Shown: piece after piece, positions 1-64,000 of the stretch
Layout: every line of letters begins with the position of its first letter
Numbering within the stretch: the first letter of the stretch is position 1
DNA from: Cyanophora paradoxa CCMP329
Lineage: Eukaryota; Plantae; Glaucophyta
Length of the DNA: 64,000 bases
Direction: 5' to 3'
Assembly (NCBI GenBank): GCA_004431415.1
Contig: QPMI01000610.1
Span: 306,074-370,073 of the forward strand
Made by a program: the position numbers and the translations under genes
Notes under the pieces: generated by a model
Database searches by the model: none
What the model was told of the DNA's origin: nothing
Seen by the model: the letters and a program-made list of their open reading frames with translations, nothing else

Positions 1-2141
1 CAGCTGCCCGTCGTTCCGCTTGCAGTACGCGTCCAGCAGCGCCGCCGTCGTCAGCGAGCGCTCCGAGGCGCCCCCGAAGCCGGCCTTGCGCATCTCCTCC
101 CGCAGCTGCGCCGCCGTCGCGAAGTCCCCCGCCTTCGCGTACGCGTCCACGAAGGCCCTGCGCGGTCCCGCCGGCTCGCCCGGAGGGGAGGGGGCGGGCG
201 CGCCGCTGCGGGACGGGCGGCGCACGAGTAGGTAATGAGGTTGTCCCGGATGCCGTGCAGCCGCATCTCTGCCTTGAGCTGGAGGGCCGTGCCGAGGTCC
301 CCCACGCCCGTGTACGCCCCGATGAGGATGTTGTACTGCGCAGGGCGGGCGGGCGGGAGCCGGCGTGGGTGGCGGGCGGGGTGGAACGGAGCAGAGCAAG
401 TCGAAGCGGGGCGCCGCGCACGGTAGTAATGTTCTTGCGGACGCTGGCGCGCTTCATCTCGCGCCGCAGCGACAGCATCATGTCGAAACGCTGCTGCGAG
501 ACCGCCGCCGCTGCCTGCGCGTCAGCAAGGGAGAGTGGCCCGGGCCGAGGGGGCGGGGGCGGCCGCACTCAGGAGGCTGTTGTACGTGACAACGTCCTCG
601 CGGATCTGGGCGGCGCGCCGGCGTGAGCGCGATGGGGTCGGGAGTCGAGGGCGGGGCACAGGATCGCACCCTCTTCTCCTTCATCTCCCTCCGGAGCTGC
701 CGCACGTCCTCCCAGAGGCCATTCGCGGTGAGCGCCCCCAGCAGCGCATTGCACGTCACCGTGTTCTCCTTGCTGCCGGCCGCCGATCGCTCCCGGGCGG
801 CCGCGGCGGGGCGGGGCGGGGGGCGGGGCGCACATGTCCTGGGCCTGCATGTCGGCGCGCAGCCTGAAGGCACGCTCGAGGTCCCCGCTCTTGATGCAGG
901 CGGTGATGAGCACGTTGAAGGTGGCCGTGTCGGGCGTTATCCCCGCCGCCCGCATCTCGTCCAGGATCTCCATGGCCCCGTCAACCCTGTTCCGGTCCAT
1001 CTTCGTCCGCGCGTCTGGGCCGCGGATGTTTAGGTCGTTGTTGGCCCAGGGGGGTGTGCGCAGCGGCGCCGCACAGAGGAGCGTGTTGAATGTCGTCGCG
1101 TCGGGCTCCACACCCTCCGCGCGCATCTGCTCGCGGAGCTCGATGGCGCTCTCCCACTTGCCCGCCTTGGTGCAGATGTCGATGAGCACGTTGTAGACAA
1201 CGCTGTCCGGCGCCACGCCCGCCGCCCGCATCTCGGCGAGCGCAGCCATCGCGCGCGTCAGGTCCCCACGCCGCGCGTGCGCCCGCATGAGCACGCTGCG
1301 GTCGCCGCGGGGTGAGCGGGCGGAGGCGGCGGGGGTGGACCGCGGCGCGCCTGTAGCTGACGACGTTCGGGGTGACGCGGGCCCGCTGCATGTCGCGGAA
1401 GGCGCGGATCGCGAGGCCCACGTTGCCGCGCTTCAGGTAGGACGCCATGACGGACGTGTAGTACGTCACGTCGGGCTCGATGCCCGCCGCAATCATACGG
1501 TCCCGTACGCGCCGCGCCTCCACGTCCTTCCGGTGGTCCAGCAGCCCTTTGATCAGCACACCGTACCTGGAAGCGCTCGTGAGGCGCAGCTGACAGGGAA
1601 GAAGCGATGCATAAGCCATCGAGCGCACGTTATCCGGTTGGGGGAGACCCCGCGAAGCTGCATCTCCTCGAACTGGCGCAGCGCTTCGGTAACACGGCCA
1701 TACCGAAGCGCCGAGCTGATCGATTTGGTCCACTGCACGACGGGCAATGATGACGAAGGCGATGGTGGCGAGAGCGGTGCCGAGATCGCCTTGACTACGC
1801 CGAAGTGCGTCGTTTCAAACGTTGTTCCCGAACGCGCCAGGCTCGGCTCGAAGACCAAGCGCCGCTCCCCGAAGAAGCGCGGTTTGATGATCTCCAGAGT
1901 CGAAGTTGCCGCTGGGTGACACCTGGGACGCTGGGCTGCATCTTGCCGCGAGCGAAATGACCTAGTGGGCGCCGCGCCACACCCGAGGGACGCAAGGCAG
2001 GGCGGGATCTACGCGAGAAGCGTTAGCTAGGACGAGCGTGCGGCGAGGGTGCGGCTGCAGCCGCCCAGCGCGCGGGGCGCCGAACGCTGCGCGCACCACG
2101 GTGAAGGCCGCCTGCAGGGGCGGGGCCTCCGAGGGCTGCAT
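1..2141 (-). CDS. Pentatricopeptide repeat (P-class PPR) protein, multi-exon; 3' end runs off the window
   Basis: Tandem 35-aa PPR motifs across exons (PDVTYYTSVMASYLKRG, PDSVVYNVLIDICTKAGKWESAIELREQMRAEGVEPD, PDTATFNVLITACIKSGDLERAF), separated by ~55-nt GT-AG introns. The start at 2141 (MQPSEAPPLQAAFTVVRAAF, transit-peptide-like) is uncertain. Confidence 0.9.
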
Positions 2142-2381
2142 GTGCTCGCTAGCTAACGCACGAAGCCGCTCTCTTGCTGTCACGCACGAACCGACCAGGC
2201 TCCGACCGGGGTACAGGTCTGCGGCGAGCAAAGTAAACGTTCCCCTATTTATTCCCCTGTTTCCTGAATCCATCCGGTACGCTGCGCGCCTGCATCCTAC
2301 TGTCCACGCCTAGCGCCCCGCCCTGTTGCGCAACTTGGCGCTGTTCGATGTTCGCTCGGCGTTCGCTGTTCGCAGTAAGCG

Positions 2382-3650
2382 ATGTCTCGCCAAGCGCTCG
2401 CGGCCGCTGCGCTGCTCCTCCTGGCGCACCAGGCTGCCGGAATCTACCTCCTCCTTGGGCCGCACGACCCGCCTCGGTGAGCGCGCTTTCCGCGCGCCCA
2501 CGCCAAGGCGCACACTCGCGCGGCTCAAAACAGCTCTGATCGGTGCGCGGCGTGCAGGTGCCTCGTTCTTGACGGTGCGTGATCCGCTTTAACTTTTGCT
2601 TGCGCTTCGCCGACCCTGCAACTGCCGCGCAGTTGTGCGTCGCCCTTTTCTCAGCGGCGCTGCCTGAGCGTTCGTCGTCCTTCGCTTATCGAATTCGCTG
2701 CAGCCATCTCAGACACCGTGCCTCATCGAGGCGTGCCTGCGCTGTTGAGCTCTTGCGCTTCCTGTTGGCGCCCTAGCCTTGAGCTTGTTTCGCAGTATCG
2801 GTCTCCCGATCAGACCGCATGCTTCGGAGAGGAGTGCGTGGGCATGCAGATTTCCATCAATCCCGTAGCAGTTCGAATGACTGGTGCGCTTTTTCAGAGC
2901 GCGTTCTGGTCCTCTCTAATGAGAAGGCCTTCAGTGCGAGGCCCCGACGCGAAAGGCACTGAAGTGATTGCTAGTACCCTGAGCGATAAGTCGGGCAAAG
3001 TCGCGTTCACTTCGCGAAAAGATGGGGAGCACTACATCTGCTTTCAGGTTGCAGTCCACAAACTTGATGACTGAGTTCCTGCTCACGTTCGAGCAGCTGA
3101 ACGACACTGCTGTAGCGAACGATGCCCCCCTCGTGCAAACGAACTTACGCCCCCAATGTTTTAGTGCCCTCTCAAATGTGCTCTGCAGCGATTCTATGTT
3201 GTGGCAAAGACCGCTGATGAGGCTGTCGACTACTCTGCTCTTGCAGATGCAGCCCACATGTCAGGTGCAGTTTTTCACCGCTTGGTCTTCCAACTTGGCT
3301 CGCCAATGCTTCTCTTTAGAAATGGAGGTGGAGGTTCGGCGTCTGAACGACAAACTTGCTTTCATCCGCTTCGAAATGACTTACCACAAGGCTCTTGATG
3401 ACGTGAGCCTTCTCTGAGCCTCATATCATTGCTATTATCTAACAGGCCGCAGGTCTTCACTCGCATGAGCGGTGCTGTCGGTCGCAAGATAACAATCTGG
3501 CAAGCTTGCTTGAGGCCCTGAATTCCCTTGCCTTATTGTGTGGCTCATTCTGTTCGCAGGATGCTCATCCAGGCGGCCATCTTCTGTGGGGCCACCTATG
3601 CCCAAATGTACTTCCTCAAGTCCATGTTCGTGAAGAAGAAGCTCGTGTAG
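2382..3650 (+). CDS. p24/emp24/gp25L (TMED) GOLD-domain cargo receptor
   Basis: Spliced product: signal peptide MSRQALAAAALLLLAHQAAG, RCLVLDVPSQT, GKVAFTSRKDGEHYICF, coiled coil EMEVEVRRLNDKL, TM segment and C-terminal KKKLV* dilysine motif. Includes a 2-nt exon at 2633-2634. Confidence 0.92.
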
Positions 3651-5403
3651 AGTCACGATCATCGCAACGCGAAGGTTGTTCTTCCTTAAAGAGAGCATCT
3701 TGCCAGTTGCCACATATAATGTGTGCAGGCTTCAAGTGTAGAGTTTCCACTCTGTGGCATTGTATCAACGCTAACAGCTGTACATATTAACAATTTGTAC
3801 ATTTCTACATATCTAGCAGTCGAAGTCGAGGAAATCAGAGTCGCAGCGGCTAGTAGAGGCAGGACGCGCGGGCCCGACGACGAGCGGCACGCGTCTGGCG
3901 CCACGTGCGCGTGTTCTACTCCATCTGCATGCGCGTGTCAATCGATAACAGCGATCGAGCTATGGAGCTGTGGACTCGTGAGCTGTAGAGAGCGCGCCTT
4001 CACCGTCGTCCCGCAGGCAGAGCAGCCGAGCCGCATCTGACCCGCTGTCGTCATGCCTGCACCGCAGCCAGGGCAGCGCACCCCACCGTGAACGCCTGCA
4101 GCCGGCGCCGCCCTGTGTACAAGCTTAAGCGTCGGCCTCCGAGGCTCCGCGCATCGAGTTGAAATTAACAGGACGCGCGAGGCGCGCGGCGCGCAAGAGA
4201 AAGGGCGCGCAGGGCTATTGCCGCAGTGCCGACGCGCACCGCGGGTTCGACTTCACTCGTGCAGCGCGGCGCCGGCGGATCGCGTCGCGCATGCGGCGAA
4301 AGTACGGAATGGGATTAATCAAGGGGATACATATGAAGATGAAGGTCATCCTCGCGCGCGGCGGCTGGCAAGCTCGAGCAGGTTGGTCCGGGAACTTGGC
4401 CGAGAAACGGGTACTGGCCCTTCAAATTTCCCTGGCCCCCGTCTAACGTGCATTTCAGACACGACCAACGACATCTGGACTAGCCCTAGTAGCTGTTTGG
4501 CTAGCAGTGGGCCGCCGGTCGAATCTATGGGCTCAGACAGATAGGCAAGCGACGTCGAAAATCGAAATCGAATACCGAAGCTCGAGATCGAAACCCTAGG
4601 TCTACTTACCCTACGGGCTTAAGATCAAAAGATCAAAGGTGCGGGCCGTGCCCGGAGGCTCGCCCGTTCCCGCCACGGACTGGCCCTAAGGGAGAGGAAT
4701 GCTGCCCGAGGGGGCCGAAACCCCCACGAGCCCCGGACCGGGAGATCTGCACCTGCAGCTGCGGCTCTCTGAGCTCAGCGCGTGGCGCGCGGCGTGGGGG
4801 CGCGGCGCCCCCGTCCCGTGCGACGAAGCCCGCTGCAAGCGCGCCAGAGCTGGGGCTTTGATACGCATAGATAGCTGCGCATGCGGTCTGATCCCACTGG
4901 GCGCAGCACAAGCACGATCATGAGGAGTCCCAAGGAGGATCGCGGTCAGGACTATCTATGATGCTGAGCCTGAAACGCACGCCCTCCCCCGAGCGGGCCG
5001 TCCCTCGCTCCCCGTCGCCCGTCCGCCGCCACGCACCGCCGCCCCCGGCCAGCCGAGATCGTGACCGCCCGCGGGAGCCGGCCGCCTCATCACGGTTCAT
5101 CTCCGGCTCATCTCGTTCACGAGGCGAGGGCGCTTGAAAAAAAATCTCATTCTCAGCATGCCCTTGCAAATTTGAAGGGGGAAAAACTACATGCTGACTG
5201 GGCAGGTGAGGATATGGTGTGTGTGAGTGTTGTTGGTGTTAGTTAAAGTCATAGTAGAGTTGAAAGTCAGTGGTCCCGCTAATCCCGTCATGTTGCAAGC
5301 TGTCTGAAGCACAAAGCAACCGGATGTCACGGGGTCCGAAAGTTGGTAGATTAATGTCACAGTACGTCGTGTCAAAAGTGAAAGTCGGTTGAAAGCAGGG
5401 GTA

Positions 5404-8400
5404 TTACCCGCCAAGCTGCTTGATCTGTGTTATTTGTTCTGGGTCAGCTGCACATCAACCAAGGAATCATTGATTGCATGGCTGACCTGATCCGCAGCCC
5501 ACTTCGCAGTCTCAACAGTCTGCGAGTCATCAGACTTCTTGGCATCCTTGATAATGCCCTTGATAAAGTCTGCAATGCCATTAGATGCGCCAGTTTTGCC
5601 AGAAAACGAAAGCATTGACCTTGCCGCATGTGGCCGGCGACAGCTGGGCCACAAGAGGAGGCAATGTCGCCAATGACACCAACAGCTGCCCGGATGACAG
5701 TCTCGGACTTGTTCTGGTCCTCATACACTCGCCGAAGCAAGTCCATCACGCCGTCAACGTAAGCAAGGAAGACCTCAGCTGTAGTTGGTGTCATGCAGAG
5801 AGGATAGAGGTGTCGAGCACAGAGGACAGGAGAGCGAAAACTGACTCACCCCGCTTGTCGGTCTTGAGGCCCTGCAGGATACCCGTATACGCCTCGAGGA
5901 TGCTCTCGCGCAGCTGATTCAGGTACTCAGCCAGCTCGTAGTCATCGGTGTTGATCTGGGTCGCAGCCGCCTGGCCCAGCATCGCCATGACCGTCGAGAA
6001 GTACTTCTCGAAGGCGCCAGAGATGGCCAGGGCGATGTCACCGAAGCACGAGATGATCGGGGGCTTCACGTTCCGGCTAAGGTGCGGGTTCTGCAGGTTC
6101 TGAAGGAGAACGGTGACAATCTCATCACAGAAGGGCGTGATCTTCCGCTCCAGGGCACGGCAAAGGTCGCCCACAACGCCAACCGCCACAGCGCAAACTT
6201 GGCTCTCCTCCCAGTTCCTCAGACCCAGGTTAAGGAACGGAGCAAAGTGCTGCAAGTACCGCTCGAACTCCCCTTCAATCGCTGCGAAAGGACAGACTAA
6301 GAAGAAGGATATGCCAGGAACGAGCGAGCAGGCAAACCGTTCGCGAGAGCGCCGACGGCCATGAGGGACTCCTCGTGCACAGTGGCATTCTTGGAGCTGA
6401 ACACTTGCAAGTAGAGGGTCATCTGCGAGAGAGTGTCATATGTGAACGTTATTGTGCAGATAGCTCCAAGACAGACCAGCTTGTCGGCGAGAGGGTAGAT
6501 GTTCTTGCCCATCTTCTGGGTGCTGATCTGGAGCACGCCGCAAAGGAGAGCCTGCAGCTCGTTCTGCTGCTCCTTGTCGTCGGCAGAGACGATCTGCATG
6601 TTGAAGGTCCGCTCCAGGCGTTCAACGATGACGGGAACGATCTGGGTGAGAATAGGGAAGACGTCTTGGGCGCAGTTCTGGATCAGGACGTTGATGGCCT
6701 CGTAAGCCGAGCTCCGCAGATTGCACTCCGTGGCGTCCTCACTGCGACCAATGTTTATTAAACTCGATACCGTCTTGGTGGCCGGTCTGCGAACCGCTCG
6801 GTGGTCTGCAGGAGCTGCTGCATGAGAGCCTGGAAGAAGGGAGAGAGATCGTTTGACGGCTGCTCGTCGGCATCCTCGTAGGCCTGGGCGAAGTTGTGCA
6901 CAGCCTGTGGTGGCAGAAGTAAGAAAACCACCAGTGGCAGAACGGGACGACGCGCACCCAGCAGATGTTGCCCGCGACGCGGGGCTCGTCCGCGAGGCCC
7001 TTGATGAAAACATGGACCATCGGGGCGAAGTTCTCCTTCGGGATGGAGGTGCAGTGGAAGTCGCAAATGCGGCCGAGGGTCCAGGCCGTGGTGTCACGGA
7101 CGAGGACGCTCTCGTCCGTCATGTGCGTGAGCATGATCGGGACAGCCTCGCGGACGAGCTGCATAAGGGACTGCTTCGAGGGGCCCTCCAGGATGGAGCC
7201 TGCGGGCGAAGTCGGAAGGCAACCCTGATGCGCTGCAGCCAAAAAGGAAAAGCAAACCGAAGGCCATGATGGACGCCTCGCGCGCGTGCCAGTCCTTGCT
7301 GTTGATGTTCTGCTGAACGAACGGCATGACGTACTGCACAACCTCGTCGCCGACGACGTTCGCTACGAGATTCAAGCAGGTGCCCGCAGCCATGGAGACG
7401 TTCCAAGTGTCCTCATCCTGGTCCTCCTCCTGCAGAAACACATCACGCTCCAACGCGCGGGCAGTGGCGACAGGGGCGGGGCGCTCACCTGGCGGCAGAG
7501 GGTCTCGAGGAGGAGCGGCACGAGATACTTGGTGGCACCCTGGATGAAGCGCTGGCAGACACGCTCCGGCTGCTCGTTGTTCTCTTGCGCCTGCGCGACT
7601 CGGGAGTCGGGCCAAGGGCGAGCCAGGACGGGGACGGGGACGCGCACCTCTTCGGCCTCCTGGTTGCGGTCAATCTCCTCGTCGCAAACGGTGGACCAGA
7701 ACTCGACGGCCTGCTGGCCCACAGCCTCATCGTCCGACTTAATCGCCTTGAACGTGAGCTGCAAGCCATCGCTGTCAGCCCAACAATCAATGCTGGGAAC
7801 TCAGCAAGACGCACGTTGAACAAGGTCTGCATGTAGGGGGCCAGCTTGTCGTAGTACAGGGCGGCGATCTTCACGAGGCACTCGTACGCAGAGACGCGGA
7901 CCGCCGGGTCAGTGGCCAAGGTAGCCTCGCAGCAGACTTGCATGATGTAGTTGCGCTCAACCTGCAGACGAGACCACAGAGCTTACGGAAAACGAGTCCA
8001 GTTCCAGAGAAGGGCGCGGCACCTCGTTCTCGAAGTTCTGCTCGACGAACTCGAGGGCGTTGAACAGCGCACGAGTCGCGGCGAGCTTCACGGCCTCATC
8101 CGTCTCCTCCTTGCGCATACCCTGAACGACCGCCGTGAGGATCTGGTTCGACTGCTGAGAAAGGACATTCGCTTCCTGCGAGCGCGTCGTGAGCGGGCGA
8201 CATCGGGACGGGACTGCCGGGTCGCGCACGATCTCCTCGCAAACGTAACCGAGCGCCTCCAGAGTCGACTGCTTCAGCGCCGAGGACGGCGTGCCGGTCA
8301 TGTTGCCGAGCAGAAGGTTGACGAGCTCCGGCCACTCATTGCGAGGGAGCTCGATCGCCCCAATCTTAGCAATGACTTGCGCGGTTGTGTGACGCGCCTC

Positions 8401-8940
8401 GCGCACGGCCGACCCAAGGGTGGTGAGCATCTGCGCTTAGTTGAGCCGAACGGAGCTTTGCATCAGCCAGACCGCGGACGCACGGCGCCCTTGATCTGGG
8501 CCTTGATGCCCGCATCAAGCGACACCCACGCCTGGAATAGCTGCATGCGCCGCTGCTCATCCTGTCGCGCACGAGTTTAGGGTGGGAACGTTCGATGTAT
8601 TGGCGGCAAAAGCGGCACCTTGGCGGAAAGCGCGTTCTTGATAATGAGACCGGCAAGGCGACGCGAGTCGGCGGGCTTCTCTTCGCTCGCAAGCTCAGCC
8701 GTGAGCGTGGTAAGAAAGCCGGGCTGCAGGAGAAGCCAGGAGCGTCAATCGCGCCGCCTGTGCACAGGCAGGGCGACGACGCACGAAGTTCGACTCCTCC
8801 GCAGCCTTCAGCTGCTTCTCGGCATTTTGACGGATCTGCGGCGAGCCAGGGGTGAGTGCCGGCGCGCGGCGGGAGCGGAACATTCACACCGTAGCATCCG
8901 GGCTCTGCGCTGCAAGCAGGATGGCTGTTATGTCCGACAT
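5404..8940 (-). CDS. KPNB1: Importin subunit beta-1 (karyopherin beta 1)
   Basis: MSDITAILLAAQSPDAT..., EWPELV, QQAVEFWSTVCDEE, DEDTWNVSMAAGTCL, VRDTTAWTLGRI, VKPPIISCFGDIALAI, LRESILEAYTGILQG. Around 16 short introns; last exon IKQLGG* ends at 5404. Confidence 0.97.
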
Positions 8941-9337
8941 TGGGACAGCTGCGCCACGCGTCGCCTGCGCGTCGCGAGGCGAGCTTAGCGCGCTCGCAAC
9001 CGGGCGCGCTCGCCCATCCCGAGCGGCACGACACGCGACCCACGCCAATAGACGGGCCACGAGCACGCGACGCTCACCTGGTCAGGCGCGGACGACTAAC
9101 GAACACCGAGCTTCCTGTACCCTGCGACCGTCGGACCTTTCGCCCATGCGGTTCGGTTCGTGTTTTTTTCATGAGACGAACGCTCTCAGCTTCTCGCTGC
9201 AACACTGGAGGGGCTGCAGCGCAGTAACAAGCACGTAATACGAGGAGCTAGAGACGACCCGAGCTGTCTGGGAGACAGGTCGCACTTGTCAGCGAGCGGC
9301 GCAAAGGCGGCCCGGGCCGGCGCCGGGCGTTAGAGCG

Positions 9338-11290
9338 ATGCCGTGGTGCGTGGAGGCGCCGGAAGGCGGCAGGCTGCACGTGCTACTTCCCGTGCGCGCC
9401 CGCCCAGGCGGCGTTAATCTCGCCCCCTGAGCGCCCCTGCAGAAGCGCACTTACGTCGTCGGGCGCAAAGGTGCGAATCAATGCGTAGCTAATTCCGAGA
9501 GCTGACTGTTCTCGTGGCTCGGCAGACTGCGACATCCCGCTGGGCGGCGATGCCTGCGACAAGTCCGTATCGAGACAGCACCTCAAAATCTCCATCGGGA
9601 ACGCTCCGCCCGAGACGCTTCAGGATCCCAACGCAAGACCTTCGATCTTCGCGGAGGACACTAGGTCCTGCGCCCAACAAACTTGAAAAGATAGTGCTCA
9701 CTCGAGCGAGCAGTAAGTTCGGGTCGTCCTTCGACGGCGTGGCGGTGCCAAAACACGCACAGTTGGAGATTAAAGATGGAACTTTGAACCTGGGCACGGG
9801 CAACACCCGGGCTCGGTGATCCAACTTTCTCTGTCGTGTTCTCGGAAATCATGACTTACTCATTGATCATCGCAGAGTGTTCTTCACACCGCTTTGCTTC
9901 TCAACATCGCTTCTGAACAAAGAGCAGCAAGCGTCACTGAAGGCTATGTGTGCCGAGATGGGCGCCGCGCTTCACGCAAACTGGAAGCCAGGGGCCTGTG
10001 TGCATCACTATTTGGTGATGAACGAGCTCCAGGTCACAACGTGAGCACGCATGCCCGAGAATTTTGCAGGTTAATGCTGATCCAAAGCAGTAAGGTGCTA
10101 TCGGCACTACTTGACGCAAAGCCGATCGTGAATGTCGGGTATCTAGAAGCTATTCTCCGGGGTTCAGAAAGCACTGCATTGTGGGATCCACAAAAGTGTG
10201 CCTTTTTTTCGTCATTGAAGACTATTTTATACTAAATATTTGCACAGCTTTCTTCCACCAATCAATTCAACTCTTTTAGGGGAGAACTTCGACTTCAGCC
10301 CAAGGCAAGACAGGCAGACCATGTTCTCTGGGCGGCGCTTCGTTTTCCTTGATTCAAATACAGTGTGCCTTCGGTCTTGCTTGTCTTGTTTACACGGCAC
10401 ACTCATTCAAATGCGACCAGGCCAAGAAGCTCGAGCAGGTTGCAAGAGCCGCTGGAGCACAGACCGTCCACTGTTTCAATTCCAATCTACCTGACGATAT
10501 GGTGCGTTCTTGAGGCCCCATCACGCACTCTTCTAACGCCATCTCCGGCAGATCTATGATCCAAATACCGCCTTCTTCGAAAGTGGCGATCAAGCAGTGC
10601 AAACACTATGTGAACAGCTGGGAAGTCGAGGAGGCCTGATTGTATCAGAAGCCACATTTTCATCAAGGTATTGGGGCTTTATTTTTAATCCGCTTCCCTC
10701 TTCTGCTTGAATCTCATGGTACTTCTTGCTGCTTCAAGCGTTCTTCAAGTGGATGACTCTATGGTCTTTCCAACACATCGGCCAAAGATCAGGCACACAA
10801 TGCCCTCCAGCATATCTGCCAGCCAGCATCTTGTTTCTGCATCTAGCCAAGCAGAGCGAGTGCCTTCTCGTACCTTGAAGCCAGTGGGAGCTGCCGCGGC
10901 TGCTTCGAACACTTCCCAGTCTCAGAGTGCAGCTGCAGCAAGTAGCAGTCGGGTGCAGGAGAGCACCAGGAGCTTCGTCGCCTCGCATTTCGCACGTTCA
11001 AGTAGCTCCACTGCAAAGAGTAAAGCCAAGCGGTGCCTTGTGCAGATGCCAAAGCAATTGATTGCGAAGCTGGTCAATTCACTGTGTCGTGTGCAGTACT
11101 GCAATTAACGTGGACGAGCTGGAATCCAAGGATGGCGTTGTGGAAGCAGAGCTCGTAGTTGTTCCACCAGATCCAAGAACAAGGAACTTCAAGCGCTTCA
11201 AGAAGCATGCGGCTGCCGGCCAGCAGCCCGAGTTCCCAAGGCCTGTTGTCAGGCTGACTTTCTTTGAGGAGCAGAAAGAGGAGAAATGAA
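9338..11290 (+). CDS. NBS1: Nibrin/NBS1 (FHA + tandem BRCT + Mre11-binding motif)
   Basis: Spliced FHA motifs YVVGRK, DKSVSRQH, DTSKFGS; BRCT motifs HYLVMNELQVTTKVLSALLDAKPIV, FLPPI, RQTMFSGRRFVF; C-terminal NFKRFKK Mre11-interaction motif. Confidence 0.88.
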
Positions 11291-11396
11291 GAGAGAGGAG
11301 AACTATTCCGCTCTCGATTATTGTTTGCTCGAGACTTACAACAGCCTGTTGAATTCATAATCAGGGGCCCTAGAACACAAGCCCAAGCGCCGCTGT

Positions 11397-13366
11397 CTAC
11401 TTCTTGCCGCCACCAGCCACGTTGAACTTGAAGAAGATGATGTCACCGTCCTCCACAACGTACTCCTTGCCCTGCTGCCGGTACTTGCCTGCTGCCTTGA
11501 CTGCTGCTTCGTTGCCTGCCTCCTTGAACTCGTCGTACTTCATAACTGCACAACTGGCGTTAGGCATCTGAAGCAAACGGACATTATCAATAGCAAAGAT
11601 GCTTACCCTCTGCACAAATGAAGCCCTTCTCGAAGTCTGTGTGAATGACACCAGCAGCCTGTGGTGCCTTCGTGCCTTTCTGCAACGCGATCTTCTAAGC
11701 TTGGAAGAAATGCCAAGTTTGAAACAGCAAACGAACCCGGATAGTCCAGCACTTCACCTCGTCTGTGCCACAGGTGAAGAAGTGGATGAGCTGGATGGCA
11801 GAGTATCTGTGCCAAACAGTGAGTCCGTGTGCAAGGAAGTTCGAAAACAAGAGACGGACCCCTGCTTGGCGATCTTGCCAAGAGAAGACTGGGCCTTCTT
11901 CTCTTCGAGGTACTTCTTCGCGTCCTCCTCTTCCATATCCTGCAGCTTGCCCTCCAGAGCACCCGAGAAGGGGATCATGAGGCCACCGCCGTGAGAGTCC
12001 ACGTACTCCTTGATCTTGACGAGCCTGCCGCGTATTGCGTTTGTCAAGCTAGCTGTGTGGAAGATTGATTTGGAAAGCTTACCACTTGTTCTTCTTCTGA
12101 ATGTAGTTGTCCTCGCTGACGTTGATCAGGTAGACGACCGGCTTGGCCGTCAAGCAGAACTGTGCGTTGACAGTGTCCAGCTGCGCAAGCGCTTGTAAGC
12201 ACACACGACATGCAAATACAGTGCAGCACCGCAGCAGACCTCAGCCATCTTCCAATCGCAGGCGCTGATCCACTTTCCTGCGTTCAGTTGCTCGAGCATC
12301 TTGCTCACGATGTCAAGCTCCGCCTTCTGAGCCTTGTTGTTGGGCTGCTTCTTGAGGGCAGACTCGAGACCCTCCTTCGTCTTCGTGAGCTGCAGAGCGA
12401 CGCAATCAGTTACTGATAGCTTAAATCTTGTGTGTGTCAGCAGACCATTTCAACATCCTTGGCTATCAACTCGCCCGAGATCTGCCACAGAGATCACTTT
12501 TGGACGCGTTCAATGGGATCCGCACAGAACAAAGGCGCACAATCTCGCAGTCGCGGATGGGATCGATGCCACCCTCGACGTGAGTAACCTCGGTGTCCTC
12601 GAAAGCGCCTGGGAGCGAGTTTAAAAACGGCCTGGCAAGGCAGCAGTCACTTACGAAGCACGTGGAAGATGCCATCGACACCGCGGATGTGCGAGAGGAA
12701 AGCGTTGCCAAGGCCCTGGCCCTGGGCAGCTCCCTTGACGAGCCCGGCGATGTCGACGACCTCGAGGAACGCCGGCACTTCCGACTTCGGCTTCCAGTGC
12801 TCGCAGAGCCAAGTGAAGCGCTCATCCGGCACGTTGATGCTGCGCGGCTCCGTGAGTACGCGGCGAGCGCGGCTGGCTAGAACTGTGTGCACCGCGCCGC
12901 GTTGGGGTCGATTGTGCAGAACGGGAAGCTGCGAGCGAGCGTGCATCGCGAACGTTAGCTACGCTCGTTAAAAGCGCTCTGTGGGCTCGGCGCACTCTGC
13001 GGACGCGGTCAGCTACGCATCGATCGCGCTCGCGCATGCCGCAGGGACGCACTCTCGGCGGGAATGCGCAGCTTAGTCATTGCATTGAAAAGCGTCGACT
13101 TGCCGACGTTGGGAAGGCCTTCGGCGGGCGCGCGCAGTCAGCGATGGTGAAATCTCTCCGGTGGGCGGCGCGCAGGTCTCACCAACGATACCGATCTGTC
13201 AAGCGGTGCGTTGCGGAGGCGACTGCAGTCAGCAGGGCCGCGGCGGCTCGCGGACGGCGGTTCGAGCCACGAGGAGTGCGGCTCGCCCGGCGGGCACCTT
13301 CAGGTTGCTGGAGAAGCGGCCCAGGATCGGGCGCTGCTCCGGCGCTTCGGCCTTCTTGGGAGGCAT
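11397..13366 (-). CDS. OLA1: Obg-like ATPase 1 (YchF family)
   Basis: MPPKK...[89 protein letters not shown]. Includes 13-nt and 1-nt microexons. Confidence 0.98.
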
Positions 13367-13490
13367 GTCTTGGCAAGCTTGGCGAACAAAGTGAACTGCG
13401 TACCCCTCCGCCCGGCAGCCCAGGCAGCTTGCGGGGCAGAAGGCTGGGGACTGCATTTCAACGGGCAGGAAAAGGAGACGCTGTGCTAGG

Positions 13491-16400
13491 CTAGGCTACT
13501 GGGGCGATACGCTGGGTGACGACCTGGCGCGGATCGCGGAACATGTCAAAGGTGCCGTCGAGCGCATCGCCGAGGAGGCCGAAGAGGACGCGCTCCAGGA
13601 CGCCCTCCGCGAGCCCCTCGAATTCGGGCATCGCGCGGATGAGCGTCTCCTGCCGCTCCGCCTCCGCCGCCGCCGCCGCCGCCTCGATCAGGGCCGTCGC
13701 CGCACCGGCCTCCTCGAGCGCCGGTAGCCGCGCGTGCGCGGCGCCGCCGTCGGCGATGTTGAGCGCGGGGGCAGCGACGAGGGGCGGGGAGGGCGCCGTG
13801 GGGGCGGGGGACGGGGCAGAGCTGATGACGAGGGACGGGGGCGCCTGGGGCCGGAGGGAGGCGCGGGAGGGGGTGCGGGGGGTCTCGGGGCGGCTCGGGG
13901 GCGCGGAGGCGAGCTGGAGGAAGAAGGGGATGGGCTCCTCGTCGAGGCTGCGGAGGGCCGTGCCGACGATCGGCTCCCTCAGGAGCTCCTGGAAGAGCCC
14001 GAGCAGCACGCCCTGCGCCACCGCCTGCGCCCCGCCCCGTTTCCCGTTGGCCCGGGCCCGGGCGGGGCGGCCAAGGGCGGGCGCGACGCACCACCTCGTC
14101 TTGCGAGCGCTCGGCGGGGCCCGGGGCGGGGCCGCCGACGGAGCGCGCCGAGGCGGAGCTTGCCAGGGCGGCGACGCTGGGCGCACGCGCAGGCTGCCTC
14201 CGCTCGAGCCCGAGCCGGCGGGGCCGCCCAGGCTCTCGGCCGCAGCGCGGGGGCGAAGCGGGGCTGGGAGGGGGCGGCGGCGGGCGCGGGGCGGCGGGCC
14301 GGAGCTTGGGCACGAAGACGGGCGAGGTGTCGAAGTCGCGGGCGGCGCAGGCCTCGCGCGAGAGGACCCGCAGCTCGACGCGCACCGAGACGGCGTGGAA
14401 GCCGGCAGCCGCCGCTGGCGTCGCCGGGTCGGGCGAGGCGGCCCCCGAGCGGGCGCTGCCGGCCGTCCTGCCCAGGGAGGCCTGCGTGGCGGCGGGGCCG
14501 GGGCCGCCGGCGGAGCGGGCGGCGAGGGAGGCGGAGAAGCGGGAGGCGGAGGTGACGACGGTGACGTGGCGGGCGGGGCCCCGCGCCGCCGTGGAGCGCA
14601 GGCCCGAGGCGCCCATCGAGCCGGCCCCCGAGCGCATCGTCCCGTTCGCCAGCCCGCCTGACTCCATCAGCTCCTCCTCCGGCGGAGCCGCCAGCGGCGC
14701 GGCGGCCGACCGGTGCGTCGCCGTCGCTGTCGTCGCCATCGACATCGCGTGCTGCGGCTTGGGCGTCGGCCCACAAACAGCGGCGGGGCGGAGGCGGCGG
14801 GCGAGCGGGGCTCACGTGGGGCGTCTTGGCGGGGGAGACGTCGCAGAAGAGGTCGGCGACGTGGGCGCAGGGCCCGGGCGTGGCGGTGAGGACGAGGAGG
14901 GCGTTGAGGCGGGCGCCGGCCTCCAGCTCGCCCTCGGCCGGCTCGACGCGGAGGCCCTGCTGGAAGAGCGGGTGGTCCCGCCGCCAGGCGAAGCGGACGG
15001 CGTGCGCGGAGGCGTTGTGGAGGAGCAGCAGGCGGCGGTGCACGGAGAGGGGCGGGACCTCCCCGAACGAGACCCGCTCGTGCGAGAGGTACAGCGCCTG
15101 CGTCGGCACCCGCAGCAGCTGCCGCTCCGGCGGGCCCGCCACCGCCCCCGGTGCCCCCGCCCCCGCCGCCTCCTCCGCGGGGGCCGCCTCCTGCTGCTGC
15201 TGCTTCGGGTGGTAGCCCCTCGCCACGAGCCGCGTGACGTAGACGTCGCCTCCGGCGATCCGGACTGGCACCGGCACCTCGTACGTCTTGGCTGTGCGCG
15301 GCGAGGCACGGCCGATCAGCGGGCCGCCGCGCGGCGCGGCGCGGTGGCGGGGGTGGGGAAGGCACCCTCAAGGGGCCGGAAGAGCCAGCGGAGGAAGGCG
15401 CGGCCGCGGGGCGGCAGGGTCCCCCGCGGGTTCTCGCACCGCAGCACCTCGAACCCGTACGACTCTGCACCCCCCCGCCCCTCGAACGTTCGGCCGGGCG
15501 AGCGCGGCGCGGGGGCGGCCGGCGGCGGGCGGGCGGACCCTCGCGGAGGCGCTCGACGGCGGCCGTGTCGATCTCGTACTCGAGGGGCGCGGCAGAGCCG
15601 CTGAGGAGCTCGACGGACTGCAGCACGGGCGTCTGCTCGCCGATCGCCACCGGGGCGAGCTCGACGACCTCGGGGAACATGTCGAGGACGCGCTCCTCGG
15701 GCCCCAGCGTGCGGCCCGTCAGCTGCAGCAGCGCGCTCTTCCCGTCCAGCAGCTGCAGGTGCACGGGGCACGTGTGCGTCCCCGGGAACTTGCGGTGGTG
15801 CGTGAGGGAGACGCGGGCCGTCTCGCCGGGGGCGAGGACGCCCTGGCGGGGACGGGCGTCGAAGAGGTCGTGCTCCATGACGAACGCGAGCTGCTTCTCC
15901 TCGGCGGTGCGCTCGGCGAGGTCCACCCAGCGCTCCACGTCCGCCTCCGTCTCGGCGGGGAAGCGGAGGGCCCAGCTGACGGGGATGACGCCCGTGTTGC
16001 GCAGCAGGACGTGCACGCGCGTCGGCGGGCCCTCCAGCTGCCCGCTCCCGAAGTCGAAGACGGCGCTCGCCAGGCCGCCCAGCGCCTCCTCCCGCCCCTT
16101 CGAGTTGCCCCCCGACGTGTTCAGCCGCACCTGCCGGCGCCGCCGCGTCAGACGAGGCAGAGGGGGACGGGGAGGAGGGAGGCGGGCCTCGTCGTGGGTG
16201 AGGTCGCCGGTGAGGGCCGCGTTGATGGCGTCCACGGCGAGCATGCGCCAGACCTGCGCCAGGCTGTACCCCTCCCCGCGCACGTCCGCGATCTGCGCCG
16301 TCGGGTACGAGGCCGTCGCCCGCAGCAGCGACTCGGCGGAGAAGACCGCAGCGTCGGGGCCCTGCCCGGGCCCCAGCGCCGCCTCCAGCGCCGCCGCGCT

Positions 16401-19400
16401 CGCCGAGTAGACCACCCGCAGCGCGAACGCGTACCGCCCGCCTGCGCCCCGCGCGCGTCGGCGGGGCGACGGCGGGGGCGGAGCGGAGGGGGCGCGGCGC
16501 ACGCTTGCGGGGCCGGAAGGCGAGGATGACGTCCTGGCGGGTGCCGGCGGCGATGACGCCCTGGGCCGGCGAGAACTCGACGACGCCCTTCGGCGCGCTT
16601 GGGGCGTTCTCGTCGAAGGCCGAGGGCCCCGTGCGGACGGAGAGCCACGTGGAGGAGACTCGCCCGTTCTCGCCGCTCGGGGCCGCGTCGTCGTCGCCCT
16701 CGGCGCGGCGCTCGAACTCGAGGCGGAAGTACATGGCGCACTGCCCGCGGTTGACGACGGCAAAGGTATGGAGGCGCTTGGAGCCGACGAGGACGCCGCC
16801 GAGGTCGAGCTCCTGCGGGTCGAACTCGAGCCAGCCGGTGGTCCCCTCGGCGACCAGCGAGACGGCGACGCGCTCCGAGGAGCGGCCCGAGGCTGAAGAG
16901 AGGGTCGACCGCAGCGAGAGCGCCGCCGTCGTCCCCGTCCCCGACGCCGTCGGCGCGCCCGCAGGGGCCCCCACGGGCGTCGCCAGGCACTGCAGCTTGG
17001 CCTCGTAGAGCTTGGCGGCCGAGGGGGCGAAGGTCCACTGCACGGCCTGCGCCTCGTTGCCGAGGAGGGTGCCGGAGCGCGGCTCGACGGAGAGGACGCC
17101 GGCGAGGCGGTGCGGGATCTCCCAATGGAACTGCACGGGGATCCGCGACGGGTTCGCGATCGTCAGCGGCCGCGTCGAGGCGCCCCCGACGCAGGTCGGC
17201 TTGAAGACCAGCTGCCCGTCCCCGTCCACCCGGATCCGCGCCACGTGCCCTGCGCCCCGCACCCACGCTTCGCACCGGGAGGGACGGGCGGGCAGCGGGG
17301 CCAGAGGGGGCGGGGCGCACCCTGCCCGGAGAGGGAGACCTCCTGGGCGCTGCTGGCGTTCCCGTTGAAGACGCAGCGGAGGACGCGCTCGTAGTTCTTC
17401 GCCTTGGCCGGCGTGAACCGCACGGCGATGAGCACGAGCTCGCCGGCGGGGACGAGGCCCGTGCGCGGCAAGCACTCGAAGACGCCCGACGGGTCGTGCT
17501 GCAGCTGGAAGCGCGCCGGCGTGTCCGCGCGGTTGTAGATCGCGAGCGTCTCGTGCGCCCGGTCCCCGACGTGCACGGGCGGGAAGCGGAGCACGCGCTG
17601 CCCGAAGGCGCAGTCGGGCGGGAACTGCTCGAGCTCCGGGGGGAAGGTGTGCCCCGCGAAGACGGGCGCCAGGCACCAGGGCGGGACGAAGGCGTCGTCG
17701 GTGACGAGGCGGAAGTTGCGCATCGTCTTGACGTACGCGTAGCACTCGACCTGCCCGCAGAAGGTCTGCATCTCCTTGCGGGGCTGGAAGACGGCGCGGA
17801 AGGCCATCGTGCTGCTCGGCTTCACGTCCGCGCTGCTCGGGATCACAGCGAAGGGCGCCTCGGCCCCCTCCGGCGGCGCCCACATGCACGTGATCTTCGC
17901 GGCGCCCCGGTTCGTCACTGCGCGGCGCCGCCGTCAGCGGCCGGCCGCGCCGGGGCGGGGCGGGGCGGGGCGGGGCGCGAGCGGGGGCCGCGCGGGGCGC
18001 GCCGTGGATGGTGCGGGGCTCGTTGGCGCGGTACTTGCTCCCCGGGCCGAAGTCGAGCTCGGCCTCCTCGAGGGCGACCTCGAGCCGCGCGTCCGTGTCC
18101 TCCACGAAGAGCTGCCGGCCCCGGCCCGGGCCTGAGCGGGGCGCCCGCGCGAGGCCGGCCGGGCCGGCCGGCGCACCTCGGACCACGTGTCGAGGGGCGC
18201 CTCCTCGCGGGGGGCCTCCCCCTCGGGGAGCGGGAGCGGGAGCCGCCGGCTGCGGTGACGCTTCACGTGCCGCTCGTCGAAGGGCGCCGGCCGCCGCGTC
18301 TCGTCGAAGCACGTCCCGAACAGGTCGATGTACTGCATCGAATGAGGGGGGCGGCGTGTGGGCGGGCGGCGAGGGGGGGCGGGAGGGCGCGCGGGGCGGG
18401 CGCACGAGGGGCCGCTGGTGGTGGACGAGGCAGTAGACGCGGCGGAGGTAGTTGCACGGCTCCGGCGGGGCGAACTTGACCATAAAGGAGACGGAGGACT
18501 GCGGGTTGATCGTCCCGCTCGTCCTGCTGAACCGGAAGACCCCGTTCCGCTCCGCCTGGAAGTGGAACGCCGCCGCCACGTCCGAGTTGTTCTGCGCGCC
18601 CGGGAGGGCTCAGCGGGCCGCCAGACCCGAGGCCGGGGCCGGGGCCGGGGCCGGGGCGCGGGGGCGGGGGGCGGGGGCGCACGTAGATGGTGACGGCGCG
18701 GGACTGGGAGCTGCCGGCCTGGACGTCGCCGAAGTTGAGGGAGGGGGCGGAGAGGGAGACGCTGGGCCCGATGGCCGTCCCCCGGCACGTCACCCGGATC
18801 GTGTTCCCCCCCGGCGTCGAGATGTCGTAGTGCTCCGCCGAGAAGGTCCCCGTGGAGGGCGGGCTGTACCGCACCCGCAGCGCGACGGAGCCCTCGGGCC
18901 CGACGACGCCCCTCGTCGGCGTGAAGGCGAAGTCCTCGTCGTGGGCGCCCCCGCCCTCGACGCGGGCGACGGCCCAGCTCGCCCCGACGATCGACTGGTT
19001 CCGGAAGACGAGCTCCCGCTCCACGCTCTCCCCCGTGTGCACCTCCCCGAAGTCCAGCGTCGCCTCCCGGCACGTCAGGAACGGGTACTTGCCGATGCCC
19101 GTCACCTGGATCCGCCGACTCTCCTCCTCCGCGACGTGGCACACGATCGACGCCACCGAGTTCGAGGCCTCCTGCGCCCCGCCGCTCCCGCGTCGGGTGC
19201 GGCGCGCCTCGCCGTGCCGGGGGCGCGCGCGGGGCGGACCTTGGGGGAGAACTTGATGACGATGCTGCGGGTCTCCCCGGGCTGGAGGAGGCCCCGGGAG
19301 GGGATGACCGTGAACGGTGGCGTCGTGGCGAAGCTGCGATGGCGCCGTCAGGGGCCCGGCGCGCGCGCGGTCGGGCGCGCGGGGCGCTCGCCTGAAGGTC

Positions 19401-19924
19401 GAGGCGAGCTCGCCCGGGTTGCGGAAGAGGAAGGTCTGCTCTGCGACCTCGTTGACGGCGCAGTAGCCGAACTCGACGGCGTCCGGCAGCACGACGACGC
19501 GGCCAGGCAGCGTTGCCTTGACGGAGACGAAGAAGGAGCCCTGGTCCGTAAGGAACTCAACGAAGTCGTGGTATTCCTCCTGCACGGGCCGGTCGGACGG
19601 GCGCGCCCAGATGGCACAGCGCGACGCCCGCCGCACCGCAACGATGGGCCGGAAGAGCACGGGGATGGAGTGGTGCATGCCGGGGCCGAGTTTGATCCAC
19701 TCAGGGAACGGCATGGAGAAGAACTTCGTAGAGGGCAGCTTGAACTTTATGCGCTGCATCTTCTTTCCTACGTTTTTTACGATGATCGTCTTCACGTACT
19801 CGCCGCCGGGCTCCCATCCCTTCCACTCAAACTCGCTCGCGCAGTGGAATCCGAACTTGCGCGCCCGCTGTGCCGGCGTCAGGATGACTGGCGCCCCCGC
19901 GGGGTCGCCCGCCTCGGCGGGCAT
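13491..19924 (-). CDS. CFAP65: Cilia- and flagella-associated protein 65 (CCDC108-like, ASH/PapD-like repeats)
   Basis: N-terminus FEWKGWEPGGEYVKTIIVKNV...KFKLPSTKFFSMPFPE; YAYVKTMRNFRLVTDDAFVPPWCL; repeated NxS/PxxG Ig-like units. Around 13 GC-rich introns. Confidence 0.88.
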
Positions 19925-20175
19925 CGCTAGCTAACGGCGTGGCCCGCCTGCAAAGCGGCAGCTGCTTTTTCGGCCGGCGCGCGGCTGCTAGCGCGGTGGC
20001 TGCTACCTGCTCTAGCTTGTGGTCGGCTGCTGCTCGCCGTCCTGCTCGCTCGGAATCGGCTGCCAAAGCGGGCTACCAAATGCAGCCAAATCGGCTGTAC
20101 CCCCTAGACAAGTCGTCTGTGTCGTCACCGCACTTTAGCGACCTGTAGTGTGCAACACAGCTTAGAGCGGTGCGG

Positions 20176-23143
20176 ATGGGACTGCTCAGCAAGGGCTCCC
20201 CGCTGCCTTGGGCAGCGACCAAGGAAGTGGCCGAACATGTGCGTCGGCACGGCATCCTGCAGTTCATCGCAGCATGGCGAAGGCTCAAGGACAGGCATGG
20301 CGATGTGCTTCGTTGGGGAGAGGAGGTCCGGAGCCGCGGGTTGACGCACGCGCCCATCGCTCACTGCAGGCCCGCAGGTCGAGTACATGATCCTCTACCT
20401 TGACCGCTCACAAAAGGTTGCGCGGCTGTCGCTTCGTGCCCCAGCCATCTTGGAGCGCATCAGTGCCGTCCAGATCGAATCGTCGTCTCCCTGGCAAGCC
20501 GCAGCGCACCTCGCACGAAACCGATCGCTTTCTCACGCGTTGTGTCCAGCGCGAAGCTGATCAAGTGGGTCCCCGAGTATGCGAACTGGATGCTCGAGGG
20601 TAAGCTCCCCGCCAGCTCCGATCGCATGCAGGGCGCTCACACCGAACCGCAGCGACTCCCGGCAACCCGTACGGCTCGCTTACATCTGATCTGCGTGCCG
20701 TGGAGCTTAACATGAAGCTCCGGTGTGCTTGCGATCCCCGTGCACTTACCGGTAGTCAATGATGGTCGCCGCAGGCGCTCGTGTATCCAGTTCTTCCTGG
20801 AAGATGGGGAGCACTTGATTACTATGCCGGCGTTCCCGCGCATGGGTGCTCCAAACTTCACGTATCCGGCAACTTTGCCCCGCGGGCCAGTGATGCAGTC
20901 TCTTTTTGTCGCGGACGCTGCAATCAACCCCCATCCGCGCTTCCCGTGCGCCTCATTGTGCCCGGCGGTTCGCTTGGCTAAGCCACACCGCCCGACTGCA
21001 GTACGCTCACGCGGAACATCCGGGAACGGAGAGGCGAGAAGGTGTATATCCATGTGCCACTGTTCATGGATACCAACACTGCGCCCCTTACTGTCAGTGA
21101 ACCCTCGCCACTTCCATCGTCATCGGAACCACCAGCCGCGGCTCATGGGTCAGTTGTCGCCTTCTAGGAAAAGTCTAGCTTTTTGACTCGGCACAGGAAC
21201 GGCGAGCCCAAGTCATTGACTAAATCGGCTCTCACGAATTCGCTGAACCGCATTGCAAATGGGTCTTCGGGCGACCTTCAGTCCGCAGAGAGCGAACAGT
21301 CCTCAAATGGAGCTGATCCAAGCAGCTCTTCCAAGACCTTCCCTGAAATCTACATGGATGGCATGGCCTTCGGAATGGGTTGCTGTTGCCTTCAGGTTTG
21401 CCAAAATATCTGCCGGCAGGTTTTCTATCGTTCTGAAAAGTTATCACTGCAGGTCACTTTCCAGGCAAGGGATCTTGAGGAAGCACGGCATCTCTATGAC
21501 CAGCTTATCCCACTGACCCCTATTATGGTCGGTTTTTCTAATCTTGCTCGCTAAGAAGGGTGCTTACGTGGGTGCAGCTCGCCTTGACAGCCGCATCACC
21601 CATGTTCAAGGGGCTTCTTGCTGACACTGACGTCCGTTGGCATGTCATATCTTCATCCGTTGATGATCGTTCTCCTGGCGAGCGTGGTATTGCAGTGCGC
21701 TTCTTCACTGCTTTCTAAAGCTTACAAACACTGACCTGCGCCTTGCAGCCCCTTGCCCCTGGGGAACGCAGGATCAAGAAGTCGCGTTACAGCTCTGTCG
21801 ATTGCTACATCTCGAATGACAAGACACTGAAGGACTCTTACAATGACATTGAAGTCCTCGTTGATGAGTCTTCTTACAACACGTTGCTGGAGGCGGGTGT
21901 TGATGAGCGGCTTGCTCGGCATATCGCCCATCTGTTCATTCGTGATCCCCTTGTTGTGTACAAAGAGTTGCTTGAGCAGGATGATGAGGAATCGACTGAC
22001 CACTTCGAGGTCTGCCGTGTTGCCAGTTGTGTAAATGCCCACCTGATTCCCACTGTTTTGCAGAACATCCAATCAACAAATTGGAACACTGTCCGGTTCA
22101 AGCCCCCTCCACCCGGCACAGAGATTGGATGGCGTGTAGAATTCCGATCAATGGAGGTCCAGCTCACAGACTTCGAGAATGCAGCCTTTGTTGTATTTAC
22201 TGTTCTTCTCTCCCGCATCATCCTGTACTTTGACCTCAATTTCTACATTCCTATCTCTAAGGTCTCTCTGCTTGGGCTCATTTCATTGTGAATGCACTAG
22301 ACTGATGTTCCACTCAGGTCGATGAGAATATGGAGAAAGCTCACATCCGTGGTGCTGTCAACACTGAGAAGTTCTGGTTCCGAAAGCATATCAGCAAGGG
22401 TCTGGTTTTGTTTGTTCTATGGCACTGATGGCCTGTGCTCATGTTTTGAGCAGCTTGCTGCGCACTTACGGAGGGTATGCTGGCGTCACCTGAGCATGAC
22501 TCGGACGAGTGTGACAAATACGACTTGTTCACAATCAATGAAATCTTTAATGGCAAGGGCGACAAGTTCCCAGGCCTGATTCCCCTGGTCTCTCGCTATT
22601 TGGACTCCATCGAGTGTGACGACGACACCCGCGAGGTTGTGGACCAGTACCTTGAACTGATCAGACTGAGAGCATCTGGCAAGCTTGTTACAGCTGCGAC
22701 CTATATGCGTGATTACGTGCACAAGCATCCGGCATACAAGCAGGACTCTGTTGTCTCAGAGGAGATAACGTACGACTTGATGAGGCACCTGACCAAGCTG
22801 GCTGCTGGTGAGCGTTTCTCTAATCCCTTCACTTGATGCATCTGCTCACCAAACCCCAATCGAAGGTGAGGTTCAGGCACCTGAGCTTCTGCAAGATTTT
22901 ATTCAAGAAGCAACTGCTAAGCCGGAGAGTGAACCCTCAAGCTCACAGAAGAGCCGCTTCACACTCTCTGAATGCGGTCCGTTTGCCTTGTTTGCACATG
23001 CACCCCTCTCCTGATATCCTGTACTTTTATCAGGGTGTATCCTGATCGATCACGGGAGCCATCTAAAGAAGCCAGGCGTTCCCCTCCGTGGAGCTAGTGT
23101 TCGATCAGATAGCCCTTTTCGGCCTCATATCAGTCGCAGCTGA
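20176..23143 (+). CDS. GCLC: Glutamate-cysteine ligase catalytic subunit (animal/fungal-type GCLC/GSH1)
   Basis: [109 protein letters not shown]. Confidence 0.97.
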
Positions 23144-23572
23144 TTCAGCATTTGGACTCAAATTCAAGTTGCAAGGTCCGGGCTACAAGTGTGGAGTGTA
23201 CGCTGTGGCGTGATTCCTGTATAGATGTCCTAGCTGCTTATGTCCATTTCAAAATGTGAGATCGCATGTGCTACGTGGCAGTTTTTTTCCATGCCCGGCC
23301 ATGAGGTTGTGCTTCGCAAGGTCACGATCGATACAGTCTAAGCTTAAGCTCGCCAGTCTTTGGACCATTTATATCGTTATATGCATGGTTTAAATTTGAC
23401 TTACCTCATTATATGCATAGCTCCGAGGGCTCATGATCAGCTGCGCATGCAGGTGTTACCTCAGATGCAGCTGCAGGCGCCGTCAGGGCCTTCAAGGCTT
23501 GTGCAGGGTAGCCAGGAGCCTCGGGATGCAGGTGTCGCAGGCCCGGCGCCACTCATACAGATTGCGAGCGGA

Positions 23573-23771
23573 TGAAGATTGCGAGACCGACATTAATTAT
23601 AATATTAGAGATGGAAGACATTTTATAGAGGAGAATTCGAACGGCATCGCCTCGGGATGTTCTGATGGTGGAACGGCATCGCCTCGGGATGTTCGAATTC
23701 TGCAGCTGATTGCGAGACAGACATTAGAGGGGGGGAGCCCGCATCGCCTCGAGGGATGTTCTGATGGTGGG
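23573..23771. repeat. Short imperfect direct repeats (gaacggcatcgcctcgggatgttctgatggtg x~3; gattgcgagac(c/a)gacatta x2)
   Basis: Copies at ~23639, ~23671 and ~23741, and at ~23577 and ~23708. They differ mainly by palindromic 6-nt insertions. Confidence 0.85.
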
Positions 23772-24052
23772 TACACCTTTGCAACCGCAGCACGAAACAG
23801 CGGCTCGAGCTCAAACCCCGCGAGGACCACTTCACTCAGGCGCGCAGCGTAGCGGCTCAGCTGCAGCGGCCTCGAGCTCGTGCACGTAGCCTAGTAGAAG
23901 AAGCCGCCCTGTGGGAAGATCCGCCCTCGTGGACGAGCGAGTCTCAGCTGCGCGTGCTTGACCTGCGGCAGCAGCGACTTGCGGCGGCGGGCCGCTTCTT
24001 GAGGATCAATCGGTCAATCCGCTCTGCTGCGGGCCTTCTCAACACATAAAAC

Positions 24053-25582
<1,530 letters not shown>

Positions 25583-26127
25583 ATATCAAGCTCAAGTTCG
25601 AACAGTGATGTCGTGTCCTCATAGTTGCCATTTCTGTCTTTTAAAACTTATGGACCGCGTGTGAAAGCTATTGTTGGTCTTGTTGGCCGGCTCTGCTGTG
25701 CTGTAGCTGGCCAGCAGTGCTCCCAGCCCGTGCGCTACACGCGGGATTGCCCCGAGGGGTGGTGAGGCTGTATTGGGAGCCGTGATGCGGTCCCGGAGGG
25801 TACAGCGAGACTACTGACTGGGGTACATGGTACGAGTGGCTCGACTCAGTGGAAACCCGACTGGCAGTCACTGAGTGGCAACAAAGCATTTGGACTCGTA
25901 CTAAAAACAAAGGTCCGGGCTACACTGTGACAAGTGTGGGAATGTACACTGCGGTCGCCACGACAGAGATTTGGTAAGATGAGATTTGCAATTGGTACGG
26001 AGGTACAGAGTCGCGTGGTAAAGAGTCGGGAGTCGAACGCCGTGGTGTGAAAGGTACGGTTCGAATTCAAGACCAGTTCCGCGGTCACATTCTGTGCAGC
26101 ATTACTCCGGTCCCCAAAAAAAGAGGG

Positions 26128-26230
26128 TCACTCAGGGCCCGGCTGCACCACCCGCTCAGTGCTGGTGAGTTGCACTTGGGATCGACAGCTGCCGCAGTGC
26201 ATGTTGCAATTGCAGCCGGGCCCTGAGTGA
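26128..26230. repeat. Perfect 20-bp inverted repeat enclosing 63 bp (MITE-like / hairpin)
   Basis: tcactcagggcccggctgca (26128-26147) is the exact reverse complement of tgcagccgggccctgagtga (26211-26230). Confidence 0.85.
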
Positions 26231-26343
26231 AGAACGGCCTGTAGCTATACTGCCTGCACTGATAACTATACTTCCTGCACATATTCTGGACCTCTCATAG
26301 CACGAATTGATCCATTTCAAAAAGCAAGGCATAATAATAGAAA

Positions 26344-27554
26344 TCATAGTTCCTTCACCTCTGTCAGCTGCCTCCTTAATACGAAAGAAAACACAAGAAG
26401 TACAGTGATTCCAAGAAGAATAGAGAACAGAGTGTTGCGTGTTGACTTCTGCAAGTGTTGCGTTTTATCTCGAGATGCCTTGGAGGCCGCCATGTCATCA
26501 TCAGGTGCGAGCGCCTTCTCTGCCGCCCTCTTCTCAGCAGCTTCGTCTGATTCAATGGAGTCTGCGGGGCTTGCTTTTGATGGCGGCTGCACTGGGCTCT
26601 GTGTTTCAGGTACAGAGTCGGGAGTCGAACGCCGTGGTGCCTTGACCATGCTACTGTACAGCTGCTTCACTTTCTGAGCATCCTCAATTTTGCCCTTCTT
26701 GGCCTTTTCAATGGCTGCCCGAATGCTGCTGTTTGCTGGATCGAGTTTCGCGGCAGCTGTCAGCTGCTCAACAGCAGAGTCCCATTCATGCAGTCCTATC
26801 TTGGCATGACCAGATCTGCCGCAAGTGGCCATGGCTTGAACTGGCGCGGAAAAAAATTACCTCTTGATCAGATCTAGATGCCGCACCTGTATAGAGCTTT
26901 CGCGCGCTGGGATTCGTCAAGCTTTTCGTTCTTCAGAACCTGTGCATGCGTCAGCGCGCACGTGACTCGAGAGATCAACGCGCGCTCGCCGTCTTCAACT
27001 GGTCCTCAGCCGCGTCGTACTTCTTGAGCGCCAGCAAGCTGGCTGCCAAATTCAGATGCAGCACGATGCGGCCCTGTTCGACCTCATCCTCGTATCCTTT
27101 CTCGTCGAACTGCAGGTAATTCATCTGCATGCTTGAAGAACAGGACGCAGCGCCAACTCACGCTCTCGTGGTACTGCGCGCCAGGAACGCGAACGTGAGA
27201 AAATACGGCCACGTGCGCACGAATTCGTGCGAAGCGCTCACAAAGTAAAAGAAGCCGAGCGCTTTCTCGTATGATGACGCAGCGTCCTCGTAGTTGCCCT
27301 TTTTGTGGTGCGCGTTCCCCTCCTCGCGCAAGCGGCGGCCCTCGGCCAGCTTCTCTTCCGTCGTCATCTCCCACTGCGTGCGCGTGCGCTCAGCCGTGCG
27401 CGCTCGCGGCACATTGGCGAACCTTCTCTTTTGAGCCGGATGCGCAGGCGGGTGCGCAGGCGGGTGCAGGTGCGCTGGATGTGCTGGGTGCTGCCGGTGC
27501 GGCAGCCCCGTTGAGAGCCTCGCCGATCTCTTCGACGTCTTCCTCCTTCGGCAT
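26344..27554 (-). CDS. Tail-anchored three-TPR (Hsp70/90 clamp-type) co-chaperone receptor
   Basis: LREEGNAHHKKGNYEDAASSYEKAL, LHLNLAASLLALKKYDAA, KALYRSGHAKIGLHEWDSAVEQLTAAAKLDPAN; C-terminal TM TLFSILLGITVLLVFSFVL followed by a short basic tail. 12-nt exon at 27162-27173. Confidence 0.85.
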
Positions 27555-28578
27555 CTGTTCTGTGCGCTCGGTCCCAGTCGAGTAGTGCTATGCGACGCAG
27601 ACTCGCCGGCGCCTCCTTAATCGGCTAGGCTCGACTTGCACCCGGATTAACACCCGTACCCCCTATTACAGACGTTCAGACGTTCTTCAAGCTGAAGAGG
27701 CGGGTCTGTGTGCTGTGTGCTGTACATGGTGCGCTGTGCGCTGTACATGTGTGTTGGCGGCCAGGCCGCGGCCTCGCCCGGGGTACGCGCGCGGTTTCCT
27801 TAAAACACGTACCCCAGCTGGATCGGACTTCGAGCCCTCGAGTTGTGGAGGTTATAACTGCCCGATCGGCTGTCACGATCGCGACGGCTGATAACGCGTA
27901 CGGCTCGATCGGCGTTCCCAGGACCTTCGGAATCCCAGGGCTGCAGTGCGGCGGGCGCGCGGCCTTCACCATCCGCTGATCGATGCCCTAGTAGCAGCCC
28001 TACTAGGAGCGGCCTGCCGCGGGTTTCAAAGTTTGAGAGGGAGCCATCGCCAAAACGCCTGGGCAAACCGTGAACGCCGCAATCCTAGGCCTCAGTTCGC
28101 TCAGCGGCTCTCTTCAAGGCTTACATTTCTCATCAGTTCGTCGGCGCTCGGGTGCGTTGAAGATTGCCTCCTCGTTCCGCATGCGCCGTCGCGCGCCGGC
28201 GCCCCCACCCCCGCCGCAAATGCGCGCATGCGCCGACGCCGGGCGGCTCGGCCCGCGGCCGGGGCCATCTTACTTGACCCCATCTAGGCTAGATCATCTG
28301 ATCTGCGCTGCGGTGCCATGGGCCATATGTATGGCCACTGGGCCAGCGGCGGCCGCCCGATCGTCCGCCGAATTCCATGGTCATCCGCGATAACGATGTC
28401 TAAAAGATCTACGGATACATCCGTGTAGTGAAGTACAAGATCTAGGGTTCTTCTAGATCTTCGCCATAGACCTAGGCTCAAGCTTGCCCGCGGCTCAGCC
28501 CGGCAGCGGCGGCTCTCGCGAACGACGGCGGCCGCTGATCTCTAGCTTGGCTGCCGGTATGCGCAGGAACTCGAAACC

Positions 28579-31197
28579 ATGAGCACTCCTCCTCCTCCTC
28601 CTCCTCCTCCTCCTCCTCCTCCTCCTCCTCCGACTTACACTCCTCCTCCTTCGTACACTCCTCCCCCTACCACCGTCACTTTCGAAGTGCGTACGCGAGC
28701 CGCGGCGCTCTCTCTCTCTCTCTCTCTGGGATTCAATTGACTTTTCGCGGCCAGTGCTATGACAACTACACGAACATCAGTACGGACAGCATGGGACAAA
28801 CTCAGTACACCCACCTCGGGTCGTCTCTGTCGAGTGGTATATATATATCGTTTGTTTCGAACTTGATTTTTTCGCCAAGTCGGACGTTCAACTTGTGAAA
28901 CAGGCCCGATGAAGGACGCGACTGGGAACAACATTCAGGACCCCACGGTAGCGAAAAAGTGCGTCATCGGACTCGGGGACGCCTGCTGTGGTCGCGGGGA
29001 ATGCGGCTAGATCTGATCATGAGCGCATGTTTAATTTTCCGTCTGCGCAGCACTTGCTTCCAGACCCTCGGGGGCGAGTCGCTGAAGCAGACCACGACTG
29101 TGACCAACCCTGACGGTACCTATCCCCTCCTATAGCTAGGATTCACTGCTCCCTTAAGCTTTTCCCTATAGCTAGGTCTTGCCATCGTTCCCTCGCCAAC
29201 GAGTTTGTAATACCCCGATCGCGCGCCAACCCCGGCCCCTAGGCCTGCTAGGTCACCGGGTCCTGGCCCCCTAGGCCTGCTTCCGGCCGCGGGCTGCAGC
29301 TGCACCCCCTCCTCCCCCCCCCCTCCCCCCCTCCCCCCTCCCCTCTCGCCTCACGAGGCCCCACCCCCTTGCCATTCGCATCGTACTAGCCGTAGGCGTT
29401 ATATAGCCTAATCATTTTTGAATTTCCCCCCATTGTAATTCCCTTGCGACCCCAGCTAATTATAATTTCCCCTTATCGGGACCACCCGAGCTAATCCCTT
29501 GCAATCGCGCGACAGGCACCACCAATTCGATGACCAGTGTCACGACGAAGGATATTTTGACGTGCTACGACGCGTACAAGTGCGCCTGCCTCTGGATGTC
29601 GGCACGAAGCCATTTACGCTCGCTCGCTGACCCCCCCGGCCCCCCCCCCCCCCCCCCCCCCCCTTACAGTTGCGGCACCGCATTCAACGGCATTACGGGC
29701 TCTAGCCTCGGTTCGGTCGCGTCGCAGGAGTGCGTTTAATTCCGTCTTCAAAACCTTCAAAAAGGACCCTCGATTAACTTTGCATTGCAATCGCAGCGCT
29801 TGCTGGGCGCAGGCCAACGGCATGTCCGTCCTCGTCGAGTGTAGCTTCTTTACTTCGAATTTTGCGTTGCTTCATGTACATGTTCCTCGCCTCATTTAAA
29901 CGCAGCGTACAACGGAAATGGAGGCTTCAACACTAGATGCGACGAGTCCACCAAGGTAGTGCACGTGCTCTCGGCATCTTTGGCCAGTCCGGCGAGCCGA
30001 ACGGCTGTCGCGCCGCGCAGGGTACCTGCTATTCGAATTACAATGCGGGTGGCAACTCGATGGGCATTGTCAAGGATCAGCAGTGCGCAACTCGCGCCGC
30101 ATTAATATTAACTTGCGTTTTCATCTGATTTTTGTGATCGGCAGGACGTGCTGGTCATTGAACGGCAAGTCGTTCACCAACAAGCAGATGGTGTACGATC
30201 AGGCGACCAGCACGCAAGAGGCCAAGCTCGTCAACGTGAACGAGCCATCGGGTACTTGCTACAAGAGCACCACCGGCTCCGGCATCACCTCCTCCGATCC
30301 CAACGCCGGCAAAGACCAGCTGTGCGCTGTCGATTTTCTTCTCTCTCGCAGGCATGCGCACCGCCATTCAAAGCGCCAACTTCGGAATGCAGGTCCTGCT
30401 TCCACTCCATGACGAGCAAGGGGTGCTCCTTTGTGCCGAACGCAAACACCAGCACCGTCAAGGTCAACGAACAGTGCGGTGCGCGGAGTGATATCGATGA
30501 TCACGATCACCCCTAGACCTGCTTCTGATCATGAGATTGCTTGCCTGCAGGGACATGCTACAGCACGTCTACTTGCGACGCTGGGACGGAACTCAGCGTG
30601 TCCGGCGACCCGACATCCGGGTGCGCGAGGGCATTTCTACTAGGCTAGGAATTCCGGATCCGGGCCTGGCGTTGCGGGGCCCCCGCGCGCGACCGCGCTC
30701 CTGCTCGCGAAGGCTGACGGCCTAGGTCTGCTCGTCGTACACGTGCGCAGCAACTGCATGAACACGACCGGCGCCTCCGGCTTCAAGAGCGCCGCCACCA
30801 ACTCGTGCACGTCTCTCCTGAAGAAAGTTGCGCCGCTGATGCTCGACGAGGAGGGCCAGGCCTTCGCCGACGAGGTGAGGCTTGGAGCGCTGATCCACCC
30901 CGCCGGTTACAATAAACGTTGCGGGCCGCGTCGCCCCCGACCCCGTTTTCGAAATTTTGTACTCCGATCCTAGCTGTGATGATGTCGACCTTCTGAGTCT
31001 CTTAAGAGTCTAAACTCGAATTCGCGCAGGGCGCGTTCGACGTGGAGCTCGACGCGCTCGATGCCGACCTCCTCACCGACGCCTTCGCCGTGCGCCCGGC
31101 TCATCATGAGCTCGCTAATATATAATATAACCCCTCAAAGAATCTGATGCACACGCGCGCCGCGCAGGCCGAGGCCGAGTTCGCCGATGCCGAGTAA
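28579..31197 (+). CDS. Pro-rich/Cys-rich repeat protein with acidic C-terminal tail (paralog A); 5' end uncertain
   Basis: Poly-Pro exon followed by ~5 repeats of type (G)TCY...x-C[FWM]...GxSF. Clean GT-AG exons end in LDEEGQAFADE|GAFDVELDALDADLLTDAFA|AEAEFADAE*. Confidence 0.7.
28588..28633 (+). repeat. (CCT)n microsatellite encoding poly-proline
   Basis: About 15 tandem CCT units, in frame with the TYTPPPSYTPPP segment. Confidence 0.9.
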
Positions 31198-31290
31198 CCA
31201 TTTGGCAATCGCAATCGACACTATGCACATGATCGCCCGCTTGGCGCCATTCACAATTGCAAATGTATAGCATCCGAAATAAGAAACATT
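31012..31290 (+). repeat. Duplicated block (last two exons + 3' UTR of the Cys-rich gene); other copy at ~38000-38300
   Basis: Near-identical sequence, e.g. gcgcgttcgacgtggagctcgacgcgctcga and tgatcgcccgcttggcgccattcacaattgcaaatgtatagcatc. Confidence 0.95.
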
Positions 31291-31309
31291 CTACATGTAA
31301 AAGCAGCGC

Positions 31310-33760
31310 GGAGCAGTGATGGCCGTTTAATATTAATATCCAGTAATAAACATTATTATAATGCATTCCAGGAGGGGACCCCGCCGGGGTCGTTTGCGTT
31401 ATTCAAGCACACCTCTATCTACGTGACCGAGGCGTGCTACTCTACTGGCGCCCGCCCCGGACAGCGGGGGCGCGGGGCCACTATGAAGAGGTATATGTAC
31501 AAGTGGTAGTGCTAGAAGCCGATGTGGAAAACCGATTGCACGGATGATCATGATCATGAACTGAGGCGATGTCGGAGATCTACGAGGTATGCATATACAA
31601 GAGCGTGCCGGACCGGACCCGTCGGGGCATGGGGACGCCCTCTAGAGGGCTGGTGCGTCAGGGCAGCCAGGGGCCGCCCCGCGAGCCTAGTCCGCCACGC
31701 GGCGAGTATACGTAGAGCTGACGCCCCCTAACGGGCGCCAGGTGCTCGTCTCCGGAATGCTAGAGCGGCGTCTGGAAAGACTAGTGGTCGTTGAGGCGAG
31801 GTGGGACATCGACCGAAAATAAGCACTGGCTGGTCCCTACGGCTATGTACATGAGTTTGTAGTCGACGTGCTCATCTAAAACTTCGATGGGGCTCTACAT
31901 AATAGGTACTGCTAGCGGCGCTATAGCTAGCTGAGGAACGGAACGGAACGGAGGAAGGGAGGGGAAGGCCCGAATACAAAAAGGAAATGAGGACGCCCGG
32001 CCGCAGGGGCCGTCTCTGCTAGTGTTCGCCGTCGTCAAGGTGGGAGGCCCACCCCGTGGCCGCCGCCGGCGCGGCCACGGGTCGCGCTGCCGCACACCGC
32101 GGGCGCGGGGATCGGGAGGGTCAGGAGGGCGGGGGCCGCGGCCGTGGCCACGGACATGCCGGGGGGGGGGGGGGTCGCCGCATTCGCAGGGCCCGAGAGG
32201 AGGTGGACCAGAGCCCGGGTCGCCGCCTGGCAGGGAGGGCCGGGCGACAGGGGCCGGGGCGGGGGCGGGGCGGGGGCGGGGTGGATCAATGGAGCAAGAA
32301 CCTGAGGCCTGGGGCGCGGAGAGTGAGGCGCGCGCGCGCCATGGCGGCCCGGCGCCGGCGGAAAAGCGAGAAACGGTGGCGCAGGCACGCTGCCAGTGCA
32401 GCAAAACTAAAAGGCGCCATGTCTCTTCCTGGCCGCTCGACGGGCCGCCCGGGACGGCATTTGCACAGCGCCCCGCGAGGGCAGGCCGAGCGCCGTCGGG
32501 GCAGGCCACGTCGTCGCATGCGCAGACATGGGACGGCGAGCGGTATTCATGGCTTAAAAGTAACGATATCGATGCAGTCGTGCAGCTATGAGGGCGTACT
32601 CGGCTGCGCGCTGAGGGCCTAAGCGACGTCTCCAGTCTCTAAGCGGCGGCCGGCGCCGCGGTCGCTAGATCTGGCTGAAGTGCTATAGCTAGTGCGGACA
32701 GGGCGGCTGTGCCACGGGGCGGTGGGGCAGCGCGCGGGGGCAGCGCAGGCGGCTCCCTGGCGGTATCGAAGCCCGGTGTCGATGATCGCCCTCGCGTACG
32801 CCTGCGCGCGCCCGCGTGCACGAAGCTGCCGAGTGGAAAGCGTGAGCCCGAGCCCGTGATCGACGGAGCGCAGAGCATCGGTGCCTATGAAGAGCAGTTA
32901 AGAGCGAGGGGATAGCGTCCTGGTGGCCGCGGTTGGCGACCCTTGCCCAGTTCGCGTACGCGAGGGCCGCGCTCCCGATCGGGCCGCGCTCCCGATCGGG
33001 CGAGCGGGGCCGGCTGGACGGCTGTTCGATCGCACACTGAGCTACCTGCGACTAGGGCTGAAGGCCGGCAGCGACTGCTGGCGCGCGGAATGCGAGAACC
33101 GATACGCTTGCTCCCTGGGAGGCGTGGCGGCTTGGGGAGGTTTTCGGACACGCTGCGGAGTCTCTGCGGGGGCCCACCGGTCGCCGCTATCCCGCGCGCC
33201 CTACTCTACGCTCCCGGCGTGCTCCCAGGGGGGTACCCCAAATTCTTCCATTATTATAATGCATTATAATAGTATTATTATAAGGTTCCCCCGAATCGGG
33301 GACCTTAACAATACAATATTAATATACGGGGGTACCCCCTATTAGTGCGCTTTCTTTTGCCCAGGAGCGCACCACGACGCAACTTCACGCTTTAAAACGA
33401 TGTTTAAGATGTGTCTGAAAGCTCTGCGAGCGCTCGGACATCCTGACAGCTCCATGGAACACACCTCAGGTACCATACCCCTCTCACCATCTCTTAAAGA
33501 AGGCACAAGCCTGTTCTAAACACGTAGCTGCACTGTTCAAACGGTCGAATCTTGCTTATCTGCTTCATTTAAGAGTGCTGAATGTACGAAGAAGAAGCAG
33601 CACGGGGCTGCCGGGGCTCTTCATTTGTATGGAGCATTATTATAATACACTATAATGTTATTAATATTATAATAAAGACCTTAACTATTAATGTTAAGGT
33701 CGGCGTTTTGGGGAGTATTATTAACGTAGAGCCACGAAATTTTAACCGCTCGAACGTTTT
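31310..33760. mobile_element. ~2.4-kb segment absent from the paralogous duplicate; probable decayed transposon(s)
   Basis: Flanks align with the nearly contiguous 38300-38360 region. Contains a recurrent cattattataat motif (31351, 33249, 33636), ggggtacccc palindromes and broken ORF fragments. Confidence 0.45.
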
Positions 33761-33836
33761 AACGTAGAGCCACGAAATAAATTAACGTGAGGCCTAGAAT
33801 TCGGAGCCGACGCCGGTCGGGCGCGCTGGGCTGTAG

Positions 33837-35687
33837 CTAGCCGACGTCGAGGGCGGCGCGGGGGAAGAGGCGACGCAGGAGCTCCGAGGCGGCTCGCCGC
33901 AGCGCCTCGTCCGCCCCGCGCTCCCCGCTGTCCGTCTGCAATCGAGCGGAGTGCGCCGCCAGTGAGACGAGAGGCGAAAGGGGTGGGCCGGGGGAGGGGG
34001 CCGGGCCCTGGGCACGCGCCTCGACGGTGAGGGAGAGGCCGCCCCCGAGCCGCGACAGAGGCTCCATCGCCTGCGTGCGGGGCCGCCGGCGCCGGGCCCT
34101 GCCCGTGAGCTCCGAGAGGGAAGAGGAAGCAGCGCGGGCGGGTGCGCGCCTCGTAGGGGGCGAGGTCGCGGCGGGTGGCGACGACGTGGGAGAGCGCGGC
34201 GCGCCGCAGCTGGGGCCCGCAGCCGGCCAGCGCGCGCGCGACCGGCTCCTCCAGGGGCCCCTCGGCGCTCAGCTCGCACGCCGCCAGGCAGCCCCGCGCC
34301 GCCTCCAGCGCCCGCGCCACCGCCTCCCCGTCTGCACCGGCCCAGTCGGCGGGCCGCGGGGCGGCGGGGCCGCGGCGGCGGTGCGGGGACCGGGGTAGAG
34401 GGGGGCGGCGAGCTCGAGCGAGGCGGGGGCGAGGGAGGCGCCGAGGGCGTCGGCGAGGCCGTGGAGGTGCTCGGGGGAGGCGGCGGCGAGGGAGAGGGCG
34501 CGGAGGCGGCCGAGGCGACCCCACTCGGCGAGGTCGGCGCGGGCGACGCCGGGGGCGAGGGCGAGGCGGCCCTCGACCCCCTCCAGGCCCTCCATGCACG
34601 CCACCGCCAGCGCCCCCGCCGCCGACAGCACCGCTCCCTCCGCGCCGCTGCCGCCGCGTCTTCTTCTTCTTCTTCTTCTTCTTCTTCTCCGCTGGGCGGG
34701 GCGCACCTGAAGGCGAGGGAGCGAAGGGAGCGGCCGGCGGGGCCCTGGGCGAGCTCGGCGAGGCCCGGGCCGAGGGGGAGGGGCCCCGGGAGGGCGGCGC
34801 GGGCGGCGAGGCGGCGGAGGGAGGGGAGCGGGGCGAGGGCCGCCACGGCGGCGTCGCTCTGCAGGGGCGCCGAGAGGCTCTCCAGGCCCGGGCAGCAGGC
34901 GGCGAGGGCCGCCGCCCCCGCGGGGCACAGCGCGGCGAAGGCCGGCAGCGCGAGCGAGCGGAGGCATTTGAAGTGGCCGAGGGCGCTCCGGAGCCACGCG
35001 GCGTCGACCAAGTCCGGCGGGGTGAGCGCGGACACAGCGTCTGCGCGCCGTCAGCGGCGGCGGGCCCCGTGCCGCCCTCGCTCGGCGGGGCGTACCGGGC
35101 CAGAGGGCGCTGGGGCATGCGAGGGAGAGGTCCCGCACGCGCGCCTGCGCCTGCCCGCCTGCCGCGGGGCGGAGAGCGGCGAGGGTTTTGTGGAGGATCG
35201 TCCGATTCTGCCAGACGTAGGCCGAGAGGTCCGAGGTGCGCCGGCGCCCCGCGTCGCTCTCAAGGTGCACGGTGGCCTCCAGCCGCGCCGGGCCGCCCGT
35301 GGCCGCCGCGACCGCCGCCACCAGCGAAAAGCAGGCGGCCCGGGCGCCCTCGTCGTCCGCAACGTCGAGCAGGAGCGCGCAGTCGGCGTGCAGGACCAGC
35401 CGCCGTGTGGCGATGAGCTGCTCCAAGCGCTGCAGGTTGGCGCGCGAATCCGCGCCCACGTGCAGAATTAGGCTGGCCCACTCCACGGCTTCGACCGCAT
35501 CCTTCAAAGCCTTCGATGCGGCGCGTAGGCGCCAGGCTGCGCGAAGATCGAGCTGGGAGACGATGCGCGCCAGCAAGTCAAGAGGCAGGTCCTCCAACAC
35601 TACGGAATCTGCAAGCGCCCTCGTCGCCGCTCTCGCACGCGCCTTGGCGTCCAGAAACCCCCGCCGCATCGCAGGGCTCACGTGCAC
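33837..35687 (-). CDS. F-box protein with degenerate LRR-like C-terminus; 5' end uncertain
   Basis: F-box LEDLPLDLLARIVSQLDLRAAWRLRAASKALKDAV; LRR-like LRSLALP, CCPGLESL, LPSLRRL, LRALSL. Stop at 33837. Confidence 0.75.
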
Positions 35688-36650
35688 AGCAGGCGGGCGC
35701 CAGGGTGGCTGAATTGCAGTACCCCTTTACTGGGAGGGGGTTGAGCCCGCATCAGGGTACTGGTAAGAACATCGCCATTTCGGTGCGCTTTCTGCTAAAG
35801 ATCATGCTACTAGTATGCCGTCGGACGTTTGCCCACCCACCTCAATAGATGTGGACAAAGTTAGACGAGCTGGTCACTCCATACAAGGGGTACTATGGTA
35901 TACCCCCTTTAGGGCAGTTAGGCGGGGATTAAGTTATAATTAGACGTCGACGAATGGGTTACCTCGTCTATCCGCGTCTATATTAATACCCGTTTAAAAT
36001 AACAGCCTTACAGTACTACGGTAGTACTAGACTACTAGTACTAGATATCAAAGAAAAAAGTACCACTTAGCGTAAAAAAGTACCACTCGGCGTACTTGAA
36101 CGGTACTTCAGGTCAGGGTTGTGAACCGACACGCCTCTCGGAGGCTCACATTGCCTAGCAGGAGCCTGCCAGGAGGCTGCCACAAGCCTGCCAGGATGAT
36201 GGCAGGCTCGTCACTGATGGCAGCCATTGCAATTGGCAGGATCCCGTTTCCGAATTCCGTCGACGTCACGGGGTCGAGTCGCCGTCGACTCGCCGTCGAG
36301 TCGCCGACGACTCGCCGTCGACGCCGACGTCATATGCATATGCATGATCTCAACTGTCAACTTGAGCAGCCCGCGGCCGCCGGCCGCGCCCTCCGGCTCC
36401 CGGGACCCGGGAGTCCGCGCGCGCGGCCGGTCCGGATCATTCGATTCGAATTACAATTGCAAGTTATTCGGATCCCGGACTCCCGGGATCCCGGAGTCCA
36501 GCAGCCCAAGCTTAAGCAGACTTCAACTAGTACTGCAGTGTAAACCGTCGGACTCTAGAACCGTACGCGTTGAACTGCAGTCTAGATCTGCAGCCTTCCC
36601 GCGGCCGGAGTCCGAGCTTCTGAAGTTAACGCGTACGGTCGTCCCCGAAG

Positions 36651-38216
36651 ATGAACGGCTCGTCTGGGACTTGCTACTCAGGCTCTTACGCCAATGTGAG
36701 CTCAAGTACTGCGCTTGCTGCCCCCGTTAACGTTCCCAGGGGCGGGCGCGCCCGCGCCTCGTTCGGCCGACCGCGCGCGCGCTTCCAAATTGCCGAATTC
36801 TAGATCTAGATCTGTTTTTGGTGTGGGTGGCCTCGCGTGCGCTTACACGTGTTGCAGGGAACAGAGATCGCCTCTTACGTCAGCGAAGCGTGCGTTGCAG
36901 CTGCGCATGCACGTGCATATGCATGCTAGCATATCATAGTATACGTATACATGACACATGCATATGGATATCGGTCGACCGTCGGACGTCATGAATTCGA
37001 ATCGGATCGGTGATCATGAGCTGATCACAAAAATGTTTGCGTTCGTTCGCGCAGGGAGTGCTTCTCAGAGGACAAGAACATCAACCCGATCGGCGCCGGC
37101 TGTTCTTTCAGAGGTAACGATGGCAAAATTCAATTCAACGTGAATTGCGGCAAATGCTACGCAACCACCGATTGCACGGGCACCGAGATCAGCATCCCCG
37201 CTCCCTCGACCCTCTCGTGCGCCGCGCCCATGCATGCGCACATACATCGCGATCGCGATCTCAGAGTCTGAAGATCAGCGGCTTCAGGTTTAGCATATGC
37301 ATGTTTACATAAAGAGAACGAAGTGGATTTAATTTAGATGTGCCCGTCGACGTCATAAGATCGATCAATAATAAATATATATATCAATTATATAATTACA
37401 TTTACATCAAATTGATAACCTCAAGCCCGCGAACGTCCATACCGTTCGAATTCTTCGCCGAGAGTCGTTGTGACTTCAGATTGAATTTAAATTCAGTATA
37501 TATACACGTACTTATAACTGATCAAGGGCGACGCGTGGGGCGCAGCAAGTGCCAGGGTTCGGACGTCGGCGGGAAGAGTTTCAAGAGCGACTCTCAAGGC
37601 AGCACGTGCCAGGCGCTCAACACGGCCACCACCACCGGGGGTACCACCACCACTGCGACGTCGACGGGAAGCCCGCCGCCTCCGCCCCCCGGCTTCACCG
37701 GCAGCGTCCCGCCTCCCCCTCCCCCCAGCAGCACCGGGACGGTGTCTCCATGCCCCACCGGCCAGTACTGGAGCTCGTCGACGCTCTCGTGCGTGTCGAG
37801 GCTCCTCGACGAGCCCCACCAGGTGCAGGCCGAGGCCGACGAGGTGAGCCCCGGGCCCGCGCGTGGCCTCGTGCACCATCGCGAGTCTGGTTTAAATTTT
37901 CAGCTTGTGCACGGCCTTCTAGAGCCCGAGAAATTAGTATATACATATCTATAGCTTGCAATATATATGTATAGATTTATTATATATCTTTGCATCCTCT
38001 AAACTCAATTTTGCAATTGCGCATATGCATGCGCAGGGCGCGTTCGACGTGGAGCTCGACGCGCTCGAGGCCGACCTCCTCACCGACGCCTTCGCCGTGC
38101 GCCCGGCTGATCATATGCATGAGCTCGCTAATATATAATATACCCCCTCAAAGGATCTGATGCACACGCGCGCCGCGCAGGCCGAGGCCGAGTTCGCTGA
38201 TGCTGATCATGAGTAA
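36651..38216 (+). CDS. Cys-rich repeat protein paralog B with the same acidic tail (possibly decaying); 5' end uncertain
   Basis: Exons GTCYSGSYAN|GTEIASYVSEA|ECFSEDKNINPIGAGCSFR, GGKSFKS...PPPPPP...CPTGQYWSSSTLSCV, LLDEPHQVQAEADE|GAFDVELDALEADLLTDAFA|AEAEFADADHE*. Introns are swollen with palindromic insertions. Confidence 0.6.
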
Positions 38217-38397
38217 CCATGACACTTTGTGCAAATATATGATCGCCCGCTTGGCGCCATTCACAATTGCAAATGTATAGCATCTGAAATAAGAAACATT
38301 TTTCGTGCAACAGTAGCGCGGGGGCCTCGCCACTCGCACGTGGAGGCACGAAATAAATTCAAGTAACCTGAAACCTAGAATCCGGGGGCCGAATTAA

Positions 38398-38991
38398 GCC
38401 GGTCGGGCGCGCTGGGCTGTAGCTAGCCGACGTCGAGGGCGGCGCGGGGGAAGAGGCGACGCAGGAGCTCCGAGGCGGCTCGCCGCAGCGCCTCGTCCGC
38501 CCCGCGCTCCCCACAATCCGTCTGCAATCGAGCGGAGTGCGCCGCCAGTGAAACGAGAGGCGAAAGGGGTGGGCCGGGGGAGGGGGCCGGCCCCTTGGCG
38601 CGCACCTCGACGGTGAGGTAGAGGCCGTCCCCGAGCCGCGACAGAGGCTCCATCGCCTGCGTGCGGGGCCGCCGGGCCCTGCCCGTGAGCTCCGAGGGGG
38701 GAGAGGAAGCAGCGCGGGCGGGTGCGCGCCTCGTAGGGGGCGAGGTCGCGGCGGGTGGCGACGACGTGGGAGAGCGCGGCGCGCCGCAGCTGGCCATGGG
38801 GCCCGCAGCGGGCCAGCGCGCGCGCGACCGGCTCCTCCAGGGCCGGACCGGGGCCCGTCGGGGCTATATATAGCTAGCGCTCATGATCAGCTCGCACGCC
38901 CGCGGCCGCCGCGGCCGGCGCCATGGCCAGGCAGCCCCGCGCCGCCTCCAGCTGCAGCGCCCGCGCCGCGGCCGGCGCCACCGCCTCCCCG
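38398..38991 (-). pseudogene. 5'-truncated duplicate of the F-box gene 3' end (33812-34330)
   Basis: High identity to 33812-34330, interrupted by many 6-nt palindromic insertions, then dissolving into palindrome-rich sequence. Confidence 0.85.
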
Positions 38992-39769
38992 TGGCAGGCC
39001 ATGCATATGGCCATGGCCCAGTGGCCATGGCCAGAATGCGCGGGCATTTTCGCGGGAATTCGAATTCGCGCATGCATATGCATATATATGCGCATGCGCG
39101 CGGGCTATTTTGCGGAAATTCGTAGTAGATTTTGCTCGGGCTCTCATTTGTGCCAGTCTTCCACTTGAAATCAGGCATGCGCTTCAGCGAGAATGTCTCT
39201 CTCGAATTCGCGCGCTCGTCGACTTCTTCGAAGATCGCTGTCTGCATCCACAGCTGCATCTGGAGCACCGCTTCTACGATGTCGGGTAGCTGCTCCTTCA
39301 GTTTCGACGAGCGGATACCCCTGATCTCTTCGCCAACCTTTACGCGCACGAGACCATCGCTAACGCTCTCGTTCCCGCCCGCGTTCGACGTCATCTCGCG
39401 CTGCGCGATGCTCCACGTGCGCGTGTACCCTCCCCCGCATATATGACAGCCTGGCGCACTGCTCGAATGAGGTGCGCAGCGACCGCCCAGCCTTTGCGTG
39501 CAGTGCTTGCGCATCTAGATGGTCAAATAAACGCGCTCAGAACGCGCCTCGTCTACGGCCATAGCCTGTTTCTGGACCTATATACATCTGGAACATACAG
39601 TCTGAAGAGTTTCCGGCCTGTAGGACCCCTGTTACACGCGCATGCATATATGCGCATCCGCGCGCATCATGATCATCTAGGCACGGATCCGGATCCGGAC
39701 CGCATGCGCATTCGCATGCGCATGTATACGTACGTATACATATACGTATATATATGTACCCCAGCAACG

Positions 39770-40858
39770 ATGCCGACGTGCGCTAGCAGCGACCTCGAGA
39801 TCGAAATCGTGGCGCTCTTGCGCTCCGTGCACCCAGACGGGAGCGATGCGGACGCCTGCATGCGACTCGCGGCGCGGTTTTCAGACGAGAGTGCGAATTC
39901 GCGCGCCCCCGCCCAGCCCATGGCCACGGGCAGATTCTGTACATGTGCAGGACATTACGAGGATGCCGAGCGGGTCCTCTTGAAGGCGGCAGCCGCCACC
40001 CCGGAGGAGCTTCAGGCGCGCATGCGCGCGGATGCATTCGGCTTCGAATTCTTTAGATTTTCGAATTCCGCGAAACCTTAGCTTCTCTCGGGATCGCCGT
40101 GTCGTAGGGCTGCATCGCGTACAACAGGGCCGCGATCTGCGCAAGACGCGCCGAGCTTGAGCTCGAGCTCGATCGCGAGGCCACCGGTGCGCATGCGCAG
40201 CGCATGCGCATGCGCATGCAAATAGTTTTGCCGCCCGGCGGCCCGGCAATTAGCGTGCCACGCCTTGAAGTTCAATTTTCGCGATATCGATTGCAATTGG
40301 AATCGATTCGAATATTAATTCTGGTTTTTGCGACATCGCGCAGGCGATCGCGACGTCGACGCGTACGGCGACGCGGGCGAGGCGCGGGCCGTCGGGGCGG
40401 CGCTGCTGATGGAAGCGCACCGGCGGGGCTTCCCCGTGCCGCCGGCGGCCTTCAAGGCGCTGCGGGCGGCGCCCCCGGCGGCGCCCCTCACGCCGGCGTC
40501 GCCGGCCGGCTCGGTGGCGAGCGGGGCGGGCGAGCACCACCACCACGACGAGGCCGAGTACGCGCAGGCGATTGCAGAGGAGGCCGCCGAGCGCGCCGCC
40601 GCCCTCGCCGGCGGGGCCCCCGTTCCGGCCGGGGCCCCCCGCGCGCCGGCGCCGGGGTCCGATCGCGAGTTCCTCTCGCCGACCGCCGGCGGCGGCCATG
40701 GCGCCCGCTACTTCCTCCGCAGCTCCTGCCCCGTCTGCCGCCGTCGCGCGCGCAGGGGGACTTCGAAGCTCCCCTCGAGCTTCGCCCCCGCCCCCGCCCC
40801 CGCGGCGGCCGGCGCCGGCGCCCCTGCAGCTGCAGCTGGCCTGGAATATTATAATTAA
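39770..40858 (+). pseudogene. Degenerate gene fragments (TPR-like helices, CPVC motif)
   Basis: Coding-like patches (YEDAERVLLKAAAA, CIAYNRAAICARRA, ARYFLRSSCPVCR) separated by palindrome-saturated DNA. Confidence 0.3.
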
Positions 40859-41685
40859 TCTCAGGCGCAATTGCAAGCCCTTCGAGCTCTGCAGTTAACG
40901 TTGTGCTTTAGGTTCTAATTTCATTTGTCCCTAATCATGAATTCGAAAGGAACCGAAGTCGAGGCGTGTATACATTGATTTAGCGTCTCTAAGCCACGGG
41001 CATTCAATTAATTATGTGTACGCAGGCCCCTGCATTTGGTCAACGTTCAACGGTTGACGTTTAGATTCGAATTCTAGATCTTTCATGGTCAAGTTTGAAG
41101 TTCGGCCCAGCTGCAGCTGTAGTGGACTCGAATACTAATCGATGATTTATACAAATAGATAGCCTTCTCATTGTCGCCCAGCGTTGACCACAGATGTACT
41201 GCTAGTTCGCGGTTCAAGGGTAGCGGCTAGCGAACATCACCTGTCACGAACATCTAGATCTGGAAATAAGTACCTCAAAAATGACTGAAACGCCACCGTG
41301 GCGATCGCTATGCAAGCAAAAAAATGGCGCGGCGTCGACACTGAGACAAGTATCGACAATATTCCTAATATCGAAAATAAAGAGAAAGGGCTGCTTTGGG
41401 CGGGTTTGCCCTGGAACAAAATTGGGAGAGCCGAAAGCTACGTGTGGGAGTCCACTGACGCGGCTCAACTCAATAAGAAGCACACAATATATAATTACTT
41501 CTGAAGCACATCTTACGTTTGCAATCTACTCTCTCAAAACATCTCAAAAAGCCAAACCAGAAACCTGTGTGTCTTGAATATCGAGGGTATCGAGTCCCGA
41601 CTGACGAGTCAAGATCACAACGCAGACGGTGCCTTCCTGCTGCCTGCCTGACTCCTTGAGCCCCGCCTTGGACGTTGCGGGGGCC

Positions 41686-44600
41686 TCACTTGTCGGGGCG
41701 GCGCCAGGGGGTCCACCTCTCGAGGGCGGCGAGCAGGTCCTGCAGCTTGACCGGCTTCGTCAGCACCTGCGCGGGCGGCGCGGGGTGCACGATCATGAGC
41801 ACCGGCCGCGAGCGGCGGGGGCGAGGAGGCGGGGGCGGGGCCGGGTGCGGGGGTACCTGGTCCATGCCGGCGTCCTTGCACTGCTGGTCCTCCCCGAGGA
41901 TGGAGTTGGCGGTGAGGGCGACGATGGAGGAGCGCCCGCGCCCCGGCCGCCGCGCCTCGTCCTCCCGGATCCGCTGCGTGGCGCCCAGCCCGTCCAGCCG
42001 CGGCATTTGGCTGCGCGCCCCCGCTCAGCGTGGAGCCAGCGTGGGGGGGCGGGGCGGCCGGGCAGCGCGGGCCGCACATGTCCATGAGGATGAAGGGGTA
42101 GGGGGCGGCGCGCTGGGAGGCCTTCTCGACGGCCTCGAGGCCGTCGTTGGCGAGCTCGCTCGCCACCCCCGCCTTCTTCAGCAGCGAGGCCACCACCTGC
42201 GCACCCGCCCCGCGCGTCGGAGGAGGCTGAGAGGGCCGGGACGAGGGGGCGGGGAGCCGCGCCCTCCGCTCTAGCACGCGAGAAGGGGCGATAGATAGGA
42301 AGTGCAGGGCAGTCGAGGCTTGGCCCTTTAATGGACCCCCGGGGCTTGCTTGGCGCTTTGATGGGCACCTTTTGGTTCATGGGGACGTCGTCGACGATGA
42401 GGACGACGAATCCCTCCAGCGAGGCCGAGGAGGGCGCCGGGGCCGCCGCCGCAGGGGCCGCCGGGGCCCCGGCCGGCTCCGTCTCCCTCTCCTTCGGGGG
42501 CGCGGGGGCCGCCTCCTCGCCCTTCGGCGCGGCGGGGGCGGGGGGCGGGAGGGCCGGCCGCGCGGCCGGCGCGCCCGGCAGGGAGGCGGCGCTCTGCAGG
42601 GCGAGGACTCCGGGGAGGAGGGACGGCGCCCGGGAGGGCCGCCCGCTCCAGCTGCGGGGTCGGGCGGGGCCGGGCTGGGAGGCGCGGCGGGCCCCGCGGC
42701 GGCGCCCTCGACGGCGGCCTCGAGCAGCGTCGTGGGCCGCGGGAGCTGCGCCGCGGAGCGCGGGGCCGCCGGGCGGGCCGTCAAGGAGCGGACGGTGTCG
42801 GCCTCGTCGCCCTCGGCGGTCGACGTGAGGGGGCGGGCGGGAGGGCCAGCCCGCCCTCGAAGGCCGCGCTGTCCGACGCGCGCCGCGCCAGCGGCGGGCC
42901 CGCCGGCGCCGGCGCCGCCGACGGCGGCAGCGCCAGGGGCGCCAGGGACGGGGCGGAGGCCGGCGGGGCGGGCGACGGGGTGGCCGCCCCCCTGTGGACG
43001 CCGGCGGCGGCCGCCGCGCCGGTGCCGGCGCCGACGCCAGCAGCGGCGTGGGCGGGCGGGGGCCGGGGAGCTGAACTTGGAGTAGAAGGAGGCGCCCGAG
43101 GGATGCCCCGGATCGACGACGGGTTCTCCCCCGACATCCCCGCCATCCCCGGCGAGGGCGGCGCGGGGCCCCGAGGCGGCCGCCGCGGCAGCAGCGGCGG
43201 CGGCGGCGGCGGGGCCGGCGGCGAGGGCGGCGAGGGCGGCGGAGAGGCGGGCGAGGCGGACGGGCTTGAGGAGGACGGCGACGGCGGCGCCCAGGGCGTG
43301 GGGCACCTCGGCGCCCTTGCGGCTCTTGGCGACGAGGAGGACGCGCAGCTTCGCGAAGCGGCGGTCCGAGGCGAGGCGCCGCGCCAGCACGACCCCCTGG
43401 CCCGACTGCGGCAACACCGACGCGATCGCCCCGGCCCCCGGGGGCGGCAGCGGGGGCGGGGAGAAGAGGGAGGCGACGCCGGGCGGCGTGGGCGAGAGGT
43501 CCTCGTCAATGACGACGAGGGCGGGGAGCGAGGCGGGGAGGCACGCCTCGAGGCGCCCCCACGCCGAGACGCACTCGAGGACGACCTCCTTCTCGACGTC
43601 CGCCCACGCCGTGGGGAGCGAGAGGTCCGCCTTCAGCACCTCCGCGATCGCCGGGTTCGAGTGGCAGATCAGCAGCCGCACGCCGCCGCCGCCAACACCG
43701 CCGCTGCCGGGGCTGGCGGCCGAGGCGGGGGCCGGGAGCAGCATGGTGGACATGGACATGGGGGGCGTGTTCGCGCGGGAGCCCCGGCGGATCATCGAGG
43801 GCGAGCCGCCGCCGCCCCCCTTGGTCACTGGCGGCGCGAGTACCAGCACGCTGCGGCGCCCCGGCGCGCGCGTCGGCGGGGGCGGAGAGGAGGGGCGGGG
43901 GCGGGGCGGGCGGGGGCGGGGCGCACGCGGTCCAGATGAAGGTGCTCCCTTGCCCGGGGAGGCTCTCGACGGTGATGGTGCCCCCCATGAGGTTCACCAG
44001 CTGCTTGCAGATCGAGAGGCCCATGCCCGTGCCCCCGAAGCGCCGCCTGCCGCCGCGTGAGAGAGCGGAGGGGAGGCGGGGTCGGGGGCGGGAAGGGGCG
44101 GACTCGATGGAGGGGTTGGCCTGCGTGAAGTCGGTGAAGAGGCGCTGGAGGGCCTCCTCCTCGATCCCGATGCCCGAGTCGCGCACGGCGAAGCGGAAGG
44201 CGAGGGCGCCCGGCGGGGCGGCGGCGCCCCCGGGGCCCACCACGTCCAGCGAGGCCACCACCTGAGATGAGGGAAAGGGGGAGGTTTTAGGGTGGAGGGG
44301 GTAGCCGCGGAGAGCACGCATGTAGGCGAAAAGCGCGCCTCGCCGGCCTCGGTGAACTTGATCGCGTTGGAGAGGACGTTGTAGAGCACCTGCCGCTGCG
44401 CGCCCGGCCCGGGCTCGAACGCGCGCCCCGCGCTGGAGCGGAGGGGGCGGGGGTGGGGGCGGACCAGGCGGGTGGGGTCGCCGAGGACGCGCCCGACGCG
44501 GTCGACGGCCGGGGAGACGACGCTGGCGATCTCGATGCCCTTGCGGTAGGCCTGGCGGGGGCGGCGGGGCGCGTGAGGGGCCGGCGCCGGCGCACGCCGC

Positions 44601-45000
44601 CGCCGCGGGGAGGGAGGGGACCTGGGGGGCGAGGGAGTCGACGACGTCGTCGACGAGGTCGCGCAGGAGCAGCGGCGCCGCCTCCAGCACCACCTGCCGG
44701 GGCGAGGCGGAGGCGGGGGAGGCGTCGCTCAGCCAAGGGGCGGCGGCTCGCTCAGGCGTCGGGTCGGGCGGCGGGACGGGCGGACCTTGCCGGCCTCGAT
44801 CTTGGAGAGGTCGAGGAGCTGCGAGACGATCGCCAGCAGCTGATCCGAGCACGAGGCGATCGAGCGGAGCCAGTCCTTCTGCTCGCCGCACGCCCGGGGT
44901 CAGTCGGGTGCGGCTCGCCGGCGCGGAGGAGCGGCCTGCGGGGCCTGCGGACCTGCTCGCCGACGAGCTGGGAGTCCTCGAGGAGCTGGATGAAGCCCAG

Positions 45001-45032
<32 letters not shown>

Positions 45033-48000
45033 AGATGTATGAGAGGAATCGCGACTTCGCCGCGTTCGCCGCCTCCACCTGCGCGCGCCCCGCTGCCGGC
45101 GTCAGGCGGCGAACCCTTTGGAAGAGCCGCTCGGGGCGGCGGGCGGGCCTGGATGATGCGGCGCTTCTCGGTGATGTCCTGCCCGATGCAGAGGACCCCG
45201 ACGACCTCCCCGTCCATCGAGCGCCGGATCGACGCGTTCATCATCAGCCGCACCTGCGCCCCGCTCGCTCAGCGGCGAGCATGCGGGGCGCCGTCTCATG
45301 AAGACGGCGGCACCTGGCGGCGGGGCCCGCCGCCGGCCCCGCTCTCCGCTGGCACCAGGCTGAACTCGAAGTTGGACTGCTCCGCGCCCTGCGCGCCCCA
45401 GCGGCGCTCAGCGACGCCCCGCCGCGCTGGATGCTGCTTCCCTGGGCGGAGGGGCCTGGACTGGCTCGAGGCGGGGGGCGGGGGCGCACGTGGAGGGCGT
45501 CCTCGAGGATGCGCTCGAGCATCGGCCGCTCCTCGTCGTCCACGAGGGCGACGAGCTGCCGCCCCACCACCTCCTCGTTCTCGTACCCGCTCAGCTCCTC
45601 CATCTTCTTGTTCCAGTCCGCGACGCGGCCGGCCATGTCGACGGCGAGGATGGGGGCGTTGGCGGTGTCGATGAGGCGGGCGAGGTCGGCGGCGACGGCG
45701 CGGGAGCGGGCCTCCTCGACGCGGACGCGCTCGAGCAGCCGGTTCCGCTCCGTGATGTCCCGCACGACGAGCACCTGCAGCGTCCCCCGCGCCGTGTGCG
45801 CCTGCCCCACCGAGATCTCCACGGGGAAGTGGAAGCCCTGCGTCGCCCCGCCCACGAAGCGCGCCGCCAGGAACTCCCCGGTCCCGGGCGAGGCGCTCCC
45901 CTGGATGGCGCGCAGGGCGGCGGCGCGCCCGCCGAAGGCCGCCCACTCGTCGCGCTCGCGGTTGAGGACGGCGAGGTCCTTGTAGTTGGTGTTGCGGCGC
46001 TCCTCGGCCGCCGTCGCCGCCGCGAGGTGCAGCGCGAGGAAGTCGGCGAAGCGGGCGCGGTCGGCGGGGGCGATGAGGGAGATGGCGTGAGTGGGGTCGG
46101 CGCCGAGGTCCTGGTGGGAGAAGCGGTCCTGGGTGAGGCCGAAGAGGACCTTGGCGGGCGGGTTGAACTCGGTGATGCGGTGCATGGTGTCCACGACGAC
46201 GACGGCGTCGCGCATGGCCGAGACGATGGCCTGCGCCCGCTGCATCTTGCCGAGCGCCGCGCCCACCGAGTCGATCTCGCGCAGGATGGAGCGCACGCGG
46301 GAGACGCGGCGAGGGGAGCGCCGCCCCGACTCGTCGACGGAGACGAACTCGCCCGAGGCGGGGCGGGGGAAGGTGGGCGCCCACGAGGGCCGGTGCGGGA
46401 CGACGCGGATGTAGTTGGCCGAGGAGGAGCGGCGGTCGACGTGCGGCGCGTGCGTGAGGCGCAGCAGCTCGAACGAGCCGCAGTCGTCGATCTCCTCCTT
46501 GAGCGCCTTCATCGAGCGCACCAGCTCCCCGAAGGAGCAGCCGGCGATGATCAGCACGAGCGCCGCCGACCCCGCCACCACCCCCGCCACCACCGTGATC
46601 AGCACCCGCGCCCGCCCCGCCACCGGGCCCCCCTCCGCCCCAACCACGACCCGCGCCGCGAACGCCTCCGCGCCCCCCGCGCAGGCCGCCCCGAGCGGCG
46701 CGTCCCTGCGGCCCCCCGCGCCCGTCAGCGGGGCGGACGGGGCCGGCGCGAAGCGGGGCGGGCGGCGCACGAGGCGAGGAGGAAGGCGCCGGCGGCGGTG
46801 GAGAAGGAGGCGCGGCGGGCCGGCGCCGCCCCGCAGCCCGGCGCCGCCGCCTGCGCCGACAGCAGCGCCGCGACCGGCTCTGGGGCCGAGGCGGCGGCCG
46901 CGGCCGGCAGGGGCGCCAGGGAGGCGGCCAGGAGCGAGCGGCCGCCGGCCGGCGCGGGCGGCGCGGCGCCGGCGTGCGAGGCGGCGAGCACGTCGGAGGA
47001 GGGCCGGCGACCACCGCCGCGACGCCTGAGGCGGAGGGTCAGGGGCGGCGGCGGTGCGCTCGTCGCGAAGCGCGCACCGGCGGGGTCGGCGGCGACGCTG
47101 GCGAGGGCCGCGGAGAGGAGCGCGGGGCCCACGCCGACGAAGGCGGCCGCGGGGGAGGCGGCGGCAGGGACCGGCGCGGCGTAGAGGATTCCCCAGCGGG
47201 CGCTGCGCGGGGGCGGGCGGGCGGCGTCGGTTCGGCTCGGGGCGGGGCTGTGCGGGGCTCGCGGGCGGGCGGAGCGCACGCGGAGGGGTCATCGAAGCGG
47301 GCCCACCCGCGGGCCGAGGCCGCGGCGAGCGCCGCCAGCGCCCTGCGGCGTAGGCGTCAGCGGCGCCGGCGAGGCGAAGCGAGGCGAGCTGCGCTACACG
47401 AGCGACAAGGGCGGGGCGGGCGCACGGGCGGGCGGCGTCGGCGGGGGCGTCGGCGAGGGCGGGGGCGGGGCGGGGCCGGAGGCGGGGCGGGCGTAGGTGG
47501 AGAGGCGGGGCGGGGAGCCCGAGAGGACCTCGAGGAGGGCGGAGCCGGCCTCGCCGCGGGCGGCCGCCGCGTAGGCGCCCTCGGGCCCCAGCGCGAGCCC
47601 ACCACGGGCAGGCTCGGGAAGGCCGCCAGCGCGCTGCCGCACCCTCCGCGTCGGCCGCCCGGCGCGCGCGCGGGCGGGCGGCGCGAGGACGGGGGCGCAC
47701 TTGTGGAGCAGCAGGGCGACGCGGGCGTCGGAGGGCTGCGGGGGCGAGCCCAGCGCCGCGGCTTCCCTCTGCGCGCGGGGCTCAGGCCTCGGGGGCGGCC
47801 GCAGAGGAGAGGGGCCGCACCGCGAGGAAATCGGCGGCGGAGCGGGCGAGGGCCAGCTCGGAGTCGACCGCCTCTGTGGGCGGGGAAGGCGAGGGCAGTC
47901 GGCGGGCGGCGCGCCGGCTCGCGGTGGCGGGTGCGCACGGGCGGCGCGGGCGAGCTGGGCGGAGAGGACGCGCTGCGCCGACTCGCCCTCGAGGGCCGAC

Positions 48001-48850
48001 GCCGCGAGCCACACGTACAGCGCCACCGCCTGCGCCGCCCGCCCCCGCCGCGTCGGGCGCCCCGCGCCGCGCCGGTCGGGATCGCAAGGGCGGGACGCAC
48101 GATGGCCCCGGCGCAGAGGAGGAAGACGACGAGGGGGAAGAGGACGGCGCCGCCGCGGAAGCGGACGCGCTTGGTGATCCAGCGGCGCGCGTCGTAGCCG
48201 AGGTCGTCGATCTTGCAGCGGAGCCAGGTCCACATCTCGCCGAGGCTGTGCGCCCCGCGCCGCGGCGGCGCGATGATCGTGACGCGCTCGTCTAACTCGG
48301 AAGCGCCACGCGGCGGGAAGGCCGGCACGGAGATAGGCCGGGGCGGGGCGGTGGCGGTCACGTTTGGCGTGCCGCCCACGCTGACCACGACCGTGTAATC
48401 CTGGCCCGGCTCGCGGTGCCCGCTGCTCCCGCTGCTCTGCCCGTCCGCCTCCTTCACCTCCGCCTCCTGGTTCGCCGGCGAGCCGCCCGCCAGGCGCGTC
48501 TGCGAGCTGGGCCCCGAGCGGCGGCTGAGGGAGCTCGCCCAGCCGGCGCCCGTCATGGAGGCGGTCGCCAGGCGCGCATCCTCGGCCTGCCCAAGGACGC
48601 TTGGCGAGCTGCGGGCGCGGCGGGAGGGCGCGGCGCGCACCGTGGAAAAGGCACGGCTGAGGAAGCGGAACGATCGTGACGGGGGCCCGGTGCCAGCGCT
48701 GTCGGGCAACGCGCCCGGGAGCAGCTGGAGATCTTCGGGGTTGGGCGATTGGCGACCGAGACCGCCACCGAGTGACGCTAGCTCCCGCATCGTCCTGGGT
48801 GTTTGCCCAGCCGCGGGGGACGCCCGCCCGGAATGAACTGCCGACTCCAT
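41686..48850 (-). CDS. Membrane-bound hybrid sensor histidine kinase (TM-sensor-TM, PAS x2, HisKA, HATPase, two receiver domains)
   Basis: [22 protein letters not shown] (H box), [20 protein letters not shown] (N box), VRDSGIGI (G1), [20 protein letters not shown] (G2). PAS: [32 protein letters not shown]: [26 protein letters not shown]. Confidence 0.93.
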
Positions 48851-49585
48851 GATACTGGGGCCGTCCGGCGGACTAGGGTCAGGCCGGCCGGTTCGGTTGT
48901 TGATTGGAGGGCGCCTTGTCGGCGTGTCGCAATGAGGCTGAATCAGCACAATAGCCTGTCACCGCGCATCCGTGTCCCCGGTGCGCCGACCATTCGCCGT
49001 GGCCGTGACTGCGCGGAGCTGTCGGCGAGCTGTCGTGCTGCGCCTTGGGGTCTCTGTTGGTTGGGTGAATGTTGCTACGATTCTAAAAGGCTGCTACGAT
49101 GCCGCCCGGCAATCAGCCGGTGCACACGAGCTCCGACGCGCGAAGGGCGGGCTTGCTTGGAATGCTTAGCAAAAACGTTCTGTGCAAGTGCTAGCTCGCT
49201 AGGCGGCTATCGCCGAAGGGCGCCGCAGACGGAAGATGCAAGCTTGCGAACTGTCCAGGAGCAGCCAAGTCGAGGATCTGTGTATCCCCCCAGCAAAGCT
49301 TCCCCCAGCAGGGGTCCCTCGAGCAGGGGACGCTAGCGGTTCTGAGAGGAAGTCGGCTCAGATAAAATTCCGAAAGCGGCAACGGGAGCCTGGTCTACGG
49401 GCGGCAACGGGCTCATCGGTGCCTCGTCCTGAGACATTGGTGCCTCGCGAGCACGACACCAACGCCGCACGTCCGACCTGGCGGCGCAGGCTCTTGCACA
49501 GTAGCAGCGCAGACATCGCACCCTGACGACCTCCGGCGGAGAGAGCGCGGCGGAGTCGCCGGCCGCGTCATCGCCGCCGGACGCG

Positions 49586-51015
49586 ATGGAGGAGGAGGCC
49601 TCGAGAGCGTCCCAGGCGCTCGTGCGTCTGACGTCCTTGCTGTCCTCCCCGGCGCTCGGTCTGGGTGACGAGGAACAGCGCCGGACGATGGCGGTGGGTA
49701 AACGGTCAAGCTTCCTCTGCCTCGCCTGACGCCCGTCCAGATCCACCTCGTCGCGGGCGCGTCGGCGAGGATCACGTCTGTCACCCTTATGTACCCTGTG
49801 GACTGCATCAAGACGCGGCTGCAGGTCGACCCGACGCGCTACGGTGCGCCGCTGCGCCCCAGTTCGGCTCCGTCCGTGCTGAAGGCGGCGGGGCAGCGAA
49901 CCCCGTGGAAGCCTTCCGCAAGATCGTGGCGGCGGAGGGCGTGGCGGCTCTGTACAAGGGCATCCCCGCGCGCATGCTCTGTCAGCTCCGCCCCGGTCAC
50001 AGACGTTGCTGGCATGCTCTGACAGAGTGACAGACGTCGCCCCGGCCGCCGCCGTCAGCTTTGCCGTCTACGAGGAGGTGAAGAGCGCGCTGCGGCCGCG
50101 CGAGGGCCACGCCCACTGGCTCTCCCCGCTCGTGCCCCTCGCCGCCGGCTTCGCGGCCCGCGTCTTCGGGACCGCCACCCGCACCCCCTTCGACGTCGTC
50201 AAGCAGCGGTCCGCCCCCGCGGCCCGCGCCCGCGTCCGCCGCCCGCTCCCCCTCCTCACCGCCCGCGCTGTGCAGGCTGCAGGTCCAGGGCAGCTCGGCC
50301 GGCGTGTACAAGGGTACGGTCGACGCCTTCCGGACCATCGCCCGCAGCGAGGGCCTCCGCGGCATGTTCGCCGGTACCTACTCCCCTTCTTCCGTCGTCC
50401 GTCCCTCCCCACCTGACGTCTCCCGCAGGGTACGGGGTGACGCTGCTGCGGGACGCGCCGGTGCGGCGTGGCCCCCTCCTGCGGCTCCTCCAGCCCCTCA
50501 CGCCCGGACAGTTCGCGATGATCTACTTCACCTCGTACGAGCTCTTCAAGCGGGCGCAGGGCGGGCTCCGCGCCGCCCCCGCGGACGCCCCCGCCGGGCG
50601 GGCGGCCTCGGACCCCGAGCTGGGCACGGGGAACTTTTTGCTGGCGGGGGCGGCCGCCGGCGTGCTCGCCTCCACCTGCACCTCCCCCCTCGACGTCATC
50701 AAGACCCGGTACCCCCGCTTCCAGCTCCCCTCGCCCTCCTCGCCCTCACGCGCGGGGGCAGGCTGCAGACGCAGGGGATGCGGCAGGGCGGGCGGCAGTA
50801 CGCGGGGCTGAAGGATGCGGTCGCAACGATCTGGCGGGAGGAGGGCGCGCGCGGCTTCACCCGCGGCTTGGCCGCCCGCTACCTGTGTGAGCAACTTGAC
50901 CACCCAACCACCTCTGCGTGCGCCGGCTAAAGTGCAGAGAACAGATATCGCGCCGGCGGCCTCCATCACATTCACAGCGTACGAGAACTACAAGCGCCTT
51001 CTGGAGGGCCTGTAG
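49586..51015 (+). CDS. Mitochondrial carrier family (SLC25) protein, SAM-carrier/mitoferrin-like
   Basis: Three PxDxxKxR signatures (YPVDCIKTRLQ, TPFDVVKQRLQ, SPLDVIKTRLQ), EGxxGxxxG motifs and LLRDAPFAMIYF. Confidence 0.93.
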
Positions 51016-51371
51016 CCGCGGCGGGCCGGCCCCGGCGGCTTTTTCATTCTCCGCTTCGTTCCCTTTCTGTTTCGTGCGTGCAGCAGCAGACATTTGTAGC
51101 TTTAGGTAGACTCTGCTCTTCTCCTCGCCGGGAGCTCCTCGCAGCGCTTTTCTTTCAACTTATGACCAGTGCCCGCGCGCCTCCGCGCGCGCCCCACAGT
51201 CGCGTCTGCATGCGCGGCCCCCCGGCGGGAAGCCGGGCGGGCGTTTCAATAGTCGCAATTCGGCAGTGTCCATGTTTTCTTTTCACCTCGTGTTTCTTTC
51301 AGATCCTCGTGACTTGAGCATCGCGCCCTCGCCCTCGCCCTCGCCCTCGCCCTCGCCGGCGGCCGCGGGGG

Positions 51372-54300
51372 CTACGCGGCGCTGGGGAGGTCCGGGTGCC
51401 CCGCGGTGACCACGTAGTAGGGGGTCCCGATCGTCAGCCCGAACGGGTTGCCCCCCGGGCCCTGCCCCCGCCCCCGCCCCGCCCCGCCAGGTCAGCCTGG
51501 CCGGTCGACGGCGCGGCTGCAGCTGGCGGCGCGCACCGGGGCGGCCCGCCGCGCCTGCACTTCGACGATGCGGGCCACCAAGAAGGGCATCCGCTCGTCG
51601 GGCCTGAGCGCCTGCGCCGGCGAGGGCCGCTCGAGCGGGGCCCGGGGGCGCGGGGGGGATGGCGGGGGGCGGGGAGCTAGCGCGCGCCTGGCGGCACTCG
51701 TCGGCGAGGAAGAAGTTGGGGGCGCCGACGTGCGCCGCCATGTACTGCGGCGACCCCGGCTGGTGCACGAACACCGCCACGTCCTCCGCCCCGAAGCTGC
51801 CCCAGAGGCGCCAGGCGCCCGTCAGCGCGCACGGCCGAGCGTCGCGGTCGAGGCAGGAGGGGCGGGGGCTCACTTGCGGAGGGCGGCGCGGGAGCGCTCG
51901 GGGCGGGGCCGGGGCGGGGAGGTGCCGGTGGCGGGGCCGGCCATGGCGGCGGCGTGGGCGACGCTGCGGGCGGCCTCGACGAGGGCCCCCGTGTCCACCT
52001 CGTCGACCCCCTCGCCCCTCAGCAGCGCGTGCTGCGCCCCCAGCGCCCGCGCCACCTCCCCGCACGCCTCCCGGTACGAGCGGCACGCCTCGTACAGGTT
52101 CGCGTACGCCGGCGTCACCTTGCGCTTCAGCGCCTCGTGCTGCGCCGCCACCGACGCCGCCAGCCGCGCCATCGCCGCCCGCTGCTCCCCGCCTCCGCCT
52201 GCAGCCGCTCCACCGTCCGCTGCAGCTCCGCGTTCGCCGCCTCCGCCGCCGCCGCCGCCGCCCTCGCCGCCTCCGCCGCCGCCGCCGCCGCCGCGCCTGC
52301 GTCCGCGTCCGCGTCCGATGCCGGAGCTGCCTGCGGTGGTTGCGGTGCCGCAGCCGGCGGTATGGCCGGCGGCGGCGGGGATGGCCGCGGGCTTCCCGGG
52401 GGCTCCGAGGGCCGGATCTCGGAGGGAGAGGGCAGGCGAGGGGCGAGGGCCCGCCGGAGGAGGAGGACGCGGAGGAGGAGGGGAGGAGGCGGGGGAGGCG
52501 GCGGGGCCGGGGCGGAGGCGGCGCCGTAGGCGTCGGGGGCGTCCGGGCGGAGGCGGCGGAGGAGGCGGGGCCGGCGGGGACGGCGGGGCGGGGCGGGACC
52601 GGCGCTGCAGCGGGGGCAGGGCCCGAGGAGGGCGCGCAGGTCGGCGGGGCCGAGCTCCGCCTCGTCGGCCCGGGCCGGCCGCCCCCGCCTCCCCGCCGCC
52701 CTCGGCGCCGGGCTCCTCGTCGAGGCAGGGGAGGGCGGAGGAGAGGGAGGGGACGGTGACGTGCGCCACGGGCGGCCGCTCGAGCAGCGCCGCCCGAGCA
52801 GCGCCGCCGGCAGCAGCCGCCCGTGCTCCTGGTGGAACCTGCGCCCCGCCTTCACGTCGGGCCGGGGCGGGGCGGGGCGGGGCGGGCGGGGCGGGGCGGG
52901 GGCACCGCTCGCGGCGGAGGAGCTCCTCCTCGCGGAGGCGGCCGAGGCCCTCGGCGACCGACCCGACGAGGCCCGCCAGCCGCCGCAGCTGCCCCGCCGC
53001 CGCGCCACCTCCGCCACCGCCGCCCGGTACGCCCCGGCAGCGCCCCCACCGCCCCTAGCTCCCCAGCGGCGCCCTGCGCGACCCTCGGCCCCGCCCCGCG
53101 CGCGGCCGCGCCGGGCGGCGGGACGGCGCGCACGCGTGCTTCTCGAGGGTCGCCGAGGCGACGGCCGTGCGGTTGCCGATCTCCCTGCGCCCGTCAGCGC
53201 CGGCGGGGGCGGGGCGGAGCCCAGGCGGGCCGGCACCGGATGCGGGACTGGAGGGCGGAGACGGCGCGCAGGCGCGCGTGCACCTCGCCGCACGAGCGCT
53301 CCCGCGCCCCGCGAACGCCGGTGGCGCCCGCGCCGCCGCCTCCGCCGCCGCCGCCTCCGCCGCGACGAAGGCGCGCTCGGCGTCGGCGTCGGCCGCGGCC
53401 TCGGCCCCGGCGTCCGCCTCGGGCGCGCCGGCGAGCAGCGCGGCGGCGGCGGCGCATGCGCGGCGGTGCTGGCGGAGGGCGGCGGCGCGGGCGGCCGCGA
53501 GGCCCTCGGCGGCGCCCCGCAGCGAGGCGAGCGCCGCCTCGAGCTCGCCGAAGCGCACGGGCCACGGCCGCTGCGCCTCCGCCTCGGCGGCGGCGCGCAC
53601 GCCGGCGGCGGCCTCGTCGAGGGCGGCGGCGCGGGGCCGGAGGGCGGCGAGGAGGGCGCCGCAGTCGCGGGCGAGGGCGCGGAGGCGGTCGCCGCCGGCG
53701 AAGTCGAGGAGCGTGCGGCGGCCGGGCGCCCGCAGCGCCGCGTGCACCTCCACGCCTCCAGGCCCCGCAGCCCCTCCTCCAGCCCGCCGCCACCCGCCCC
53801 TGCTCCTCTGCCCCAGCCCCCGCCCTCGCCACGCGCGCGGCGCGGCCGGCGGCGGGCGGGCGGGCGGGGCGCACCGGCGCGGCGTGCGAAGGCCTGCATG
53901 AACGCGGCGACGCTCTGGCCGCTCTGCCGCGTGTGGATGAGGAGGTTCGCCACCGCCGCGCCACCGCCTGCTCCTGCCCCGCATCGCCTGCAGCGCCACC
54001 TCGCACGCCGCCCCCGCCGCCTCCGCCTCCGCCCGCAGCTCGTCCGCCCGCTCCGCCCGCGCCCGCCACGCCGCCTCAGCCTCCAGCAGCGCCCGCGCCT
54101 CGGCGCTGCCCGCCCGTGCCGCCTCCTCCAGCTCCCCGAGCGTCAGCGGCGCCGCCACGCGCTCCGCTGCGGTGCCCGCCGTCAGCACGCGATCACGCCG
54201 GCGGGGCGCGCGGCGAGGCCCGACACGCGCACCGGCCTGCACGGTCGGCGCTGGCAGCGGCTCCACCGGAGCCGGGGCCTCGCTGGCAAGAGAGCGCCGG

Positions 54301-54650
54301 TCGTACACATAGACCGGATCCTGCGCGCCGCGTGCTCTCAGGCTGGGCGACGCAAGGCGGCAGCTCCTGGTCTCGCGACGAGTGCCCGAGCCTTCAGCGC
54401 GCGCGCTCGGTTACCTTCGTGTACACGGCGATGGACTTGGAGGCCTCCACTTTGACGCCGGCACCTGTCAGAAGGATCTGATCTGCCGGAGGGATCCCGC
54501 ATAATGCGCTGAGCTGCTGCCGGAGCGCCTCGACGCTGCGGACGCGGAGTAAGCCCGAGTCCGCGCGACCCTTGACTCCTCGAACCTCGGCGCAGGCACG
54601 CGGAAGGTGCGCCCACTGGATGCGCAGATAACGAAGACCCCCTGCTCCAT
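51372..54650 (-). CDS. ATG11: Autophagy-related protein 11 (ATG11/FIP200-like)
   Basis: N-terminal ubiquitin-like domain (VEALRQQLSALCGIPPADQILLT, VYVYDR), coiled coils and C-terminal Claw motif (FGAEDVAVF...NFFL...NPFGLTIGTPYYVV). Confidence 0.8.
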
Positions 54651-54868
54651 CGCGTGGCGCGAGGCGCACGCCGCCGTGCGTGCCTCGCTTTCGTTTGACT
54701 CTCAGTGATACAGGCGTGTCGGCAGGCCGGCACCCGTGACTTGCTAGCGAAGCGGCTGTCAGTCCGAGGAACGTCTTCCGCTGGACTGAAGCCGGAAGAC
54801 GAGGAAGCGAGGGGGGAAGAGAAGCGCGGGGGGTAGGAGAGAAGGAAAGTTTGATCGGCTCAGGAAGC

Positions 54869-57030
54869 ATGGCCGCCGCAACGGCGCGTATTGCGGGCTG
54901 GGGCCTGGTTCCTCCGGGCCGGCACGGGAGACCAGCCGGCGCTCTCATGCACGAGGCGCTGACGTCCGCCCTTAAGCACGCCAAGCTGGAGCTAAACCAG
55001 CTGGACGGCATCATCGCGCTTCCCTCCCTCTCGCACCCTCGGCGCGTGCACGCGCTCCTCCGCACGCGCACGTTCTAAGCGCTTCGGCGCGGCAGGTTCA
55101 TGCAGGCGAACGCACTGGCCGCTGAAGTCGGACTTTCCCCTGCGCACAACAAGGCCGTGCAGCTGAAGACCATCGGTGCGCGGGGCGCGCCGGGTCGCGG
55201 CGACGGCGGGACCCATCTCCGCGCTGATGCACGGGCGATTCTGCGTTTATCACTAGTACTGAAAACCGCTTATACGTCGCGTAGACACGGGCGGGGCGGG
55301 ACCGGTCTCGGCGCTGATAGATGCGGCGGCGTGGATCCGGGAGGGCGACAGGAAGAACGTCGCAATCGGTGAGCGTCGGCCGGATCCGCTCGCTCTCCCA
55401 CGCGCCGCGCGCGCCGGCGCCGACTCGGAGACGGGGCCTGCAGTGGGCGGCGACGCCGTCGGGTCGCTCTCGCGAGAGGAGTTCCTGAGGCGGGCGGACG
55501 AGGCGTCGGGCTCGGCGTGCCGCTCGCCGCGCATCCCGCACGAGTACGCGCGCGTGGCGCAGCACATGATCGCCCGCGGGGCCCTCTCCCGCCGCCACCT
55601 CGCCCTCGCCGCCTCCCTCATGCAGATGCAGGCGCGCACTCCCCGCCCCGCCCCGCCCCGCCCGCCCGCCCTCTGGAAGCTGAGGGCACGGCGCGCGCGC
55701 AGGCGAGCCGCCACCCTCTGGCGCTGGGCTACCGCCCGGAGGGCCCGAGGTGGGCGACGCCCGAGGAGATCGCCGCGGGAGAGGAGGCGAGCGCCGCCCG
55801 CCGCCCGCCCCCGCGCGAGCGCCCCGCCCCGCCCCCGGCTGCGCGCCGACGCCAGCCGGCCGTTGCAGGTGGCCCCGCACACGACAGCGGCCGAGTGCGC
55901 GCGGCGTTGCGACGGGGCGGCGGCTCTGATCGTCTCGAGCGTCGCCGGCCTCCGGCCCGAGACGCCCTTCGTCGGGCTGATCGGACACGGCGAAGCGTGC
56001 GCGCCCCGCCCCTCCTTCTCCACCCGCGGCCGCTGCGTGGGCTTGAGCCGCCGGCAGGTCGGGCCCGCCGGTCCCGCCGTCCCCCGTCTGCGAAGACCAG
56101 CTCTCCCACACGCGCTCCGCCGCCCGCGAGGCCTTCCAGCGGGTCCGTCGTACCCCCTCCCCTCGCCTCTCGCAGTACCCCCCCGCGATCCTCCTCGCCC
56201 CCTCCGCAGGCCAGCATCTCTCCCCGCGACATTCACTACTGGTGAGCCCCGGGACCGAGTCGGCGTCGGAGCCTCTACCCCGGCCCCGGCCCCCCGGGCG
56301 CCCCTCGGCCTCAAGCCCGTACCCCTGCGACGAGGAAGGGGCGCAGGGGCGTGTACGACTGCTTCCCGGTGTGCTTCGTGCGGGGCGTGGCGGCGCTGGG
56401 CCTGGCCCCCGAGGGCGAGGCGGGGGCCTGGCTCGAGTGGAAGTACGGCGAGGCCGCCCGCGCGTGCGCCCCCGCCTCCCCCCACCCCTCCCCCTCCAAA
56501 AGTTCCGTTCCTGTCTAGATGCAAGGGCTTCCGATCGGCTGTGCCTCGACTTCCCTCCGAGCATCTTCCGCGCGCCCTCCCTCACTCTCCCCCGCCGGCA
56601 GGCTCGCGGAGGACGCCGGGGCGAACGTCGCCGGCATCTTCCCCGTCAACACCCACGGCGGTGCGCGCGCCCCCGCCTCTCCAGCTCCCCTCTCGCCCCT
56701 CCCTCACCTCCCCTACCTTCTTCTCACGCCGCTTCCGGGGCGGGGCGGCAGGCCTGCTGGGGTTCGGGGCCCCCTGGGAGGTCCCAGCCTTCTACTCCCT
56801 CATCGAGGCGCGCCCCGGCCCCCCCGCCAGCCCCGCCCGTTCCCCGTGGGGCCGCCCCTGTACCCCTCTGACTACGTTGGAAGGCGTGCGAGCAGCTGTC
56901 GGGCGGGGCGGGGGGGCGGCAGGTGCCGGGGGCGCAGCGCGCGCTCGTCTACGGCAACGGCGGCGTCTTCTCCCACTCCGCCGTCGCTGTCCTCGAGGCC
57001 CAGACCGCCCCCTTCCCCCGCCCCTTCTAG
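54869..57030 (+). CDS. SCP2/SCP-x-type thiolase-like protein
   Basis: ARIAGWG, CDGAAALIV, GVYDCFPVCF, FPVNTHGGLLGFG, GRQVPGAQRALVYGNGGVFSHSAVAVL. Confidence 0.85.
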
Positions 57031-57601
57031 CCACCCGGCGAACCCCACCCTGTGGCGCTTCAAGTTTTTTGCTTGGCGCTCTCAAGCGTCAGCGTCTATC
57101 GATCGCGATACCTTCAGCTTCGGTCATAAGGATCATGAAAATTTCAAAATTGCAGGCTCCACTGAGTCCACTGTGACGTGCTCTCCAGCGTATCAACGGC
57201 TGGAAGTTAAACAGGCCCAGCGTTGATTACATGCTTTCACATTTGACGTCCGTTCGACTGAGTCAGGCCTTTCCGTAGTTGGGGGGGGGCCAGGGGGGGT
57301 GGGGGGGAACGGTGTAGGTCACACTGATTCAGCGAGTCATTGACCCTCGGACAGCGCGGGCCGTCGCCGAGTCGCGAATCTTGCGAGCGTCTGCGGCACC
57401 GGGCAGTTCAAGAGTTGCAAGTGGACCTCATGATCATCATGGCATGGCCAGATTCTTGAGAGCTACGGTCCCTGATCATGAACATGATCATGATAATGAG
57501 TCCTCTTGTTGGTTCCCAGGCCCCTGATCATGAGGCCTGAGGGCTCATTGAGGGCCCTGAGGGGGTACGGCCGCAGTGCCATGCCAGGCGCCACGCCTGG
57601 G

Positions 57602-57636
<35 letters not shown>

Positions 57637-57965
57637 GGGGGTTGTCTCGTGCATATGATCACGCAGCTGCAGTGACCTGGGCCTCGGGCTACTAGGCTAG
57701 TACTATATATATGGTATCCAGGAGAACAACTTTGGCAAGCTCTCGCGATCGGCGCCCGTCGGACCGTCGGACCGTCGGGCCTCGCGATCGTGCACTGAAC
57801 GTACGCGTGCACTCGCGGCACTTGTGAAGTTAGGCCTTAAAAACCACGTTAGGCGCCGCAATTGAACCCTGGCCATGAGCGTGCACGCGCGAAGTCTTTA
57901 CCGTAGTTACTTAACTCAGCTCTGCTAGGCTACTTAGTGCGCCAGCTCCCGGGTCCGGCCGCGAG

Positions 57966-60900
57966 CTAGGCGTGCTGGGGCCCGAGGTCCATGAAGTCCC
58001 CCGCGCTCGCCACCTCCGCCACCGGCCGCCCCGGCGTCGGCCTCCCCCCGTACCGCCCCTGCGGCCGCGCCGGCCGCCGCACCCCGGGCCTGGCCATGGG
58101 CGGCGCCTCGGGGGGCCGCGGCTGGAGGAGGGCGTCCGGGCTGCGGGGCTCCTTGGGCGGCGGCGAGAGGGGGCTCTTCTGGAAGGGCGACATCGGACTG
58201 CTCGCGTGCGGCGTCACGTGCTCCGCGGGCGTCTCGAACTCCTCCGCCCCTCGCCCCGCGCCGGCGTGCGCGGGGCCGGCGGGCGCGGGGTCGGCGGCGC
58301 GCGCGGGGCCGGCGGCGCGCGCGGGGCCGGCGCCTCGGGCCCGATCTCCTCCTCGGGGAGCTCCTCGGGGTGAGCTGGAGGACGGCGGCGGCGTGGCGGC
58401 GGCGGCGGCGGCGGGCGAGGGCGACGCCGCCCACGACGCCCCGACGAGGGCGATGAGGAGGAGCGTGCCGCCCACGCCCACGCACAGCGCGATCCACGTC
58501 GGCACCGTGGCGAACCAGCTGCCGCCGCCCTCCCCGCCGGCGCCCGCCCCCGCGGCGGCGAGCGCGGGCGGGGCGGACGGCGTCGGCGCCGCCTCGTCGA
58601 CGAGCCCGGCGGCGGTGGCCGCCTCGTAGAGCCGCGCCGCGTCTTCCGCCGAGACGCCTGCCGCCCGCCGCTCAGCCTCGGGCTGGTTGGAAGGAGCGCA
58701 GCGCGAGGGGCCGGACTGGAGGGGCAGTTGGCGGGAGCGTCGGCGACGACGGTGAGGAGGAAGGGGCCCGAGGCGCGGTTCCGCCCCTCCACAACGACCT
58801 GCACCGGCCCGCGCCTCGGCGGCGCATCCACACGCGCGCCGTGGCGGGGCGTGGGGCGGGGCGCGCACGGTGTACGTGGCGCCGGCGGCGAGGGAGACGG
58901 TCATGCGCGACTGCTTCGAGGTGCGGGAGCAGCCGTTGTCTGCGCGGGGCGGCTCAAGGGGGGAGGGAGGGGGCGGGGCGGGGCGCGGGGCGCACCCTCG
59001 AAGCGGACGAGGGCGCCGGGGGCGGGGGAGAGGGGGCACCCCTCGAAGAGGTACAACAGCGTGTCGAACGCCGCCCCGCTGCACAGCGACACCGTGTACG
59101 ACCTGCCGGGCCCCGCCCGCCCCCGCGTCGCGCGCGCCCTGCACCGGCCCCGGCGAGGGCCCGGCACGTGCCCCCCCGGCTCGCCGCCCGTCTTGCACGC
59201 ACCCGCTGCGCTCGATGCTGACGGAGTAGTACGACTCGCCGCTCGCGTGCGTGCTGCGCGGCGCGGCGCGGTCGGTGGGGGGCTCGGGCCGAGCGGGGCG
59301 ACCGACCTGAAGGAGACGGGGAGGAGAGAGGCGGCGCCGCGGTTGTCGCCCTGCGCGGAGGGCGCGAGGCGGCGTCGGCCGACGCGGCGTGAGACGTGCG
59401 CGCGCTTGCGCGGGGCCGGCGGACCTCGGTGGCGGAGCAGGCGGAGACGGGGACCGAGGCGGGGCAGGTCGCCGCCGTCGCCGCTGCGTCGACACATAAC
59501 TTTAGTAAGCTGAGCGCTGCCGCGGCGGCATAGCAAAGCGGGGCAGGCGGGGCGCACCGGGGGAGGTGGCGGGGGCCTGGGTGGGGGCGGGGGCGCTCCC
59601 GGGGGCGGGGGTCGGGGCGAGGGCGGCGGGGGCGCCCGAGGGGAGGGGCGTCGGCGTGGCCTCGAGGGGGAGCGCCTCTGCGCGCGCGAGGGCGGACATC
59701 CGTGCATGAGAGGCCGGCTCAAGGCGGCGGTGGCTGGGGCGCACCGAGGGCGAGAAGGGGTCGAGGTAGAGAAGCAGGTTCGGCGAGCGCTGCGCCGCTG
59801 CTCGGCGGGCAGGCGGCGGGGCGGGGCGGGGCGGGGCGGGGCGCACGGGCCCGGGTTGGTGACGACGTTGCGGGTGGCGGAGGCGCGCAGGGCGAGCTCC
59901 ACGTCGGCCGGCGCCGCCGAGGGAAGAGCTGCCGCGAGCGCGCCGGCCGCCGTCAACCAGGGAGCGCTGCGGAGGCGCCGGGGCGGGCGGGCGGGCGGCG
60001 CTCGGGATCGACCGCGAGGCGGGGCGGACCTCGAGGTAGACGGCGGCGGCGCCGGCGACGTGCGCCGCCGCGAACGACGTCCCGCTCACCGTCGCCTGAG
60101 AGATGCGACCGAACGGTCAGGGCGGGGCGGCGCGGGAGGGCAAGAAAAGGGCTTTTTGGGCAAGGGCGGGGCGCGGGGCGTGCGGGGCGGGGCGGCGGGG
60201 CGGGGACCTGGGCGAGGGGGAGGCGGAGCCGGCGGAGCGGAGCCCGCGCCCGGGCGAAGAGGTCCACGCACTGGCCGGGCGAAGGGCTCAGAGGTGGGCC
60301 GAGCGGGGCGGGGGCGGGGGCGGGGCGGGCGGACGGGCCGTAGTTGGAGGTGGCCGAGCGCGCGTCGGCCGCCGTCGTGGAGCCGACCACCACCGCCCTG
60401 CCGGCCGCCTCGCCCGGGGCGGGGCGCGGATGGGGGCGGCGGGCGCACCGCGGGGCGGAGGCGGGGGAGGCGAGGCAGGCGTCCGAGTTGCGGTCGCCGG
60501 CCGCCGCCACGACGACGACCCCGTCCCCCGCAAGGCTGCCCCGTGCGTCTGAGGGGGTGCGGCGTTTCCGCAGGGGGCGGGGGAGGGGAACGCACCTCTC
60601 CACGGCGGCGTTGAGGGACGGGGAGAGGCCGCCGAGGAGGGAGAGCGTGGCGACGGCGCGGGCGGAGCTGCGGGGTACGCGCGTCCGTCGGCAATGGGAG
60701 GGGGTACACAGAATGCACCCGGGGCACCTGTTCGCCTTGACGTGGTCGAGCCCGAGGATGACAAGGGACACCGAGCCGGTCCCGTTGCAGTCCAGTACCC
60801 GGACCGCGTGCACTGCGGTACCCCCGCTAGAACGGGATAGGAGGGGGGTGGAGAAGTGGGCCCGCGCACGGCGGGCGGCCTTAGCGACGCCGAACGTTGT

Positions 60901-62113
60901 ACCCCCCACGATGCCCGCCACGGCCGTTCCGTGCCCGTTGCAGTCTTGTGCATCGCCTGTACCCCCCGGGTCCGCATCGTGAGCGAATGCGGGTCGGGTG
61001 CGGCGGAGGAGGCGAGGAAGCGCACCCCCCAGGGCGTCGAAGGAGGGGACGGCGCGCCCGCCGAACTCGTCGTGCGATGTCCTGATGCCCGTGTCGAGCA
61101 CGTACCTGCGCCCCCGCCCCGGCCCCTCGGCGACAGATCGGGGGGCCTCTGGGCGAGCGAGGGCGGACGGCGCCGCGTGCGCACACTGAGACGCCCGATC
61201 CTGCGCGGCTCAGCTGTCAGGGATTGACCGGGGCTACGGTGGGGCGGGGCGGGGCGGGGCGGGGCGAGCCTGTGGCGGCATACGCGAAGACCTCGTCGAG
61301 GGGAGGACGGCGCTGGTCGATGCGGTCCAGGTTCCACTCCGGCACAGTCCCGTTCTGCGCGGCGGCGGCCCCCGCCGCCCCCACCGGCCCGTCCTCCTCC
61401 ACCTGCGGCGCGGCGGAGCGTCCCGACCGGAGCGCGGGGCGGGGCGGGGCGGGACGGGGCGGGGCGGGCCGGGGCCACTCGCCTCGGCGACCTCGGGCAT
61501 GCCGCGGGCGACGGCGACGGCGTCGCGGGACATGCTGCGCGGCGCAGGCTCGGGCGGGCGGCCGGAGCGGGGACTCGCCCGGGCGCGCACTTGGCGATGA
61601 GGCCCGGGAAGAGGGCGCGGAGCTCGTGCGAGACCGCGAGGACGGCTCCGGCGGCTCCCGCGGCGGCGCCCCGCCCGTCGCGTTCGCCTCCGCCGCCAGC
61701 GCCGGCAGCTGCTCCGGAAGGCCGCGAGGCGCTCCGCGTGCATCTGCGCCACCGCGGCCCGCAGCCGCCCGCCGAGCTCCACCGAGGCCGCCGCACGTCA
61801 GCCGGGCGCAGCACGGAGGCCCCCACAGCCTCCGCTGCGCCGGCGCCCGTCAGCTGGGGGCGGGGCCGGGGCCGGCGCCGACGCGGGCAGGCGTGCCTGC
61901 CGCGCGGGTGCCGAAGCGGACGATGAAGAGAGCCGGGGCACCCTCGGGCGCCGCCGCCAGCGACGCGAGGCAGGCGTTCAGGAGCAGCGCCAGAACGAGC
62001 AGCGAGCCCGAGGCGCGTCGCCTCGCAGAGATGCCGATGCGAGCGCTTCCCGCCGCAGGGGCGCCGGCGCGCCGCACGCCCCGAGTCGGTGCAGGGTCGT
62101 CCGCCGAGCCCAT
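57966..62113 (-). CDS. Subtilisin S8A (proteinase K-like) protease with PPC-like domain and C-terminal TM anchor
   Basis: WNLDRIDQR, VYVLDTGI (Asp), DCNGHGT (His), SGTSFAAAHVAG (Ser), PNLLLY. Hydrophobic N-terminal signal, FDTLLYL...GATYTVVVEG domain, TM WIALCVGVGGTLLLIALVG. Confidence 0.9.
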
Positions 62114-64000
62114 ACATGCATACCGCACGCCGCGCCCCCGCGGACGGGCGGCCTGCCGCCTGACGGGAACCAGAACGCGCGTGGAATCCTCCCAGTTGAC
62201 GGTCACGAGGTTCGCCCAGCACCAGTTCTGCGCTTTTCGAAACCAGCGAGGCTGAGGCTGTCCGCGCTGAGCTAGGCTAAGCTAGCGGCTGCTAGTCGTT
62301 TATTTCGATGCTGAGCCAGCAATGAGCAGTGGCGAGCTCCCAGTTGTTGCGTCGAGAGGCCAACGTGCGTCAAGCCGCCGCCCGATCGACGCGCGTCAGA
62401 GGCTGCCACTCCACAGCCACGAGTCTTCCAAGCACAGCCAACGGTAGGACAAGCCTCGCAGCATAGCTTGCGCGTGGCTCCGATGGCTGCGCCTGGGGTA
62501 CAGTCTGTTTGGACTTGCCGGAGGCTTGAGCACAAGTCGGCGACTCGAATGATAAAGATCACTGGTTCTCGGCAACTTGTCGGGGCCGCGGCCGCGGCTT
62601 GGCACGGATCTTTGGTAGCAGCAGCTAGCGATGACGCGTTGCGGTCGTGACGAGCGGGGAATCCTCGCCGGCTTTCTCGGTTGCTAGGCAGCAGCTGTGG
62701 AAGCCGCAGCCGCTCGTCCCGACGTCGACCATCCCGACCGGAAGCTCCGACCGACTTTGCAAGCTCGGGGTGAACTGGGTAGTCTCACATCCACTTCGTA
62801 GGGAGGCCGTCTGGTAGATCAGCAAAGCTGTTGACAGCTCCAGCGACGAAGCTCTCACGGCCGCGGTCGCGCCCCTCGGAAGCTCCGCTCACGCGTTCGA
62901 ACACATTCGCGAGCTGCAGCTGTCTAGGCTGTCCAGCTGACTCCAGCAGGCCTTGGACTTCGCACCCAGCTTCAGTGGACTTCGGGAACGATGTGCCTCA
63001 AGAACTTAAAACGCCCGTCTCGGAATCCGGCGCACGCATGCGCATCTGCCCGACATTGATCAACACATGTCCCGAAGTGCGCGGTGAAGCATTGCCTGCG
63101 GTTGCCCTAGCTCTGCAGCACTTCATGACTGATCGCGGGGCTCGTCGGGCGGCAGCGCTGATGCGGGCGCCAACGTCATGGGCCACGGACCGGGCGGACC
63201 CCATCGCCGTCCGGGCGTGTGCCCTCGCCTGTGCTTCAGCAGGCAGCGGGTGTTCGGCATCTGCAGCCGGGGGAACCGCGTCCTGCAGCACCCGAGGCCA
63301 GCCGCAAGCTTGCAGCCGCGAGACATGGCGCGCCGCCAGATGCACACGCTCGCCCACGCGCGATGCGGCTGCGGCTATACAACCGTGCATCGGTGCGTTC
63401 CTCGCCGCGCCTGTCCCGCCGCCCCCGCATCACCAGCGCCTGCTCACCGGCCGTCTCCCCGCCGCTCACGCGCCCTGCACGCGCAGCGAGTCGTGCGCCC
63501 GGGGCTACTTCGGCGCTTCTGCTCGGCTATCTTCTGCGGCAACTGTTGGCGCTCGGCTCGCTTGGATGCCCGCCTGCACTCTGTGCGCCTCATCCCACTG
63601 TCGGCCGTGCGGCCCGGGGCGCTGACCGGCGGCTCGCAGGTGACGCCGTGGAACTTGATGGACCAAGGTGGTCAGCTCGGGGAGATCGCCGTGCATGCCG
63701 GAGGAGGCTCGCCCGCCCGCCAGCAGCCGCCGCCGTCGGCGCAGGGCCGCCAGCGCAGGGGATCGCCGCGCCCGTACACGAGGATCCCGGCGGCCCGCGA
63801 AGCGAGGCTCCGCCTTTGCTGCTCCACAGCCCGGCCCCTCCGCGAGGACGGCATCGACACTGGCACGGCCTGATCCTGCTTCTCGTGCTCGGTGCCCTGC
63901 CCTATTCACCGCGCCCTTTCGGGAATGCTCACGCCTTCCGGGCGCAGTGCTAGTCGTCTCTCTGGCGCCGGGGCCAGCGAGCGCGGAGCGGGTGTGCCAA

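Follow-up and report, generated by a model that had tools for sequence, protein, structure and literature searches.

Nuclear one-nucleotide exons are known from the APC11 and VPS55 genes of land plants, which represented the sole conserved clusters of this exon length in a screen of ten species (PMC8831610). The APC11 exon is shared by Arabidopsis with other land plants (Guo and Liu 2015, PMC4674806; Yu et al. 2022, PMC8831610). It was missing from the annotation and was proven by mutations in which the A was changed to T, G or TT or was deleted; the model proposed for its inclusion combines intron definition with a recursive-type sequential removal of the two introns (PMC4674806). The one-nucleotide exon of VPS55 is found throughout the land plants, is alternatively included in some species and has support from RNA-seq as well as RT-PCR (Yu et al. 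2022, PMC8831610). A further case is the CYP621A gene of Fusarium, encoding a rarely expressed P450, in which an apparent intron of double the normal size drew attention to the exon, for which public transcript reads provide support (PMC12940212).

Here we describe a gene of the glaucophyte Cyanophora paradoxa CCMP329 that encodes an Obg-like ATPase 1 (OLA1/YchF) and in which a single A on the minus strand (position 12996, in the following A12996) very probably represents a constitutive one-nucleotide internal exon between two independent introns of 56 and 67 nt. We assign this reading a probability of about 0.88. All positions refer to the window, i.e. the whole stretch of 64,000 nucleotides that was analysed. 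Papers pairing Cyanophora with the terms microexon or micro-exon were not found in the literature searched.

The locus resembles APC11 in that a single A is placed between AG and GT, in that the reading frame requires this A and in that the cDNA is one letter longer than the two flanking exons. It differs by its compactness, the interval in Arabidopsis comprising 422 nt as compared with introns of 56 and 67 nt in OLA1, as well as by the gene and the lineage concerned. Moreover, the exon of APC11 is supported by mutation whereas that of OLA1 is known from transcript contigs. With VPS55 it shares the character of a one-nucleotide coding microexon, which in VPS55 had likewise been missed by the annotation; however, the VPS55 exon is conserved across the land plants while the two introns of OLA1 are missing from all eight comparator loci. 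As in CYP621A, the exon provides the middle base of a codon within a conserved motif and lies between two short introns close to the median size of the organism. The exon base of CYP621A is a G in the context AGGGT, whereas OLA1, an expressed housekeeping ATPase, carries an A in the context AGAGT.

Two other kinds of arrangement are related to the present one. Zero-nucleotide recursive sites, also termed ratchet points, are found in very long introns of Drosophila and vertebrates and leave nothing in the mRNA. They resemble the OLA1 site in that the acceptor directly precedes a donor, so that a 5' splice site is formed anew once the upstream part has been removed, which would be the likely logic in OLA1 as well if its upstream intron were removed first. 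Unlike recursive sites, OLA1 keeps one nucleotide and both of its introns are shorter than 70 nt. Since the A between AG and GT is retained, the OLA1 site is not a zero-nucleotide recursive site. In the stwintrons of fungi an internal intron interrupts the donor, the branch site or the acceptor of an external intron. The likeness consists in short introns, neighbouring or nested, that are spliced in two consecutive reactions. The OLA1 pair is nevertheless not a stwintron because its introns lie side by side and no splice signal is interrupted.

The coding sequence of OLA1 extends over positions 11397 to 13366 on the minus strand, from the start codon ATG (13366-13364) to the stop codon TAG (11399-11397), and consists of 14 exons and 13 introns. 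Each exon was searched individually, and the frame was verified across successive exons by scripted phase tracking. It comprises 392 codons, compared with 392 to 396 residues in the PDB homologues. The top PDB matches of the exons were the OLA1 structures 7y9i, 5ee0 and 2ohf and the YchF structures 1ni3 and 1jal, the nearest structural homologues being plant OLA1s. For instance, an exon of 61 amino acids matched 7y9i with an E-value of 6.7e-29 and also 5ee0, 1ni3 and 2ohf. Furthermore, the Pfam families MMR_HSR1 and YchF-GTPase_C, the latter a C-terminal TGS-like domain, were matched by exon pieces in collinear order, with three successive pieces corresponding to the positions 1-18, 19-42 and 44-84 of the profile PF06071. 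The exon translation includes the P-loop as LPNVGKST, so that the motif GxPNVGKS is present, and the DxxG motif of switch II. The G4 motif reads NVSE, the exon 12180-12083 containing ATC AAC GTC AGC GAG GAC (I-N-V-S-E-D). The replacement of NKxD by NxxE at G4 is a mark of the YchF/OLA1 family. Based on the PDB matches, the order of the Pfam domains and the G4 motif, the gene is assigned by its sequence to the OLA1/YchF subfamily of the Obg-like P-loop NTPases.

All 13 introns start with GT, and the donors GTGCGT and GTGCGC recur among them. Their lengths range from 46 to 102 nt, 12 of the 13 lying within 46 to 67 nt. The genome of Cyanophora paradoxa, with about 100 Mb and 67.6% GC, has been reported to contain 9.2 introns per gene, the mean intron length being 86 bp, and its gene models have been described as needing manual curation (PMC6704402).

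The region of interest begins with exon 3 (13053-13118, 66 nt, minus strand), which ends with ATT CCC GCC GAG A, i.e. with the first A of an Asn codon, and whose translation of 21 amino acids aligns to the residues 32-52 of 7y9i. It is followed by intron A (12997-13052, 56 nt, minus strand) with the donor GTGCGT, the acceptor CGCAG and a branch box CTGAC at 13012-13008, the branch A of which is located 12 nt before the 3' splice site. The one-nucleotide exon (12996-12996, minus strand) contributes the second base of AAC, the Asn codon in PAE-N-FPFCT. Intron B (12929-12995, 67 nt, minus strand) has the donor GTGCGC, the acceptor TCGCAG and a branch box CTAAC at 12958-12954, which places the branch A 26 nt upstream of the 3' splice site. 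Exon 5 (12893-12928, 36 nt, minus strand) completes the Asn codon with its final C and contains the switch-I/G2 motif FPFCT; it reads C TTC CCG TTC TGC ACA ATC GAC CCC AAC GCG GCG CG and has a translation of 11 amino acids. The flanks of A12996 are thus complete (CTGAC..CGCAG/A/GTGCGC..CTAAC..TCGCAG, with slashes marking splice sites), each intron having its own donor, CTRAC branch box and CAG acceptor. Rereading of the positions 13066-12915 confirmed the minus-strand layout, the coordinates, both intron lengths and the signals that had been proposed in the original prediction.

Phase tracking revealed that the frame remains open over the 392 codons if A12996 is included. Without the A, as in a gene model treating the 124 nt as one intron, the frame shifts after residue 52 and meets a stop after 150 codons, so that the proposed frame break by a single intron was reproduced. 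The spacing of the homologous proteins agrees with the inclusion of one additional A. Exon 3 ends at residue 52 of 7y9i and the exon of 61 amino acids starts at residue 66; the 13 residues between them correspond to the N, the 11 residues of exon 5 and an Arg (R) whose codon is split, and the same count was obtained for 5ee0. The homologues read IPAENFPFCTI(E/D)PN or AENYPFCT uninterruptedly, and the A provides just the Asn of PAENFPFCT, thereby restoring the conserved YchF motif as had been predicted.

Sequencing runs were screened for sampled words of the gene. All sampled words occurred in 14 runs (13 DNA-like runs and X1), and about 40% of them in six runs, as is expected if only exons are represented. 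For the positions 11300-13500 we compared the contigs of the RNA-like runs X15, X16 and X19, which originate from three studies, and of X1, a 2012 run of unlabelled kind that was taken as DNA. The RNA status of X15, X16 and X19 is a predicted label which is supported by their contigs being devoid of all 13 introns: each of the three runs contains one contig that skips every OLA1 intron with GT..AG ends. Since all 13 introns are missing there and the DNA run has no such joints, these contigs are regarded as cDNA. In every listed exon piece they show 0 letters deviating from the window. Introns A and B are missing from all of them. At the joint 12928/13053 the three contigs skip 124 nt and carry one letter between the two sides, a T on the plus strand and hence an A on the gene strand. 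The mature mRNA accordingly reads GAGAACTTC at this joint (GAGA-A-CTTC on the gene strand), which is the cDNA that the original prediction had called for and which the spliced contigs of X15, X16 and X19 all contain.

The same contigs contain a second small exon, a microexon of 13 nt with the sequence ATCGGTATCGTTG (I-G-I-V-G; 13183-13195, minus strand), which is located just before the P-loop between introns of 102 and 64 nt and is consistent with the frame according to phase tracking. The RNA contigs of the three runs carry AACGATACCGAT between 13119 and 13298. This microexon serves as an internal control, indicating that letters found between the two sides of a joint represent real small exons.

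The position of the additional A was deduced by an exhaustive enumeration of cuts. No single excision (0) reproduces the cDNA, and the nucleotide at the joint of the mRNA does not adjoin either flanking exon in the genomic sequence. Among the 29 solutions with two excisions, only two have canonical ends, and the combination of GT-AG with GT-AG is obtained for A12996 only. The other canonical placement, and thus the sole other canonical two-intron route to the observed cDNA, is the A at 12978 (12978-12978, minus strand; cacag/A/gcgctt), which would be reached via a GT-AG intron of 74 nt and a subsequent GC-AG intron of 49 nt. Both lengths are tolerable, and the cDNA of the contigs is by itself equally compatible with A12996 and A12978. 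However, this route requires the poor GC donor GCGCTT in a gene in which 13 of 13 introns start with GT and GTGCG recurs, and it leaves the perfect junction CGCAG/A/GTGCGC as well as the CTGAC box 12 nt before the acceptor unused, so that we consider it very unlikely. The exon is therefore placed at 12996, where both introns are GT-AG introns, as befits a gene with GT at the start of all 13, and possess their own CTRAC boxes. When the window was scanned loosely for YAG-N-GTRMG accompanied by a donor and an acceptor at the distance of an intron, 3 matches were obtained as compared with 3.05 in shuffled sequences. The layout by itself is therefore no evidence, and the remaining matches of the scan are probably due to chance; what raises the finding above this level is the reading frame, together with the spacing of the homologues and the cDNA contigs. 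The claim that two introns flank a single A and split the Asn codon into A, A and C is supported.

The same cDNA would also arise if the genome truly read GAGAA/GT and one A were missing from the assembly or the strain, in which case the 124 nt would be a single intron, and long-read assemblies do have single-base deletions. Over the positions 11300-13500 the DNA contig of X1 nevertheless shows 0 differences, 0 gaps and no joints in comparison with the window; X1 possibly derives from the same strain as the assembly and is then an independent sequencing data set but not an independent organism. Because this short-read contig is identical to the window across the whole gene, no A appears to have been lost in the assembly, and the extra genomic A at 13053 that had been named as the observation speaking against the exon was not found. 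In addition, every sampled word is present in 13 further DNA-like runs, the site is not a homopolymer, and a 124-nt intron would be about twice the usual size in OLA1 and would contain a complete acceptor-plus-donor junction by coincidence. A missing genomic A thus seems even less probable than the use of A12978. Least credible of all is a post-transcriptional addition of the A by insertional RNA editing or slippage, or its origin from a paralogue or retrocopy. This explanation accounts for just the bare fact that the cDNA is one letter longer than the two flanking exons, whereas the RNA contigs match the OLA1 locus in every listed exon piece, an intron-less copy is absent from the DNA run and the locus itself offers a templated A bordered by perfect splice sites. 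To our knowledge, single-A insertion editing of nuclear transcripts has not been described in such organisms.

Splicing at A12996 would thus proceed by removal of two normal-sized spliceosomal introns on either side of the A, the Asn codon being assembled from three exons. The OLA1 introns are presumably recognised by intron definition because each of them has a length of 46 to 102 nt and an exon of one base is useless for exon definition. Introns A and B are probably removed one after the other, since U1 pairing (-3 to +6) with the intron B donor would extend over the acceptor AG of intron A, and two spliceosomes could hardly occupy the site together. Removal of intron A first would create the site GAGAA/GTGCGC and removal of intron B first the site CGCAG/ACTTCC, both of which are legitimate. 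The upstream-first order is somewhat favoured (about 60:40), given that intron A is complete 68 nt earlier in transcription. An RNA structure bridging the splice sites was not indicated, as the fold of the positions 13066-12915 was no stabler than those of shuffled sequences (z = 0.09). Strict intron definition with sequential splicing can reasonably be inferred from the layout, and this stepwise, intron-defined mode equals the model put forward for APC11 of Arabidopsis.

The Asn codon is uninterrupted in eight of eight comparator loci (L001-L008), comprising one fish chromosome and seven eukaryotic contigs from metagenomes or read assemblies, altogether about six different organisms. Several of these loci contain introns elsewhere, e.g. 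inside NVG/KS or after FPFCT(I/V). The NVG/KS intron in the P-loop codons is common to L005, L006 and L008 (the fish and two eukaryotes) and missing in OLA1 of Cyanophora, which instead splits IVG/LP and the Asn codon. These differing sites suggest an extensive turnover of intron positions within the G domain. Owing to the absence of both introns from the eight comparator loci, introns A and B appear to have been gained in this lineage, their distance of one base being a coincidence in a very intron-dense genome. A search for close relatives with the neighbouring exon of 61 amino acids gave no match above 83% identity.

An origin of the two introns by duplication was considered and rejected. 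The alignment of A and B scored 39 as compared with 32.5 +/- 4.5 in shuffled sequences, 9.7% of which were as good, and a further copy of intron A or B was not found within the window. Given this dissimilarity and the lack of other copies in the window, there is no sign of a tandem duplication or an introner family.

Some features of the surroundings were observed in addition. The window is GC-rich and contains many introns of 46 to 102 nt. The GC content amounts to 47-56% over the positions 9500-12500, including the 3' half of OLA1, vs. 62-66% over 12500-13500 with its 5' part, and to 74-83% over 13500-17000, within the adjacent gene on the minus strand, which contains very long open frames (e.g. 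15316-18579). The change in composition is sharp. In a p24 gene a candidate 2-nt exon TT is located at 2633-2634 on the plus strand (region 2560-2705), and its sequence layout is that of OLA1 (CTTGACG/GTGCGT..CGCAG/TT/GTGCGT..GCTGCAG/CCATCTC). The RNA contigs of X15 and X19 extend about 1.5 kb past the 3' end of OLA1 (record positions 1-1563), and a second RNA contig covers 13372-13500, its overlap with the OLA1 contig reaching the 5' end of the latter at 13391. Transcripts of adjacent genes thus abut or overlap, as has been reported for Cyanophora (PMC6704402).

After APC11, VPS55 and CYP621A, the three gene families for which the literature examined describes nuclear one-nucleotide exons, OLA1 would be the fourth, and its exon would be the first from a lineage other than land plants and fungi. 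It adjoins the switch-I motif in a universally conserved, well-expressed housekeeping gene. That two complete introns of less than 70 nt can be removed accurately with one base between them argues for stepwise, intron-defined splicing since exon definition cannot explain a spacing of one base. Given the absence from the eight comparator loci, the case also documents two apparent intron gains one base apart. Tentatively, and with rather less than even confidence, we consider that Cyanophora may routinely splice exons of 1-2 nt, which would then form a genome-wide class of dozens to hundreds, in contrast to the two conserved one-nucleotide clusters of the land plants. The candidate in the p24 gene is a lead in this direction. 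The number of introns in the genome is roughly 240,000, and a geometric length distribution would give an estimate of about 1% of internal exons at a mean exon length near 84-130 nt. If this is true, Cyanophora would offer a natural system for studying the minimal exon size and the ordering of abutting introns, and many public gene models would be frameshifted.
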